Of a stretch of DNA of 64,000 bases, positions 1-64,000 are shown in pieces. Position numbers and translations under genes: made by a program. The stretch lies in contig CAWDFN010000001.1 in NCBI GenBank assembly GCA_963801675.1, forward strand, positions 1,989,811 to 2,053,810. Reading direction: 5' to 3'. This DNA comes from an uncultured Planctomycetia bacterium (lineage in GTDB: Bacteria; Planctomycetota; Planctomycetia; Pirellulales; PALSA-1355). Numbering within the stretch: position 1 is the first letter of the stretch; every line of letters starts with the position of its first letter. Under the pieces are notes generated by a model, which did no database searches, was not told where the DNA came from, and saw only the letters and a list, made by a program, of their open reading frames with translations.

Positions 1-226
1 CATCGCCGGACCGGGCCTATTGGCGCAGACCCTGGTCAGTCACTATCTCGATCATCTACCGTTTCACCGGCAGGAACGGATCTACGGCCGCCATGGCCTG
101 CCGTTCTCTCGGCAAACGACCGATGGCTGGTCGCTGGCGCTAGCCGAAGGCGTGCTGCCCCCGTTGTATCGGCTGATGATCGAGGACGTATTGCAATCCT
201 ACGTGGTCAACACCGATGAGTGTTAG
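1..226 (+). pseudogene. IS66-family transposase fragment (internal piece only)
   Basis: The frame is open to the window start. It reads SHYLDHLPFHRQERIYGRHGLPFSRQTTDGW, the DHLPxxRQ core typical of IS66 TnpC. It stops abruptly (NTDEC*) and lacks both termini. Confidence 0.6.
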
Positions 227-232
227 GCGACG

Positions 233-457
233 GTGATGACCAATCTGTTGACCGTTGACGAAGTGGCGGGGCAGCTCAACGTGAGCAGGTCGAAAATATA
301 CGGCCTGATTGCGCGGGGCGAATTGACCGTTCACCGGCTGCCCGCCATTCGGGTCTCGCAGGAAGACCTATGCGAATTTCTCGCTAGCTGCCGCCGTCCG
401 AAGTCGCCGCGGAACGGGCCAGGGCCGAGAATGATCAAACTCAAGCATCTGCGTTAA
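233..457 (+). CDS. excisionase-type helix-turn-helix DNA-binding protein
   Basis: 74 aa. LLTVDEVAGQLNVSRSKIYGLIARGEL...RVSQEDLCEFL fits the excisionase/MerR-like HTH pattern. Confidence 0.6.
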   Translation: MMTNLLTVDEVAGQLNVSRSKIYGLIARGELTVHRLPAIRVSQEDLCEFLASCRRPKSPRNGPGPRMIKLKHLR

Positions 458-558
458 TGTCGATGCCATCCGTTGGACTTCGAGCGGCCATCGGCTCAGG
501 CAGAGATAGTAAGCCGGTGTACTGCCGGTCGCCTTCTAAATCGAAGTTGGCCACGACC

Positions 559-918
559 CTATTCAAGCCCCAAAGCAGCCTTCAGGCAGCGATTGACGTG
601 CTGCATGGTCGCGGCCGGCAAGCTGCCGATCTTGCGAAAAATTAGTTGCTGTTCAACCGTGAGCAGGTTTTCGCAGGTGATTGCCGACGGATGGAGCACG
701 CCCGCGGCGTTGCCTTCGGCTGTGGCGGGATCGAGAAAATACTGCGTCGGCTCGTGCTGGGCCCGCTGCGTGGTGCGGGTGATCATCGCGACGATCGTAT
801 TGGTGAGCCGCGGATTATTTTTGTCGGTCTGGACGACCACCGCGGGCCGCACTTTGGCTCCGCGGCCGGAGCTGAACGGATAGTTCATGAGAACGACGTC
901 GCCGCGATGCACCGTCAT
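559..918 (-). CDS. MazF/PemK-family type II toxin
   Basis: 119 aa. GDVVLMNYPFSSGRGAKVRPAVVVQ ... CENLLTVEQ...KIGSL is the MazF/PemK pattern. It overlaps the upstream antitoxin ORF by 4 nt. Confidence 0.8.
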   Translation of the reverse strand: MTVHRGDVVLMNYPFSSGRGAKVRPAVVVQTDKNNPRLTNTIVAMITRTTQRAQHEPTQYFLDPATAEGNAAGVLHPSAITCENLLTVEQQLIFRKIGSLPAATMQHVNRCLKAALGLE

Positions 919-1184
919 TGCGTTTTACGGTGAGCGTCGTAGTCGTTGTAGTCATCCATGGCCGGATCATCCCAGCCGGCGGCGCCGGCGACTTGTTCCT
1001 GAATAGGATACGTTTCGCGAATGTCGAACGTATCGTCGCCGATGAGAGCTCGGATTTTCTCGTAAGTGCCGTCTGGCACAAGCACCCATTTTTCCTGCGT
1101 AGCGGCGTCGACGACATACACGGGCTGGCCGGGCTGCCGCTCGTCGATCGCCTGACGCTGTTCACTGGTGAGCTTCGGGGTCAT
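915..1184 (-). CDS. antitoxin partner of MazF-like toxin (Phd/YefM-like N-terminus by pattern)
   Basis: 89 aa, translationally coupled to the toxin. PVYVVD..WVLVPDGTYEKI is an antitoxin-like strand-helix. The C-terminal motif GWDDPAMDDYNDYD is shared with 12310..12561 and 28391..28624. Confidence 0.6.
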   Translation of the reverse strand: MTPKLTSEQRQAIDERQPGQPVYVVDAATQEKWVLVPDGTYEKIRALIGDDTFDIRETYPIQEQVAGAAGWDDPAMDDYNDYDAHRKTQ

Positions 1185-1217
1185 ACCCCTATTTTAGCAC
1201 AGATTAGCCCGGCAAGG

Positions 1218-2299
1218 CTAGGCGAAGGCTGCCGCCAGCTCGCGTTCTACCGAGCCGACGGCTCGGGTGTAGCGGTGCCGGGACGTGCGTCGCGTGACGT
1301 CGGCCGACTGGTCGGCCGCGGTCTTAATCGGTGGCGGCAAGGTGGCCTTGGGGTACTTGGCCTCGTAGGTGGCCACGAACAGGTCGAATGCCTTGTCGGC
1401 CTCCGCTTTGGTCGGCGCCATCCAGATCTCGTGCAGCTTTTCCTTGGCCTCGGGCTGCAATCGCTTGGGCAGCTTGTCGAGCACGTTGGCCGTCTTGTGA
1501 ACCCAGCAGCGCTGCTCGCGCGTGGTCGGGATAGACCTGCGGCAAGGCCTTCCAAAAGCCCAACGCACCGTCGCCGATGGCCAGCTTGGGATCGACCACC
1601 AGGCCGCGCGACTTCACGTCCAACAGCAGCGCCTTCCACGACTGTTCGCTCTCGCGATAGCCGTCGGCCACGGCGATCAGTTCCTTGCGGCCATCCTCCG
1701 TCGCGCCCATCAAAACCAGGATGCATTGCCGATCTTCTTCCAGGCGGATGTTGAAGTGCACGCCGTCGGCCCACAGGTACACGTACTGCTTCCCCTCCAA
1801 GGATCTCTTCGTCCACTCCTGGAATTCGTCCTCCCAGGTGCTCTTGAGTCGCGTGATCGTGGTGGCCGACAGGCCCGCGGCCGCGGACCGACCAGCGCCG
1901 CCAACGCTTCGCTGAAGTCGCCCGTGCTGACGCCCTTGAGGTACAGCCAGGGGATCAACTCCTCCAAGCTCTTCGTCTTGCGCAAATACGGCGGAAGAAT
2001 CTTGGAGGAGAAGGATTCGGCTTCGTCCGTCTGGCCGGCGATCGAGCACGCGCGGCTGTTCGACCTCGATCGGCCCGACGCCCGTGAGAATCGTTCGCTT
2101 GGGCAAGCGGCCATTGCGGACCACCTGGCGGTGGCCAGCTTCATCGCGCAGCTCGCGATGCGACTCGATCCACTCGGCGACTTCCGCTTCGATCGCCTGA
2201 GCCAACATCCGCTGAGCGCCGCTCGCGAAGAATGTCCGTCAACACGTCCTGCGACGTCGGGGCTGGCAAAACCAATCGATCTCGGATAGCTTCATGCAT
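1218..2299 (-). pseudogene. IS256-family (mutator-type) transposase, frameshifted
   Basis: The gene lies in three minus-strand frames. The start is MHEAIRDRLV near 2299. ORF 1324..2208 reads LAQAIEAEVAEWIESHR...ADGVHFNIRLEEDRQCILVLMG. ORF 1218..1568 reads QRCWVHKTANVLDKLPK. There are at least two frameshifts. Confidence 0.85.
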
Positions 2300-2439
2300 G
2301 GTGGCGTACTCCTGGGGAAAATGGGTCTTTGAACAACCAAATTCAAACCCAAGTACGCCGCCCTTTTCAACTCACCTCATCCACAACTTTCGGTTATATC
2401 TCCGATGGAAGTGGTCGATACGTGCGGCACTTGGGAAAA

Positions 2440-2664
2440 ATGAACGCTTGGAACAAAGATCGCGGCTTTGGATTTATTCGACAGGATGTGAATGGGCCTG
2501 ACGCGTTCGCGCATATCAGTGAGATCGCGGGAGCTGTTGGTGACATCGTGATTCCCGATGGGACCCGTGTCGAATATGACATCGCGGACAGCGGTGATCC
2601 CGACAAGCCAAAAGCTGTCAACATCGTCACGCTGGATTGGTCGCCCAAGCCGTTGGCTACCTAG
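2440..2664 (+). CDS. cold-shock domain (CspA-like) protein
   Basis: The internal Met of ORF 2329..2664 gives MNAWNKDRGFGFIRQDVNGPDAFAHISEI, the RNP-1/RNP-2-like CSD motifs. Confidence 0.75.
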   Translation: MNAWNKDRGFGFIRQDVNGPDAFAHISEIAGAVGDIVIPDGTRVEYDIADSGDPDKPKAVNIVTLDWSPKPLAT

Positions 2665-2800
2665 GTCAACTCGGCCCCTTTTAGTGGCTGAGCTGGATCG
2701 GCAACTCCTTGACCGCTTCCAGTGCCTTCTTCACGCGATCGTAGATTGGATCGTTCTCTGGGAAGTGCCTCTGGTGAATTCGACCCTCCAGCCGGCCATG

Positions 2801-3757
2801 TCACACGGTCGGGACTTGGTGTAATTCAGCCGGCGATAACAAAGCGGCGGCCTTCATTTCGGGAAGGAGTGAATGACGACCACCGCGGTGGTCGAGAAAT
2901 CGCGGCGACGTGACGGGGTACAGCGTCGTCAGATAATCTGTCAGTGTGATGCCGTAGAACAGCGTGCGATTCGGGTCGCTGATGACGCGGGCCGCAGTCT
3001 CTAAAATGTGCAACATGCGATCGCGGGAGTTTTGAAGGCAGACGAACAGCACGCGAAAGCGGGCTCCTGGCTTGGCGGATTGGAAGGCATCATAGGTGCG
3101 AAGTTTTCGCTCGATGCTCTCGGTATCCTTGTCAGACCGCACGCGTTCGCTGCCGGTGTCGATTTCCGCAAAGTAGCGAAACGTCTCGGCTTTATTTGTC
3201 AGGAGAAACGAGCAATCCGGATAGACTGTCTGACCGCCGGCATCGAGGCGGATCGTATTCTCCCGGCGGAAGCCGGTAAGCTCGGCTCCGGAACGATGGG
3301 CCGCCACTGCCGTGTGCACGATGAAGTCGCTGAGTGCTTGCTGGTGGCACTGCCGAACAAGGGCGATGGGCAAACCATGTCCTTTCGGCGGCTTGCTGTC
3401 GGGCCCATGCACTAGTTGATAGCCGCGGCGTGTGAGCACGTAATAGTTCTCCGGCTTCACGGAGCGAATCACCGCGTAATAATATGGTTTGACGAGCTTC
3501 GCTTCCGTCATCCGCTGCATCCGCTGCCGAACCATGCGATTGGACGGGAACGACTCAGCCCAGGTGCCGCTCAGTTTCTCCAACTGTCGACCAGTGAGCG
3601 GAGCATAGTCGAGAGCTGCGAGCAGCTTTAGGTCTCGGGGTGTGATCTGCCAGCCACGAACGGAGCTTGCCATACGGTTAGGCTGAGCGTAATGTGCCGA
3701 ACCTTTATTCGCTACCAAACTCCCTTGCATGCCCGAGCGAAAATCATCCTTCATCAA
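2801..3757 (-). CDS. replication-relaxation family protein (plasmid/ICE-type)
   Basis: 318 aa. ITPRDLKLLAALDYAPLTGRQLEKL...RMVRQRMQRMTEAKLVK...YYVLTRRGYQLV matches the Replic_Relax winged-helix pattern. The true start may be the internal Met at 3673. Confidence 0.6.
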   Translation of the reverse strand: MMKDDFRSGMQGSLVANKGSAHYAQPNRMASSVRGWQITPRDLKLLAALDYAPLTGRQLEKLSGTWAESFPSNRMVRQRMQRMTEAKLVKPYYYAVIRSVKPENYYVLTRRGYQLVHGPDSKPPKGHGLPIALVRQCHQQALSDFIVHTAVAAHRSGAELTGFRRENTIRLDAGGQTVYPDCSFLLTNKAETFRYFAEIDTGSERVRSDKDTESIERKLRTYDAFQSAKPGARFRVLFVCLQNSRDRMLHILETAARVISDPNRTLFYGITLTDYLTTLYPVTSPRFLDHRGGRHSLLPEMKAAALLSPAELHQVPTV

Positions 3758-4322
3758 AGTCGATGAGCTGCTGCCCGAGGTGAGCCTCGAACAGGCGGCG
3801 GCGTTCTACGGCGTATCGCTGCCGGAAATGCGTCAGGTCGGCGACGAAGTGCGAATGCGTTGCTTTCTTGCGTGCGGCCGGAGCGAAGAGACCGGCGATC
3901 GGGCGATTGCCGTGCAAGTCGATAATCCGGTGAAGCCGTGGAAGTGCCACGTCTACCAATGTCAAAAGGGCGGCAATCTGGTCGGGCTCTGCGATCTTAT
4001 GGCTCCCGGCACCAACGCCGGTGGGAAGCCCCGGGGCGAGCGATTCAAACAGATTGCGGCCGACCTGATGGCCATCACTCGCGGCGAACAGCTCTCCCCT
4101 GCTGATCGAACGACTGCGGCGGCGGCAGTCGGCAAGCGTGATGTGATCCTTTCCGAATTTCGGACGGACTGCGGGCTGGGGTGCCGCTGGCGGAAGATTG
4201 TCAGTCAAGAACAGCAAAGGCAAAGAAACAAAGAACACACACAGCGACGGCAGTCGCCGGTTTGTGTGGTAACGTTTACGGAAAACAACTGTTTACGTTT
4301 CCTTATAGAGAGATTCGCGTAA
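3729..4322 (+). CDS. hypothetical protein with Cys/His-rich N-terminal segment (possible CHC2-like zinc finger)
   Basis: 197 aa, divergent from 2801..3757. RCFLACGRSEE...WKCHVYQCQKGGNLVGL resembles primase-type zinc-finger spacing. The family is not recognised. Confidence 0.35.
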   Translation: MPERKSSFIKVDELLPEVSLEQAAAFYGVSLPEMRQVGDEVRMRCFLACGRSEETGDRAIAVQVDNPVKPWKCHVYQCQKGGNLVGLCDLMAPGTNAGGKPRGERFKQIAADLMAITRGEQLSPADRTTAAAAVGKRDVILSEFRTDCGLGCRWRKIVSQEQQRQRNKEHTQRRQSPVCVVTFTENNCLRFLIERFA

Positions 4323-4416
4323 GGGATCAGTTTTAAGATCGCGTAGCGGATCAGTTTCTTTGGGGTCGAAATTCGCGTAAGGGATCGGTTTTCATACTGA
4401 CCTCTTACGCGAAAAT
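4312..4416. repeat. iteron-like array: three direct copies plus one inverted partial copy of ATTCGCGTAAGGGATCrGTTTT
   Basis: Direct copies sit near 4312-4334, 4338-4358 (degenerate: ATCGCGTAGCGGATCAGTTTC) and 4371-4392. An inverted CCTCTTACGCGAAAAT sits at 4401-4416. The array lies between two convergent ORFs. Confidence 0.55.
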
Positions 4417-4482
4417 GCCGAAGGCCAAACCTCCCTCTTTCGGCCGCCAGGATGCTGAATGAATCTTGATGAGCGAGCACGT

Positions 4483-5307
4483 TCAACGGGTGAAGAGGCG
4501 GGACCAGAGGCTTTGGGATTTCGGTGTCGGAGACGCGTCGTTTTTCTGCGATGGCTTCTTGGCGATGGTGGGCTTTTTGGTGGCTTGTTTCTGACGCGAC
4601 TGATTTTGCTCTTGTCGCCGGCTTTTTATAGCCCGACTCCCCTTCTCCGGCATCGTCGGAGCCGGAGTGGGTTTTGATTTCGCGACAACCGCTTCCTCGG
4701 CACGTTGCACCGGGCGGGATTCATCCGTTCGCCCCTCCATGATTTGCGTCGGCGGTGTTTGCGTCGGCGGAGGCAATCGCCGTTGAAGGTCAGCCATTAG
4801 TGTGTGCAAATCTCGGATCAAGGCGTTGGTTTCCTTTTCACGCTCGACGCGGTCGGCCATTTGCTGGTTCTTGATCTTCATTTCATCGCGTAAGTCCTGT
4901 TTGTCAGCTTCAAGTCCTCGGATTCGTTCCCGCAGAACGTGCACCAAGTCGGGACGCGTAGCTGCGTCAATCCCCTCCTCCGCGTCGCCGTTGAATACAA
5001 CTGACGGCCTTTGATCACGACGCTGCCCGCGACCACGACCGCCGTATGTTTTTTCCAGCCACGAAGTACGTAGATACCACACCGGGTTCTTGCCTTCGAT
5101 GCGGAGCTGGTCGAGAAGCTCCGGCGTGATACCGATCCCCTGCCGAATTTCGCCGTCCTCGGTGCGTAGCCGACAGTGATCCAGCACCTTCGAGTCCTGT
5201 ATTTTCATCGCGTCGGCCAGGTCACGCGTGAGCTGCCGATGGGATCGCTGGAAAAGTTCTGCGGTTTCCTTCTTCGTGATGAAACCTGGAATGGGGGTCG
5301 GGGGCAT
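4483..5307 (-). CDS. hypothetical protein with central coiled-coil and basic low-complexity tail
   Basis: 274-aa ORF with a heptad-like RERIRGLEADKQDLRDEMKIKNQQMADRVEREKE segment. No family recognised. Confidence 0.45.
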   Translation of the reverse strand: MPPTPIPGFITKKETAELFQRSHRQLTRDLADAMKIQDSKVLDHCRLRTEDGEIRQGIGITPELLDQLRIEGKNPVWYLRTSWLEKTYGGRGRGQRRDQRPSVVFNGDAEEGIDAATRPDLVHVLRERIRGLEADKQDLRDEMKIKNQQMADRVEREKETNALIRDLHTLMADLQRRLPPPTQTPPTQIMEGRTDESRPVQRAEEAVVAKSKPTPAPTMPEKGSRAIKSRRQEQNQSRQKQATKKPTIAKKPSQKNDASPTPKSQSLWSRLFTR

Positions 5308-5385
5308 ACGTCAGGACGGTGACAAGGAATTGGTGGCTTAAGCCTAAACCTGGTCTTGAGTCGCCGTCAACGATTTGGCGTACCC

Positions 5386-5695
5386 CGACGTCGTACGTCA
5401 TATCGAGTTTGCCATATGGTGACGTGCGTCACAGATTTTTCAGCTTGAAAACTGGCGGCGAGCTGATTCCCGCGCGAATGGCGTAAGACAATTTGCAGGC
5501 GTCTTAAGGCATGACGTACGACTGACGTACGGCATGACGCACGGGTAGGCCATCGAAGCAGGGGAGTGACTCTGTCGTACCGCCATGTTTTTAGTTGGCG
5601 TGTCGACGCTTGGGAAGGCAGGCTAAAGTAAGCGGAGGCTGGCGCGATTCGCAACGGAAGCGGAGTGGGGGAGTCGTACGCCACTGGCGTACGAC
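5386..5695. promoter_or_regulatory. cluster of CGTACG/GACGTACG-containing palindromes and tandem repeats upstream of 4483..5307
   Basis: CGACGTCGTACGTC lies at 5386-5399. GTGACG-TG-CGTCAC lies at 5419-5432. Three tandem (A/C)TGACG(T/C)ACG units lie at 5511-5543. A perfect 10-bp inverted repeat GTCGTACGCC-ACT-GGCGTACGAC lies at 5673-5695. Confidence 0.45.
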
Positions 5696-6019
5696 ACTGT
5701 GCATCGTTGACACACTCTCGGGATGAAATTGCTTGCGTCTGGTTTAAGACTTTCCTTGGGCCATCGCAAGACCTAGTCGGAAAGTCAGGCGGTGGCGCGG
5801 GACGACGCCTGGCGCGGTAGATTTAATTCTGCGACTTCCATTTGGCTGATGCCGCCTAACTGAGTGAGGCGAACTCTGAATTGCCGGACGAATCGTGGTC
5901 CTGAACCAGTCTATATGATCAATGGCAGATCCATCTGTGCAACTCGGTTAGTCCTCCTCGACCGATGCACATCATATCACAGCAACCCGCGATGTCAGGT
6001 GTCGAAGCGATGGCATGTG

Positions 6020-7015
6020 CTAACTAGTGGCGTTGCGGCAAAGCTCGGTCAACCGCATGGCAAGAGTCTCATCCGCGATTAGCACGTTCGTCACTTGTGC
6101 GTGCAAAGCTGCCAACACTGCTTCCGCCTTATCTTGACCACCAGCAACGAGCAGTGAAATGCATTTTTCGCTATTGGCCAAGCTTTTCATTTGAGCGAAA
6201 GACAATGATCTTTGCATGCGGCTGGATATTTCTGGAAGTGCGACGTGCCTGCCCTTGTGATCAACGGCGCAATAACCAACTGCCGCACGAATTTGGGGAT
6301 AACGTCTTAGTAGGGTCTGCGGACTCAAACCAATATGCTTTACGAATTCCAGAGCGGTGTAGCCGGTTTTCCACGGTCCGACTCCTAACGCCACAACGGA
6401 TGCATTCTTTGCGGCGGTTTGCACCTGGTGCAACTGGTCTCGCAGCGGTCGTGTGCGATAGTAGGGCAACTTTAAAGGGCGCACTGACCGGCACCTCGTC
6501 GCCAAGCGGATTGTATTCTCGTAGGCAGATACTGGATAGCTAGGTGGGTCGGCGGCAAGTGGAATGGCTGTCGTGATCCGCAGCTGGCTGATATCTAGCG
6601 ATTCCACTAGCTCAGCGATCGTATTTCCGGCGTCTAGGACGAACGTCGCCGAATCGATACTTGCTGACTCCACATAGCGCGCAGCAGCATCGCCCACATT
6701 TCCAAGACAGACAACTACATCGCGGATTCTCGATGCGCGAAGGAGCAGCTTTAACTCGCTCTCGATGGCGACGCACCGCGGGGGCACAACCACCGTTCTC
6801 ACTAGCCCCAGGCGCTCGGCGTCTTGTTTGAGCCGTGTGACGGAAGCAGGGGTCAGTCCCAAAGTGGCCGCCACCTGGGAGCCTGAGAGAGATTGGTTAT
6901 AGAGAAGGTGGCAGACTTCGAGGGCTTGGCGCAACTTGCTTCTAGGATATTCGCCGAGGGCTCCGTCATTCGCTTGGTTTGGGCCCATCAGGCGATTAGC
7001 CCCCAGAAAACTCAA
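6020..7015 (-). CDS. SorC/CggR-family transcriptional regulator (HTH + sugar-phosphate-binding domain)
   Basis: 331 aa with an N-terminal HTH (GSQVAATLGLTPASVTRL). The C-terminal signature ISLLVAGGQDKAEAVLAALHAQVTNVLIADE and the segments VALGVGPW and AVGYCAVDHKGRHV resemble CggR/SorC. Confidence 0.7.
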   Translation of the reverse strand: MSFLGANRLMGPNQANDGALGEYPRSKLRQALEVCHLLYNQSLSGSQVAATLGLTPASVTRLKQDAERLGLVRTVVVPPRCVAIESELKLLLRASRIRDVVVCLGNVGDAAARYVESASIDSATFVLDAGNTIAELVESLDISQLRITTAIPLAADPPSYPVSAYENTIRLATRCRSVRPLKLPYYRTRPLRDQLHQVQTAAKNASVVALGVGPWKTGYTALEFVKHIGLSPQTLLRRYPQIRAAVGYCAVDHKGRHVALPEISSRMQRSLSFAQMKSLANSEKCISLLVAGGQDKAEAVLAALHAQVTNVLIADETLAMRLTELCRNATS

Positions 7016-7088
7016 CTCGCTCCGCTAACCAATAGGATTATCACGAAAACAACGCCAAGTCTGCCCACGGCGCCGGCGCACAAATCAA

Positions 7089-7397
7089 TCACCGGATGGA
7101 TTCTACTTCGAAATCTTCAATTACTTCAACTGCGTCCTTGCAAGTATCGAGGATCTGTTTCCGCAAACGAATTGCATCGGCAGCAGGGCACTCGACGAGC
7201 AAAGCGTTCAAGTTGACCAATGGTTCGATACCAATAGAAAAGTCCAGTGTCCGGCGCAATTCGCGGATGCACTCCTCCACCCGTCGCGCGGACGCTTCAG
7301 TCACGGCTTGGATGGCTTCACGCGACGGGCGCCTCATACGATTCGATTCAATCGCAAGGGCCTCTGGATTCGAACGGAGTCGGACAATGAGTGTCAT
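7089..7397 (-). CDS. hypothetical small helical protein
   Basis: 102-aa ORF between the S8 peptidase and the SorC-like gene, on the same strand. No family recognised. Confidence 0.35.
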   Translation of the reverse strand: MTLIVRLRSNPEALAIESNRMRRPSREAIQAVTEASARRVEECIRELRRTLDFSIGIEPLVNLNALLVECPAADAIRLRKQILDTCKDAVEVIEDFEVESIR

Positions 7398-7703
7398 AGT
7401 TCAAACCAATGAAAGAATTTTCACCCCACCTGCAATAATTTTACACCGGCCCAGCGGGCCGGGCAACAGGCTTCCCGGGTGCTCGCACTGCAGGCGAATC
7501 CCACTTCTTCCTCGGCTAATCATGCCGCATGGCCTTAAAAAGTTGCCGCTTGCCCCTACATTCTACCAGCGTAAGAACTTTGAACTTGCAACGCGTCCGC
7601 GCGAAAAGAAAAATAGGGCAACTGCGTGCTCCGGGCCACTGACAATTCGAATCGGCGTTCGGACGAACCGGCCCGAAAACGTAAATACCTGCGTTGGCCG
7701 CGA

Positions 7704-9122
7704 TTATAGGTGCAAGTCGAGATAATCCAATGCCCTATGAAAATTCGGTATCCCGTTGCCCCACAGCTCTGGCTTTCCCCCAGCGCCATGCGCGGTGCGG
7801 ATCAATGATTGCCTCAGCGCAAAGGGGGAGGCTTCCGGACGAGCCCTGCTCAATAAACCGCACAACGCACTGAGATGCGCTGCTGCGCATGAAGAGCCGG
7901 TACACCAAGCGTAGCTTAATCCGTCGGTTTCTGGATGCAACGGAGGCACGCAAGAATAGACGGAACAGCCCGGAAGGACCAGATCGGGATCTTTGCCTGA
8001 ACCATCCCAGACCTCCCCATTTACGGCAATTGCACCGCAACTCAGGACATCCGGGAAGGCGGCCGGATACATCGATTCGCCAGGCCGATTACCGATAGCA
8101 GCCACCAGTGTAACACGCTGGAAGTTCGCGTTGCGCAATAATTCGCCAAGAGCTGAAACGCTCTGAGACCAGCGGCGGACACCGACTGACATATTAATGA
8201 CGTCAACAGCGCGATACTGATCGCACAACCAGTCCAACCCCACGAGTAGGCTGCTAACGAGACCACGTTCTCCATCAATAACCGAGACCACCTTTAGCTT
8301 GGCCTGCGGGGCGCCACCAATTGCTGGTCCGCTCTCGCGGCCTCCAACGATAATTCCAGCCATTGCGGTCCCGTGGCCGGCGGGATCAAACGAATGAGCC
8401 GGTTGGAGAGTGCCTCCCGGCTGCACTTTGGCAAAGTCCAAGATTTTGCCGTTGAGCTCAGGATGCATGTCATAGACACCAGTATCCGCTATGCCAATCA
8501 AAGCCCCATTGCCATTATGGCCATCGGTTTGAACGGTTGGCAGCCCAAGCCGATGCCAACCCCACGTAAACCCGTCTCGGTGTTCAAACGGCTCGCCACT
8601 GGTCGCGAGTGATTCGAGTTGCTCGTGGGGCGTCGTCGCGACACGCGGCCGAATGGGTGAAATTGTAAAATCCCGCGCTATTGCCAAGACCTCCGGGAAC
8701 TCAAATAGCCGTTCGACGAGTTCGCTCGTGCCTGGACAGATCAGACAGTTGAAAAAGGGCAATGACTTTACTTGGCTAGGTGACATAACACCGCACAGCC
8801 CGCGACGATGCAGAACATCTCGGACCCAAGGGTCATTGTGCAACCATCCGCGCACACGGTCTTGCGCGGCCGATGCGTGGGTCCGCGCGATTCGGGCTCG
8901 TCGTTCACGGTTGTCCTGAGTACGCGGTGACTCAACGAGAAATTCCAGCTGTTCGTTCGAAAGCTGCTGCGTGAAAAGAACGATGATTGTACTCACACCC
9001 GATGACCGATCTGCTTCCCAGTCCGCTAACGCCTTCGCGGTCTCCCGTGTAATTTGATCGCCTTGTGCGTCGCGATGAATCCGAGGTTCACAAACTTCCG
9101 CAAATAGGGGCGCTGTCGCCAT
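7704..9122 (-). CDS. S8 (subtilisin-like) serine peptidase with long N-terminal pro-domain-like region and no signal peptide
   Basis: 472 aa. The catalytic triad contexts are IGIADTGV (Asp), HGTAMAGII (His) and GSSCAAAHLSA (Ser). The N-terminal ~200 aa has an I9-inhibitor-like pattern (VSTIIVLF..LSNEQLEFL...TSELVERLFEFPEVLAIARDF). Confidence 0.85.
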   Translation of the reverse strand: MATAPLFAEVCEPRIHRDAQGDQITRETAKALADWEADRSSGVSTIIVLFTQQLSNEQLEFLVESPRTQDNRERRARIARTHASAAQDRVRGWLHNDPWVRDVLHRRGLCGVMSPSQVKSLPFFNCLICPGTSELVERLFEFPEVLAIARDFTISPIRPRVATTPHEQLESLATSGEPFEHRDGFTWGWHRLGLPTVQTDGHNGNGALIGIADTGVYDMHPELNGKILDFAKVQPGGTLQPAHSFDPAGHGTAMAGIIVGGRESGPAIGGAPQAKLKVVSVIDGERGLVSSLLVGLDWLCDQYRAVDVINMSVGVRRWSQSVSALGELLRNANFQRVTLVAAIGNRPGESMYPAAFPDVLSCGAIAVNGEVWDGSGKDPDLVLPGCSVYSCVPPLHPETDGLSYAWCTGSSCAAAHLSALCGLLSRARPEASPFALRQSLIRTAHGAGGKPELWGNGIPNFHRALDYLDLHL

Positions 9123-9186
9123 TCCATTCCTCCTGTAACGGCTAATTACTGTCCGACTGAGGTAAACACTAAACGTGCCTCATCAT

Positions 9187-9513
9187 TTATCCTGACCTTG
9201 GCTTTTTCTCATCGAGAACCTTCTCGGGAATTCGTTCAATTTCGCCGAGTGTAATGACCTCTCTCTCTTTGTCTCCCGAGCGAGAGCGGTCGACGGTGCC
9301 CGGGCTGCGCGCGAGGAAAATCAAAATCACAGCCCCGGCCGCAGCGAACGCCAAGCCGGGACCTTGACCGTTGATCACGAATCGCTGGAACGAAAACTCA
9401 AACTGTCCGTCGTTCACGCCACTGCGATACAACACAAAACCCAAACAAATACAAAGAATGCCTCCGGCCGCGATGAGGACACGGTCGACAAAACGAATCC
9501 AGAGCACATTCAT
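9187..9513 (-). CDS. small membrane protein (two predicted TM helices)
   Basis: 108 aa. Hydrophobic stretches are VLIAAGGILCICLGFVLY and GLAFAAAGAVILIFLA. It lies 64 nt upstream of the S8 peptidase on the same strand. Confidence 0.5.
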   Translation of the reverse strand: MNVLWIRFVDRVLIAAGGILCICLGFVLYRSGVNDGQFEFSFQRFVINGQGPGLAFAAAGAVILIFLARSPGTVDRSRSGDKEREVITLGEIERIPEKVLDEKKPRSG

Positions 9514-10075
9514 TTGGTTGCCCTTTTTTCTAGGAGCTGAAGAGGATCCAAGAATTATTGGAACTGCTTGACACGATTCTCTCTCCTCGGGCTCTCAACG
9601 TAGCTGAAACCGGCACGTCCTCGCCCTTACGATTGGTCGAAGCTAAGCCGGCCGGGGGGTGCATTATGTCGTTCCAACGCGCAACTGTCTACGAACAAAT
9701 TCGCAGCGACTGGCAAGTCATACAATCGCCAAACAGGATACCGGTTGCCCGGAAATCCGCTGTGGGTTCAAATCCTACCTTCGATACTTCTCGATTCTCA
9801 AAGGCTTACGGCCATCGGTCTTCGCGATCTGCGAACTCTGCAAGCAAGGCAAGTAGAGGTACCGACAAATCGGCCTCCCAGTCGGGATAGAGCAAACCGA
9901 TTCGGACAGCTTTCAGACCGATAATGAGTTAGGCCGGCCGCTCAAGTTTCGATGTCTAGTGGGCTAATGTCGCCCCACCGCTATCTGATTCCTCGAAATT
10001 GCCTGGCAGCACATGAGCGGCAGTTTACCGGAGGGCAACCAGATAGGACACTAATCTTTTAGCCATTCGACGCCT

Positions 10076-11029
10076 TTGACGCTTGTTACCCAGCTTTCAC
10101 GGGTTAAAATCCCGTTTATGAAAGACTGGTTGAGAAACTTGCCGTCCGCCATTGGACGATGGCTCTGGTGCATTTGTCGCCCATGCCGGTACGCATTCGC
10201 AGAGGATGTTAAAGCCCCAGACGCGAATGGATTCGATGGGCACCAACCCCTGGGATTCTTCGCGACCTTGCTGACTACTCAAGCAGCAGCATTGGTGATT
10301 CTCGCTCAGGGCAACACCAGTGAGTTGAGATTAAAACACTATCTCATATACTTCGCGTTCGCAGTGCTCCCGTTGGCTGGAATCGTTGCCGTTGTTCTCC
10401 GAAGCGCAACGCTCCAAAACAACATCCTCACTAGCATTTACAACCAGGCCACGCTCACGTTCGGGCGCTGGGTCTTGCTGTACGGCCTCATCCTCACTAT
10501 CGGTCTGCCGGCATTGGGATGGTGGGGCTGGATTCCAGGACAGAAAACTAGAATAGATTTCACCGACAGTTTCATCCGCTGCCTTCCAGCTCAATTTGGC
10601 GAAACCGAAAAGCTACAAGGACACTCAGATCCAACATTAGACGATTGGACTAATTCAATTTCCAAGGGCCTTGAACCGCCATCAGAATCCCGCAAGGTGC
10701 TCATGGTGATAGAGCAGGACGGATCATTCACAGAGAATTTCCGCCGTTTCCCCGCATGGATCACGTTCGCAAGCAATGCTGTTGCAAAGGGCGGGCAAGC
10801 GTATCTCGTACGAAAGACGGGCGCGAGTGACATAACTCCGTCATTTTTGGTGCAACGTCTTCTGCCCAGCGAAGAAAGCGATATTCAAACACACGTGATT
10901 GACATCGTGAACCCAGATAAAGGTGACTTTCTAATGCTGTTCCTGATTGTCGGCGAACGATCCACGAATCAGGCCTTCCCGCCAGGCACAAACGCGTCGG
11001 ACTATGGATTTCAATTACAGACTAGGTGA
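10076..11029 (+). CDS. hypothetical membrane protein
   Basis: 317-aa ORF. The first ATG at 10118 gives MKDWLRNLPS. Several hydrophobic helices fill the N-terminal half and the C-terminal half looks soluble. Its stop overlaps the start of the next ORF. Confidence 0.45.
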   Translation: MTLVTQLSRVKIPFMKDWLRNLPSAIGRWLWCICRPCRYAFAEDVKAPDANGFDGHQPLGFFATLLTTQAAALVILAQGNTSELRLKHYLIYFAFAVLPLAGIVAVVLRSATLQNNILTSIYNQATLTFGRWVLLYGLILTIGLPALGWWGWIPGQKTRIDFTDSFIRCLPAQFGETEKLQGHSDPTLDDWTNSISKGLEPPSESRKVLMVIEQDGSFTENFRRFPAWITFASNAVAKGGQAYLVRKTGASDITPSFLVQRLLPSEESDIQTHVIDIVNPDKGDFLMLFLIVGERSTNQAFPPGTNASDYGFQLQTR

Positions 11030-11721
11030 GCCAAATGAAAGTGACATCCCGAACACGAAGATTCTGCTGTGCCGCGTATTTTTGCATGTTTTTATTCGCT
11101 GCATATCCTGCGTATGCTGGAAAGATCTCGGGAACTACTGTCAGCCTAGATGGGGTTCAGATACAGCCTGGCGTTGAAATTAGCGCACGTCGAATCAATT
11201 CGGTTGGCATTCCCGATCGCACTATTTTTGTTCGCGCAGTCAGTGGCGCGGACGGGCGTTACCAAATCGACGTAGGTAATACGCCAGCCGTTCAACTCGT
11301 CTTTAGAAACGGCCGAGTCAGCACGACATTGCAACGGCTAGGTGGACTCACAGATATTGCGGATTTAATTGTGGTCGCGCCGGCGAGTCTGGTGGAGCAA
11401 GACTACCCGCCATGCTATTCACCGTGCGGACCAACGCCTTTTGCCCGCGCCGCTCGGCAGCACCAGCCCAAGACGCAGATAGCAATCGCGCCGCGGCAAC
11501 CCGAGACCATACCCGTACCGGAATTGCGGACTTGGACCAGTCGAGCCGGAGGCGCAGTGATGGCGAAACTTGTGCGGGTTGAAGGTGCCAAGGCTTACTT
11601 TGAGCGTGACAATGGAAAGCGGGCATCAGCGATTGTCGCTGACTTGTCTGTTGCAGATCAAAAGCAGATTAGCAGCTGGCTAGATTCTCGAAAGTTAGCA
11701 CAGGGAGCGAAAACGAGATAA
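11026..11721 (+). CDS. secreted protein with CarboxypepD_reg-like segment and C-terminal SHD1-like domain
   Basis: The N-terminus is signal-like (FCCAAYFCMFLFAAYPAYAG). RTWTSRAGGAVMAKLVRVEGAKAYFERDNGKRASAIVADLSVADQ fits the SHD1 pattern. An alternative ATG lies at 11035. Confidence 0.55.
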   Translation: MSQMKVTSRTRRFCCAAYFCMFLFAAYPAYAGKISGTTVSLDGVQIQPGVEISARRINSVGIPDRTIFVRAVSGADGRYQIDVGNTPAVQLVFRNGRVSTTLQRLGGLTDIADLIVVAPASLVEQDYPPCYSPCGPTPFARAARQHQPKTQIAIAPRQPETIPVPELRTWTSRAGGAVMAKLVRVEGAKAYFERDNGKRASAIVADLSVADQKQISSWLDSRKLAQGAKTR

Positions 11722-11790
11722 GTGATAAGCAGGGACGGTCGATCGACGACGGGGGGAGAGGGGAGTGCTGGCAAGGTGTCGCGTCTGAAA

Positions 11791-11854
11791 AATTGCAGAG
11801 TTAATTGCAGAGTTGAGGGTGAAAATGAGGCGATTCAGTGCGATCTCTGCAATT
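11791..11854. repeat. tandem AATTGCAGAGTT x2 plus inverted CTCTGCAATT
   Basis: Direct copies lie at 11791-11802 and 11803-11814, with an inverted copy at 11845-11854. They sit immediately left of the tRNA-3'-like remnant. Confidence 0.6.
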
Positions 11855-11914
11855 CATGCAAAGTCGGAAACCCTTATTTCTCTGTAACTTGCGTGTTGTC
11901 GGTGGATCACTTGC

Positions 11915-11962
<48 letters not shown>

Positions 11963-11968
11963 TGTCGA

Positions 11969-12313
11969 TTAGACGCCAAGTGCCCGCTTCAGGCACTCGT
12001 CGATCTTGGTCATCGTCGATGGAGATAGCGACCCAATGACCTTCAAAACACGCTTTTGCTCAAGCGTGTACAGGTTTTCGCATTGCACGGCCGACGGCAA
12101 TCGCAAACCCGATTTCTTGCCTTCCGGCGTCGAGAGATCGACGGCAACGTGAGTGTCCAACGAGCGCCGCAACTGGCTGGTGATGAGCGCGAGGATCGTG
12201 TCGTCGAGAACGCTGTTCTTTGCGTCAGCCTGCACGACTAAGGCCGGCCGAACTTTCCTGCCCGTGCCATCGCTGTATGGGTAGTCGACGATCACAACGT
12301 CGCTGCGCTTCAT
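11969..12313 (-). CDS. MazF/PemK-family type II toxin (paralog of 559..918)
   Basis: 114 aa. SDVVIVDYPYSDGTGRKVRPALVVQ...CENLYTLEQ...VIGSL. It overlaps the antitoxin ORF by 4 nt. Confidence 0.8.
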   Translation of the reverse strand: MKRSDVVIVDYPYSDGTGRKVRPALVVQADAKNSVLDDTILALITSQLRRSLDTHVAVDLSTPEGKKSGLRLPSAVQCENLYTLEQKRVLKVIGSLSPSTMTKIDECLKRALGV

Positions 12314-12561
12314 GAGGGGCGCCGCGGGTCGAGGTCGTTGTAGACGTCCATTGCAGGATCATCCCAGCCGGCCCTCTTGCCGGCCTCGCGCAGCAGCCAC
12401 CGCTGCTCTTCGTCGGACAGGGGTCCGTCGTCGAACAAGTCTTTGATCCGGTCGTAAATCTCGGCGCGAATCAACACGTACCGCTGATCGCCATCGACGA
12501 TTTCGACCGGCTTGCCGCCGGCGGCTTCAATCGCGGCTTTGAATTCGGAGGGCATGTTCAT
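12310..12561 (-). CDS. antitoxin partner of MazF-like toxin
   Basis: 83 aa. KPVEIVDGDQRYVLIRAEIYDRI is followed by GWDDPAMDVYNDLD. Paralog of 915..1184 and 28391..28624. Confidence 0.65.
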   Translation of the reverse strand: MNMPSEFKAAIEAAGGKPVEIVDGDQRYVLIRAEIYDRIKDLFDDGPLSDEEQRWLLREAGKRAGWDDPAMDVYNDLDPRRPS

Positions 12562-12670
12562 ACTCCAATCCTATCTCCCGTGGGCTATACTGGGCAAGAA
12601 CAGCCGGTAGAATGGCCGGCCATCCCGCGTCAAATGTGCCTTTACTTTCACCCGTTCGGGACGCTCTGAC

Positions 12671-13672
12671 ATGAACCATCACAAATACACCTTGTTGGCT
12701 ATCGTCGCCTCGCTGCTCGTATTCGCATGGGGCGCAACGGCCGCCGAGCCCGACTCTACCGCCAAACCGAAGCTGACCAAGACGGACGTCGAAGGCATGA
12801 TGAAGTCGCTTTCGAACTGGGGGCGGTGGGGGGCCGACGATCAGCTTGGCACGTTGAACCTGATCACTCCGGAAAAGCGCAAGGCGGCGGCGACACTGGT
12901 CACCGAGGGGGCGAGCGTTTCGTTGGCGCACGATGTGGTGAAGACCGAGCAGTCGGGCTCGGGGCCGTTCACGCACAAGATGATCGCACTGCCGCAACAG
13001 GTCGACGCCGGCAGCGCCATGGACGAGTATCGAGTGGCCTATCACGGGTTCACGCAGACGCACCTCGACGCGCTGTGCCACCTGTTCTACAAGGGCAAGA
13101 TGTATAACGGCTTTTCGCAGTCGGAAGTCACCGAGCGCGGGGCCGGCAAGCTTTCGGTGGCCAACATGAAGCAGGGCATCTTTACCCGCTGCGTGCTGAT
13201 GGATCTGCCCAAGCTGCTAGGCGTGCGGTTTCTCGAAGGGGGCCACGCGATTTATCCGGCCGATCTCGAAGCCTGCGAGAAGGCCGCCGGAATCAAAGTC
13301 GAAAAGGGGGACGCCGTGTTGATCCGAACCGGCCGCTGGGCCCGCGGCCAGGAGGAGGGCGATTGGGAGATTCTCAAAAGCTCCGCCGGATTGCACGCCT
13401 CGTGCCTGCCGTGGCTCAAGACTCGCGACGTGGCCGTGGTCGGTAGCGACCTGGCGCTCGACGTGCTGCCGTCGCGCGTCGAGGGTTTTGAAATGCCCGT
13501 GCATTGGGTGGTCGTCGTGGCGATGGGCATGCCCATTCTCGACAACCTCGACCTGGAAGCGGTGAGTAAAGCCACCGAAGCCCGCAAACGCTGGGCGTTT
13601 TTGTTGACCGTCGCGCCCTTGGCCGTCGAAGGTGGCACCGGCTCGCCGGTCAACCCGCTGGCGACGTTTTGA
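12671..13672 (+). CDS. cyclase-family protein (kynurenine-formamidase-like fold), secreted
   Basis: 333 aa with a signal peptide (LLAIVASLLVFAWGATAAEP). HGFTQTHLDALCH fits the putative-cyclase metal-binding motif. Confidence 0.75.
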   Translation: MNHHKYTLLAIVASLLVFAWGATAAEPDSTAKPKLTKTDVEGMMKSLSNWGRWGADDQLGTLNLITPEKRKAAATLVTEGASVSLAHDVVKTEQSGSGPFTHKMIALPQQVDAGSAMDEYRVAYHGFTQTHLDALCHLFYKGKMYNGFSQSEVTERGAGKLSVANMKQGIFTRCVLMDLPKLLGVRFLEGGHAIYPADLEACEKAAGIKVEKGDAVLIRTGRWARGQEEGDWEILKSSAGLHASCLPWLKTRDVAVVGSDLALDVLPSRVEGFEMPVHWVVVVAMGMPILDNLDLEAVSKATEARKRWAFLLTVAPLAVEGGTGSPVNPLATF

Positions 13673-13682
13673 TACGAAGAGA

Positions 13683-13891
13683 CGAAGAGAATTCGCCACA
13701 GAGGGCACAGAGGACACAGAGAGACGAAGAGAGAGAGAGTTTTTACGAAGAGGTGTTTGATCAAAAACTCAGAGTGAACAATCAAGGGGCCTAGAGCACC
13801 TACAAGCGCAGAAATTCAAGTGCTTTCCTTTTTCATCCTTCATCCTTCCGCCTTCATCCTTCTCTGTGCCCTCTGTGGCTAATCTCTTCGT
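13683..13891. repeat. long imperfect hairpin element (arms CGAAGAGAATTCGCCACAGAGGGCACAGAG / CTCTGTGCCCTCTGTGGCTAATCTCTTCG; core contains TTCATCCTTCATCCTTCCGCCTTCATCC)
   Basis: The arms lie at about 13683-13712 and 13862-13891, between convergent genes. It belongs to the same family as 29816-29928, 36117-36280 and the partial copy at 43095-43140. Confidence 0.7.
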
Positions 13892-13902
13892 TGCCTTTCG
13901 TT

Positions 13903-15261
13903 TCACCGCGCCGCCTGCGCCGTGCTGCCTACACAATACACGCGCTGCGACGTGCGGATGATTAGCTTGTCGCCGACGATGATCGGCGTGGCCATGCCCA
14001 TGTCGTCGTCGGCCAGTTTATTCGTATGCAGGATTTCGAACTGGCTGCCGGGCTTGATGACGAAGGTCACGCCGTCTTCGTTCAAGCAAAACAGCTTGCC
14101 GCCGTACGTCCACGGCGAGCTGGTGAAGCCCTTGCCCTCGGGTATCCGCTTCTTGGGATAGATCTCGCTGCCGGTGTGGGCGTCGTACGCCGCCATGAAC
14201 CCGCGATCGTAGAGAATGTACAGCGTGTCGCCCAGAACGAGCGGCGTGGGATGGTAGGGGCCGATCTTCTGGCTACTCCAGACGATCGCCGCCGTGCTGG
14301 TTTCCTTTTCGCCCGGCGAAATGTCGCCGCTGGCGCCCGGCCGAATGACGTACAGCGGGTTGCTGCCCCACACCACGTGCCCGGCGGCCAGATAGAGATT
14401 GCCGAACTCAGCAAACGGCGTGGGCACCGCCAGGATACTCTTGCCTTTGATTTGCCACAGCAGCTTGCCGTCGAGATCGTACGAGCGGCCCCAGTTGATG
14501 CCGGAAACGACCAGTTCGGTGCGCTGCTCGTTCTCCCACACGAAGGGCGTGGCGTAGTTGGTTTTCTCGTCGCGTTCGACTTTCCACACGACGTCGCCGG
14601 TTTTCTTGTCGAGCGCCAGCAGATACGACTTCTCGTCATTGTCGTTGACGACGTACACGCGGTCCTTGTACACGATCGGCGAAATCGACGTGCCCCAGCC
14701 GTACTGAGTTTCACTCGGCTGCACCATGTGCTTCCACAGCAGCTCTCCGTTCATGTCGTAGCAGAACAGGCCCACGTTGCCGAAGTAGGCGTAAATGCGC
14801 TGGCCGTCGGTGGCCGGCGTTTCCGAAGCCAGCGTGTTCTTGATGTGGTGCGGCTTGGCCGGAATCGCCTCGTGCGCCGTCTTTTCCCAAAGCGTTTTGC
14901 CGGTCTTCAAATCGAGGCAAAAAACTTTCCACTGATGAACGTCGGTCGGCTTAGGATATTTGTTGGCGTCGACGTCTTCCAGATAAAGACCCTTGCGCGG
15001 CGCGGTTGTCTCGCCCGTGTTGACGCACGTGGTGAGAATGACGCGGTCGCCCGAGACGATGGGCGACGACCAGCCCAGTCCCGGCAGGTCCGACTTCCAA
15101 ACGATGTTTTCGGTCGTCGTCCAGCGGTCGGGCGGCGTCACGCTGCCGGCGGTCGCCGGCGTTCGGGCAGCCAGAAACCGCGGCACCTGCTCGTCGGCCC
15201 GGACAAAACCGCAGCAGCAAGCCAATACGAGCCAACAAGTCCACGTCGTCGTGCGCATCAT
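13903..15261 (-). CDS. PQQ-like/BamB-like beta-propeller repeat protein, secreted
   Basis: The internal Met of ORF 13903..15387 gives MMRTTTWTCWLVLACCCGFVRA (signal). Repeated W-x-hydrophobic propeller blades follow (NIVWKS, TLWEKT, LLWKHM, VVWKVE, LLWQIK). Confidence 0.7.
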   Translation of the reverse strand: MMRTTTWTCWLVLACCCGFVRADEQVPRFLAARTPATAGSVTPPDRWTTTENIVWKSDLPGLGWSSPIVSGDRVILTTCVNTGETTAPRKGLYLEDVDANKYPKPTDVHQWKVFCLDLKTGKTLWEKTAHEAIPAKPHHIKNTLASETPATDGQRIYAYFGNVGLFCYDMNGELLWKHMVQPSETQYGWGTSISPIVYKDRVYVVNDNDEKSYLLALDKKTGDVVWKVERDEKTNYATPFVWENEQRTELVVSGINWGRSYDLDGKLLWQIKGKSILAVPTPFAEFGNLYLAAGHVVWGSNPLYVIRPGASGDISPGEKETSTAAIVWSSQKIGPYHPTPLVLGDTLYILYDRGFMAAYDAHTGSEIYPKKRIPEGKGFTSSPWTYGGKLFCLNEDGVTFVIKPGSQFEILHTNKLADDDMGMATPIIVGDKLIIRTSQRVYCVGSTAQAAR

Positions 15262-15756
15262 GTGCAGAGCTCCCGCGTGCGAGAAAAGGTCGCGCTGTAA
15301 TAACCGATTCAAAAACCGGAATCGTAGGTTCGCGTCGGCCTTGGGGGCGGGCCCGCAGTGTTTGATGCTATCCGGCGCCCAATGCAAGCGTCAAGATTTC
15401 AGGGCGAAGAATTCCGCCCCTGCTGGCAGTGCCGAGGCACGTCGCGGCGACCATGCGATGATCCGGGGCAAGAACCCTGCCATCAACCCTCGTCGTTCTC
15501 CAAATCTCATTGCTCGTTTTTGCCCGACGAAACAGCGTTGCCGCGGCGCTCTTGTGGGCCAACGGCCCAACCTGCCTAAGCCAGGGGCACCGCCCCTGGG
15601 ACGCAATCCGACCAACCCGATTCTCGCCAGCCGCAACGCGGCGAACTGACTTTGCGCACCTGGCCGCGACTGAGACAGGGCGCCCCGTCGTGCCTCCTGG
15701 TAGAATGGCGAAATGACCGATCTGACGCCAATATTCCGTCCACGACGGACCCGTCG

Positions 15757-16653
15757 ATGACGCGTGACGCTGAAAATCGCGGGTACCGCTCCAGCCAAAA
15801 ATGGCTGCTCGCGGCGACCGTTGCACTTGCCGTTTGCTCAGCCTTTACTTATTGGCTCACGGCCGGTCCAAACGACGAGCTTAGCCGACTCGTGGCCGAG
15901 TTCAGGCATCACAGCGGCGCAAGACTGGTGTTCGAGCGCGACCAACTGCCCGCCGGCGATTACCACGAGGTGATGGTGCCGCTGACACCCGAGGACCGCG
16001 AAGATGCCGCCCGCATCGCAGTCCATGAAGCGCACAAATTCCCTCGGCGATATCTGGGCCGGCTGGGCCTTTCCGCGGTCGGCATTTTTCAAGCCTGCGC
16101 GTCGACTCGCGGCGACGGCTTTCGAGAGTTCGACGAGGAACTTCAAGGCTATCGCTACTACGGCATCTACAACGGTTCCAACGCGATCGCCGCGGCCTAT
16201 TACTCCGACCGCCAATTGCCGCTCACGCTGAATCACGAGATTTTTCATCACATCGACCGCGTGGCGGGCCTTAGCAATCGAGGCAAGCTCGACGCTCGCT
16301 GGCTTGCCGCGCTTGCCGGCACTGAACTTTACCCGGCCTTAGAGTTGAAGCCCGATGCCCTGGCCGCGCTCGAACAACACTCGTCGGGCGAGATCTTGGA
16401 GGACTCAGTGAGCGACTACGCGTCCGCAAATCCCAAGGAAGATCGAGCCGAGACCGCCCGCTATTTGCTCAGCACTCTGCCGGACGCCTTGGTGCAAGCC
16501 GCCCGCCGGCCGGAATTGCTCGGAAGTCAGCGCATCCTGCATGTATTGGCGACCTACCGGCAGGTGCCAAACGGCAATGGTCCCGACATCAATTGGTTTG
16601 TCAACGTCGCCCTGGACCGAGTTGACGACAAGGGCCGGGCAACAAAGCCCTAG
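15757..16653 (+). CDS. hypothetical membrane-anchored protein with HExxH motif (possible zinc metallopeptidase-like)
   Basis: The internal Met of ORF 15652..16653 is followed by a TM segment (WLLAATVALAVCSAFTYWL). LTLNHEIFHHIDR contains HEIFH. Confidence 0.45.
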   Translation: MTRDAENRGYRSSQKWLLAATVALAVCSAFTYWLTAGPNDELSRLVAEFRHHSGARLVFERDQLPAGDYHEVMVPLTPEDREDAARIAVHEAHKFPRRYLGRLGLSAVGIFQACASTRGDGFREFDEELQGYRYYGIYNGSNAIAAAYYSDRQLPLTLNHEIFHHIDRVAGLSNRGKLDARWLAALAGTELYPALELKPDALAALEQHSSGEILEDSVSDYASANPKEDRAETARYLLSTLPDALVQAARRPELLGSQRILHVLATYRQVPNGNGPDINWFVNVALDRVDDKGRATKP

Positions 16654-16776
16654 CCGCCTCTGGCCTTGCCAATCGGCCCGCTGGTACAATCGTGCCTGCT
16701 GGGCATGTCGCCTCTCGTAAGGCCGACATTTTGATCCCATCACACACATCACCTTCTTGGCGGGAGGAATCGGGCC

Positions 16777-18447
16777 ATGACACTCAGAATCTTGCGATCA
16801 CAAGCAGTCGCACATTGCTCAGTCGCAGCCGTCTTGATGGCAGGCATGATCTCGGTGGCACTGGCCGATTCCCAGGAGCTGATGGTGCCGATGCGCGACG
16901 GCGCGAAGCTGGCCACGAATGTCTTCCTGCCCACGGGCGATGGCCCCTGGCCGGTCGTGCTCACGCGCACGCCGTACAACAAGGGCAAGGCCGCCGAGCG
17001 CGAGAAGTCAGAGTCGCAGTATCTCAATCGCGGCTACGTGCGGATCGTGCAGGACTGCCGCGGACGCTTCGCCAGCGAAGGGGCCTATCGGGCGTTCATC
17101 GACGACATGGAAGACGGCTACGACACCGTCGAGTGGGCAGCGAAGCAGCCCTGGTCGAACGGCAAGGTGGGCATGATCGGCGGCTCGGCCATGGGCATCA
17201 CCGCCAATCACGCCGCCATGAGCGGCGCGCCGCACCTGCTGTGCAACGTCGTGATCGTCGGCCACGGCAGTTCCTACCACTACTCGGGCTATCCCGGCGG
17301 CGTGTTCCTGAAGAACCTCAACGAAGAGTGGCTACGCCGCCAGGGCGTGCCGCCAGCCGACGTGCCGCGGCCTATCCATCGCGTGTATGACGACTCGTTC
17401 CGCACGCGCGATATCGAACATTGCTTTGCAAACATGAAAGTGCCCACCCTCAATATCGGCGGCTGGTACGACATCTTCAGCCAGGGCAACATCGACTGCT
17501 TCATGGGCCTGCAATATCGCGGCGGCGAAGGAGCCAAAGGCAACCAGAAACTCGTGATGGGCGCGTTCGGACACGGACAACTGGCCGGCGACCTCAAATA
17601 TCCGGCCGATTCGGGCCGCCAAGATCTCGACTTGTCAATACGCTGGTTCGACCACTGGCTCAAAGGCATCGACAACGGCGTCGAGCGCGAGCCGGCGGTG
17701 CGCTATTACATGATGGGCGACACCTTCGACTCAACCGCGCCGGGAAACCAGTGGCGAACGACCGACGTCTGGCCGCCGAAGTCTCAGATCACGCCCTACT
17801 ACCTGCAAGCCGGCCACAAGCTGTCGACGGCGGCGCCCAAGGCCGAGGCCGGCTCGGCGGACGCGGCGGACACGTTCGTCTACGATCCGAAGAATCCCGT
17901 GCCAACCCTCGGCGGCAACAATCTGATGCTGAAGCTCGGACCCATGGACCAGCGCGAAGTGAGCGGCCGTAGCGACGTGCTGAAATACGAAACCGACGCG
18001 CTGGCCGAAGCGGTCGAAATCGCCGGACAGGTCGTCGCCGAGCTGGCCGTCAGCACTGACGCCGAAGACACCGACTTTACGGTCAAGCTGGTCGACGTCT
18101 ATCCCAACGGTTACGAGGCCCTGGTGCTCGACCAGGCCTTCCGGCTGCGCTTCCGCGAAGGTTTCAACCGCATGGTCCGCGCCGAACGTAACAAGGTCTA
18201 CCCCATCAAGGTCAACCTGTGGTCCACGGCGCTGGCCTTTAACAAGGGTCACAAGATCGCGGTCCACGTCAGCAGCAGCAACGCGCCGCGATTCGAGCAC
18301 CACTCGAACACCTGGGAGCCGCTGGCCAGCTACGAGCAGTCCGTGAAGGCCCACAACACGGTCCATCACGACAAGGTCAATGCCTCGCGGCTCATGCTGC
18401 CGGTCACGAAGGTCTACGCATCGAGTGCCGCCGCGGGCGGCAATTGA
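16777..18447 (+). CDS. CocE/NonD-family hydrolase (S15 X-Pro dipeptidyl-peptidase-like)
   Basis: 556 aa with a signal peptide. VVLTRTPYNKG and the MIGGSAMG nucleophile elbow are present, followed by a long C-terminal beta-sandwich region typical of the family. Confidence 0.85.
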   Translation: MTLRILRSQAVAHCSVAAVLMAGMISVALADSQELMVPMRDGAKLATNVFLPTGDGPWPVVLTRTPYNKGKAAEREKSESQYLNRGYVRIVQDCRGRFASEGAYRAFIDDMEDGYDTVEWAAKQPWSNGKVGMIGGSAMGITANHAAMSGAPHLLCNVVIVGHGSSYHYSGYPGGVFLKNLNEEWLRRQGVPPADVPRPIHRVYDDSFRTRDIEHCFANMKVPTLNIGGWYDIFSQGNIDCFMGLQYRGGEGAKGNQKLVMGAFGHGQLAGDLKYPADSGRQDLDLSIRWFDHWLKGIDNGVEREPAVRYYMMGDTFDSTAPGNQWRTTDVWPPKSQITPYYLQAGHKLSTAAPKAEAGSADAADTFVYDPKNPVPTLGGNNLMLKLGPMDQREVSGRSDVLKYETDALAEAVEIAGQVVAELAVSTDAEDTDFTVKLVDVYPNGYEALVLDQAFRLRFREGFNRMVRAERNKVYPIKVNLWSTALAFNKGHKIAVHVSSSNAPRFEHHSNTWEPLASYEQSVKAHNTVHHDKVNASRLMLPVTKVYASSAAAGGN

Positions 18448-18600
18448 CAACACGGTCTCGAGTCGTTCGTCATGCCTTGGGTGCCACTGGCGTCTCGCCA
18501 GTGCGCGTAAGGACACGCGGCAAGATGCCCACGGCACCCGATATTTTTGAGCGGTCGGAGTGCGAGATCGTTGGGTCCGCCATCCTGCTCGCCGGGCGCG

Positions 18601-19455
18601 TCAGGCGGCCTGATGTTGGCGAAGCGGAGATTCTACGGCCGGAGTGGTCTTGGCCGTCGGACGAACGCGGCGAAAGCCACCCATCAGCGCCGGCAGAAAG
18701 TTCGGCCATAATCGTTTGATCAGCCATGCCGTGTGGGCTCCGAAGCCCAGTACCACCGTGGCACGATTGCGGTGGATCGCGTGCAACACGCGCTCCGCCA
18801 CGACCTCGGGTCCGATGCTGATCCATTTCGAGGGCGCTGGCGCCGGCCGCGATTCCTTGGCGGTCATCGTCGATGAGAACAGTCGCGTGCGCACGAACCC
18901 CGGACAAACGACGGTGACGCCGACGCCGAACTTGGCCAGCTCGCTGCGCAGCGATTCGCTGAATCCCACCAATCCGAACTTGGTCAGACAGTAGGCCGAG
19001 ACCCGTTTGAAGGCCACCAGGCCGGCGATGCTGGCGATATTGACGATTTGCGCCTCGCCGCGCTGTTTGAGCGTCGGCAACAGCCGGCGAATGATTTGCG
19101 CCGGGGCCAGCAGGTTGACCGCCACGAGCGAATCCCATTGCGCGTCGGTGATCGAGTCGGCCGGTCCGTAAAACGCCCGGCCGGCGTTGTTGATCACGAT
19201 GTCGACTCCGCCCCATTCGATCAGCAGCTGATTGAGGCACGCGTCGAGGTCGTCGCGATCGGTCAGATCGCAGCGCCAGGCGAGCACGCGCGTGCCCTGT
19301 TCGCGCAGTTCGGCGGCCAGCATTTCCAAGCCCGCGGCGTCGACGTCGATCAGGCACAATTCGGCCTGTTCCCGGGCCAGTGCGCAGGCGATTGCCCGAC
19401 CGATGCCCGAGGCGGCGCCCGTCACGATTGCTTTTTTCCCAGCGATGACTTTCAC
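18601..19455 (-). CDS. short-chain dehydrogenase/reductase (SDR)
   Basis: TGAASGIGRA cofactor motif and YCLTK (YxxxK) active site. It lies 13 nt downstream of the P450 gene. Confidence 0.9.
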   Translation of the reverse strand: MKVIAGKKAIVTGAASGIGRAIACALAREQAELCLIDVDAAGLEMLAAELREQGTRVLAWRCDLTDRDDLDACLNQLLIEWGGVDIVINNAGRAFYGPADSITDAQWDSLVAVNLLAPAQIIRRLLPTLKQRGEAQIVNIASIAGLVAFKRVSAYCLTKFGLVGFSESLRSELAKFGVGVTVVCPGFVRTRLFSSTMTAKESRPAPAPSKWISIGPEVVAERVLHAIHRNRATVVLGFGAHTAWLIKRLWPNFLPALMGGFRRVRPTAKTTPAVESPLRQHQAA

Positions 19456-19468
19456 GGCTTACCTCGAT

Positions 19469-20989
19469 CTATTTTGCGTTGAGAAACGCGGCGCTACGCC
19501 GCGCGGCGCTTGTCGACGGCGCGCCCGAGCGAATGCGAATCGAGCGGGCGCGCGTCGACGCGTCGCCACGCTTCAAGTCGACCATTTGATTCAGATTGCC
19601 GCGCACGGCAACGGCCCGGAATTGTCCGTCTTGCAGCGCCACGTCCATCGGCATGCCGTACTTCGGCGCCAACGTGACGTGCGTCGTGCGATCGATCCGG
19701 CTTCGCGGAACCGGCGTCAACCGGAATCGTCTGCCAATCATCGCCACCATCATTTTGATGGTGACCATTCCCAAGGTCTTGGCGATGCAGGTGCGCGGCC
19801 CGGCGCTGAACGGAAGATAGGCGTGGCTGTCGGGATCGATGTCGAACCAGCGCTCGGGACGAAATTGCTCGGGCTGGGGAAACACCTTCGGATCACGGTG
19901 CGTCGAATAAATGCTCAACACGACGTAGTCGCGAGGATGAACAGCCAGGCCGCCCAATTGGGCTTCAGCCCGCACGCGCTTCGCGATCCAAGGCACCGGC
20001 GGAAGCAGCCGCATGCTTTCGTTGACGACCGCGTCCAACAGCGGCAACTCGTCCAATTCCTCGATCGTCGGAGTCTGGTCGCCGCAGCGGTCTACGAGCT
20101 CTTCGAGCAGCTCGGCCATGATGCGCGGATGCTGAGCGAGCAGAAAGATCGACCAGATCACGGCCTTGGCCGTCGTTTCATGGCTGGCGCCGAACAGCAG
20201 GACCAACTGCCCCACCAGATCCTCGCGCGACATGCGTTCGGGGTTTTCGCGATGCACGCTGATCAGCCGATCGAGCAGGTGCGTCGAGTTTTCGGCGGCC
20301 GGCTTTCGCTTTTCGATCATCTCGAGCATTTGGCTTTCGAGCCGCTCGGCCCCCTTGAGCAACCGCCAATAGGGCGTGCCGGGCAGATTCACGGGAAACA
20401 GCCAGACGCTTTGTGAAAATCCCTGCTTGAGCAAGTCGGCGGTCATCTCGGCCAGGCGAATCGCCTCGGCCAGATCCTCGCCGGCCAGCAGATTCTGTGC
20501 GGAGATCAAAAGCGAGATGCGGCTGATGCGCTCGCTGACGTCGATGGTCTGGCCGACCGGCCAGGCGTCGAGCTGAGCGCGCACGACTTCGGTCATCTGT
20601 GGGTAGTGTTGGCGGGCGGCCTTGGGCATGAACAGTGGCGCGACCATCCGCCGCTTTTCGCGATGTTCTTCGCCGTTGAGGCCGACCAATCCCTTACGCA
20701 GCCGATTTTGTGCCGAGCCGCGCGGACCGCGAATCGAAAAACCGCCCGACTGATACGTTTCGGTGTCGCCCAGCACTTGTCGGTTCAGTTCGGCGCCGGA
20801 AACGATCACGCACTGCGGCACGCGCTGGCGCCACGGCATTCGCTCGCGTAACACGAGCATCGGGCCATACTGCCGGTGAATGTCAGCCAGCGTGCCCACC
20901 TGATCGCGAAAAAACGCCAGGTAGCGCTTCCAGGCCGCCATTCCGTCGAGCACCGGCGGCGCGCCAGTCGTCGGTGAAGATACTCGCAC
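19469..20989 (-). CDS. cytochrome P450
   Basis: FSAGPRTCIAKTLG heme-thiolate loop and ESMRL (ExxR). The start codon is uncertain. Confidence 0.9.
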   Translation of the reverse strand: MRVSSPTTGAPPVLDGMAAWKRYLAFFRDQVGTLADIHRQYGPMLVLRERMPWRQRVPQCVIVSGAELNRQVLGDTETYQSGGFSIRGPRGSAQNRLRKGLVGLNGEEHREKRRMVAPLFMPKAARQHYPQMTEVVRAQLDAWPVGQTIDVSERISRISLLISAQNLLAGEDLAEAIRLAEMTADLLKQGFSQSVWLFPVNLPGTPYWRLLKGAERLESQMLEMIEKRKPAAENSTHLLDRLISVHRENPERMSREDLVGQLVLLFGASHETTAKAVIWSIFLLAQHPRIMAELLEELVDRCGDQTPTIEELDELPLLDAVVNESMRLLPPVPWIAKRVRAEAQLGGLAVHPRDYVVLSIYSTHRDPKVFPQPEQFRPERWFDIDPDSHAYLPFSAGPRTCIAKTLGMVTIKMMVAMIGRRFRLTPVPRSRIDRTTHVTLAPKYGMPMDVALQDGQFRAVAVRGNLNQMVDLKRGDASTRARSIRIRSGAPSTSAARRSAAFLNAK

Positions 20990-21186
20990 GGCATGGTCCT
21001 TGGAACGATACGATCCTCATGATGGGCCCTTTCCATTTGATCGGCATAAACCTTACAAATCGTTCGCATCGCCAGGAATAAACTTCTCTAACGGCTGACG
21101 GGCGAGATTGGGTAAGATACTCATACGACTCATGGGAGCCAGCGGGGTCGATTCGCAGTCTGGTCAATCGGAAAGGACGCCCGAGA

Positions 21187-21666
21187 ATGCCCATGTTACG
21201 GCCGTGGATGGTTTGGGTGTTGCGAATTGCTGGCACATACAACATTCTGGCCGGCGTCGGGCTGCTGGTCGGATATCACGAGGTGTACCAGATGTTCAAT
21301 GCGCCCAAACCGGCGCTTGTGCTGCCGATGCAGATGCTGGGCGTAATGATGGCCCTGTTCGGCGTCGGCTTTCACCTGGCGGCCAGCTATCCGGCCCAAA
21401 ATCGGCATTTGCTGCTGCTGGGCTTTTGGAGCAAGTTGCTGGGGTTCGTCCTGGCCAGCTACACCGTGGCGCGCGGCCAGTTAGGGCCCGAATTCTTCGT
21501 GGTCGTGATCTTCGCCGACCTGGTCTACGTGCCGACGTTGTGGCTCATCCTGCGCCATCTGCGCGGTGGAACGCGGGCAATGACCGTGCCAGAAGATTAC
21601 ACGACTTTCGCCAGTTCGCCCCGCATGGCCTCGAACACGCTGTCCCAGTCCCCACGCGTCGGCTGA
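21187..21666 (+). CDS. hypothetical integral membrane protein
   Basis: 159 aa with four hydrophobic helices. Its 3' end overlaps the convergent gene 21597..23954 by about 70 nt. Confidence 0.45.
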   Translation: MPMLRPWMVWVLRIAGTYNILAGVGLLVGYHEVYQMFNAPKPALVLPMQMLGVMMALFGVGFHLAASYPAQNRHLLLLGFWSKLLGFVLASYTVARGQLGPEFFVVVIFADLVYVPTLWLILRHLRGGTRAMTVPEDYTTFASSPRMASNTLSQSPRVG

Positions 21667-23954
21667 CGGAACAGACGCATCGTCGGGTACCAGGGGCTGT
21701 CATTCCGTTCGAGCATCCAGCGCCAGTCGGGCACCTGCGCAAGGGCTACCCAGACTGGCACGCCCAGCGCGCCGGCCAGATGGGCTGGTGCCGAGTCGCA
21801 GGTGATCACCAGATCGAGGTTGCGCATGATGGCCGCGGTATTGTGGAAATCACCGAGTCGGTCGCCGAAGTCGACGATCGGCTGGCCGCACCAATCGGCC
21901 AATTGTTCCCGTCCGGCTCCCATCTGCAGACAAACCAAGCGAACGCCCCTCGTAGCGGCGATCCCGGCAAACTTGACCAACGGAAAAGAACGCGCACGAT
22001 CGGAGGATTGGGTCGGGGTGCCTTGCCATGCGATCCCAATCTTAAAGAGCGGCTCGCCGCTCAGCTCATCCTTCCATTGCTCGATCGACGGCTGGTCGGG
22101 CCGCAGATAAGAAACTCGAGCCGGGATCGTTTCGAGCGACGTGGCAAAAATGCCCGGCAGGTTGAGCATGGTGGTCCAAAGATCGAATTGCGGCAGCGGC
22201 TCCCCCCGCGACAGCACGCCGTCGACGCCCGGGCAACTGGCCAGCAGGCGCGCCAACGGGGGTTTGCACTCGACGATGACCCGAGCCCCGAGTTGCTTGA
22301 CCCACTCGGCGTAACGCACAAATTGCAGCGTGTCTCCGAACCCCTGTTCGCTGTGCAGCAAGATGGTGCGTCCGGCGAGCGGACCGCCGGTCCATTGGGG
22401 CTGTGGCAGGGGCAGTTGCACCACGCCGTCGCGTTTCCAGCGCCATTCATATTCCCGCCAGCCTTCGGTCAGTCGTCCCGTCAACAGGAGCATTACGGCA
22501 AGCTTGTAATGGGCCTCGGCATCGTTGGCATCGATCGCCACCGCGCGACGACAGCAGGCGATCGCGTCATCTGGCTTTGCCTGGCTTGCGTAGACGGTAC
22601 CCAAGTTGTGGTGTGTGCTCGAATCATTCGGATTCAGCTCCAGCGCCCGCTGAAAGGACGCGGCCGCCGCGTCGAGCGCTCCCTGATTGTTGAGCACCGC
22701 ACCGAGTATGGCATGTGCATGGGCATCGCTGGGGCTCAGTTCCACGGCCCGCCGGCAACAGGCAATGGCGTCGTCCAGTTGGCCCTGGTTCGCCAGTACG
22801 CTGCCCAGCATTTGGTGCGCTTTGGCAAAGTCGGGCCGCAGGCTTACCGCCCGCCGCAAACAGGCCGCGGCCTCGTCCAAGTTGCCGCTCTGTCCTAGTG
22901 CCGACCCAAGATGGTACTGCGCCTTGACATGATCTGGATCGAGCCGGATCGCTTGCGTCAGGCTCGCAATGGCTTCGTCCAGTTTGCCCAGGCCGCTGCA
23001 TGCCAGGCCCAGCAGAAACCAGGCTTCCACATGGTTTGAATCGACCGCGAGCACCACCCGGTAAAGCCACTCAGCCGCTTCCAAGTCACCGCCCAAGTGA
23101 GCGGCCTTGGCCTGGGCAAGAGTTTCAGCGATGGTGGGCACAAGAATTCCAGCGCGATGACGGAACTTCAAGGACAACCGCCAGTGTAAAACAAGACGGT
23201 TGAGCGACAAAATATCCAATCGCGCAGGAGCACGATCGACTCGCGCGTAATACGCGCCGCGAACGGCCCGGCCCTCGGCGTCGGACATGCGGCGAACGTT
23301 GCCCAACCCCATGCCTACCAGCACCGACTTGGGAATCGAACCGGCCGTGGGCACGTCCTCGATCGCCGGTGTGGGGCCGAAGAATCTCGGGGCCAGGAAC
23401 ATCGGGTAGACGTGGTTTTCGTAGGGCGAGCGGCCCCAAGTGTTGTAGCCGGTGAACCACCAGAACGGCCAATTCGCCGCGATACCCCACAATTCATAAT
23501 TCGGCACCAGCACGTTCCCCGGGAAGTAAACCGCGCTGCCGACAAGACCACGATTCGAGATCAAGCTGCCTGCGCCGGCGACGCCGACCAATGTGAAGCC
23601 GTGCGTAACAAAACTTCGCGCCACCACATCGCGTTGGGCAGCACTCGGTGCGGTCGCGCTTGTGTGAGCAAACGCAGGCACTATGGCCGCTCGCTCGTAG
23701 TGCCGATAGATATGGCTCGCTCCGCCGGCGTGCGACGGACCGATCGCCGAAACGTGAAATCCGCCGCCAAAGCCAGCCGCGCCCAACCCAACGCCGCCGG
23801 GCCCGTGTGCGAAAGCGGCCGAAACGCACAACACAATCATTGCGGCAGCCAGCGTCGGGCGAAACCATCGAGCGTCAGGTCTCATATTTGCCCCTCGATG
23901 AAAACGGCGCAACTTCATGCCGTGCACGGTGCACGCACGATTCTGGCCGATCAT
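21597..23954 (-). CDS. TPR-repeat protein with C-terminal glycosyltransferase family 9-like domain and an unusual ~290-aa N-terminal extension
   Basis: At least six TPR units are present (AWFLLGLAC, AQYHLGSAL, AHQMLGSVL, AHAILGAVL, THHNLGTVY, AHYKLAVML). GT9-like GDTLQFVRY and ITCDSAPAHLAGALGVPVWV follow. Confidence 0.7.
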   Translation of the reverse strand: MIGQNRACTVHGMKLRRFHRGANMRPDARWFRPTLAAAMIVLCVSAAFAHGPGGVGLGAAGFGGGFHVSAIGPSHAGGASHIYRHYERAAIVPAFAHTSATAPSAAQRDVVARSFVTHGFTLVGVAGAGSLISNRGLVGSAVYFPGNVLVPNYELWGIAANWPFWWFTGYNTWGRSPYENHVYPMFLAPRFFGPTPAIEDVPTAGSIPKSVLVGMGLGNVRRMSDAEGRAVRGAYYARVDRAPARLDILSLNRLVLHWRLSLKFRHRAGILVPTIAETLAQAKAAHLGGDLEAAEWLYRVVLAVDSNHVEAWFLLGLACSGLGKLDEAIASLTQAIRLDPDHVKAQYHLGSALGQSGNLDEAAACLRRAVSLRPDFAKAHQMLGSVLANQGQLDDAIACCRRAVELSPSDAHAHAILGAVLNNQGALDAAAASFQRALELNPNDSSTHHNLGTVYASQAKPDDAIACCRRAVAIDANDAEAHYKLAVMLLLTGRLTEGWREYEWRWKRDGVVQLPLPQPQWTGGPLAGRTILLHSEQGFGDTLQFVRYAEWVKQLGARVIVECKPPLARLLASCPGVDGVLSRGEPLPQFDLWTTMLNLPGIFATSLETIPARVSYLRPDQPSIEQWKDELSGEPLFKIGIAWQGTPTQSSDRARSFPLVKFAGIAATRGVRLVCLQMGAGREQLADWCGQPIVDFGDRLGDFHNTAAIMRNLDLVITCDSAPAHLAGALGVPVWVALAQVPDWRWMLERNDSPWYPTMRLFRQPTRGDWDSVFEAMRGELAKVV

Positions 23955-24111
23955 TCTAAGGGCAAGGTAATCCCCGCATCAAAGAAATGTTCCCGGGCGT
24001 GAAGCCGGAGAGCTCGCTGGCCGAGCCGCAATCAACGAAAATGCGCAAATGGCGCAAACAGGGCAAAGATCCGCAGGTGTTTTGGGGTTCCGCCGGCCGA
24101 CTTCGCGCGGC

Positions 24112-24810
24112 TCACCGCGCGTGTCCCACTAGCGCCGTCGGATCATAGTTCGGGATGCGGACACAGAGAATGTCGGCCCGAGCGAGCTGTTGGCGGTCGT
24201 AGTGGGTTTCTTGGCGAGTCGTGGTCGTGGGGCGGAAGCTGAGCAGCTTCGGGGGAACCGGGACCGAGACTTTTTTCGGCACCGAGAGCGTCAGACTCCC
24301 GTCCTTGACGGCTTCCAATCCACCCAGGCGGCGCACCACTTTGTCGGCCACCGCCAGTTCGACCGCGCAAGTCGTCTGCGCGGGCGGGGCCTCGGCCAGC
24401 GTCGGAATGACCGGCGGCGGGCTCGCCGCCGGGGTTCGCTTTTCGACCGTGGCCGCCTCGCGCGGAATCCACAGGAATTCGTCGGACTGCCCCACGCTCG
24501 ACTTGGTGAATGCGTGGCCCAGCACGGGAATCTTGGCCAGCACGGGCACACCGTACTCGCGACGATTCTCGGCGACGCTGCGTAGCACAAGCCAGCGATC
24601 GTTGAGTTTGACCAGGTTCCCGGTGAACCGCTGCACGGCGCCGTGGCGCTCGGCGCGAATCGTGTAGCCGTCGCCCACGACCAGTCCCAGCGCACTGCCC
24701 GATGCCGCGGTCTCAGACAGGTTCTGACCGCCGGCCCTCGTCGGGAGAGCCGCCGAGACAGCCGCCAAGATCACCGCGACCGACCACCCATGAATTCGAC
24801 TTGCGCGCAT
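24112..24810 (-). CDS. hypothetical secreted protein
   Basis: 232 aa with a signal peptide (SVAVILAAVSAALPTRAGG). It contains VPVLAKIPVLGHAF, reminiscent of a secretin C-terminal motif, but the protein is far too short to be a secretin. Confidence 0.45.
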   Translation of the reverse strand: MRASRIHGWSVAVILAAVSAALPTRAGGQNLSETAASGSALGLVVGDGYTIRAERHGAVQRFTGNLVKLNDRWLVLRSVAENRREYGVPVLAKIPVLGHAFTKSSVGQSDEFLWIPREAATVEKRTPAASPPPVIPTLAEAPPAQTTCAVELAVADKVVRRLGGLEAVKDGSLTLSVPKKVSVPVPPKLLSFRPTTTTRQETHYDRQQLARADILCVRIPNYDPTALVGHAR

Positions 24811-24954
24811 GGTTTAGCATCCTGCGAGTGCCGCAAAGGACGAGAAGGGGCGGAATCTATAGAGCAAACCCCAGCGGCTCGCAAGATCAGTCGTGGCAGC
24901 ATATCACATGCCTGCGTTGACTGCGCAACAGCAATGAGCCAGTGCAAGCAAGCG

Positions 24955-25086
24955 GGTTTTGGGGTGGCACCGACAACTCGTTGTCGGTGTTGCGAAGCAA
25001 TAAGAGGCAATCGAGGAACGCCGTCTCAACTCGTCGGACCCTCTTGTCCCATCGGGACCCAGACAACAAGCTGTCTGGGCCACCCG
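24955..25086 (+). repeat. MITE-like palindromic repeat, copy 1
   Basis: It starts GGGGTGGCACCGACAACTCGTTGTCGGTG and ends CCCAGACAACAAGCTGTCTGGGCCACCC. Each terminus is itself a palindrome, and the two termini are inverted repeats of each other. Confidence 0.8.
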
Positions 25087-25096
25087 ATAACGGCGG

Positions 25097-25306
25097 TCAA
25101 TTCGTGCCGGTGCCATTGGCGCCCGGGGTTTCGGCGGCCGGATTCAGGGCGGGTCCGGCCGGGCTGTCGGTGCCGGTCGGACCGGCATCATCGCCGCCCG
25201 GAGCGGTCGAAGTGCTGGGGTTGCCCACGCCTTCGGCGCCGGGGTTGCAGCCGGCCAGGCCAAGCACCGCGACGCCGACGCCAACCAAGAACAGCAGGTT
25301 TTTCAT
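25097..25306 (-). CDS. small lipoprotein (low-complexity Gly/Pro/Thr-rich)
   Basis: 69 aa. MKNLLFLVGVGVAVLGLAGC has a lipobox. Confidence 0.45.
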   Translation of the reverse strand: MKNLLFLVGVGVAVLGLAGCNPGAEGVGNPSTSTAPGGDDAGPTGTDSPAGPALNPAAETPGANGTGTN

Positions 25307-25389
25307 GCATTACATCCTGTTTTGTGTTTTTATAGATTGCCCGTGGCGCCACCACGATGCACCGGGGCCCCGCTACTGAGAACAGAGGT

Positions 25390-25881
25390 TTAGAACAGCG
25401 GCGGACGTCCCAACTTGCGGCGAACGATCGCCCATTGTCCGGCGTGCATCACCCAGTGCGTTCCCTGCATCACGAATACGTCGCTGGTGTTCTTCAAGAA
25501 ACTCCGCAGCGACTCAGGCGCCGGCTGGTCCAGCTCGGCGTCGCTCATCGTCTCCAGCACGGCCAGCGTCCCGGCCCGCTGCTGGTTCATCGCCTCGACA
25601 TATTGGGCCTTGGTGAAAAAGTCCTTCGGGTCGTCGCTCTTGGCGGTGTCCTTTTTGTGCTTGGCGCGAAAGCCGGCGGGCAGTTCGGGCATCGACTTGG
25701 GCCGAACCGATTCCATCATGTCGTGCTCCGCGGCAATCAGATGCCCCAGCTGCCAGGCGATGTGATTGGTCCCGCTCACCGGCCGCACGAACAAATCGGC
25801 GTCGGACAAATCGCCCAAGTACGCGTCCACAATTTTTTGTCCGGAGACGATTCCGGCCCTCAGCGCTCGACGACTGTCCAT
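25390..25881 (-). CDS. DinB-family protein
   Basis: The internal Met (MDSRRALRAG) of ORF 25390..25980 starts the protein. HIAWQLGHLIAAEH and THWVMHAGQ are DinB-like His motifs. Confidence 0.75.
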   Translation of the reverse strand: MDSRRALRAGIVSGQKIVDAYLGDLSDADLFVRPVSGTNHIAWQLGHLIAAEHDMMESVRPKSMPELPAGFRAKHKKDTAKSDDPKDFFTKAQYVEAMNQQRAGTLAVLETMSDAELDQPAPESLRSFLKNTSDVFVMQGTHWVMHAGQWAIVRRKLGRPPLF

Positions 25882-26036
25882 GGCACAACTCCTTTCGATC
25901 CCCCCTGGAAACGCATCCCCGCGGAACGCATCGCTTCGATTGTAGGGGCGCGACGGCAGCGTGTCACGAGCCAACGCCAAGCGAGAAGCGCCAAATCGCC
26001 GATCAGGCCTGCCGCGGAAGCGCCGGGAAGGGGGGG

Positions 26037-26552
26037 CTAGATGACGCGGCGTCGACGCCCAAAGACCAGAAAATAAATCAACGCCAGGACCGCCATGACC
26101 ATGGCCGTCGGCTCGGGCACGGCATTGAAGGGGCCCGATTTGTGGTCCTGCGCGTGAGCGGGAATTTCATCCCTGCCTCCCACATGGGCACCGCCGACGG
26201 TGCCGGTGACCGAGCTCGCCCAGGGTGTCGAGCGTGCCGATGTTTGCGGGTGAGTTTCTGACGAATGGGATGCCGCAGGTGGAAAAACGGCCGCGTCGAA
26301 CGCCGCGGCGTCGAATGCCCCCGCGCCGAATGTCGCGGCGTCAAACGGCGCTGTGTCGCCCGACGCTGCATCGCCTGTCGATGCGTCGGCCGAGCCTGCA
26401 TCGGAAGCCGGCGCCTGCGAAAACAGGTCGACCTCTGCCGCCGCCGACGGACCGGCCAGCAGGTCGTCGATCGCGTCCAGCGCAACCGCAAGCGGCGATT
26501 GCCACACGACCAGCGCAAGTGTGCACAATGTAGTGAACAAAGTCGACTTCAT
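26037..26552 (-). CDS. PEP-CTERM sorting-domain protein
   Basis: The internal Met gives the signal MKSTLFTTLCTLALVVWQSPLAVA. The C-terminus is VPEPTAMVMAVLALIYFLVFGRRRR. Confidence 0.7.
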   Translation of the reverse strand: MKSTLFTTLCTLALVVWQSPLAVALDAIDDLLAGPSAAAEVDLFSQAPASDAGSADASTGDAASGDTAPFDAATFGAGAFDAAAFDAAVFPPAASHSSETHPQTSARSTPWASSVTGTVGGAHVGGRDEIPAHAQDHKSGPFNAVPEPTAMVMAVLALIYFLVFGRRRRVI

Positions 26553-26755
26553 TTGCATCCCTCTCGCCGTCGGGCCAGTTCCATGACCCGACACGCCGCC
26601 TCGCTGTTCCGAGAGAGCGCCTGGTAAAATCGCTTTCCGCATTATGCCATACCATCGAGTTCTTACAAGGAAAAAACTGAGGATTCTTGCCAATATTCCT
26701 GGTTAGCAGCCAATCCCCAACAAGGGAGGGGCCGTGGCGGCAAGATTCGCAACGG

Positions 26756-28318
26756 TCATGCCAGAAGTTCGGTCACGACGCGGCCCTCGCCCGCCACCGG
26801 CAGCGGACGGCCCAGCCGGTCGTGAATCATTGTCTGCGGGTTGATTCCCAGCAGGTGGTACATCGTGGCCAGGATGTCCTTGGGCGAGACGGGCGTGTCG
26901 ACCACTTCACTGGCCGTTCGATCGGTGCGGCCCACCACGCGGCCCCGCGCGATGCCGCCGCCGGCCAAGGCCGAGCAGTAGGCCCGCGACCAATGGTCGC
27001 GCCCGCCGCCCTGCGCGCTTTTGATCTTCGGCGTCCGCCCATGCTCGGTGATGCACACCACCAGCGTCTCATCCAGCAGGCCGCGCTCTTCGAGATCGAG
27101 CACCAGCGTGCTGAAGGCCGCGTCGAAGCCCGGGCAAAGCTGTTCCTTCATCAGCGAGTAATGATAAAAGTGCGTGTCCCAGGCGCTGTTGACCAGGCCG
27201 AACTCGTCCCAGAACACGCTCACCAACTTGGCTCCCGCCTCGACCAGCCGCCGGGCGACCAGCGACGACTGGCCGAAAAGCGTCGTGCCGTATCGCTGGC
27301 GCACCCGCTCGGGCTCGCGATGCACGTCGAGCGCAGCGCGCATCTCGGTGCTGGTCAACAGCGACATGGCCAACTCCTGATAGCGGTCGAAGCTTTGCGT
27401 GCGGTCGTTACCCCGCCCAGAGCGCGCCTCGTCGAATTGTGCCAGCAGGCTGCGGCGCCGGTTGAGCCGGTCGAGCGTGATCTCGTCGGGCAGCTGGGCT
27501 GCCGACAGATCGAAGCGATAGCCGCTCTTCAGCGGCCCGTAGGGATCGAAGCAGGTGATCGTGTCGGGCCCGAACGTGTAGGTCGACTTGCGCGACCCCT
27601 CGCCGTGAAAGTCGGTGCACACCGGGTCGTACGCGGCGCCGAGAAACGCGCCGAACGGTCCGGCGTTGTCGCCCGCCGCGTATTGCCGCCGCGAGCTCAG
27701 CCGCCAGGGCAGGCACACATTGCGCGGAATTTTCGCCGCCGGCGCGTGCGGGTCGTGCTGGGCCATGTAATCGACCACCGAGCCGATGAACGGCCAATGC
27801 CGTGGATCGCGCGGGTTCATCTGCATCGGCACGTCGATCTGCGGATTCGACGTCACCGAGTAAGCCACCGCGTGCAGCGGAAACGGATGCGTCATCGAAC
27901 GCACGATCGTCGTGCGGTCGAGCATCCGCGCCATGCGCGGCAGCAGCTCGCCGATCTGCACGCCAGGGATCGCCGTGGAAGTGGCTCCCAAGTCGCCGCG
28001 AATCTCGCGCGGCGCGTCGGGCTTGACGTCGAACGTCTCCAGTTGACTGGCCGCGCCGTAAAGATAAAGCAGAATGCACGACTTGGCCCGGCCGAACGAG
28101 CGAGCCAGCGCCGCGTTCTGCTCGGCGGCTTGCGCCGCATGCTGCATGCGAAACAGATCCGGCAACGCCAGCCCAATCGCCCCCAGCGAGCCCGCCTGAA
28201 GCAGATCCCGCCGGCTCATCGAGCCGTGCGATTGCCGATAAGATCCGAGCACGCGCAGCATGAAAAGGAATTCTCCCGGAATGTCGACCCACTCCCGGAA
28301 TGTCGACCCATGAATCAT
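26756..28318 (-). CDS. DUF1501 (sulfatase-fold) protein with twin-arginine-like signal
   Basis: SRRDLLQAGSLGAIGLAL opens the protein, and DUF1501 conservation runs over its length (GRTPKIK...GGRDHW). The start codon is uncertain. Confidence 0.85.
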   Translation of the reverse strand: MIHGSTFREWVDIPGEFLFMLRVLGSYRQSHGSMSRRDLLQAGSLGAIGLALPDLFRMQHAAQAAEQNAALARSFGRAKSCILLYLYGAASQLETFDVKPDAPREIRGDLGATSTAIPGVQIGELLPRMARMLDRTTIVRSMTHPFPLHAVAYSVTSNPQIDVPMQMNPRDPRHWPFIGSVVDYMAQHDPHAPAAKIPRNVCLPWRLSSRRQYAAGDNAGPFGAFLGAAYDPVCTDFHGEGSRKSTYTFGPDTITCFDPYGPLKSGYRFDLSAAQLPDEITLDRLNRRRSLLAQFDEARSGRGNDRTQSFDRYQELAMSLLTSTEMRAALDVHREPERVRQRYGTTLFGQSSLVARRLVEAGAKLVSVFWDEFGLVNSAWDTHFYHYSLMKEQLCPGFDAAFSTLVLDLEERGLLDETLVVCITEHGRTPKIKSAQGGGRDHWSRAYCSALAGGGIARGRVVGRTDRTASEVVDTPVSPKDILATMYHLLGINPQTMIHDRLGRPLPVAGEGRVVTELLA

Positions 28319-28390
28319 ATCCGCGCGCGGGCGTCCACACTACTGAATTCTAACTGCGGAGCGAGGTAGCGTGCACGACTCAGCCTCGTT

Positions 28391-28624
28391 TCATTTCGGC
28401 GTATCGTACGAATCCATTTCGGGATCGTTCCAGTCATCCTGCATGACCTTCGCCGTGTTGCCGCGCATGTCCGCGGGGTTCAAATCGTCCGAGTCGACGA
28501 CTTGCTTCAGCCGCTCGTAGAGCTCCGCTCGCATGACGATATAATGCTCGCCCTCGTCGACAATCTCAACGGGACCGCCGTGGGCAGCCTCAATCGCAGC
28601 TTTGATTTCGGAAGGCATGTTCAT
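28391..28624 (-). CDS. orphan antitoxin-like protein (third paralog of the MazF-partner antitoxin)
   Basis: 77 aa. MNMPSEIKAAIEAAHGGPVEIVDEGEHYIVMRAELYERL closely matches 12310..12561. The C-terminus is degenerate (DWNDPEMDSYD). No toxin ORF lies downstream. Confidence 0.6.
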   Translation of the reverse strand: MNMPSEIKAAIEAAHGGPVEIVDEGEHYIVMRAELYERLKQVVDSDDLNPADMRGNTAKVMQDDWNDPEMDSYDTPK

Positions 28625-28700
28625 ACTTCAATCATACCTCGGGCGGCGGGCACGCGGCAACTTGAGTTCGCCGCCCGATTGCCGCCGCGTACGTCGTCGC

Positions 28701-29699
28701 CTACGCCTTCGGCTTGGGCAGGCTCGAGCCCATGCGCTCTTCCCAGCGCTTCATGATCTCTTTCCAGTTCGTGTATAACACCCCTTCGCGTTCGAAGGCG
28801 GCTTTCATCGTGGGGTCGGCGAACATCTGGGCTTCCCAGGCGCGCTGCTGCCAGGTGCCGGTGATGGCCTTCATGGTGTCGGTCAGCACCGAGGGGTGGA
28901 AGATGATCTCGTTCAGGCCCGGCGACAGCGATTGAACCAGCGCGATGAACTTTTCCTTTTTCTCCTCGTACGTCTTGGCCTCGGGCGCGGAATTGAAATC
29001 GTCGAGCTTGGGCAGCTTGTAGGCGGCCAGCAGGGCGATCGACTCGTCGGTGATCGGGTAGCCTTGCTTCTTGAACTTCGCGGTCACGGCCGGCGACTGC
29101 TCGACCACCATCGCCGGAATGCGATATTCCTCGGCGACCTTGAGATAGGCCTTGGTGAAGTCGATCCGCGCGTAGAGCGTGCCCATGTGCGTGTCGATGT
29201 GGCCGGGACGAGTGCCCTTGGCGATGGCGCGTTCGACCTGGGCGCGGATTTCGGCTTCGATCTCCTCAGGCTTGGCACTGCGGGCGGTGTCCAACACGCC
29301 GCGCCATAAGAACCCTTCCTTGTCGACCATGCCCGGCACTTTGTCGCGACCGGCCACCGGTCCCCAGCGATACCACTTCCACTCGCTGTTCATGGCCAGG
29401 TGCAGGCCCAGATCGTAATCGGGGTTGTCCTTGTACCAATCGGCCATCTCGTTGTACCAGGGGCAGGGCACCATCAGCGCCGCCGACTGAATGTGGCCGC
29501 CGGTCAACAAGGCCTTGCCCGCCAGGTTGGCTTCATAGCACATGCCGATGTCGTCGGCATGCAGGATGAGCACCTTCTTGCCGGCCGGATAGCCGAGCTT
29601 CTCGGCCCAAGTCTCGCCGCGCGCCGACTCGATGGCGACAATCGAAAACAATCCCAGCAGCGCGACAAAACGAAACCGGCCGAACGAAAGATTGAACAT
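28701..29699 (-). CDS. YdjC/ChbG-like carbohydrate deacetylase family protein, secreted
   Basis: LILHADDIGMCYEANLAG...SAALMVPCPW...DLGLHL...PGHIDTHMG fits the YdjC pattern. Confidence 0.65.
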   Translation of the reverse strand: MFNLSFGRFRFVALLGLFSIVAIESARGETWAEKLGYPAGKKVLILHADDIGMCYEANLAGKALLTGGHIQSAALMVPCPWYNEMADWYKDNPDYDLGLHLAMNSEWKWYRWGPVAGRDKVPGMVDKEGFLWRGVLDTARSAKPEEIEAEIRAQVERAIAKGTRPGHIDTHMGTLYARIDFTKAYLKVAEEYRIPAMVVEQSPAVTAKFKKQGYPITDESIALLAAYKLPKLDDFNSAPEAKTYEEKKEKFIALVQSLSPGLNEIIFHPSVLTDTMKAITGTWQQRAWEAQMFADPTMKAAFEREGVLYTNWKEIMKRWEERMGSSLPKPKA

Positions 29700-29815
29700 G
29701 GCGAGAGCAACCTCAGTTTTAGATGGACGTCATGGTGATTGGCGAGACTGATTCTGGATGCGGTGGCGACGGCAGTCAAGCTGCCTGCTTCCGTATTTCC
29801 TGGACGGAATTCATG

Positions 29816-29928
29816 AACCACCAAGGCACCAAGAACACCAAGGAAGGATGAAGGCGGAAGGATGAAGGATGAAAAAGGAACAACCCGGAATGTCAAATCT
29901 TCTTGGTGTTCTTGGTGCCTTGGTGGTT
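29816..29928. repeat. long hairpin element (arms AACCACCAAGGCACCAAGAACACCAAGGA / TCTTGGTGTTCTTGGTGCCTTGGTGGTT; core GGATGAAGGCGGAAGGATGAAGGATGAAAAAGG)
   Basis: Its core is the reverse complement of the core of the 13683-13891 element. It lies between two same-strand genes. Confidence 0.7.
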
Positions 29929-29955
29929 AGTCTTCTTCGGCTCTGGGACCGGCGT

Positions 29956-31029
29956 TTACTTCGCCTTCTCACCGCCCAAGATGGCCGATTCGTCGAACGT
30001 GGCGTGATTGATCACGCTGCGCTTGTAGGAGGTGTAGATCAGGTGAATCTTGCCGTCTTTCGCTTGGATCGCGTAGGGATAGGCGTAGTCGTGGTCGCCG
30101 ACGGCCACGTCGCGCTGGAACGGATAGGTCTTGTCGGCGTCGGTCGAGATGGCCACCGTCAGCGGCGTGCGTTCGGTACCGCTGTTGTCGTAAACGAGCA
30201 TCAGGTGGCCGTTTTGCAATTTCAGAAAATCGACCGCGGCGTTGGGATTGGGAAACTTCGTGTCCTTGCCTTCGCTCCAGGTTCGGCCGCCGTCGCGCGA
30301 TTCGCTGCGAATGATGAACCCCTCGGTGCCGGGCCCGTAGCCGCCGCCGCGACGGCAATAGGCCACCAGGTAGTCGTTGGTGATCTGAGCCACCGACGGC
30401 TGAATGTTGCCCTTGGGCGAATGGATGCGGTTGGTCTCGCTCCATTTCTTTTGCCTGGGATTGAAGCGCATGAACAACGACGTGCTGTCGGCGCCGACGA
30501 TTTCGGTGTCGTGACCCGTTTCGCGGTAGACCGGCAGCAGATAGTCGCCGTCGGACAGCAGCAGCGGACGGCTGCGGACCATCATGCCCTCTTCCAGAGC
30601 CACCAGGAACGAGTCGCTCCAGGTTTCGGCGTTGTCGCGCGACAGCTTGGCTTTGATTCGCGAGGTGCTCCAGGTGTCGCCGAAGCGGCAGACGTAGAAC
30701 AGCCACGCAACGCCATCGGGCGCTTGCCAGACGACGGCGTTGCCGTCGGAGTAGAAAGGCGTGTCGGCGATGATCTTCGGGCTCGACCACCTCGTCTGGC
30801 CTTTTTTCTTCCGCATGCCGTAGACAGCCGTCACTTCGGCATATTCTCCGTCGCCGCCGTAATAGGCAATGTACAAATCGCCGTTGGCCAGTTCCTCGAT
30901 CGTGGCCGGATGCTTGTACTTGCCAGGAAATTCCGTGCCGATCACGCGCTCATAAACGATATCGTCAGCCGCCAACGTCAGCGCGGGCAGCAAGGCGATC
31001 ACAACAAACGCAAAAACGACTTTCGTCAC
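29956..31029 (-). CDS. BNR/Asp-box repeat sialidase-like glycoside hydrolase, secreted
   Basis: Asp-boxes SRDNAETWS and SRDGGRTWS are present. A GTG start at 31029 gives VTKVVFAFVVIALLPALTLA (signal) and avoids overlap with the upstream gene. Confidence 0.7.
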   Translation of the reverse strand: MTKVVFAFVVIALLPALTLAADDIVYERVIGTEFPGKYKHPATIEELANGDLYIAYYGGDGEYAEVTAVYGMRKKKGQTRWSSPKIIADTPFYSDGNAVVWQAPDGVAWLFYVCRFGDTWSTSRIKAKLSRDNAETWSDSFLVALEEGMMVRSRPLLLSDGDYLLPVYRETGHDTEIVGADSTSLFMRFNPRQKKWSETNRIHSPKGNIQPSVAQITNDYLVAYCRRGGGYGPGTEGFIIRSESRDGGRTWSEGKDTKFPNPNAAVDFLKLQNGHLMLVYDNSGTERTPLTVAISTDADKTYPFQRDVAVGDHDYAYPYAIQAKDGKIHLIYTSYKRSVINHATFDESAILGGEKAK

Positions 31030-31063
31030 GTGGATCGTCTCCGATGGGGGGCGTGCAGAGCGG

Positions 31064-33121
31064 TTAGTTCGGAAATAAGTCAGCGGCGGTCCATTCCACA
31101 CCGTAGATGCTGAGTTCGTCAATGTTCTCCAACACAACTTCCCGAAAATGCGTCCCCAGTTCGTTGACGATCAACAATGGTCCGATCTTCGGACCACCAC
31201 GAAACGCGGCGGATCGGTATGCCGCAACGGCAACAAATCTGCCGTCCGGCGACCAGCAGGCGGTTTCGGGGCCAACTCGCTCAGGCAGGACAATGGATCG
31301 TTCACTCAATCCATCAACAGCAATCACACGAATGCTCAGGTCGCCCGTTTTTGCATCGAGGTGCTTTGCACACACCACTTTGCCCGTGGGGTGGAAACGC
31401 GGGTACCAGTAGTATTCAAATTTTTTGCGGGCCAGGGGCTTTAGCGCCGTTCCATCGGCGTGGGCGATGTAAAGCTGCGCTCCCGTCGCAGCCGCATGGG
31501 TGTCCCAATGCATCGCGATCCACTTTCCGTCATGCGACACGTCGAACAAGTCGTATAAAGGCGGGATTGATATCTGCTGCTGCTTGACGCCCTCGCTGTC
31601 AATCTTCCAAACTTCATTTTCCTGGCCCCAATACACTTCCCCGTAATAGTCTCTTTGGGCGGGCTTGTTGACGCTTGTGAATAGCGCCTTTCCGTCTTCT
31701 GTCCAAATGGCCAGGCCGGCCGACCCGGCTGCTCCGGTCGCCACACGGCGCGGATTCGCGACAGCTTGCAACGGCAGCAGATTGACTTCCGGCGGTTGCA
31801 AACGCCCGTAAGCAACCCAATTTCCGTCGGGCGACACGCGAGGCGAACACGAATTCCCACTATCGACGAGAACTCTCCATCGGCCGCTGCCAGGTTGGAT
31901 CGCTATCAATCCACTGACCGTCGTTTTGTCGCCACCTTTGTTCGTCGTTAAGTATGCTGAGGCCACAATGGTCCCGGAAAGTTTTTCGCTGAGCGGTTCA
32001 GTCGGTTGAGATCGTTCAACCTTGGCCGTGGGATAGTCGGCGTCGATGGTGCTTGCGAGACGACCGTCTCGCGTCGTCGAATCCATGGGTTCCCAACCCT
32101 TCTCGTGGAACGTCAAAACCATCCGCTGAGTAGTCGTGCCGCTGGGCCAGGAAATACGCCGCTGCAAAGGTTGGTACTTCGCATTTCCGCTTGGCACGAC
32201 GCGGATGTCCAGCCGATCTCCTGCGAACGGTCGCACGCTGAAATGACCTTGAACGTCAGTTTTCGCGGCGACGGCTCCAAGATGCTGATCACCGTTGCTC
32301 CACGAAGTTAGCACCACTGTGGCTGCGGCTGGGGTACCTGTTTCGCCAACAACAACCTGGCCGTCGACATTTCTGTCGAGCTCCGTGCTTATCACAACAG
32401 GGGCCAAATTCTTATCGATCAGAAACTGCCATTTCTGTCGCGCAACACGTTCATCGTCAATTTCAAGAATCACTTCTGTATCGGCGCTAAGGCCTTCCAG
32501 AGCGAACGTGCCGTCGTCGCGCGTGACGGACGGTCGTGGCCACGCTGACAAAAACTCGGGCGGGGTCAAAAACGCAAACCATGGATCGACGCCCTTGGCC
32601 GTCGAACGGATCGAGCAAAGCTTCACGGCCACACCGGGTAGGGGGCGTCCCCGTGGATCAAGCACCCTGCCAGGCAGCGCGACAACTCCATTCAAGCGCA
32701 AAATTGCATCCCGCGTTTCTTTTCCGGATTCCAAGAAGCACCAGGCAAGGCTGTGCCCAGTACGATACGCAAAGACGCAGACATCTTCGGAGGCCTCAAT
32801 CGTGCGGACTTCCATCCGATACCGCCCCAGCTGATCGGTTGTAGCCTTGGCTAGCACGGAACTCATCCTGCTGCCAGCCCGAGGATCATCTTTTGGTCGA
32901 ACGCTCGATACGACCGCGTTTATTTCGGCGTCGGCGAGTGGCTGGCCATTGGAATCAAGCACGGTGCCATGTAAAACAGCGACGTCCTTTTGACGATCAT
33001 TTGCAGTTGCCGCCGGACCGGGTTGTCTGCCCTCTTGGGCCGAATTGGGTTGCGCCAATACAATCGTTGGCGAGATGCTTACGAACAGAGTGGTCAGAAG
33101 GAGATGCAAATAAGCGCGCAT
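31064..33121 (-). CDS. secreted protein with CarboxypepD_reg-like domains and TolB-like (PD40) beta-propeller
   Basis: The internal Met gives MRAYLHLLLTTLFVSISPTIVLA. GTVLDSNGQPLADAEI and GRVLDPRGRPLPGVAV are regulatory-like domain motifs. SPDGNWVAY, SHDGKWIAM and SPDGRFVAV are PD40 repeats. Confidence 0.65.
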   Translation of the reverse strand: MRAYLHLLLTTLFVSISPTIVLAQPNSAQEGRQPGPAATANDRQKDVAVLHGTVLDSNGQPLADAEINAVVSSVRPKDDPRAGSRMSSVLAKATTDQLGRYRMEVRTIEASEDVCVFAYRTGHSLAWCFLESGKETRDAILRLNGVVALPGRVLDPRGRPLPGVAVKLCSIRSTAKGVDPWFAFLTPPEFLSAWPRPSVTRDDGTFALEGLSADTEVILEIDDERVARQKWQFLIDKNLAPVVISTELDRNVDGQVVVGETGTPAAATVVLTSWSNGDQHLGAVAAKTDVQGHFSVRPFAGDRLDIRVVPSGNAKYQPLQRRISWPSGTTTQRMVLTFHEKGWEPMDSTTRDGRLASTIDADYPTAKVERSQPTEPLSEKLSGTIVASAYLTTNKGGDKTTVSGLIAIQPGSGRWRVLVDSGNSCSPRVSPDGNWVAYGRLQPPEVNLLPLQAVANPRRVATGAAGSAGLAIWTEDGKALFTSVNKPAQRDYYGEVYWGQENEVWKIDSEGVKQQQISIPPLYDLFDVSHDGKWIAMHWDTHAAATGAQLYIAHADGTALKPLARKKFEYYWYPRFHPTGKVVCAKHLDAKTGDLSIRVIAVDGLSERSIVLPERVGPETACWSPDGRFVAVAAYRSAAFRGGPKIGPLLIVNELGTHFREVVLENIDELSIYGVEWTAADLFPN

Positions 33122-33436
33122 GGCCCATGCCTCAAGTTGATCGTCACGCATTCCAAAGAAACGAAACCATTTTAATGCCGGGAGCAGCAACCCGAACGCA
33201 TCCCGGCGCCGGGGGAATAACGGCCCATGTCGCGCGGTCTCGGTTCCGCTCTGCGTCGGGCCAAGACCCCGCGGCAAACAACCTGGGTGTCCTGCGACCA
33301 TTATGGATGACTTGCCAGCGGTTTGCGAGCGGGCTCTGAATTCGCTGGATTTCCAATCGGCCGTCGACTAGATTCGCAATCAGCGCCACCTGCGCACCGC
33401 CACCAACACCTGCCCCACACCTTGCCCGAGAGTGCC

Positions 33437-34639
33437 ATGCCGATCATGGCTCGCCTGCTGACTGCCATTTTGCTCGTTGCCGTTTCTGCCGTTGGCGAAC
33501 TTGCCCGGGCAGAAGACACCGGCGCCGGCTCGCTGGTCATTATCGGCGGGGCCCTGCGTTATGCGCAAAATGACGTTTGGAGCCGCATCGTCGAGTTGGC
33601 CGGCGGCGCCGGCGCGAAGATCGGGGTCTTTCCGACCGCCTCGAGCGATCCCTTGAAAAACGGCAGTCGCACCGTCGCCGCGCTGCACGCCGCCGGCGCC
33701 GACGCCTTTCTGGTTCCGCTACGGGTCGTTGTCAACGACCCCCTCCGCGTTAATGGCACCAACCCATCCGGCAACGTCGACGTCGACTACCAGCAAGCCG
33801 CGGCCGATCCCAAGCTCGTCGAACAAATCAAGGGGTGCGGTGGGGTGTACTTCATCGGCGGTTCACAGGAACGAATCACGCTGGCGCTGGGAACCAGTCC
33901 CGGAAATCGCACGCCCCTGCTCGAAGCGATCTGGGACGTCTATCGCCGTGGAGGCGTCGTGGCCGGTTCCAGCGCCGGCGCCGCCGTGATGAGCCACATG
34001 ATGTTTCGCCAGTCGCGCGGCGTGCTGAAGTCGTTGCAGGAGGGCATCAAGGTGGGCCAGGAACTCGCGCCGGGATTGGGCTTTCTGGACTCCGGCTGGT
34101 TTGTCGAGCAGCACTGCCTGACCCGCGGGCGTTTTGGCCGCGCGCTGGTGGCGATGCGAACCCTGGAGCTCAAGTACGGCGTCGGCGTCGACGAAAACAC
34201 GGCCGTCGTCGTGCGGCGCGGCCACGAGATGAGCGTGATCGGCTACAAGGGTGCGATCGTCATGGACCTCTCGCAAGCCACGACCGATCCGGCAATCCAG
34301 GGCTTCAATCTCAAGAACGCCCGGCTGAGCTACCTCGATCACGGCGACGCGTTCGATCTGACCCGTTTGCAGCTGACGCCGTCGGCCGAAAAACGGGCCG
34401 AACCAACGATCGATCCCCAAAGCGCCTCATTCCATCCAGCCCGCGACGACAAGCTGGTGATCGGCGACATCCTGGGCAAGACGGCGCTAGCCGACCTGCT
34501 GGGCAAGCTGATCGACAACCGCCAGAGCGAGGCCATTGGCTTGGCGTTCGACGCAGACGAAGCCCGATTGCGATCAACCGCGGGTTTTGAATTCCGTGAG
34601 GTGGACCCCAAGTGTTGGACAGATTTGGGGCTTGGATAA
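33437..34639 (+). pseudogene. cyanophycinase-like S51 peptidase gene, 3' end displaced by IS3 insertion
   Basis: Signal MPIMARLLTAILLVAVSAVG, then LVIIGGAL, GGVYFIGGSQERIT and VAGSSAGAAVMS (Ser nucleophile). The last 14 codons and the stop are IS sequence. The native sequence resumes at 35975. Confidence 0.8.
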
Positions 34640-34793
34640 GATGTAGTGTCACTGGTGCTGGCGGCCCGTGAGACCCATACCAGGGGTCTCGCGCGGCCGC
34701 GGGCTGCGAGTTCGGTTTCGGCTTTGGAAAATCGTCCCCCTTAAGTCTGCTCTCGGTCAGAACACCGAGCGCGGCGGTTTTCGTCGCGCTCAC

Positions 34794-35600
34794 TTATGCC
34801 GCCGCGCCGAAGTACACTTCCGCCGGCGTGCGGTAGCCCAGGGCCTGGTGGATCCGCCGCTGGCAGTAGAACTCGAAGTAACGCGCCAACGACTGCTGGG
34901 CCTCCCAACCGTCGGCGTAGTCCTTCAGATACACCTCCTCGTACTTCACGCTCCGCCACAGCCGTTCGATGAACACGTTGTCGATCGCTCGCCCGCGGCC
35001 GTCCATCGAGATCGCCACGCCGCACTTCTCCAATCGGCCGGTGAAGGCCGCGGCCGTGAACTGCGATCCCTGATCGCTGTTGAAAATCTCCGGGCGTTTC
35101 CTGGCGAGCGCCTCGTCGAGGGCCTCCAAACAAAAACTCCCTTCCAAGGTGTTCGACAAGCGCCACGCCAACACGTAGCGGCTGAACCAATCGATCACCG
35201 CCGTCAGGTACAAAAAGCCGTGCTGCAGCGGAATGTAGGTGATGTCGCTGGACCACACCTGATCGGGCCGAGTGATCGGCAGATTCCGCAGCAAATACGG
35301 GTAAATCTTGTGTCCGGCGGCCGGCCGCGTCGTGGCTCGTTTCGGATAGATCGCCTCCAAGCCCATGCGCCGCATCAAGCGCTGGGCGCGCTTGCGATTG
35401 ACGCCCAGTTCGAACGCCATCTTGCGGCTGCCGTAAAACGGCGTTTGCAAATACTGTTCGTCGATCCGCTTCATCAGCGCCAGGTTCTCGGCCGTCTCGC
35501 CGACCGGCGCGTGGTACCAGGTGCTGCGGCAGGCCAAGCAGCTCGCACTGCCGGGCGACCGTCAATTGCTGGTGATTGGTGTCGATGCATCGTCGTAATG
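34794..35600 (-). pseudogene. IS3 transposase OrfB (DDE/rve), with an extra internal frameshift
   Basis: ORF 34794..35537 carries the rve core. Its conserved N-terminal piece IDTNHQQLTVARQCELLGL lies in a different frame and joins RSTWYHAPVGE only after an apparent 2-nt loss near 35525. That break is additional to the expected OrfA/OrfB frameshift. Confidence 0.7.
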
Positions 35601-35602
35601 CC

Positions 35603-35890
35603 TCAGGCGAGCTCGGCAGATTTTTGTTTCAACCACTCGACCTCCATCTTCAGGCGGCCGATCTGCTCGAAGAGTTCCTGCTCACTGGCGGCCGTCTCGT
35701 CGCGCCGCATGCGACCGTCCTCGAACAGGCCGGACGCTTGGTCCAAGAGCTGCTTCTTCCAGGCCGTGACCTGGCTGGTATGCACGCTAAACTCGCCGGC
35801 CAACTGGGCCGTCGTCTTGTCACCTCGGACCGCCGCCAAAGCCACCTTGGCCTTGAACGCAGCCCCAAACACCCGCCGCTTCCGCGTCAT
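35603..35890 (-). CDS. IS3 transposase OrfA (HTH)
   Basis: 95 aa. MTRKRRVFGAAFKAKVALAAVRGDKTTAQLAGEFSVHTSQVTAWKKQLL. Confidence 0.85.
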   Translation of the reverse strand: MTRKRRVFGAAFKAKVALAAVRGDKTTAQLAGEFSVHTSQVTAWKKQLLDQASGLFEDGRMRRDETAASEQELFEQIGRLKMEVEWLKQKSAELA

Positions 35891-35974
35891 GCTGGCACAC
35901 TCCTGATTCGGCCGTTCCCGCTCCCGGAAACCACACCTTATCAGCGCGCCCAGTTTTTGGGGTCCACCTCACCG

Positions 35975-36098
35975 TTTCTATCGCGCCGCCGACAGCCTCG
36001 GCTGGTTCACCTCGGCCGGCGGTGGTGCCGACTACACCGTGTCCAACATCCATCTCGACGTCCGCCCCATCGAAATCGCCGGCCCGCTGTTTAAGTAG
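35975..36098 (+). pseudogene. displaced 3' end of the cyanophycinase-like gene
   Basis: Removing the IS and one CCG copy joins ...STAGFEFR to FYRAADSLGWFTSAGGGADYTVSNIHLDVRPIEIAGPLFK* in frame. Confidence 0.8.
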
Positions 36099-36116
36099 CG
36101 CTTCCAAAAAAACGGA

Positions 36117-36280
36117 TTAGCCACAGAGCTCACAGAGGCCACAGAGAAGCACGGAGAGAAGGATTGAAATTCACAAAAGTCTGCAATTGTTCGACAATGA
36201 CCTCCAACCTTTGTACCTCTTCGTGTCTCTCTGGAATTCTTCGTACCTCTTCGTAACTCTCTGTGCCCTCTGTGGCTAAT
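36117..36280. repeat. long hairpin element of the CCACAGAG family
   Basis: The arms are ATTAGCCACAGAGCTCACAGAGGCCACAGAG (36117-36147) and CTCTGTGCCCTCTGTGGCTAAT (36258-36280). Confidence 0.65.
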
Positions 36281-36306
36281 CTTCCGTAATTCGTAATCCA
36301 TCACTT

Positions 36307-37083
36307 CTAGCGCAGCTCGCGCCAGGCGGCCATTCCGCTTTCCGGCAGCGATTTGCGATAGTAGCCCTGGATCGGAATCTGGAACGCTCGATCTTCGGCA
36401 TGCTTTCGCATGACCACAAACAGCATGGCGTTGTCGGGAATCTGCTTGCCCCTCATCAAACCATACAACGTCTCTCGATCGCGAAGCTGGACAATCGACC
36501 GGTCGTTGATCTGGGTGATGAAGATGCCAAGCATCGAATATCCGTTGGCCTCGGCCAGGTCGAAGAACAGGGTCGGTTGCAGGGTGTAAAATCCATGATC
36601 GATCCAGCCCGTGAAGGGGCTCTCGTGCATCATCATGCCCCCCGGCACCGTGTAATCGTGGATCGTGCGAAAGACCTGCGCGATGTTGAAGATGTGCTCC
36701 GCCGTTCCATGGTTGATGACCACGTCGAAGCGGCGGTCGAGCACCACCGGCAAATTCAGGTCGAGTCGCTTTGCGATCGCCGTACCCTCGAAATCGATTG
36801 CCTGCATCTCGAACGGCGTGAAGAACAGCTCGTAATAAATCTTGGCGATTGCGAACACCCACTTGCGGTCTTCGAGGCCCACTAGCTCCGTGATCCGTTG
36901 CACCAGCGCGTCGCGACGAACCGGGTCGGCCACGAACCGCTTGACGTCGTCGGCCAAGGCCATCGGATTGATGTCGCCGTACCAATTGGCTTCGCCAACT
37001 TCAAGCAAGGCTCCATTCGTCGGCAGCAAACCCCGTTGGAACAGGTCGCGAGTAATGTAGTACTGGGTCGTGGATATCGCCAT
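36307..37083 (-). CDS. class I SAM-dependent methyltransferase
   Basis: 258 aa with LLEVGEANWYGD (motif I-like), FDVVINHGTAEHI and PGGMMMHESP. Confidence 0.65.
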   Translation of the reverse strand: MAISTTQYYITRDLFQRGLLPTNGALLEVGEANWYGDINPMALADDVKRFVADPVRRDALVQRITELVGLEDRKWVFAIAKIYYELFFTPFEMQAIDFEGTAIAKRLDLNLPVVLDRRFDVVINHGTAEHIFNIAQVFRTIHDYTVPGGMMMHESPFTGWIDHGFYTLQPTLFFDLAEANGYSMLGIFITQINDRSIVQLRDRETLYGLMRGKQIPDNAMLFVVMRKHAEDRAFQIPIQGYYRKSLPESGMAAWRELR

Positions 37084-37090
37084 TGTAATC

Positions 37091-38122
37091 CTACTCGTCG
37101 TACAAGAGCACTTTCGTTTTGCCGTCGCTCCTCGCGTAGCCGCGGTACAGGCCCTCGCAGTTGTAGGGCGCGGCGAAATTGCCCTTGGCGTCCAGCGCGA
37201 TCACGCCTCCGTCGCCGCCGGCCTCCTTGAGCTTGCGCCGCACGACCAGTTCGGACGCCGCCGCGACGCCGAGACCCTTGTATTTCATCAGCGCATTGAT
37301 GTCGTGCGCCACCGCGTAGCGAATGAAATACTCACCGTGACCAGTGGCCGAAACGGCACAGCCGTCGTTGTCGGCGTACGTGCCCGCGCCGATGATCGGC
37401 GAGTCTCCCAGGCGGCCGAACATCTTGTTCGAGATGCCGCCCGTCGAAGTCCCGGCCGCCAGATTGCCCGAGCGGTCCAGCGCCACCGCGCCGACCGTGC
37501 TCCACGGCTGGGCGGGCGCGGCCGGCGCGTCCGCCTTGGCGCCATTCTTGTTCGCGCGCTCGGCTTCCTTCTTCCACACCTCTTGAATTTGCCGCCAGCG
37601 AGGTTCGGTCCAGAAGTACGACGGGTCGACGATTTCGAGGCCGGCCTTGGTGGCGAACACTTCGGCCCCGCGCCCGACCAGCATCACGTGGGGCGATTTT
37701 TCCATCACGGCTCGGGCCGCGGAAATGGGATTCTTGATGATCGTAACGCTCCCCACCGCGCCGGCCCGCTTGCTCTTGCCCTCCATGATTGAAGCATCCA
37801 ATTCGTTGCGGCCTTCGTGCGTGAACACGGCCCCCTTGCCGGCATTGAAATGCGGCGAATCTTCCAGTATATGAATGGCGGCTTCGACCGCGTCGAGGCC
37901 GGTCGCCTCGGGTTTGGCCAACGCCGCCGCGCCGGCTTCCAGCGCCCGCTGCAAATCGGCCCGCAGCGCCTTTTCAAGCGCCGGCGTCATCTCCTTCTTA
38001 GGCACGCCCGTGCCGCCATGCACGCCCAAAACGACATTCGCCACCGGCGCCTCGTCGGCCAACGCGGCAAGCGCGGGCAGCGCGGCCAACAACGCTACCG
38101 AGAGAATGAAGCGGTTCGACAT
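37091..38122 (-). CDS. isoaspartyl peptidase / L-asparaginase (Ntn hydrolase), secreted
   Basis: These are the last 343 aa of ORF 37091..39520, starting MSNRFILSVALLAALPALAALA. LGVHGGTG, the autoprocessing site STVGAVALD, GTSTGG and GDSPIIGAG are present. The upstream part of the long ORF is antisense to rlmI and is not credible. Confidence 0.85.
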   Translation of the reverse strand: MSNRFILSVALLAALPALAALADEAPVANVVLGVHGGTGVPKKEMTPALEKALRADLQRALEAGAAALAKPEATGLDAVEAAIHILEDSPHFNAGKGAVFTHEGRNELDASIMEGKSKRAGAVGSVTIIKNPISAARAVMEKSPHVMLVGRGAEVFATKAGLEIVDPSYFWTEPRWRQIQEVWKKEAERANKNGAKADAPAAPAQPWSTVGAVALDRSGNLAAGTSTGGISNKMFGRLGDSPIIGAGTYADNDGCAVSATGHGEYFIRYAVAHDINALMKYKGLGVAAASELVVRRKLKEAGGDGGVIALDAKGNFAAPYNCEGLYRGYARSDGKTKVLLYDE

Positions 38123-38338
38123 GCGCGAAGCTCTCAAAAAGAAGGGTAACAGGATCGGCCGAGCGGACCGGTTCAAGATAAGCCCCCCGCGAAACCCACG
38201 CAACGCCGGAAGCCACGTAGCCAAATCGATCCAGCACAGCACTGCCGCGCTACTGCCCACCCTTGCACGGCCTGACCGACTGCGGGATGATGAGGGGGCC
38301 TCTCGCACCTCGCTTTTTCCTCGGGATCCAATCGTCCG

Positions 38339-39583
38339 ATGTCTGACACTGCTGCTTCCGCCGCGCCTGAAGTGCGCGAGATCGCGCCCGGCTTTGCCAC
38401 CGGCCAGGCGATCCTCAAGCCGCGCAAGGCGCGCCCCTTTTATGGCCGCCACCCTTGGGTGCTCGACTCGGCAATCGCGCGGATCGAGGGGAGCGTCGCG
38501 GACGGCGACGTGGTCGACCTGCTCACTGACGCCGGCAAGTTTGTTGCCCGTGGAATCTTCAACGGCCACAGCCGCATTCGCGTGCGACTCTACACCTGGG
38601 ACAACACCGAGGCCCTCGACGAAACACTTTGGAAAACGCGGCTGCGCACCGCCATCGAGCTTCGCCGACAAATGGGACTCGACCAGGCCGACGGCGCGGC
38701 GCGGCTGGTATTCAGCGAAGCCGACGCACTGAGCGGGCTGGTCGTCGACCGCTATGCCGAGTGGCTGGCGATTCAAGTCACCGGCCTGGGCATGGCCCGA
38801 CGGCTCGACGAAATCTGCGCTCTGCTCACCGAGCTGACGCATCCACGCGGCATTTTCATCCGCACTGAGAAAGGGGTCGCCGCGGCCGAAGGCATCGAGC
38901 TGCGCGACGGGCTGTACCAGGGCGAAGCGCCGCGCGGGCCTGCCTTCATTGTCGAGAACGGACTGCGCTACGGCATCGATCTGGCCGAAGGCCAAAAGAC
39001 CGGCTTCTATCTCGACCAGCGAGACAATCGCCGCGCCGCCGCCGCCTACTGCCGCGATCGACGCGTGCTCGACCTGTTTTGCTACAGTGGTGCCTTTGGA
39101 CTCAACGCCGCCGTGCACGGCGCGGCGCGCGAAGTGCTCGGCATCGACACCAGTCAAAAAGCCGTAGCGCTGGCCAGCGCCAACGCCGAGCTCAATGGCG
39201 TCAAAAACGCCCGCTACGAAGCCCTCGATTGCTTCAAGGCGCTGGCCGGTCTGGCTGCCAACCGCGAGCGGTTTGGCGTCGTCATCGTCGATCCGCCCAA
39301 GTTCACCCGCAATCGCAACGCCGTCGACGAAGCCCTGCGGGCCTACCACCGGCTCAACCGCCAGGCCGTCGAGGTGCTCGAACCGGGGGGCATCCTGGTG
39401 ACGTGCAGTTGTTCGGGGCACGTGACCCGCGAAGATTTCCTGTTCATGCTGCTGGGCGTGGCCGAGCAAACCGGCCGCGACATTCAAGTGCTGGAAATGC
39501 GCGGCGCCGCGCCCGACCATCCGCTCAGCGTCACCTGCCTGGAAGGCGAGTATCTGAAGTGCTTCATCTGCCGGGTGGTATGA
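38339..39583 (+). CDS. rlmI: 23S rRNA m5C methyltransferase RlmI-like (PUA + class I SAM MTase)
   Basis: 414 aa with HPWVLDSAI...GDVVDL (PUA-like), VLDLFCYSGAFGL (SAM motif) and VIVDPPKF. Confidence 0.8.
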   Translation: MSDTAASAAPEVREIAPGFATGQAILKPRKARPFYGRHPWVLDSAIARIEGSVADGDVVDLLTDAGKFVARGIFNGHSRIRVRLYTWDNTEALDETLWKTRLRTAIELRRQMGLDQADGAARLVFSEADALSGLVVDRYAEWLAIQVTGLGMARRLDEICALLTELTHPRGIFIRTEKGVAAAEGIELRDGLYQGEAPRGPAFIVENGLRYGIDLAEGQKTGFYLDQRDNRRAAAAYCRDRRVLDLFCYSGAFGLNAAVHGAAREVLGIDTSQKAVALASANAELNGVKNARYEALDCFKALAGLAANRERFGVVIVDPPKFTRNRNAVDEALRAYHRLNRQAVEVLEPGGILVTCSCSGHVTREDFLFMLLGVAEQTGRDIQVLEMRGAAPDHPLSVTCLEGEYLKCFICRVV

Positions 39584-39682
39584 CGGCGGGCACCCCGCCG
39601 GCGCTGTACGCCACGACCGCGCAGCCCCTGGGACGCCGCCCGCCCAGCCCAGTACTCCCCAGCCGCAACGCGGTGACTTGCC

Positions 39683-39757
39683 AACTGAAGCATTGTAGCC
39701 GGCCTCTATGAGGCCGGAATTCCCGCGAGGATTCCGGGGTCAGAGACCCCGGCTACA
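39683..39757. repeat. three-way structured element: outer stem TGTAGCCGG/CCGGCTACA enclosing two perfect 8-bp hairpins
   Basis: CCGGCCTC-TAT-GAGGCCGG and CCGGGGTC-AGA-GACCCCGG lie inside TGTAGCCGG...CCGGCTACA. Confidence 0.65.
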
Positions 39758-39953
39758 GAACGCCGCTCGGCCGCGGTCTTTTGGCCCCCGGCCGCCCTGG
39801 CCGGCCATTCCACTTGACCCTGGCCGCGCGGGCGCCTACGATATTCAAAGTGCCGGTGCGAACGTGGTGCCGGCTGGACCAAAGGTCTCGCGGGCGAACC
39901 AGGCTGGACTGGAGGCTAGCGGGATGGTCAACAGTTGGAAAGGAGGTGACCGC

Positions 39954-39986
39954 ATGTGTAGTGGCAACCAGAGGTGGCTCGTCTGA
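39954..39986 (+). CDS. 10-codon mini-ORF (MCSGNQRWLV) behind a strong Shine-Dalgarno sequence; coding status unproven
   Basis: GGAAAGGAGGTGACCGC-ATG, then a stop after 10 codons. An orphan terminator lies about 85 nt downstream. Confidence 0.2.
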   Translation: MCSGNQRWLV

Positions 39987-40072
39987 CGAGCAGCCGACGG
40001 GCTGCGGACCCTGCGAAGAAACCTTCCTCGCGCGGACGTCAGTCAGCCAGTTTTGAAACCGATAACGGTGGA

Positions 40073-40109
40073 GCCGGCCGAAGCAACTTCTTCGGCCGGT
40101 TCTTTTTTT
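40073..40109 (+). terminator. rho-independent terminator with no annotated upstream gene
   Basis: GCCGGCCGAAG-CAACT-CTTCGGCCGG followed by TTCTTTTTTT. Confidence 0.7.
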
Positions 40110-40376
40110 GCGTGGATAGGGTTTTTGACGTCCGCAAAGGGAATTGGCCATGCAGCAACGCTAATCCGGGGATCCGCCGCGACGGCGCGCGCAATCGGCG
40201 CAGCTTTGGCGGCCTCTTCCGCTTAACCGTCATGGGCGGTTTCGGGGGACGTTACTATCGCTTTTTTGCGTCGTACATTGAATTGTCGAGTGTTGCGGAA
40301 CCGATCATGCAAAGCTAGCATAGATGGTCAAAGTGCACCGCTGGCGTTCTGTTTTCCGATTGAGGAGGATTTTCTG

Positions 40377-41179
40377 ATGCGGCGGATTGGCAGAGTAGTC
40401 ATGGTCTGGGCCGTGGTGTTTTTAACGGCGGTCGACCCTGCGTCGGCTTGCCGATTCCGGCGCCGTTGTTGCCCGCCGCCGTGCTGCTACACGCGCTGCG
40501 TGCCATGCTGCCAGCCGGTCGTTTGCTGCGAGTCGTCGCCCTCGAGTGCCGAGCCATCGCCGACGCCCGCCGACGCTCAGTCTCAGCCGCTTCCGGAACC
40601 GACGCCGGCGCCGCTGCCCGAACCCTCGTTCGAGCAACCCGCGCCCCCGGTGCAGCCGCCTGCCGACGACATGCCCGAAGAGCCCGCGCCGCGCCTCCGG
40701 CCGAGGAGATGCCCGAAGAGCCGGCCCCCGCGCCGAAGCCGGGCAACGACGTCGACGACCTGTTCAAGGATGCCGACGACAAGACTGCCCCCGAAAAGAC
40801 CGAACCGGCTGAAGAGCCCGAGGCGCCCAAGACGGAGAAGTCGGATGATGCCGACGATCTGTTCAAAGAGGCCGACGACAAGGACAAGAAGGCCGCGGCG
40901 GTCCGCTCGGCCAATGACGAATCGCTGGCCAAGCTGCGAGCCGAAATCGAAGATCTGTTCGGCGAACCGGCCGACGCCACCGTCTCGAACTCGATGCGGC
41001 TGTGGTCCGACAACACCGGCAAGTTCCAGGTTTACGCCCGGCTGATCTCGGTGAACGACACGCACGTCCGGCTGCTGAAAGACACCGGCAAGTACACCAC
41101 CGTGTCGTTCAATCGCCTGAGCCGCGCCGACCTGGCATTCGTTCGCCAACACGCAACTAACACGATTGCCCAGAAATAG
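40377..41179 (+). pseudogene. secreted Cys-rich / acidic low-complexity protein with C-terminal SHD1 domain; one frameshift
   Basis: The frame of 40266..41045 gives MRRIGRVVMVWAVVFLTAVDPASACRFRRRCCPPPCC...PPADDMPEEPAP. The frame of 40448..41179 continues PPAEEMPEEPAPAPKPG...MRLWSDNTGKFQVYARLISVNDTHVRLLKDTGKYTTVSFNRLSRADL (SHD1). Confidence 0.6.
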
Positions 41180-41261
41180 CGAGTGCCACAACTCGAATGT
41201 CCGCGCGTCCGTGTCGGGATCGTGATTGAAATCTAGACGCTCGCGCGAGATCGCTATAATG

Positions 41262-41301
41262 GCCGCGGCGGTTCCCACACGGGACCGCCGCGGTTTTTTT
41301 T
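41262..41301 (+). terminator. rho-independent terminator
   Basis: GCCGCGGCGGTTCCC-ACAC-GGGACCGCCGCGG followed by a T8 run. Confidence 0.8.
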
Positions 41302-41328
41302 GATGCGCTAGCAAATCGAGGGCCGACC

Positions 41329-42084
41329 ATGCGGTGGTTGAAACGTTTGTTCGCGCCGTTGCTGGTGGCGGCCGTCGCCGTGGCCTCGGCTGCGGAGCCA
41401 AAATCGTTGTTGCTCATCGGCCAAGGGCCCGACGGTCATCCGCCGACAACGCACGAATACATGGCGGGCGTCGAGCGGCTGGCCAAACTGCTCGCGCCGA
41501 CCGAGGGCCTGACGGTGCGCGTCGTCAAAGCCGACGGGCCGTGGACCGAGGGGCCGCAGTTGCTCGCCGACGTCGACGGTGCGGTACTGTTCCTTTCCGA
41601 GGGAGCCCGCTGGATTCAGGCAGAGCCGCGACGCCTCGACGCGTTCTCGCGGTTGGCCGCTCGCGGCGGCGGGCTGGTCGCGCTGCACTGGGCCATCGGA
41701 ACCAGGGCGGCTGAGCCCATCGGTCCCTTTTTGAAGCTGCTGGGCGGGTGCCACGGCGGGCCCGACCGAAAATACCAGGTCGTTGAGACCGAGCTGCGCG
41801 TCACCGATCCGGCGCACCCAATCGCAGCCGGCCTGCGGAACTTTCGCGCCCGCGACGAGTTCTATTATCAGTTGAAATTCGTCGAGCCGCCGCAATCCAT
41901 TCTCCCCGTGCTCGAAGCGATGATCGACGGCCGGCCCCAGACCGTGGCCTGGAGCTGGCAGCGGCCCGACGGCGGCCGCTCGTTCGGATTCAGCGGCCTG
42001 CACTTCGACGAAAACTGGAAGCTACCCGAGTATTGCAAGCTGCTCACGCAAGCCACGCTGTGGACGCTAAAGGTGGGGGATTAA
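41329..42084 (+). CDS. ThuA-like domain protein, secreted
   Basis: 251 aa with a signal peptide. LLLIGQGPDGHPPTTHEY...GGGLVALHWAIG fits the ThuA/class-I-glutamine-amidotransferase-like pattern. Confidence 0.7.
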   Translation: MRWLKRLFAPLLVAAVAVASAAEPKSLLLIGQGPDGHPPTTHEYMAGVERLAKLLAPTEGLTVRVVKADGPWTEGPQLLADVDGAVLFLSEGARWIQAEPRRLDAFSRLAARGGGLVALHWAIGTRAAEPIGPFLKLLGGCHGGPDRKYQVVETELRVTDPAHPIAAGLRNFRARDEFYYQLKFVEPPQSILPVLEAMIDGRPQTVAWSWQRPDGGRSFGFSGLHFDENWKLPEYCKLLTQATLWTLKVGD

Positions 42085-42274
42085 TTTCTGGTGCCGACGA
42101 ACGTTTTCGCCGACGCGGACGACTTGGGGCTTGGTGCGGGTCAAATCGATCGACCGCCGCAAGTTGTCAAAAAAATGCTTTAATCGCCTTTCAAACTGTG
42201 TTAGAATTTTTCTCGGAGTCAGGGTCGAGGCATTCTCTTTAGGTTGGCACTCGCGCCAACACTCGGAACAGCGG

Positions 42275-43052
42275 ATGTACGCGCGTTCGTTGAGAGCTTG
42301 GTTTTCTTCGCTCGATCCGTCGGAGTGGCATGACTTCGACTATCTGCGGCCAGCCGCCGGGCATCGGGGAATGCTTGTCCCGCTGCTGGTAATTTTCGCG
42401 ATTGCCGTCGCGGACGTCTGCTTCGCGCGCACGACGATGGCCATCCTCTACGTCGTGCCGCTGCTGCTACTGGCCCAAGCCGGCGAGATACGCTACCAGG
42501 GGCGGATCATCGGCCTGCTTGCCGCGCTGACCTTTAGCGCTTACCTGATCAAGAAGATGATGGACCCCAACGGGTCGTCTACGAGCTATTTTCACTACAC
42601 TTTGCTGAACCGCGCTTTGGTCGTGGCGATGCTCATCGCCGTCGGTTGGGTGTTGCGGTTTTGGGTCCGTTGGCGCGAGGAGCAATCCAACCCGGAGTTG
42701 CCCGACGAGCTTCGCTATCAGGATCGCGAGATCAGCGCGACGCTGGCCATGGCGGTGTGCGCCGCTGGTTGTGGTGATCGTCCTGGTCGATTACTTCTCG
42801 CCGGCCAATTTCAATCTGGCCATCTTGTATCCGATTCCGCTGCTGATTTGCATTTGGACGCGCAGCCGGAAGTTGATGTGGACGATGTTGGTTCTTCTCT
42901 TGGCGCTGGCCGCGATCGCGCAATTTGTAGGCCCGCCGACAACCGATCCCACGCCCGAGGCGATCCGTTCGCTGTACCGCAATCGCCTGGTCGCCGGCTC
43001 GGCTATGCTCGCGATGACCGCCATCGTGCATTTCTGGATCGGCCGCAAGTAG
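42275..43052 (+). pseudogene. membrane protein built from two tandem copies of a multi-TM module; frameshift between copies
   Basis: Module 1 (ORF 42131..43087 from MYARSL) contains AILYVVPLLLLA. Module 2 (ORF 42771..43052) contains AILYPIPLLICI. The frame changes near 42755-42765. Confidence 0.5.
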
Positions 43053-43363
43053 ATCTCGACGGGCTGCCAAAGCCGTGCTCGAGTTAGGCGGCCCCGCTCT
43101 TTCCATTTTCATCCTTCATCCTTCCCGCCCTGCCTCATCTCGACGCATCCACTGGACAATCTCCAGGCAGCGGTCCGCAGCAATCGCTCGCCGCGGCCGA
43201 GTGCGCTGCTGTGATGCCTCGCCGCAAGTCCAGATTGTCGTTTGACTAAAGGAGCACCTTGCGGTTTTGCATTCCTCACGTGCCAGCACCGGCACGGAGA
43301 TTGCACATCGCAGCCTCGCCCTGGTATTGATCCAAGCCCGCAGACATCCTGACACGAAATCCC

Positions 43364-43678
43364 ATGCGGCACTTCCTTACGATCGCGATACTGCTCATTT
43401 GCGTCTGCCAGAACTGCGTGGCCGTGCATGCCTTGCAACGCGGAAGCAGTGGCTCCGAAGCGGCCGTCGGCCAGCATCAGCAGCCGCTGCATGTTCCCTG
43501 TGTCCGAGCCGTCGACTGGGCACGCTGGTGCGCCACCGTGAAGTCCCTATACGGCAGCCAACTGCCCCTCAACATTCGCACGGCTACCGGCGGAAGCTGG
43601 ATCGAACCCCTGGATGGCCGGCCCGGCTCCGCGCCAAGTCCGACTTTGCAATCGCAGCTCGTTCGCTTGCAAGTCTGA
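43364..43678 (+). CDS. hypothetical small secreted protein
   Basis: 104 aa with a signal-like N-terminus (MRHFLTIAILLICVCQNCVAVHA). No family recognised. Confidence 0.3.
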   Translation: MRHFLTIAILLICVCQNCVAVHALQRGSSGSEAAVGQHQQPLHVPCVRAVDWARWCATVKSLYGSQLPLNIRTATGGSWIEPLDGRPGSAPSPTLQSQLVRLQV

Positions 43679-43926
43679 GCCAACCGCGCCAGCCACGCGC
43701 TGGCTTTCTTCTTGGCGGTTGTTCGTTCCGTTCTCAATTGCGGCCCCAGTAACGGTTGCCGGATTATTCCGGCCCGCGCCCGACTCGGCAACTCCTTAGG
43801 CTTGCCCAAGAGCGAGATTGCGGCGCCTTCCGTCGAGTTGACTTTTTCAAGTGCAGGTATTTGTTGAGCGTCGGCGTTTCCTTTGTGTCTCTGTCCTCCC
43901 GTGTCCCTCTGAAAAGCGAGGTCGTT

Positions 43927-45354
43927 ATGAAGAATCTAGCCGTCGTGCTGTTGCTTGCGTGCTTGGTCGCGCTGCTGGAATGTGGGTGGACGCATTCGGC
44001 ACAAGCACAAGAGTCGCCGGGCGATACCCCCGCGGCCGAAGCGCAGCCGCCCGCCGGGCCCAAGCCTTTGGATCGCGGCGACAACGCCTGGATGCTCACC
44101 TCCTCGGCGCTGGTGCTGATGATGACCGGTCCCGGCTTGGCGTTGTTCTACGGCGGACTGGTGCGCAAGAAGAACGTGCTCAGCGTGATCATGCAATGCA
44201 TTTTCTTGATGGGACTGATGACCGTCATCTGGGCACTGTATGGCTACTCGTTGGCCTTCGGCGGCGCCGACGCCTGGATCGGCAACGGCGACTACCTGTT
44301 CATGAAGGGCGTCCAGGCCGAATGGGTCGACGGCGCTTCGGTGATTCCCCAGCACACCGCGTACAACATTCCCGTGCTCACGCACATGCTGTTTCAAGGC
44401 ATGTTCTTCATCATCACGCCCGCGCTGATCTGCGGAGCGTTCGCCGAGCGGATGAAGTTCAGCACGATGGTCGTGTTCATGATCCTGTGGGGGACGATCG
44501 TCTACTGCCCGCTGGCTCATTGGGTGTGGGGCGGCGGAATTCTGGCCTATGGCTCCGAACACGCCGTGAAGTACGGAATGGGCGGCGCGCTCGACTTTGC
44601 CGGCGGCACCGTCGTGCACATCAGCTCGGGTGTCTCGGCCTTGGTCTGCGCCCTCGTGCTGGGCAAGCGCCTCGGCTATGGCACCGAGCCCATGCCGCCG
44701 CACAACCTGACCTACACCGCCATCGGCGCCACCATGCTGTGGGTCGGCTGGTTCGGCTTCAATGCCGGCAGCGCCGGCGCCGCCGACGGCGTTGCCGCCA
44801 GCGCTTTCTGCGCCACGCACTTTTCAGCCGCCGCCGGCGCGCTGACCTGGGCCGCCATGGAGTGGATGTTCAACGGCAAACCCACCGTGCTCGGCGCCTG
44901 CTCCGGAGCGGTCGCCGGCCTGGTCTGTATCACGCCTGCCTCGGGCTACGTCCTGCCGATACAATCGCTGATCATGGGCGTGGCCGTCGGCGTCGTTTGC
45001 TACCTGGCGTGCACGGCGCTCAAGAGCAAGTTCAACTACGACGACTCGCTCGACGCCTTCGGCGTGCATGGCGTCGGCGGAACGCTCGGCGCGATTCTCA
45101 CCGGCGTGTTCGCCACGCGTGCCGTGCAGGATCTTAACAAGAGCGGCGATCACGCCTTGGGCCTTTTGGAAGGCGGCTCGCTGCTCACCGGGCAGATCGC
45201 CGCGACCGTGATCACCTGGGTCTTCGCAGCCGTGGTCACGTTCGTGCTGCTCAAAGTGCTCGACGCCACGATGGGCTTGCGCGTCTCGCCCGAAGACGAA
45301 AGCGCGGGCCTGGACGTCACGCAGCACGGCGAGGAAGGCTACATTTTTCTGTGA
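43927..45354 (+). CDS. amt: ammonium transporter (Amt family)
   Basis: The internal Met of ORF 43756..45354 gives MKNLAVVLLLACLVAL. AWMLTSSALVLMMTGPGLALFYGG, DFAGGTVVHISSG and GVHGVGGTLGAILTG are present. Confidence 0.9.
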   Translation: MKNLAVVLLLACLVALLECGWTHSAQAQESPGDTPAAEAQPPAGPKPLDRGDNAWMLTSSALVLMMTGPGLALFYGGLVRKKNVLSVIMQCIFLMGLMTVIWALYGYSLAFGGADAWIGNGDYLFMKGVQAEWVDGASVIPQHTAYNIPVLTHMLFQGMFFIITPALICGAFAERMKFSTMVVFMILWGTIVYCPLAHWVWGGGILAYGSEHAVKYGMGGALDFAGGTVVHISSGVSALVCALVLGKRLGYGTEPMPPHNLTYTAIGATMLWVGWFGFNAGSAGAADGVAASAFCATHFSAAAGALTWAAMEWMFNGKPTVLGACSGAVAGLVCITPASGYVLPIQSLIMGVAVGVVCYLACTALKSKFNYDDSLDAFGVHGVGGTLGAILTGVFATRAVQDLNKSGDHALGLLEGGSLLTGQIAATVITWVFAAVVTFVLLKVLDATMGLRVSPEDESAGLDVTQHGEEGYIFL

Positions 45355-45417
45355 GTCGTTGTCTCTGAAGTCTCTATGAGCAGAATCTGGCCTTCGCTTG
45401 GCCAGAGGGACGCCGAG

Positions 45418-45453
45418 GCTTGGGTGGTTCGCCACCCAGGCCTTGGTTTTTTT
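45418..45453 (+). terminator. rho-independent terminator downstream of amt
   Basis: GCTTGGGTGG-TTCG-CCACCCAGGC followed by CTTGGTTTTTTT. Confidence 0.7.
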
Positions 45454-45671
45454 GTGGCGCGCCGGGCGTGTCGCCAGTGGGCAGGGTGCCACTGCTTGCT
45501 TGTCAAGCAGTGCCCGCTTGGGTACAGAGCTGGAAGCTCTCTTGTTCGCGCACGGCAAACATGGGTGCCTTCACACGTTCCGGCCGTTATACTTTCGCTC
45601 CGATTCGTCGCGCGCCGCAGGCTGAGTTGTATTAGTCGTCGCGTGCCGGCAATCCACGGAGAAAGACGTCC

Positions 45672-46154
45672 ATGTCCGTCGAGATCGTGCGAGCCGACCT
45701 GGGCGAGCCGGCGCATCAGCGGGCGGTCGTCGAGCTCGTTGACGCCTACGCTCAGGATCCGATGGGCAATGGCCATCCGCTCTCCGGCGAAGTGCGACGC
45801 AATCTGATCCCTGGCCTGCGAGACCATCCGACCACGCTCGTCTTCCTGGCATACCAGGATGACATTGCGATCGGAATCGCCGTCTGCTTTCGTGGGTTTT
45901 CGACATTCGCCGCGCGCCCGCTGGTCAACATCCATGACCTGGCCGTGCTGCCCGCGAATCGCGGACAAGGCATCGGCCGCAAGCTTCTCGATCGTGTCGA
46001 GCAACACGCGCTGGCGATGGGTTGCTGCAAACTCACGCTCGAAGTGCAAGAACGCAACCAGCGCGCCCGGCACCTCTACTCGGCCTTCGGCTTCGCCCAA
46101 GCCGAATACCAAGAATCCGCCGGCGGAGCCCTGTTTTATTCCAAGACGTTCTGA
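45672..46154 (+). CDS. GNAT-family N-acetyltransferase
   Basis: 160 aa with LAVLPANRGQGIGRKLLDRVEQHA (acetyl-CoA-binding motif A). Confidence 0.85.
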   Translation: MSVEIVRADLGEPAHQRAVVELVDAYAQDPMGNGHPLSGEVRRNLIPGLRDHPTTLVFLAYQDDIAIGIAVCFRGFSTFAARPLVNIHDLAVLPANRGQGIGRKLLDRVEQHALAMGCCKLTLEVQERNQRARHLYSAFGFAQAEYQESAGGALFYSKTF

Positions 46155-46173
46155 TGTTAATGCCTGAATGCCT

Positions 46174-46190
46174 GGGCGACGTATGCTAAT
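46174..46190 (+). repeat. 17-bp direct repeat GGGCGACGTATGCTAAT, left copy
   Basis: An identical 17-mer recurs at 49890-49906. Confidence 0.85.
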
Positions 46191-46435
46191 TCGCAAATCG
46201 CAACTGTTGGCGATTGTGGACCGACCTCGCAACCCTCTTCTAGCGGCGCAGTTGCGTCATAACGCTTCGAATCGACACGCTGACTGACAACCGTCGCAGG
46301 CTCCCTGGAACCTTGCGAGTTGGATTTTGACAATTGATGGTTGTCAACCCGATGGCGGGGGATTTTATGTTCGCTCCGTTGGGTTGCCAGTTATAATTCA
46401 GCGTGGTTGATGAACATCTCAAGGAGGGTCCGAAC

Positions 46436-46690
46436 ATGACGCGAATTCGATACGATAGTGCAGTGCGCGAGGGTCTCGCAAATGCGATTCGAGACGCCGA
46501 AGTAGTCGCCCTGTACGATGTCGATTTCGAGAAACAGCAATGGGTCTGGAACAAACGCAGTGCGAGGATGGTTGCTGTTGGAGCCCCGGCCCATAAGTTG
46601 GACGTGTTGGAAATTGGGGTTTCCACAGAAAAACTCAGCGAACTAAAGTCGCTTGTGACTGGGATCAAGGATGGCCCCGCGTCCGGTTGA
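46436..46690 (+). CDS. hypothetical 84-aa protein, first gene of a coupled pair
   Basis: The internal Met of ORF 46403..46690 is preceded by AAGGAGG at a spacing of 7 nt. Its stop codon directly abuts the ATG of the next gene (TGAATG). The region is A/T-richer than its flanks. Confidence 0.5.
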   Translation: MTRIRYDSAVREGLANAIRDAEVVALYDVDFEKQQWVWNKRSARMVAVGAPAHKLDVLEIGVSTEKLSELKSLVTGIKDGPASG

Positions 46691-47338
46691 ATGTTGCCCT
46701 TTGAAGATCAACTGGCGGGTTTGATAGAAGCCATCCGGCAACAGCTAGGAATAGAATTGGCGTCGAATGGCAACGCCGGGCTTCCGCATCAGCCGAAAGC
46801 CCATCGCGTATTCAAAATATCGGCCGGTGAAATCACTGCCGACCGTCGCCACCAGATTCGCCAATTGGCTGAGTCTCGCGGGATTCAAATCACCCGCCAG
46901 CCCTGCGAAGTAATCCCGCCGCGAAAAACTGAATACTTCTATTTTGGCCCGATGGTCCTCGTCAAACCCGACTGGGTTTACCATGTCACGTCGCGGCAAA
47001 GGCACCGTTTGATAAAAACAGATGGGCTGTTGCCAAGTAATGAAGAACGACAGGTTTCCAAAAGTCGGCAAGACTGTGAAGGGAACGCCTATGTCTGTGC
47101 AAAACCAGGCGCCCCGGACGACGCTAACGCACCGCACGGCGATAGTGCGCACTGGTGGCTAGGGGAGAAAGTCAGACGAGGGGAAATCCTTGAATCGGAT
47201 GCGGTTATTCTGGAAATCGACATTTCCAAAGCGCCTAACGTCACGCTGTTTAAGGATGACCATTGGAGCGCTACAGGTATCGTTGTCCGTGGCGTCGTGC
47301 CACCGGAGGCGATCCAGCTTTTCTACCAGGCACTATGA
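46691..47338 (+). CDS. hypothetical 215-aa protein; C-terminal half resembles an ADP-ribosyltransferase fold (Tpt1/KptA- or DarT-like) by motif pattern only
   Basis: VYHVTSRQRHRLIKTDGLLPS compares with LYHGT..I...GL of Tpt1 and YHFTH..L.SIL.HGLLS of DarT. GNAYVCAKPG and AVILEIDISKAPNVTLFKDD...GIVVRGVVPPEAIQL parallel the later Tpt1 strands. Confidence 0.35.
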   Translation: MLPFEDQLAGLIEAIRQQLGIELASNGNAGLPHQPKAHRVFKISAGEITADRRHQIRQLAESRGIQITRQPCEVIPPRKTEYFYFGPMVLVKPDWVYHVTSRQRHRLIKTDGLLPSNEERQVSKSRQDCEGNAYVCAKPGAPDDANAPHGDSAHWWLGEKVRRGEILESDAVILEIDISKAPNVTLFKDDHWSATGIVVRGVVPPEAIQLFYQAL

Positions 47339-47349
47339 TTGCAGCGCAT

Positions 47350-48180
47350 CTAACGATTCAAGCCCATTTCGCGGCTTTGTAGTTTCCCTTTCCAGCGCTG
47401 TTCGGACCTAATGATGTCGTCGGTCGTCAAAGCCGTTCCCGCAACTTCGAGAATCGAGACTTGATAGTCGCTGGGGTCGCGACTCTTGAGCCCAACATTG
47501 CCACCGTGGCCCGTGTGGATATAGTCTTGCCAGCGACGCCAAAAGCCATCTTCGGCCGTCGCAGACCCAACATATTGCTCCCGAGTCTTTGGGCACGTTA
47601 AAAGATAGATTCCCTTGCACGATTTGAGAACCTCTATCCAACTTTTCGGTAGGCCGTTGATCTGTGACAGCGGCTGTGCAAATTCCAGAAATCCAGGAAA
47701 GTTTGGCTCCTGAAAGGTGGCTCGCAATTCGACGATAGGTTTGTCACGCCGATCGGCACGTTGAATCCACCGACGCTTCCCAGTGCCCCACTCTATGAAT
47801 AGCTTGCCCTCCAAATCGGCTAAGCCAACTTCAAGCGTCAGTTTATAGACATCGCAACTCCCAGCTTTATCCACACCGTCCGCGTGTGGCCACCGGGTAT
47901 CTTTCGCCAACGGTCCGCGATACTTGACTCTATAGAGTCCGATGAACAACGTCTCGCCTGTTGGCGTGCCGACGAATGATGCCCAACGTCCCGCTTTGAG
48001 ATATTTCCGATTTTCAATGGATTGATGCGATTGATATAGCTCAAAGTGAGGTCGATTGTCGCGCCACAATTCATAGGGAGTGCGCCCCTTTTCGGAGCGT
48101 TGATCCTGATGACGCACGAGGCGCACATCGCCCAACGGAATGTTGGCTTCCCGTAAGATTGTGTTGAACGTCAACGGCAT
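47350..48180 (-). CDS. GIY-YIG nuclease-domain protein with uncharacterised N-terminal domain
   Basis: 276 aa. The C-terminal part reads KGIYLLTCPKTREQYVGSA...RRWQDYIHTGHGGNVGLK (GIY-YIG). The N-terminal ~170 aa is unassigned. Confidence 0.7.
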   Translation of the reverse strand: MPLTFNTILREANIPLGDVRLVRHQDQRSEKGRTPYELWRDNRPHFELYQSHQSIENRKYLKAGRWASFVGTPTGETLFIGLYRVKYRGPLAKDTRWPHADGVDKAGSCDVYKLTLEVGLADLEGKLFIEWGTGKRRWIQRADRRDKPIVELRATFQEPNFPGFLEFAQPLSQINGLPKSWIEVLKSCKGIYLLTCPKTREQYVGSATAEDGFWRRWQDYIHTGHGGNVGLKSRDPSDYQVSILEVAGTALTTDDIIRSEQRWKGKLQSREMGLNR

Positions 48181-48274
48181 GTTCGTGCTCTGTCTTGGTT
48201 CAGCGTGAATCGGAATTTCGGGACGGTGGTGTTAGCGAGTTGGGGTTGTTGAGTTTCGCCCTCGGCGGGCTTGG

Positions 48275-49303
48275 TTAATTTGTGATGGTCAACGGCTCGG
48301 GCGACCAAGGGGCCTCATTGCCGGCCCCCTGGACTCCCGCTAGCCTTTCTCTGCGTTCCGTTTCGCAAGCGGTTGACAACGTCTCGGGCACGGAACGCCG
48401 CGATTGCCGACGCAACGCGCGAGCCGATTCGAGCTTGCGATCGCGCTCGGCGAAGATCGCGTGCTCCAGCCCGGCCAGCTTGTCGGCCGGCGTGATGTAG
48501 CCGATCGCGCTGTGCAGACGCACGTCATTGTAGTGCGCCACAAACGAAGCCACCACGCGTCGCGCCTCGTCCAGCGTTTCTGGCGCCGCCAGGCGGAACC
48601 GCTCGCCCTTGAGCGTGCCGTGCCAACGTTCCAGCTTGCCGTTGCTCTGCGGATGGTAGGGACTGGTGCGCACGTGCGTCGTGCCCGTCAGCCGTATGAA
48701 CTCCTTAAAATCCTTGGCGATGAACTGCGGGCCATTGTCGCTGATGATGCGGGGCCGTTCGTCGGGGAACTTCTCCAGGCCGCGTTGCACGATCGTCTCG
48801 ATATCGCGTTCGGTCATGCTCTCGCGGATCTCCCAGTGCACGATGAACCGGCTGTAGCCATCCAACAGGGAGCAGAGATAGTAGAACGTGCCGCCCAGGT
48901 TGAGATACGAGACGTCGACATGCCAATGCTCATGCGCCCCCAGGGGCTGCACGAATCCCGTCCCTTTTTTCGAGGGTTTTTGCCACTTTCGATCGAGTCG
49001 GCCCGCTTGCTTGAGCACGCGATACACGCTGGATGGGCTGACTGCCACCACGTCGTCGTCCAGCATCATGAACGCCAGTCTCCGATAGCCTTCCAACGGA
49101 TATTGATCGTGATAGTCCAAGATCGCCTGCTTCTCCCAGGCCGCCAGCCAGCCGTCGCGCGGCGCACGGCCATTGTGTTGGTTGGGCTGGCCGTAGCGCT
49201 TCTGCCACTGGTGGAACTTGCTAGTGGCCAACTCCAGCCAGCCAAGCAATCGCCTCGCCGGCAGCTCGGCCCGAGCGGTCCAGCGCTTCACGTAATCGAC
49301 CAC
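48275..49303 (-). CDS. IS3 transposase OrfB (DDE/rve integrase core)
   Basis: 342 aa with HWHVDVSYL...LLDGYSRFIVHWE...ISDNGPQFIAKDF...SPYHPQSNGKLERWH. Confidence 0.85.
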   Translation of the reverse strand: MVDYVKRWTARAELPARRLLGWLELATSKFHQWQKRYGQPNQHNGRAPRDGWLAAWEKQAILDYHDQYPLEGYRRLAFMMLDDDVVAVSPSSVYRVLKQAGRLDRKWQKPSKKGTGFVQPLGAHEHWHVDVSYLNLGGTFYYLCSLLDGYSRFIVHWEIRESMTERDIETIVQRGLEKFPDERPRIISDNGPQFIAKDFKEFIRLTGTTHVRTSPYHPQSNGKLERWHGTLKGERFRLAAPETLDEARRVVASFVAHYNDVRLHSAIGYITPADKLAGLEHAIFAERDRKLESARALRRQSRRSVPETLSTACETERRERLAGVQGAGNEAPWSPEPLTITN

Positions 49304-49338
49304 GGCGTCGCGCGTGTCGTGGGGAACCCAGTTGCCTT

Positions 49339-49695
49339 TCAGAGTTCCCCACTGGCTTTTTTTGCGCGGACGTTCTCCTCCATCAGCTCGCTGATGACTT
49401 CGTTCTTCTGGGCCAGCTTGAGCTCCTTCTGCGCCAGCGTCGATTCGAGCTTCTCAATCTTTCGATCCTTGGCGCTCTCGGCGCTGGCCTTGCGACCCGT
49501 CTTGCGCTCGAAGATGCTCGCGCCGTGCTCAAACAGTTGCGCCTGCCAGTAATAGACCTGGCTTGGCTGCAGACCATGCTGATCGCAGAGATCCGAAATA
49601 GGCACCTTCTCCACCAGGTACCGCCGCAGAATAGCCAACTTCTCTGGCCCCGCTACCGACTTGCGCTCGCGACTCATGGAATCCTCCAGGTTCAA
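49339..49695 (-). CDS. IS3 transposase OrfA
   Basis: 118 aa with an HTH (KLAILRRYLVEKVPISDLCDQHGLQPSQVYYWQ) and a leucine-zipper-like tail. An A7G slippery run lies near its 3' end. Confidence 0.85.
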   Translation of the reverse strand: MNLEDSMSRERKSVAGPEKLAILRRYLVEKVPISDLCDQHGLQPSQVYYWQAQLFEHGASIFERKTGRKASAESAKDRKIEKLESTLAQKELKLAQKNEVISELMEENVRAKKASGEL

Positions 49696-49889
49696 GGGTT
49701 ATGCTAACCCCAACACCCGGAAATTCCAGTTCCATCTGAAGCAAGACAGCTCGCGCATGAAGTAGAGGCAATAGTATATCCCGCCCGAACCCGACGCCGC
49801 ATCGCCTTGTCCCCAATCCATGCTATTCCTCGCGGCCTAAACCGCTCGGCGGGCCCGGCTTCCGGCCAAAATGGTTGTCAGGTTGGCCG

Positions 49890-49906
49890 GGGCGACGTAT
49901 GCTAAT
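49890..49906 (+). repeat. 17-bp direct repeat GGGCGACGTATGCTAAT, right copy (overlaps a sigma70-like promoter TTGTCA-17 nt-TATGCT)
   Basis: Identical to 46174-46190. TTGTCA lies at about 49876-49881. Confidence 0.8.
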
Positions 49907-49997
49907 ATGTTTGCCTGAAATGGCTTTCGGCAGCGGTTTTTATCAGCCCTGGGGAGGTTTTGTGGCGTCGACTACCAAACTACGTGCCGGACAGAAG

Positions 49998-51753
49998 ATG
50001 CAATCGGGCGCCGACATTCTCGTGGAGTCCTTGGTCAACCACGGCGTGGAGATCGTCTTCGCCTATCCCGGCGGGGCCAGCATGCCGCTGCACCAGGCGC
50101 TGACCGCGCTTCAACGACCAGCATCCGCACGATCCTGCCGCGGCACGAGCAGGGCGGCGGCTTCGCCGCCCAGGGCTACGCCCGCACGCACCGGCAAGGC
50201 CGGGCGTCTGCATGGCCACCAGCGGCCCCGGCGCCACGAACCTCGTCACCGCCATCGCCGACGCCAAGCTCGACAGCATTCCGCTGATCGCCATCACCGG
50301 CCAGGTCGGCACGCCCGTGATCGGCACCGACGCCTTTCAGGAAACGCCGATCGTCGAAGTCTGCCGCGGCATCACCAAGCACCACTACCTGGTGACCGAC
50401 GTGAACGACGTCGCCCGCGTGATGCGCGAGGCGTTTCACATCGCCACCACCGGCCGGCCCGGGCCCGGTGCTCGATCGACATGCCCAAGGACGTGCAGCA
50501 GGCGCAGATCGTGCCCGACTACGACGCGCCGATGAACCTGCCCGGCTACCACGTCGAAGACCGCAAGGCCAAGCCCGAGCAGATCGCGCAGGTCGCCGCC
50601 GCGATCAAGCGCGCCAAGCGGCCGGTCATCTACGCCGGCGGCGGCGTCATCATGCGGCGGCGCCAGCGCCGAGCTGCGCGAGCTGGTGCAGCAAAACCGG
50701 CATTCCCGTCACGATGACGCGTGATGGGCCTGGGCGCCTTTCCCGGCGAGCGACCCGCTGTCGCTCGACATGCTCGGCATGCACGGCACCGTGTACGCCA
50801 ACTACGCCGTCGAACGAGGCCGATCTGCTGCTGGCCTTCGGCGTGCGGTTCGACGATCGCGTGACCGGCAAGGTCGTCGGAGTTCGCCAAGCACGGCAAG
50901 ATCGTGCACATCGACATCGACCCGTCGGAGATCAACAAGAACAAGGCGGCCCACATCCCGATCGTCAGCGACGTCAAGTACGCGCTGGCCGAGCTGAACA
51001 AGATCGTCGAAGCGCCCGACGACCTCGCCGCCTGGCACGCGCAGATCGCGGCCTGGAAAAAGACCGATCCGTTCAAGCTACGACAAGAACGTCCGACGGC
51101 ATCTCGCCGCAGCACGCCATCCACGAGCTGTGGAAGCTGACCACGGACCGCGACACGATCATCACGGTCGGCGTCGGCCAGCATCAGATGTGGGCCGCCC
51201 AGTTCTACAAGTTCAACCAGCCGCGCACGCTGGCTCTCCAGCTGCGGGCCTGGGCACGATGGGCTTCGGCCTGCCCGCCGCGATGGGCGCCAAGGCCGCG
51301 CATCCCGACAAGCTGGTGATCGACATCGACGGCGACGGCAGCTTCCTGATGAACATCCAGGAGCTGGCCACCTGCTTCTGCGAGAAGCTGCCGGTCAAGG
51401 TGCTGCTGCTGAACAACCAGCACCTGGGCATGGTCGTGCAGTGGGAAGACCGCTTCCACGCAGGGCAACCGCGCCCACACCTATCTCGGCCCGATCGACC
51501 ATCCCGAAGCCATCGGCCAAGGCGACGGCCGCGAGCCCGGCCGAGCCGCTATCCCGACTTCGTCACGATCGCCAAGGGCTTCGGCTGCGGCGGCCGCTAC
51601 GTCGCAGGAGAAGGCCGACCTGGCCGCCGCCCTGCAAGGAGATGATCGACTACCGCCGGCCCGTACGTGCTCGACGTCGAAGTGCCCTACCAGGAGCACG
51701 TGCTGCCGATGATCCCCGCCGGCATGACGGTCAAGGATTTGATCAAGGAGTAG
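49998..51753 (+). pseudogene. ilvB: acetolactate synthase large subunit (biosynthetic type), broken by at least ten frame changes
   Basis: Conserved AHAS peptides lie in alternating frames. Examples are [99 protein letters not shown]...[10 protein letters not shown] and KTGIPVTMT. Further examples are [76 protein letters not shown]...[30 protein letters not shown] and [31 protein letters not shown]. Confidence 0.85.
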
Positions 51754-51851
51754 GCGCGGGGGCAAACTAGCCCGAAGCGCAAGCGAGGGAGCATCGGTTA
51801 TTTCCCTCGCTAGCGCTTCGGGCTAGTGTAAACATTCACGGGTCGCAAGCG

Positions 51852-52970
51852 ATGAACCGCATCCTGAGCTTGCTTTTCCTGGCACTCGTCGCTTTCGCCC
51901 TCACGTTCATCGTGGTCAAGATCGTCGGCACTTCTCCTGCCGAACCTGTGAATACGGATCCGCCGCTCGCCGCATTGCCGCTTCCTCGACCGCCAGGCCC
52001 CGCTCCACCCGGCATGGCATGGATCCCTGGTGGCGAGTTCACGATGGGCAGCGACGATTCTTTCGCTCGCGCCGACGAAAAACCGCCGCATCGGGTCCGC
52101 GTCGACGGCTTCTGGATGGACGAAACCGAGGTTACCAACGCCCAGTTTCGCAAGTTCGTTGACGCGACAGGATATACGACCACCGCCGAGCGCAAACCGC
52201 TGTGGGAAGATCTGCAAAAGCAGCTTCCGCCCGGCACGCCGAAGCCGCCCGACGAACTGCTCGTGGCTGGCTCGCTGGTCTTTACGCCCACGCCAACTCC
52301 GGTGCCGCTCGACAATCACGCCCGCTGGTGGCGTTGGCAGCCGGGCGCCGACTGGCGGCATCCCGAAGGGCCCGAAAGCTCGATCGACGGCAAGCTCGAT
52401 CATCCGGTAGTTCATGTTTCCTGGGAAGACGCGGCGGCTTATGCCCGCTGGGCCGGCAAACGTCTGCCGACCGAGGCCGAATGGGAGTTCGCCGCCCGCG
52501 GAGGCTTGGACCGCAAGCCGTACGTGTGGGGCGACCAGCGCCCGAGCGACGCATCGGCACGCGCCAATATCTGGCAGGGAAGCTTTCCGAATTCCGATCT
52601 GGCGGCCGACGGTTTTGCCGGCACAGCGCCGGTCAAATCGTTCGCGCCCAACGGCTATGGGCTGTACGACATGGCCGGCAACGTCTGGGAGTGGGTTGCC
52701 GACTGGTATCGCCCCGACACCTATTCTCGCCGCGCGGCGGCGACTGCCGTCTTGAATCCCGCCGGCCCACTTGATAGCTTTGACCCGCAGGAGCCGTACA
52801 CATCCAAGCGCGCGATCCGCGGTGGTTCGTATTTGTGTAACGACAGCTACTGTGCCGGCTATCGGCCCAGCGCCCGCATGAAGACCGATCCGCTCACGGG
52901 ACTGTCGCACACCGGCTTTCGCTGTATCATGACGCCGATGGCTACTTACACGCCGCCGCTTCGCGGCTGA
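51852..52970 (+). CDS. formylglycine-generating enzyme (FGE/SUMF1 family)
   Basis: 372 aa with an N-terminal TM anchor, MAWIPGGEFTMGSD, RVDGFWMDETEVTNAQF and RGGSYLCNDSYCAGYR. Confidence 0.9.
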   Translation: MNRILSLLFLALVAFALTFIVVKIVGTSPAEPVNTDPPLAALPLPRPPGPAPPGMAWIPGGEFTMGSDDSFARADEKPPHRVRVDGFWMDETEVTNAQFRKFVDATGYTTTAERKPLWEDLQKQLPPGTPKPPDELLVAGSLVFTPTPTPVPLDNHARWWRWQPGADWRHPEGPESSIDGKLDHPVVHVSWEDAAAYARWAGKRLPTEAEWEFAARGGLDRKPYVWGDQRPSDASARANIWQGSFPNSDLAADGFAGTAPVKSFAPNGYGLYDMAGNVWEWVADWYRPDTYSRRAAATAVLNPAGPLDSFDPQEPYTSKRAIRGGSYLCNDSYCAGYRPSARMKTDPLTGLSHTGFRCIMTPMATYTPPLRG

Positions 52971-52989
52971 GACATTCGCAGGCGGATTT

Positions 52990-54831
52990 TTGCAAAGGAT
53001 GACGAAAATGTTCACGCGCAACCGGATGCAGATCGTTTTGACGCTGGCCGTGGGCGTGACGCTCGGATACGCCGCCGCCAGCGGCCGCTTCGCGCCCGGC
53101 ACCGAAGCCAGCGCCGCGCCAAGCCGCTCGGCCGACTCCATCAACGCCTCGGGTGCAACTGCTGGCTTGCCCAGCAGTGCCTCCGAGCCGACCAACTGCG
53201 AAAGTTCCGCCTGCTGTCTCACCACCACGCGACAAGAGCTGCTGCTTGCCCAAGCCAGCGGCGACGCCCAGCAGCCCAAATCGACCCGTGCGCCGGGCGC
53301 CCCCGCGGCCGGCTCCGGCAAAAAGCCGAACGTCCTGGTTATCATGGGCGACGACATCGGCTGGTTCAACATCGGCGCCTACAACCGCGGCATCATGGGC
53401 ACCAAGACGCCGAACCTCGACAAGCTCGCGGCCGAAGGCATGATGTTCACCGATTATTACGCCGAGCCCAGTTGCACCGCCGGCCGCGCCAACTTCATCA
53501 CCGGCCAGCTTCCGATTCGCACCGGGCTGACCACCGTCGGCCAGGCCGGTGCCACCGTCGGCATGCCGGCCCAGGCGCCGACCATCGCCACGGCGCTTAA
53601 GAGCCTGGGCTACGCGACCGGCCAGTACGGCAAGAACCACCTGGGAGATCGCAATGAATATCTGCCCACGGTCCACGGCTTCGACGAATTTTTCGGCTAC
53701 CTCTATCACCTCGACGCCATGGAAGACCCGGCCTGGCATTCATATCCGCCGGCGCTGAAGGACAAGGTCGGCCCGCGCAACATGCTGCATTGTACGGCCA
53801 CCGACAAGGACGACCCGACGGTCGAACCGCGGTGGGGCAAAGTCGGCAAGCAGAAGATCGAGGACGCCGGCACGCTCTATCCCAAGCGGATGGAAACCGT
53901 CGACGACGAGATTCTCGACTACGCGCTGAAGTTCATCGACCGCTCGAAGAAAGACGGCAAGCCCTTCTTCTGCTGGCTGAATCCGACCCGCATGCACATC
54001 ATCACGCACCTGTCCGAAAAATATGCCAAGCAACAGACGCCGGAAAACGGCTGGTACGAATATGAAGCCGGCATGGCGCAGCTCGATGACATTGTCGGAG
54101 CGGTGATGAAGAAGCTCAAGGACGCGGGCCTCGACAACGACACGATCGTCGTTTTCACCACCGACAACGGCGCCGAGAACTTCACCTGGCCCGACGGCGG
54201 CCAGACGCCCTTTGCCGGCGGCAAGGGCACCGTGCTCGAAGGGGGCCTGCGCGTGCCCTGCATCGTGCGCTGGCCGAACAAAGTGCCGGCCGGAAAGGTT
54301 GAAAACCAGCTCATGTCGGGCCTCGATTGGTTCCCGACCTTTGTCGCCGCCGCCGGCAATCCCAACGTCGTCGACGAGCTCAAGAAGGGCAAGAAACTGG
54401 GCGATCGCGACTTCAAGGTGCACCTCGACGGCTACAATCAACTCGACTTCATCACCGGCAAGGGCCCGTCGAAGCGGCAGGAAGTCTTCTATTTCGCCGA
54501 AGGCACCCTCGGCGCCGTGCGCATCAACGATTTCAAATATCGCTTCATCGATCAGCCCGGCGGCTGGCTGGGCGGAACGGTCAAGGTCGACTGGCCGATC
54601 TTGACCAACCTCAGGCTCGACCCGCTCGAGCGCACGGGCATGGCCGGATCGCTCAACTACTATCAGTTCTTCGTTCACGAGTTTTGGCGCTTCGTCTTCG
54701 TGCAGCAGGAAGTGGGCGCGTACGCCCAGACGTTCATCGAGTTTCCGTCCATGCAGCGCGGCGCAAGCTTCAACATGGAAGCCGTGAAGGAGCAAATCCA
54801 AAAGGCCATCGAGGCCCACCACGCGCGCTAG
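52990..54831 (+). CDS. arylsulfatase
   Basis: 613 aa with PNVLVIMGDDIGW and the SCTAGRANFITG FGly site (C-x-A-x-R). It lies immediately downstream of the FGE gene. Confidence 0.9.
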   Translation: MQRMTKMFTRNRMQIVLTLAVGVTLGYAAASGRFAPGTEASAAPSRSADSINASGATAGLPSSASEPTNCESSACCLTTTRQELLLAQASGDAQQPKSTRAPGAPAAGSGKKPNVLVIMGDDIGWFNIGAYNRGIMGTKTPNLDKLAAEGMMFTDYYAEPSCTAGRANFITGQLPIRTGLTTVGQAGATVGMPAQAPTIATALKSLGYATGQYGKNHLGDRNEYLPTVHGFDEFFGYLYHLDAMEDPAWHSYPPALKDKVGPRNMLHCTATDKDDPTVEPRWGKVGKQKIEDAGTLYPKRMETVDDEILDYALKFIDRSKKDGKPFFCWLNPTRMHIITHLSEKYAKQQTPENGWYEYEAGMAQLDDIVGAVMKKLKDAGLDNDTIVVFTTDNGAENFTWPDGGQTPFAGGKGTVLEGGLRVPCIVRWPNKVPAGKVENQLMSGLDWFPTFVAAAGNPNVVDELKKGKKLGDRDFKVHLDGYNQLDFITGKGPSKRQEVFYFAEGTLGAVRINDFKYRFIDQPGGWLGGTVKVDWPILTNLRLDPLERTGMAGSLNYYQFFVHEFWRFVFVQQEVGAYAQTFIEFPSMQRGASFNMEAVKEQIQKAIEAHHAR

Positions 54832-54839
54832 GAATTCGC

Positions 54840-55244
54840 ATGTTCGCTCGCAATGTCCGCCGCGTGGTTACTGGCGTTGTGCTAGTTGTGATTTGCGGTG
54901 CGCCGGCCCGCGGCGCCGATGCGCCCGATGACCTGCCTTCCTGGAACGAGGGCCCGGCCAAAGCCGCCATCGTCGCTTTCGTGCGCGCCGCAACCGACAA
55001 GAGCAGCCCGCAATTCGTGCCCCCCGCCGAGCGCGTCGCCACGTTCGACAACGATGGCACGCTGTGGGTCGAGCAGCCGCTCTACACGCAAGTCGTGTTT
55101 GCCGTCGATCGGGTCAAGGCCCTGGCCCCGCAGCATCCCGAGTGGAAAACCGCCGAGCCGTTCAAGTCGATTCTCGCCGGCGATTCCGACCTGGCCCGCT
55201 TTAGCATCACCGATTTTGCCCGCGTCGTCGCGTTCGAGAAGTAA
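54840..55244 (+). pseudogene. HAD-superfamily hydrolase, N-terminal 134 aa only
   Basis: Signal peptide and motif I (FDNDGTLW). The ORF ends early with ...FARVVAFEK*. The later HAD motifs are missing. Confidence 0.6.
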
Positions 55245-55720
55245 AGCGGCTTCCAGCCCTCGCGCTGGCAGCTTGCGCCAAGGCGAACGCGCCTGGCTGT
55301 CGGATCGATGTCGCGCGGATTCACATCATACTTATACTTCTCGTGGCACTCACGAGGAGACACATCCACCGCAGTACCATCACACCACGTGTTTTCGAGA
55401 CAGCCGGCGATGTCTCATTTCCCGGCCTACGCAAATGTCTCTTCTCTTACCGCTAACGATTGCACGCTAGCAATTCGAGGCGCCTGCAAGCGGTGCTTTT
55501 GCGACGTCCTTGGCATTCCAGGTACTTTACGAATCCGAGTCATTATGCGAGGCCGATTTCGCATGCGTTATGGATGCCGGCCGATTCTGTTCAATTCACC
55601 GACAGTATCAATGGTGCCGAAAGTAAGGCAAGTGCAAATGCACCTGATTCAAGCCCCGGCGTCTCGCGGGACGACCTCGGCACCCAGCAACAACACAGCC
55701 TAGTACAAGGACGTACGACC

Positions 55721-56701
55721 ATGCGATCAGCTTTTGCAATCGTCTTGTGCGCGCTGGTGTTTTCAGGGTGTGCCCATCGCCAGCTTCGTTGGGACACGGT
55801 TAAACAATCGGGCACGCTTACGACCATCTTTGAGCAGCAAGTGCTTGACAATGTTGCAATGTTTGCTTTCAACCCGGATTCAACGCCGTTCTTCGCGTTT
55901 CCAAATGCGGGCGGATCGAACGTGCAAGACGGCGCGCAGGTTCCGTTTGGAATCAGCTGGAACAAGCTCGGCTTTAACCTGGCAAACACCGGGGTGACGG
56001 CATCCCGCTCCTTGGTCGAGTCCTGGACGCTTACACCCATCACGGATCCCAGAAAGCTGCAGCTGATGCGCTGCGCCTATCAACAGGCAATTTCCCCGTG
56101 CCTCGGCGGTGGCTTGTCTGGGGAATGCCCTGACTGCAACCGACTGTTGAAGAACTTTTACACCGGCAATCCGGATACCGGGCAGATTCCGTCGTCCAAT
56201 GAAGCGTCTGGCGCGGTAACGATCAAATGCGTTGGAACCAATTGCTGGTTTGGGACAGGCTGTCGGAAGTGTATTCCAAAAGGCTGCCCGTGTCTAAAGG
56301 TTGGACACTATTGCGGACTCTATGTATGGGTGCTTCCGGGCGGCCAGGAGGAATTGACCAAGCTAACGTTTGCGATTATGGACTTCGCCATTTATGAGCC
56401 GGCCAAGACACCGGCGAAGCCGCCCCAGCCCACCAAGGAAGTCACCTTGTATTTCGACGCCAGCAATAATCCGACAACGCCGGATCGCGCAACGCGCATC
56501 GAGAAGCTCATCGTGCCCGTCAGTTCAGCACACCTGCTGCAATTACACAACAACCAGCGCCCCAGTCTTACGCAAGCGGACGTGTCGCCGCCCGAACCTC
56601 TGCCACCGGTTCAGTCTCGGACGCCGATCCCGAACTCCGAATACCTGCAATTCCAACAGAACCTGCAAACGTTGGCCCCGCAATCGAATCCGTTCCCATA
56701 A
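55721..56701 (+). CDS. hypothetical Cys-rich lipoprotein in an A/T-richer insert
   Basis: The internal Met of ORF 55460..56701 gives MRSAFAIVLCALVFSGC (lipobox). A Cys cluster reads CPDCNRLL...CVGTNCWFGTGCRKCIPKGCPCLKVGHYCG. No family recognised. Confidence 0.55.
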   Translation: MRSAFAIVLCALVFSGCAHRQLRWDTVKQSGTLTTIFEQQVLDNVAMFAFNPDSTPFFAFPNAGGSNVQDGAQVPFGISWNKLGFNLANTGVTASRSLVESWTLTPITDPRKLQLMRCAYQQAISPCLGGGLSGECPDCNRLLKNFYTGNPDTGQIPSSNEASGAVTIKCVGTNCWFGTGCRKCIPKGCPCLKVGHYCGLYVWVLPGGQEELTKLTFAIMDFAIYEPAKTPAKPPQPTKEVTLYFDASNNPTTPDRATRIEKLIVPVSSAHLLQLHNNQRPSLTQADVSPPEPLPPVQSRTPIPNSEYLQFQQNLQTLAPQSNPFP

Positions 56702-56862
56702 TGCGTCCCGCGGCATTGCCGGTCGCGGCCGAAGTCGCCAACTCGCCGATCGGCACCTTCTCCGACGCCCTGACGGCCGAAGCCAAAACGCGCGGCTGGA
56801 CCGTCATCAGCATGAAGCACGACTGGAGGCGCGCCTTCGCGTTCGAGAAGCTCTCGCAATAA
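56701..56862 (+). pseudogene. HAD-hydrolase C-terminal fragment (53 codons)
   Basis: MRPAALPVAAEVANSPIGTFSDALTAEAKTRGWTVISMKHDWRRAFAFEKLSQ*. It shares TCGCGTTCGAGAAG with the 3' end of 54840..55244. Confidence 0.55.
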
Positions 56863-57242
56863 GTCGCATGACGACGTAGCGGTCTGGCTGCCGGAGGCTG
56901 TCGACCGATGCGTCTTGCGAGCTCTACTTGCGAACAAATTCTATCTCGATTGTGGGAATTCCTGGCCCCGGCTCGCCTGCCCTGGATGGCATCAACGGCA
57001 GATCCGGATTGCCGGCCGCGGAGCGGCGGTGCAAACGCTCGCGGGCGTGGCAATTTGATTGACGTGAGATTCCCGGCCTGACGATATGCAGCTATCGGGG
57101 TCGATGGGCGATCGCGGTCCGCCCAACCGCCGCGGCGCCAGGCTGCGATCGACTCTTTGACGCGGCAGGTTTCCGGCCAATCCCGCCGCGCCAAACCGCC
57201 CACCCTCGAAATAACGATCACGCCACAGCTGCGCGTACGGCC

Positions 57243-59588
57243 TTGGGAGAATCCAGCATGTTGTCGATGTTCCAGGCGCTAGAAACCGTTCGCCGCCGCA
57301 AGTCCGCCGCCGCGCGGACGTCGCGCCCCGTCATGAGGCGGCTATGGTTCGAGCCGCTTGAAGATCGGCAGCTCTTGACGACCGTGCCGTTCACGATCAC
57401 CAACAACACGACGATCGATTCGGCGGGCGACTTGGCTTACGCCGACAACAATATTTTCATCGAACTGTACGGCCAGGACTATTCGGCCGCCGGCAACTAT
57501 TACTTCTTCAATGCCGCCGGAACGCCTGCGCTGACGACCACCGCCCTGGCGAACGACCAGGGCCAGCGCGTGGTGGAGTCTTTTCGGCTCAGCGACCTGA
57601 CGAAGACCGGCACCCACACGTACACGATCGATCTGCCGCTGACGCTGCCGGGCACGTCGTACGGCATCCAGGCGGCGCGGATGTACTTTTCGATGGGCGC
57701 GGCCGAGGAGCTGACCATCAACCCCGACGCGATCGGCAGCGTCAACGCCCCGACGCCGAACAACACGTTTGACGACTTTATCGAGTTCTCGCTCAACGCG
57801 CCCAACAATCCCCAGGGCAATCTGAATATCGACACCACGAACGTGGATCAGTTCGGCGTCCCGATCCAGATCGCGGTCACCTCGACCGAGAACCTCGATC
57901 CCGCGCTGGTGGGCATCACCGCCACGCGCGCTTCGGTGATCAGCCAGTTCCAGAGTTTTGTGAGCACGCCGGGCGATCCGTTTGCCGTCTGCATCTGGCC
58001 CGCTTCGGATCCGACCTACGGCACTTACCGGATCTCGAATCCCACCGGCGTGTTCGACGGCATCAATCCGGCGATCAACCAGGTGCAGGTCCAAACCACC
58101 TTGCAAAACGCGATTGGCCCGACCGACTCGGTCATCAACGTCTATACCGGCGCCGCGTTTCCCGATCCCGCAGTGACTCCGTTTTTGATCCAAATCGACT
58201 CGGAAATCATGCAGGTCACCGGCAGCTCGCAGCGATCCGATAAAACGACCAACTGGGCGGTGCTCCGCGGCCAAAGCGGCACGCAGGCCGCCGGTCACTC
58301 GTCGTCGACGCTCGTCAACTTCGCTCAAAACGCCGTCACCGCCACGCAAACGACGATGACGGTCGCCGGCGACACCAATTTTCCGCAGTCGGGCTCGTTC
58401 TACATTCGCGTGGCCTCGGCCGATCCGAGCAACTTCGAAGTCATGCTGGTCACTGCCCAACGGACGAACCTTGACGGCACGGTTACTTGGACCGTCACGC
58501 GCGGACAGGCGGGCACGCAGGCCGTGGTGCACGTCGAAGGTGCGCAGGTCTATTACGACGCGTCGATCAACCTGGCATTGAACCACTACTTCGATCAGGC
58601 GATCGACGACCTGTTCACCCGGCACGACACCACGCCCACGCTCAGCGTGTTCTCGAATGCCGACGGCGGCGCCGGCAAGATTTATGCGGGAACGGTCCAG
58701 CAGACCGGCCAGAACAACGCCACGGTGCTGCGCTTCGTCGACCCCGACGACTCCAGCATCACCTACGATATTTACTATCCGTTCTTCACAGACAACAACT
58801 ACCTCTGGTTCGGCCACACGCCCGCCTTGACCCCGCAAGCCGCGCCAAGCTGGGTCGCCAGTGCCGATTTGGCCTCGCTATCGCCGTCCGAGATGGTGTT
58901 CGCCTGCGACGGCGTGTTTGCCGACAGCGCGTATCAAACGTTGGTGTCCGGCGCCAACATAAAGGTCCTGGCCGACCTGGAAAACCAGGTGGTTTCGGCC
59001 CTGAATCGCGGCGTCGCGCAATTGGCCGGTTACGCCGCGACCGACTCCTGGCAGAACACCAGCAAGTATTACGTCGCCAACGGCACCAACGAGGTATGGA
59101 ATCGCTACGCCGAGTTTCTCCACAAGAGCACCGTCAGCATCGCCAAATTGAACTATGGCTTCGCCTTCGACGATCAGGCGGGTCAGGCCTCGGACATCGG
59201 CGCCGGCAGCTTTACCAACGCCGCCATCACGCTCGCGCCCTGGGCAACCAGTACCAATCCCGATCCGAACCCGAATCCGAACCCCAATCCGAACCCGAAC
59301 CCCAATCCCGATCATTCGCACATTTCGCAACGATGGATCTTGTCGTCGACGACTCTCAGCCAGGTGCCGCCGGGTAGTCAGTCGACGCCCTCGCCGCAAA
59401 CGTTCTCCGCCCTAACGACGGTTCAGCTATCCTCGCAACCCGCCCTCGACGCCGTCATGTCCGCCCTCGCCAGCAGCCAATCCAACCCGTCGCACGACGA
59501 CGATCCGTCAACCGGCTCGTCCGCATCGTCATTGCCTGCCAGCACAATCCCCTCGATCCGCAGCCTGTTAAGTCGTGGCAAACGTTGA
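57243..59588 (+). CDS. large secreted protein, GH64/thaumatin-like beta-1,3-glucanase-type domain (pattern-based) with Pro-Asn repeat near the C-terminus
   Basis: 781 aa with the N-terminal LEDRQLL motif. ARMYFSMGAAEEL, FDDFIEFSL, NIDTTNVDQFGVPIQI and NYGFAFDDQAGQASD resemble GH64-family signatures. Confidence 0.4.
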   Translation: MGESSMLSMFQALETVRRRKSAAARTSRPVMRRLWFEPLEDRQLLTTVPFTITNNTTIDSAGDLAYADNNIFIELYGQDYSAAGNYYFFNAAGTPALTTTALANDQGQRVVESFRLSDLTKTGTHTYTIDLPLTLPGTSYGIQAARMYFSMGAAEELTINPDAIGSVNAPTPNNTFDDFIEFSLNAPNNPQGNLNIDTTNVDQFGVPIQIAVTSTENLDPALVGITATRASVISQFQSFVSTPGDPFAVCIWPASDPTYGTYRISNPTGVFDGINPAINQVQVQTTLQNAIGPTDSVINVYTGAAFPDPAVTPFLIQIDSEIMQVTGSSQRSDKTTNWAVLRGQSGTQAAGHSSSTLVNFAQNAVTATQTTMTVAGDTNFPQSGSFYIRVASADPSNFEVMLVTAQRTNLDGTVTWTVTRGQAGTQAVVHVEGAQVYYDASINLALNHYFDQAIDDLFTRHDTTPTLSVFSNADGGAGKIYAGTVQQTGQNNATVLRFVDPDDSSITYDIYYPFFTDNNYLWFGHTPALTPQAAPSWVASADLASLSPSEMVFACDGVFADSAYQTLVSGANIKVLADLENQVVSALNRGVAQLAGYAATDSWQNTSKYYVANGTNEVWNRYAEFLHKSTVSIAKLNYGFAFDDQAGQASDIGAGSFTNAAITLAPWATSTNPDPNPNPNPNPNPNPNPDHSHISQRWILSSTTLSQVPPGSQSTPSPQTFSALTTVQLSSQPALDAVMSALASSQSNPSHDDDPSTGSSASSLPASTIPSIRSLLSRGKR
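59256..59312 (+). repeat. imperfect hexanucleotide microsatellite encoding NPDPNPNPNPNPNPNPNPD
   Basis: AATCCCGATCCGAACCCGAATCCGAACCCCAATCCGAACCCGAACCCCAATCCCGAT. Confidence 0.85.
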
Positions 59589-59717
59589 TCGAGCGGCCGA
59601 TGCTTCGAGTTTGAGAAGTAAAGTAGTTTCCGCCGCCGGACCACTTCTTGCCATAACGCACGGGTTGCGGCGCGGCTATACTACACACCACTTCTGGCGC
59701 CTGAGGCAACAACACCG

Positions 59718-60655
59718 ATGCACAGTACAGTTCGTCAACGACTGATTCTAGCAATAATTATCGGCACGCTTCTCGGTGCGACAATCGCCCGCGCCGAAGA
59801 CGCCACCGTCCTGCGCGAACTCCAATATCGCCCCGGCTGCAAGGCTTGCACGCTCGACTTGGCGATGCCGAAAGATCGCGGCAGCGCGCCGCGCCCGGCG
59901 ATCGTGGTCATACATGGTGGCGGGTGGATCGAAGGGGATAAGTCGAGCTTCTCGACGGTCGACAAGCGGGCGCCGGCCAATATTTTGGATTTCGCAGGCG
60001 CCGGCTTCGTGGCCGTGACGATCAACTACCGTCTCGCGGGCGAGGCCCCGTTTCCAGCCGCGCTCGACGACTGCCGCTGTGCCGTCCGCTGGCTGCGGCG
60101 CACGCCGCCGAGTATCACGTCGACGTCAATCATATCGGCGCCTGGGGCAACTCGGCCGGCGGCCACCTGGCCTTGCTGCTGGCCATGATGCCGCCGGATA
60201 AACCCGGCCCGACCGAGGCCCACGCCGGTCAGTCGAGCGCCGTGCAGTCCGCCGTCAGCGACAGCGGGCCGATCGACCTGGTGGCTGGGCACGAGCAAAA
60301 CCAACTGCGAACCGTCATCGAAAAATTCATGGGCGGCCCACTCGACGCCGCGCGCCGCGCCACCTACGAGCGCGCCTCGCCGTCCAGCTACGTCGCCGCG
60401 GCCGATGCGGCCGGGTCGGCTCGAAAAATCCCGCCGCTGTTGTTGATCTATGGCGTCGTCGACGGCCAGGTGAACGTGACCACCGCCGACGCCTTCGTCG
60501 CCGCCCTGGGCCGCGCGGGCCACCAGGACCTCAGCTACATTCGCCTGGCGGGCGTCGACCACTGTCCGCATTCGCTGGCGCGCATTCCCTACCTGCAGCC
60601 CGTCGTCGTCGAATTCTTCCAACGCACGCTGCGACCGGCGAAAATTGCCAGCTAG
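59718..60655 (+). pseudogene. alpha/beta-hydrolase (esterase/lipase-like), one frameshift
   Basis: ORF 59718..60188 carries the signal and VVIHGGGW. The frame of 60173..60655 carries AHAAEYHVDVNHIGAWGNSAGGHLALLLA (GxSxG). There is an apparent 1-nt loss near 60095-60100 (WLR|AHAAEY). Confidence 0.7.
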
Positions 60656-60754
60656 CACTCGACTTTTCTACCATCCGCGAGTGGCGTAAAATCATCGCAG
60701 AGGCCCGCCGACGTGACGGGCAACTTGAAGTCTAACTGACGCGGAGCGTCAACC

Positions 60755-61708
60755 ATGTCAACCGAAGTGGAAGCCAACGACAACCTGGAAGTCACGCTCG
60801 ACCGCATCATGTCCGAGTTGGACGAGGCAACGGACGAACTGCCCGAGGACGCGATCCGTTATGCGCAAAGCCACCGCGAGCAGATCACGCCACGCCTCAT
60901 TCAGGCAATCCGCGACGCCACGGCCCGTGCGGCGGCTGGCGACATCCCCGAGGGCAACGCCCACTTCTTCGCGCTGTTCCTGTTGACCGAGTTTCAGGCG
61001 AAAGAAGCTCTACCCGCCATCCTCGACGCCATCTCTTTGCCAGGTGGACTTCCGCACGACCTATTTGGGGATGCGATCACGTCGGACCTCTGCAGCATCT
61101 TGGCGGCGCTGGCAGGCGACACTCCGGAAGTGTTCGACGCCTTGATGCAAAACCGATCGCTCAACGAGTACGTGCGATGGGGCGCCGCCGACGCGCTGAT
61201 GTACCTGGTTCGCGACGGTCGAATGACGCGGAACGAGGCCGTCGAACGCCTGAGGTCTCATCTGCGTACCGCGATTGCCAACCGCGACGCGGAAGCTGTC
61301 GGACCGCTGGTGATAGTTTTGGATCCTTATTCTCCGCACGAAGCGTTGAGCGACATCCAAGAGGCGTTTCGACTCGGTCTGGTCGACGACGGAATGATCG
61401 GTGTTGAGGAAATCGAGGAGAGTGTCTCGAAGGGTGACTCTTATTTTCAACGGTCACTCGACAACTGCCGTCCGACCGGAATCAAGGACACGGTCGAGGC
61501 TTTGCGCCACTGGGCCACTTTCTTGGACGAGCCCGAGCTGGACTTGGCGCCGGACTTTGAGTGGCTTGAGTCCGAAGAGGACTACGTCTCTGCCGATGCG
61601 CCAGTCCGGCTGGCACCCATTCGCAATACGCAGCCCCGCGTCGGACGCAACGATCCCTGCCCCTGCGGCAGCGGCAAAAAGTATAAGAAATGCTGCGGCC
61701 GTTCTTGA
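60755..61708 (+). CDS. DUF1186-like protein with C-terminal SEC-C metal-binding motif
   Basis: 317 aa ending [21 protein letters not shown]. Confidence 0.75.
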
Positions 61709-61750
61709 GCTCTCCCATGGCGCCGATCGCTGCCGTCCGAGCGCCGGCCT

Positions 61751-61960
61751 TTAGCGATTCTTCTCGCCCTCCTTCGTACGCCGGTTTTCCGAAAGCGATT
61801 TGCGCAGCAGGAACTCGATCTGGCCGTTGACACTGCGCAAGTCGTCGCGCGCCCAGCGTCTGAGTGCCTCCAGCACCTTGGGATCGAGGCGCAGCAAAAA
61901 TGTGTCGCGCAATGCCACTGGGCACCTCTCTGCGAGTCGTTCATCGCGAACCAACGTCAT
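61751..61960 (-). CDS. Arc/MetJ-type ribbon-helix-helix DNA-binding protein
   Basis: The internal Met of ORF 61751..62173 gives a 69-aa protein. FLLRLDPKVLEALRRWARDDLRSVNGQIEFLLRKSL fits the RHH pattern. Confidence 0.65.
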   Translation of the reverse strand: MTLVRDERLAERCPVALRDTFLLRLDPKVLEALRRWARDDLRSVNGQIEFLLRKSLSENRRTKEGEKNR

Positions 61961-61984
61961 TCGAGCGCAAGCGATTGCTTTTTG

Positions 61985-62109
61985 CGGGTGGCACCGACAA
62001 CTTGTTGTCGGTGTTGCGAAGCAATAGGAGGCATTTGACGGGGGCTCGCGCCTCGCACCGCCCCTCTTGTCCCTGCGGGACCCAGACAACAAGTTGTCTG
62101 GGCCACCCC
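61985..62109 (+). repeat. MITE-like palindromic repeat, copy 2
   Basis: GCGGGTGGCACCGACAACTTGTTGTCGGTG ... CCCAGACAACAAGTTGTCTGGGCCACCCC. It sits between the SPFH stop and the RHH start. Confidence 0.8.
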
Positions 62110-62118
62110 ATTCATTCT

Positions 62119-63069
62119 CTACGAGTAGATCGTGCCCGTGTTGATCACCGGCTGCGTATGGCGATCGCCGCATAACACCACCAGCAAGTTCGAAACCATC
62201 GCCGCCCGTCGCTCGTCGTCCAGTTCGACCACCTTGCCTTCGGCCAGACGCGCCAGCGCCATCTGGACCATGCCCACGGCCCCTTCGACGATCTTAGTGC
62301 GCGCCGCAATCACTGCCGTCGCTTGCTGCCGCTGCAACATGGCCGATGCGATCTCCTGGGCGTATGCCAGGTGGCTGATGCGGGCTTCGATGACCTGCAC
62401 GCCCGCCTTCTCCAGCCGCTCTTGAATGTCCGCGCGCAACTGCTCGGAAACTTGCGTGGTGTTGCCGCGCAGCGAAACCTCGTGGTCTTCGCTGTCGTAT
62501 GGATGCCGGCTGGCCAGCACGCGCAGCGCGGCTTCGCATTGCACCCTCAGAAAGTCTTCATAATCGTCGACTTCGAACAGGGCCTCGGCCGTGTTGACCA
62601 CTTTCCACACCACCACCGCCGAAATGTCGACCGGGTTGCCGTCGCGATCGTTGACCTTCGAGGGCCGGCCGGTGGTGCGCGTCTTGTGTTGCAGTACGTG
62701 GCCGGCCGCGTCCTTGATTTCGGGCGTCGAAGACTCGCCGGTTTCGAAATTGCGCACCCGTAGCGAAATCTTCTTCTTCATGAAAAACGGATTCACCCAA
62801 TAGAAGCCCGATTCGTTCGCCGTGCCGATGTACTCGCCGAACAACGTCAAGACCCGCGCCTGGTTCGGCTGGATCGCCATGAACCCGAACAGGCCGACCA
62901 GCGCGGCGACTTCGCCGAGAATCACGCCCAGAATGAACAATCCGTGCGGCGGGCGATTCAGCCACGCGGCCACAAAGGCCAGCCATGCCGGGCCTCCAAT
63001 CATCAGCAGCAGGATCACGGCCAGGTTGATCCATCCGGACGGCGGGCGATAGTGTTTCTCCGCGATCAT
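62119..63069 (-). CDS. SPFH/band-7 domain membrane protein
   Basis: 316 aa with two N-terminal TM helices. The SPFH core includes ARVLTLFGEY, DISAVVVWKV, IEARISHLAYAQEIASAMLQRQQA. Confidence 0.85.
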   Translation of the reverse strand: MIAEKHYRPPSGWINLAVILLLMIGGPAWLAFVAAWLNRPPHGLFILGVILGEVAALVGLFGFMAIQPNQARVLTLFGEYIGTANESGFYWVNPFFMKKKISLRVRNFETGESSTPEIKDAAGHVLQHKTRTTGRPSKVNDRDGNPVDISAVVVWKVVNTAEALFEVDDYEDFLRVQCEAALRVLASRHPYDSEDHEVSLRGNTTQVSEQLRADIQERLEKAGVQVIEARISHLAYAQEIASAMLQRQQATAVIAARTKIVEGAVGMVQMALARLAEGKVVELDDERRAAMVSNLLVVLCGDRHTQPVINTGTIYS

Positions 63070-63104
63070 GGTTCACCTCGGAAAAGTGGCGGCTTGCTGG
63101 GAAT

Positions 63105-63130
63105 ATATCATAATGATATCATAATGATAC
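63105..63130. promoter_or_regulatory. tandem 11-bp repeat ATATCATAATG x2 (+ATAC) forming overlapping TATCAT-N-ATGATA palindromes upstream of the SPFH gene
   Basis: The repeat lies 36-61 nt upstream of the SPFH start. It is a very A/T-rich island in a GC-rich context. Confidence 0.55.
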
Positions 63131-63277
63131 TATGCGTCAAGAGGCGACGAGCCTGCAGCGAACGGTTCGGCTTGGGTGACCCCGACAACTTCGTTGCGGC
63201 TGTCCGGGAATTCGGACCCGGAAAACACCGGACGCTGGCGTTCCCCATACGAACCCGACGCGCAAGCGAGGGACGCA

Positions 63278-63398
63278 GGGTGGCCCAGACAACTTGTTGT
63301 CTGGTTCCCGAAGGGACAAGAGGGGTTTGGCGAGTGCCGTGAGGCTCGCCGGCGATGGCCTGTTGTGGCGCTGCACCACCGACAACGAGTTGCCGGTC
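63278..63398 (-). repeat. MITE-like palindromic repeat, copy 3 (inverted, more diverged); a further degenerate terminus lies at about 63174-63202
   Basis: GGGTGGCCCAGACAACTTGTTGTCTGG...GGGACAAGAGG...CACCGACAACGAGTTGCCGGT. This is the reverse complement of the copy 1/2 layout. Confidence 0.7.
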
Positions 63399-63425
63399 CG
63401 AGCCGCCGATCTTCTGCTCGAAGAG

Positions 63426-64000
63426 TCACGCCTTCGCGGCGATTGTTCGCCGCTTCCGCGCAACAACCAACAAGCCGACTAAACCCAGCCCGCCCAAGGC
63501 GATCGTGCTCGGTTCGGGCACCGGCTCGTAGGTGTACAGCACGTGGGCCGAGCCGCCCCACGAAAACCCCTCGCCGCCCGGCCCCGTCCCGACCGCCGGC
63601 GTGCTCAACGACGACGAGCCCGAATAGAGCCAGCTCAGCGTGACGCTGCCCGGCCCAGTCAGGGTGTTGAAGAAGGCGCCGGAAGTCAGCGTCAGAAACG
63701 CGCTGTTCGCGTTGAACGAGTTCGATGACGTGCTGGTCGTATAATTGTCCATGAAGTTGATGGCAAGGGGACCCATTGGCTGACCGCCCACGTCGGCCGG
63801 ACCGTTCAAACTGATGGCCGAGAGACCAATCGGATTGCCGATGCTCAGCCAGGTGCCCGTCGTCGAGGCGGCGAACTCGAAGTCCGCTTGAATCAACGTC
63901 CCCAGCGCTCCATTGAAGCGCGAAACCGAGGCGGTCATCGTGCCCGAGATGTTCGTCGACGGCGCATAGACGGTTTGTATGCCGCCCCCCGATGCGCCTG
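63426..64000 (-). CDS. PEP-CTERM sorting-domain protein, 5' end outside the window
   Basis: The C-terminus is PVPEPSTIALGGLGLVGLLVVARKRR. The frame stays open from 63938 to the window edge, and there is no signal peptide at the listed Met. Confidence 0.7.
   Translation of the reverse strand, partial: GASGGGIQTVYAPSTNISGTMTASVSRFNGALGTLIQADFEFAASTTGTWLSIGNPIGLSAISLNGPADVGGQPMGPLAINFMDNYTTSTSSNSFNANSAFLTLTSGAFFNTLTGPGSVTLSWLYSGSSSLSTPAVGTGPGGEGFSWGGSAHVLYTYEPVPEPSTIALGGLGLVGLLVVARKRRTIAAKA

Follow-up and report, generated by a model that had tools for sequence, protein, structure and literature searches.

Sequence comparison places the 215-aa protein encoded by the second of two tightly coupled ORFs (Table 1), as a divergent member, in a small two-domain family that lacks annotation. 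The best overall explanation, and one considered probable, is that this is a Tpt1-like ADP-ribosyltransferase (ART)-fold family, carried as stand-alone islet cargo, whose members would act as mono-ADP-ribosyltransferases. Nucleic-acid ADP-ribosylation is a growing theme in phage defence (DarTG, CmdTAC), and the mobile-element and defence biology of the Planctomycetota is poorly explored. The family is compact (~215 aa), has a new N-terminal domain and travels on integrase-linked and defence islets, mostly in Planctomycetota. It is a tractable candidate in which to look for an acceptor specificity new to the ART superfamily. "The window" below is the whole 64-kb stretch of DNA that was analysed.

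Table 1. Features of the gene pair and its surroundings (positions in the window)
Feature	Position	Strand	Remarks
Left 21-bp direct repeat GCCTGGGCGACGTATGCTAAT	46170..46190	.	Bounds low-GC insertion
TATAAT-like hexamer	46392..46397	+	38 nt 5' of 84-aa ORF ATG
Consensus Shine-Dalgarno AAGGAGG	46421..46427	+	8-nt spacer to ATG at 46436
84-aa ORF	46436..46690	+	ATG start; ORFan, probably real gene, coupled to downstream gene
215-aa ORF	46691..47338	+	ATG start
N-terminal family-specific alpha/beta domain	46691..46960	+	Residues 1-90; alignment, model
C-terminal Tpt1/KptA-like ADP-ribosyltransferase domain (predicted NAD+-binding)	46961..47338	+	Residues 91-215; profile, fold, conservation
Landmarks of C-terminal domain	H98, 46982-46984; Y134, 47090-47092; D189, 47255-47257	+	Also T100, R126, D128, S193, I197
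UzuA (Uzume, GIY-YIG nuclease domain)	47350..48180	-	PADLOC PDLC03973, E=1.1e-82
IS3-family element	48191..49748	-	TG...CA ends, imperfect terminal inverted repeats, 4-bp GCTC target duplication
IS3 orfB (rve)	48275..49303	-
IS3 orfA (HTH_Tnp_1)	49339..49695	-
Right 21-bp direct repeat GCCGGGGCGACGTATGCTAAT	49886..49906	.	Bounds low-GC insertion

The 215-aa protein family

Pfam, NCBIfam, PADLOC and PHROGs scans returned nothing significant for either protein of the pair, and an exact-sequence look-up found no record identical to the 215-aa protein. Word-index searches, which are uninformative for families this divergent, returned the query alone for each protein and four members when the family profile was used. 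An exhaustive phmmer/HMMER search of 1.84 billion sequences gave 62 representatives related to the 215-aa protein at E<=1e-3, including 34 at E<=1e-10. These are mostly 205-235 aa long, with alignments that span the full length, and all three with named source genomes are from Planctomycetota. Searches of phage, plasmid and IMG/VR sequences found relatives of neither protein, so the family is not evidenced as phage- or plasmid-borne.

A 46-sequence family alignment was used for counts of residue conservation and for structural modeling. The Pfam matches among its members all fall below the gathering score. The commonest is to DUF7002 (PF22531; 9/46, best E=0.005), followed by PF01885 (4/46, best E=0.0023), with PF14487 (E=0.19) and PF00644 (weak) each touching a single member; the 215-aa protein itself has no PF01885 match at E<=1. 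The DUF7002 match is short, taking in 22 residues that correspond to positions 4-25 of a 195-position profile, at no more than 17 bits against a cut-off of 27, and no mention of this domain was found in the literature. It arises through the first motif shared with Tpt1 and DarT, and the sequence likeness of the family to those two is confined to a stretch of about 25 residues, Y-H-x-T...I...G-L-x-P.

Fold and predicted active site

The first-pass annotation had proposed an ART fold of H-Y-E type for the C-terminal part of the protein from a series of short peptide motifs, all of which are found in the 215-aa translation. The fold is borne out by two comparisons. Searched against 177,635 PDB sequences, the family profile had just 11 matches, ten to Tpt1/KptA (best E=3.9e-4) and one to DarT1. 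A single-sequence AlphaFold model was unusable (pLDDT 41), and one built from the 46-sequence alignment (pLDDT 88.9, pTM 0.85) was used instead; its best 18 Foldseek matches in the PDB are all Tpt1/KptA (E 1.8e-5 to 5.7e-3, probability 0.99-1.0), and lobe-only superpositions on these proteins gave 3.0 A over 128 columns. Matches to the model in BFVD included a putative RNA 2'-phosphotransferase of phage PaBG, a giant-virus Tpt1 and a phage DarT. The earlier assignment of motifs to strands is consistent with the secondary structure of the model. The C-terminal ~125 residues are thus predicted to adopt an NAD+-binding ART fold that most resembles the Tpt1/KptA NAD+ lobe.

In the ART superfamily, an H-x-[S/T] motif on the first strand contacts the proximal ribose (PMC8120803); definitions of this motif and of the H-H-h/H-Y-I signatures are available (PMC8120803, PMC10415124). 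The split beta-sheet fold is present in the model, and the first-strand motif is present as H98 and T100, each found in 46/46 members. At the second position Y134 occurs in 41/46 members, with His, as in Tpt1, in three. The third position would be I/V197, as placed by one weak HMMER sub-alignment to TkoKptA and by the order of secondary structure elements, which also underlie the roles given to D189 and R126. With a hydrophobic residue (I197) aligned, if weakly, to the third position of Tpt1, the H-Y-E type proposed earlier is not established. Family-specific, nearly invariant residues predicted to sit in loops around the site are R126 (41/46) and D128, D189 and S193 (45/46 each). Near the same predicted site the 215-aa protein departs from the family consensus, with a unique D190 insertion, A in place of W171 and L in place of R157, and it could therefore be impaired.

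An enzymatic activity, a class of acceptor and a role in conflict or defence are inferred for the 215-aa protein, its most likely function being that of an NAD+-dependent mono-ADP-ribosyltransferase on a phosphate or nucleic-acid substrate. The H-x-T residues H98 and T100 would form the ribose-binding motif, with Y134 as the aromatic second and I197 as the hydrophobic third position. The enzyme would bind NAD+, then release nicotinamide, and a single ADP-ribose would pass to the phosphate or nucleic-acid acceptor in the style of Tpt1 or PARP10, while the N-terminal domain may help to select or gate that acceptor.

It is very unlikely that, instead of a transferase acting on macromolecules, the protein is an NAD+-consuming effector (NADase or NAD+ phosphorylase) or a sensor that binds NAD/ADPr but is catalytically dead. 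NADases and RES-type NAD+ phosphorylases do occur within the ART fold (PMC9503650), and a third position without Glu, along with the non-consensus substitutions near the site, would suit either. However, many arginines around the predicted site are conserved (R101/R102, R120, R126, R157, R188) and the closest folds are those of nucleic-acid-phosphate transferases, which together favour a phosphorylated acceptor.

The N-terminal domain and comparison with known systems

Of the R-H-R-R catalytic tetrad of Tpt1/KptA, the Arg-His and an Arg lie in an N-terminal winged-helix RNA lobe. The N-terminal domain of the 215-aa family, in the order helix-strand-strand-helix-strand-strand in the model, does not look like a winged helix by this order. 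Its R57 is present in 35/46 members and R69 in 25/46, while positions 53 and 54, which are RH in the 215-aa protein, vary across the family. A profile of this domain by itself matched Tpt1 in the PDB solely through Y-H-x-T, with no independent match to the RNA lobe, and hhalign of the family against E. coli KptA aligned the same motif alone (35 columns, probability 9.8%). The N-terminal ~90 residues thus appear to stand in place of the Tpt1 RNA lobe, without its Arg-His dyad. The N-terminal ~95 aa had been left unplaced by the first-pass annotation; they form a conserved, family-specific domain rather than an unrelated segment. Overall, the ART-fold proposal holds, yet the protein falls outside both the Tpt1 and the DarT families.

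Like Tpt1/KptA (PF01885; PDB 6E3A, 9LD4, 8TFI), members of the family have two lobes in some 180-215 aa, the fold of the C-terminal NAD+ lobe (Foldseek E=1.8e-5, probability 1.0), the Y-H-x-T...I...G-L-x-P motif, a putative hydrophobic third position and occasionally His at the second. They differ in the usual Tyr at that position, in an insert of about 10 residues (R-x-D-C-E-G-N) before the second strand together with two extra helices, in the N-terminal domain, and in a rare distribution tied to mobile islets. That the 215-aa protein is simply an orthologue of a housekeeping or repair Tpt1/KptA, removing RNA 2'-phosphates, is extremely improbable. The best structural matches all being Tpt1/KptA, the weak PF01885 matches and the second-position His in a few members would agree with it, but the protein itself does not match PF01885, its N-terminal domain gave no match to the RNA lobe, the Arg-His dyad is not conserved, and the family is rare (62 in 1.84 billion), with genes in islets that are low in GC or linked to an integrase and not in conserved chromosomal contexts. 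To our knowledge, no physiological substrate has been established for the Tpt1/KptA-type enzymes of bacteria.

The family shares with DarT (PF14487; PDB 8BAQ, 7OMV) the ART fold, the first motif Y-H-x-T and a mobile or defence islet context, and there are weak matches to 8BAQ (E=0.058, family profile) and to a phage DarT (E=1e-3, BFVD). The Foldseek match to Thermus DarT (7OMV) has E=0.84, however, and in the 215-aa family another domain precedes the ART domain. Nor is there a DarTG-like arrangement: a macrodomain (DarG) partner is present in none of 12 annotated loci, and PADLOC gave no match. The mono-ART PARPs (PARP10/11/15, H-Y-I/L) have the H...Y...hydrophobic signature predicted for the family and also ADP-ribosylate nucleic-acid phosphates (PMC10415124), but PF00644 gave one weak match among the 46 members, and PARP structures are absent among the best 50 Foldseek matches listed.

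The gene pair and its upstream signals

The two abutting ORFs, their TGA|ATG junction and the AAGGAGG site are all present where the first-pass annotation had placed them. Both ORFs are more than chance occurrences, as the 215-aa protein has 62 homologues and the 84-aa ORF matches it in GC by codon position (GC1/GC2/GC3 0.62/0.42/0.57, against 0.63/0.42/0.56 for the 215-aa gene), a pattern missing from the other frames of the 84-aa ORF and from the antisense ORF. By this measure the 84-aa ORF is probably a real coding gene. It is probably also expressed, driving translation of the putative transferase gene through coupling, since the latter lacks a separate Shine-Dalgarno site. The TATAAT reported about 40 nt upstream is likewise there, but has no -35 hexamer at 16-18 nt spacing, and a sigma-70 scan called no + strand promoter at this position. 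Farther upstream, a 7-bp palindrome (TTGACAA-N7-TTGTCAA, 46327-46347) was considered as an operator; by a rough estimate the chance that one such repeat occurs in a 280-nt spacer is about 1/3, and it is therefore not evidence of one.

The 84-aa ORF and the loci of relatives

The pair had been proposed as a toxin-antitoxin or other two-gene module, in which homologues of the two genes should be adjacent in other genomes. This pattern was not found. In about 12 loci with relatives of the 215-aa protein, the 84-aa gene is absent and there is no coupled small upstream gene; this is also true of the closest relative (P0003, 39% identity, locus L010). The partner had been described as unrecognised, and the searches made here agree: tblastn and phmmer against all of the relatives' loci and the family proteins found no homologue, and there were no matches in PDB, phage or plasmid sequence searches. 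The 84-aa ORF thus appears to be a locus-specific orphan. A possible origin as a split-off copy of the 215-aa N-terminal domain was rejected, the two being unrelated by hhalign against the family profile.

Neither is any other neighbour conserved across these loci, and the flanking genes upstream and downstream vary in every one. They include a tyrosine integrase and HTH_17 (L001), a Toprim/AAA_25 primase and HTH_17 (P0012 contig), XRE (P0004), a SprT-like protein (L014), XseA (L011) and, at L017, PDC-S39 together with a PIN pair and an integrase. In only 2 of the ~12 loci does a relative have known or candidate defence genes beside it, so the association with defence is weak. With the 84-aa gene absent and the neighbours all different, the family looks like stand-alone cargo of integrative or defence islets, rather than half of a conserved pair.

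A type II toxin-antitoxin system, with the 84-aa protein binding and neutralising a toxic ART as in ParST or a DarTG without its macrodomain, is accordingly unlikely here. Its appeal lies in the antitoxin-first order, the coupling of the two ORFs with one strong Shine-Dalgarno site for both, the islet location, and the precedent of well-known ART-fold toxins that are paired with cognate antitoxins (PMC8120803). Against it, the 84-aa gene is missing beside every relative examined, and its near-neutral product (pI 6.6) shows no HTH or RHH signature and has no homologue in any of the searches, word-index included. Moreover, the family is viable solo in many genomes, and constitutive toxicity is therefore unlikely. 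More generally, tight coupling to an ART-fold gene does not by itself mark a small upstream ORF as a conserved antitoxin.

The tight coupling of the 84-aa ORF still fits a locus-specific inhibitor.

A distinctly unlikely variant of the stand-alone reading is that the 215-aa protein is an undescribed anti-phage or conflict effector of the Tpt1 lineage, to which a de novo 84-aa inhibitor or regulator was recruited at this locus. The N-terminal domain would then sense a nucleic-acid end or gate access to it, and that end would be ADP-ribosylated by the ART domain, a modification that would block the replication, ligation or translation of an invader. If so, the locus would show a toxin-antitoxin pair early in its evolution.

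The islet, UzuA and the IS3 element

The gene pair had been placed in an A/T-richer insertion next to a GIY-YIG protein and an IS element. Both neighbours are real, and the drop in GC is measurable: 0.52-0.55 over positions 46000-48250, compared with 0.60-0.69 on either side. GC3 is 0.56-0.57 in the pair and the GIY-YIG gene versus 0.74-0.86 in the IS transposase and in the host genes that border the insertion. The 21-bp direct repeat has two copies in the window, with none expected by chance. The 215-aa gene and uzuA are, as read from composition and repeats, together through the arrival of a single ~2.1-kb low-GC islet with these repeats. Scans for tRNAs and Rfam families in the islet found no att-site tRNA and no regulatory RNA.

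The defence-islet context suggested earlier is stronger than first stated, as the GIY-YIG gene next to the pair encodes full-length UzuA (residues 1-276 matching positions 1-277 of the 278 in the PADLOC profile). The Pfam GIY-YIG match to the same protein is weak (residues 188-272, E=0.0031) and under the cut-off. A three-gene defence system made up of the pair and UzuA, for instance a sensor or modifier with a GIY-YIG nuclease, could be imagined from their shared composition, the one repeat-bounded islet and the mere 11 bp between convergent stop codons, but deserves hardly any credence. The published description of Uzume is of a GIY-YIG defence system made up of one gene (bioRxiv 10.1101/2024.10.26.620412), no UzuA homologue is present in any other family-member locus examined, and the convergent orientation implies separate transcripts for uzuA and the pair. 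The IS3-family element, which sits 10 bp upstream of the uzuA start codon, is a secondary insertion, later than the arrival of the islet.

Relatives and Fold of the 215-aa Protein

No model in Pfam, NCBIfam, PADLOC, or PHROGs matches the 215-aa protein encoded by the second ORF of the pair, and a word-index search for homologues returned only the query. Run exhaustively against 1.84 billion representatives, phmmer detected 62 relatives at E ≤ 1e-3 and 34 at E ≤ 1e-10, mostly 205–235 aa long and many aligning to it full-length, none with any Pfam annotation. Judged from these comparisons, the family is genuine but rare. Three members are in species-representative genomes (Isosphaeraceae, Pirellulaceae, and Planctomycetia MAGs), and one more is on a 7.8-Mb chromosome, adjoining a DUF1559-type (PF07596) gene; such genes are typical of Planctomycetes. 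The family alignment has a conserved N-terminal region (..FGv.L....R.DV..H.F......R.W.E..GWQfSRQ) and a longer C-terminal one (GYHATRR....I...GLLPS...RQ....R.DCEGNIYVC..LG.P.D......SAHWWR.......D.DW.IL.VD......YRD.WS.SGIIV.GV..IPP..I). One member of 391 aa (P0018) has a DUF7689 domain fused at its C-terminus.

The first-pass annotation had guessed at an ADP-ribosyltransferase (ART) fold, and both sequence profiles and a structure model bear this out directly. When a profile built from 46 members was run at E ≤ 10 against every PDB sequence, it gave 11 matches, ten to Tpt1/KptA (best E = 3.9e-4) and one to E. coli DarT1 (E = 0.058). Each match spans Y-H-x-T...I...G-L-x-P, and a weak second segment places sG(I/V)IV..v..IPP..I on the C-terminal strands of Thermococcus kodakarensis KptA. 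Single members had only sub-threshold Pfam matches, the recurring ones to ART-type families (DUF7002 in 9/46, PTS_2-RNA in 4/46, PARP and DarT in 1/46 each). AlphaFold produced no usable model from the lone sequence (pLDDT 41); the one based on the 46-sequence alignment reached pLDDT 88.9 and pTM 0.85, with most of the C-terminal half above 90. The segments VYHVT, NAYVC, AVILEID, TLFK, GIVVRG, and PPEAIQL, previously read as successive ART strands, follow one another in the model in that order. In a Foldseek search of the PDB, Tpt1/KptA structures of Thermococcus, Clostridium, Pyrococcus, and Aeropyrum filled the top 18 places (E 1.8e-5 to 5.7e-3, probability 0.99–1.0), and those alignments that were confined to the NAD+ lobe gave 3.0–3.9 Å over ~128 columns; Thermus DarT reached just E = 0.84. 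On this modeling the protein clearly belongs to the ART superfamily, with a predicted catalytic lobe closest to Tpt1.

Among viral structures (BFVD), matches included a putative RNA 2'-phosphotransferase of phage PaBG, giant-virus Tpt1 proteins, and phage DarT. The best, H9NC21, is an unnamed 208-aa viral protein matching over its whole length (TM 0.55/0.56, E = 3.6e-7). Although tblastn of the phage collection found no sequence match to the 215-aa protein, H9NC21 may share its two-domain architecture and be its equivalent in viruses.

Active Site and N-Terminal Domain

H98 and T100 are invariant (46/46) and, by sequence, form the family's H-x-[S/T] motif, which in ARTs contacts the proximal ribose (PMC8120803). 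At the second motif position, where Tpt1 has His and PARPs have Tyr (PMC10415124), 41 of 46 members have Tyr (Y134) and three have His. An H-Y-E-type fold, with Glu in third place, had seemed plausible. Because I/V197 aligns instead with the third, hydrophobic residue of Tpt1, in a weak sub-alignment to T. kodakarensis KptA, the signature is probably best written H-Y-h rather than H-Y-E; the H-Y-I/L of PARP10/11/15 matches this, and the H-H-h of Tpt1 is close to it. Conservation specific to the family extends to R126 (41/46), D128, D189, and S193 (45/46 each), and to further arginines at R101/R102, R120, R157, and R188. So many conserved arginines hint at a phosphate-rich acceptor. The protein studied here retains the core residues yet departs from the consensus in places: D190 is an insertion unique to it, Ala replaces W171, and Leu replaces R157.

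Residues 1–87 are modeled as helix-strand-strand-helix-strand-strand, an order unlike that of the winged helix in the RNA lobe of Tpt1, and the N-terminal domain is new. A profile of residues 1–125 matches Tpt1 solely through the Y-H-x-T motif, and hhalign against E. coli KptA aligned just 35 columns around it. The catalytic R-H-R-R tetrad of Tpt1 includes an Arg-His dyad (PMC8120803, PMC10415124), for which no conservation was found in the family; an RH at positions 53–54 of the window protein is variable. With the tetrad not conserved and Pfam scores below threshold, the protein is not placed in Tpt1/KptA, and that it is a true Tpt1 orthologue is very improbable. Membership tests for DarT also failed, as did that for DUF7002, whose matches span just 22 residues within the Y-H-x-T...I...G-L-x-P motif.

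We somewhat favor reading the protein as a mono-ADP-ribosyltransferase that uses NAD+, acts without a partner gene, and belongs to a new Tpt1-like family. For its catalysis, acceptor, and biological role we infer that the Tpt1-like lobe would transfer ADP-ribose to an acceptor, probably phosphorylated or nucleic acid, chosen or gated by the protein's own N-terminal domain, and that the gene would have moved as cargo of integrative or defense islets. An NADase or NAD/ADPr sensor is a reading to which we give little credence. The ART superfamily is already well known, as is its part in conflict systems; what is new is a family with no model in the libraries searched, and its N-terminal domain.

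The 84-aa ORF and Family Neighborhoods

Features of the pair and the surrounding islet (window coordinates)
Feature	Position	Strand	Remarks
Direct repeat, copy 1	46170-46190		21 bp, GCC[T/G]GGGCGACGTATGCTAAT
Inverted repeat	46327-46347		TTGACAA-N7-TTGTCAA, perfect, 7-bp arms; spacer upstream of 84-aa ORF
TATAAT	46392-46397	+	Ahead of 84-aa ORF
AAGGAGG	46421-46427	+	8 nt before ATG of 84-aa ORF
84-aa ORF	46436..46690	+	TGA directly abuts ATG of 215-aa ORF
215-aa ORF	46691..47338	+	Starts right after that TGA
uzuA (GIY-YIG)	47350..48180	-	Convergent with pair
IS3-family element	48191-49748		TG...CA ends, 4-bp GCTC target duplication
Direct repeat, copy 2	49886-49906		One mismatch between copies

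The abutting ORFs and the ribosome binding site of the first are as originally described. The TATAAT hexamer is also present, but no −35 hexamer is suitably spaced from it and a sigma-70 scan called no + strand promoter at that site. Since no Shine-Dalgarno sequence lies 5–12 nt before the start codon of the 215-aa gene, this gene probably relies on the 84-aa ORF for coupled translation. The two share a GC1/GC2/GC3 pattern absent from the other frames of the 84-aa ORF and from an overlapping antisense ORF; the 84-aa ORF is therefore probably genuinely coding and foreign in origin like its neighbor. The inverted repeat could serve as an operator, but is statistically unremarkable.

No match to the 84-aa protein was found among PDB sequences, in phage and plasmid collections or the fetched loci (tblastn), or among the family proteins (phmmer), and hhalign showed no relation to the family profile. 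The word-index search returned only the 84-aa protein, but it had likewise picked up no relatives of the 215-aa one, so remote relatives may exist elsewhere, though none adjoins the family members inspected.

Neighborhoods were inspected for ~12 independent relatives. Upstream of the closest (P0003) is a 136-aa gene, 276 bp away. Others follow a tyrosine integrase (L001, with an HTH_17 excisionase-like gene downstream), a 79-aa ORF unrelated to the 84-aa protein (L002), a 300-aa protein between two genes of ~1100 aa (L003), an unrelated 92-aa ORF 136 bp away (L005), exonuclease VII (L011), an XRE regulator and 33-aa ORF (P0004), or a Toprim/AAA_25 primase itself after an HTH_17 gene (P0012); two have nothing within 288 bp (L004) or 177 bp (L013). 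Downstream genes are as varied. The first-pass annotation saw a candidate toxin-antitoxin or defense module, to be refuted if homologues of the two genes never co-occurred. A scripted check found no coupled small ORF beside any member in the ~12 loci; within them such homologues do not co-occur, and no partner is conserved. A locus-specific toxin-antitoxin pair is rather unlikely; the best-supported view is that the 84-aa ORF is an orphan confined to this locus and coupled in translation to the 215-aa gene.

Just one more upstream gene was seen at close spacing: it encodes a SprT-like HExxH protein, unrelated to the 84-aa protein, and ends 18 bp before P0013 (L014 6-422, also L015 and L016). 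In L017 (2825-6176), P0018 stands divergently beside a PDC-S39 candidate defense gene (PADLOC E = 5e-188); close by are a phage integrase, a PIN pair, and a Hypoth_Ymh gene. The large genes flanking the L003 member, from a Planctomycetia MAG (1278-4838 and 6571-9834; 1186 and 1087 aa), were judged by eye to be paralogous.

The Islet

The A/T-richer setting, the GIY-YIG neighbor, and the IS element of the earlier description are all real. GC is 52–55% across 46000-48250 versus 60–69% on either side, and GC3 is 0.56–0.57 in both ORFs and the GIY-YIG gene versus 0.74–0.86 in flanking host genes and the IS transposase. The 21-bp repeats, the only two copies in the 64-kb window (0 expected by chance), bracket the pair, uzuA, and the IS. 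They resemble attL/attR sites or an extended target duplication, yet the islet has no integrase, tRNA, or Rfam element. With its own ends and target duplication, the IS3 element is a separate, later insertion, without which the islet is ~2.1 kb.

The GIY-YIG gene encodes full-length UzuA (PADLOC E = 1.1e-82). UzuA alone makes up the Uzume anti-phage system and contains a GIY-YIG domain (bioRxiv 10.1101/2024.10.26.620412). A three-gene system of the pair with UzuA is most improbable: tblastn of the fetched loci found no UzuA homologue beside any other member, so the two are co-located rather than one system. UzuA also matches phrog_26160, an entry with no assigned function (E = 4.9e-21). Because the IS3 element lies 10 bp upstream of its start codon, its native upstream region has been lost, and uzuA may be silenced or driven from within the IS.
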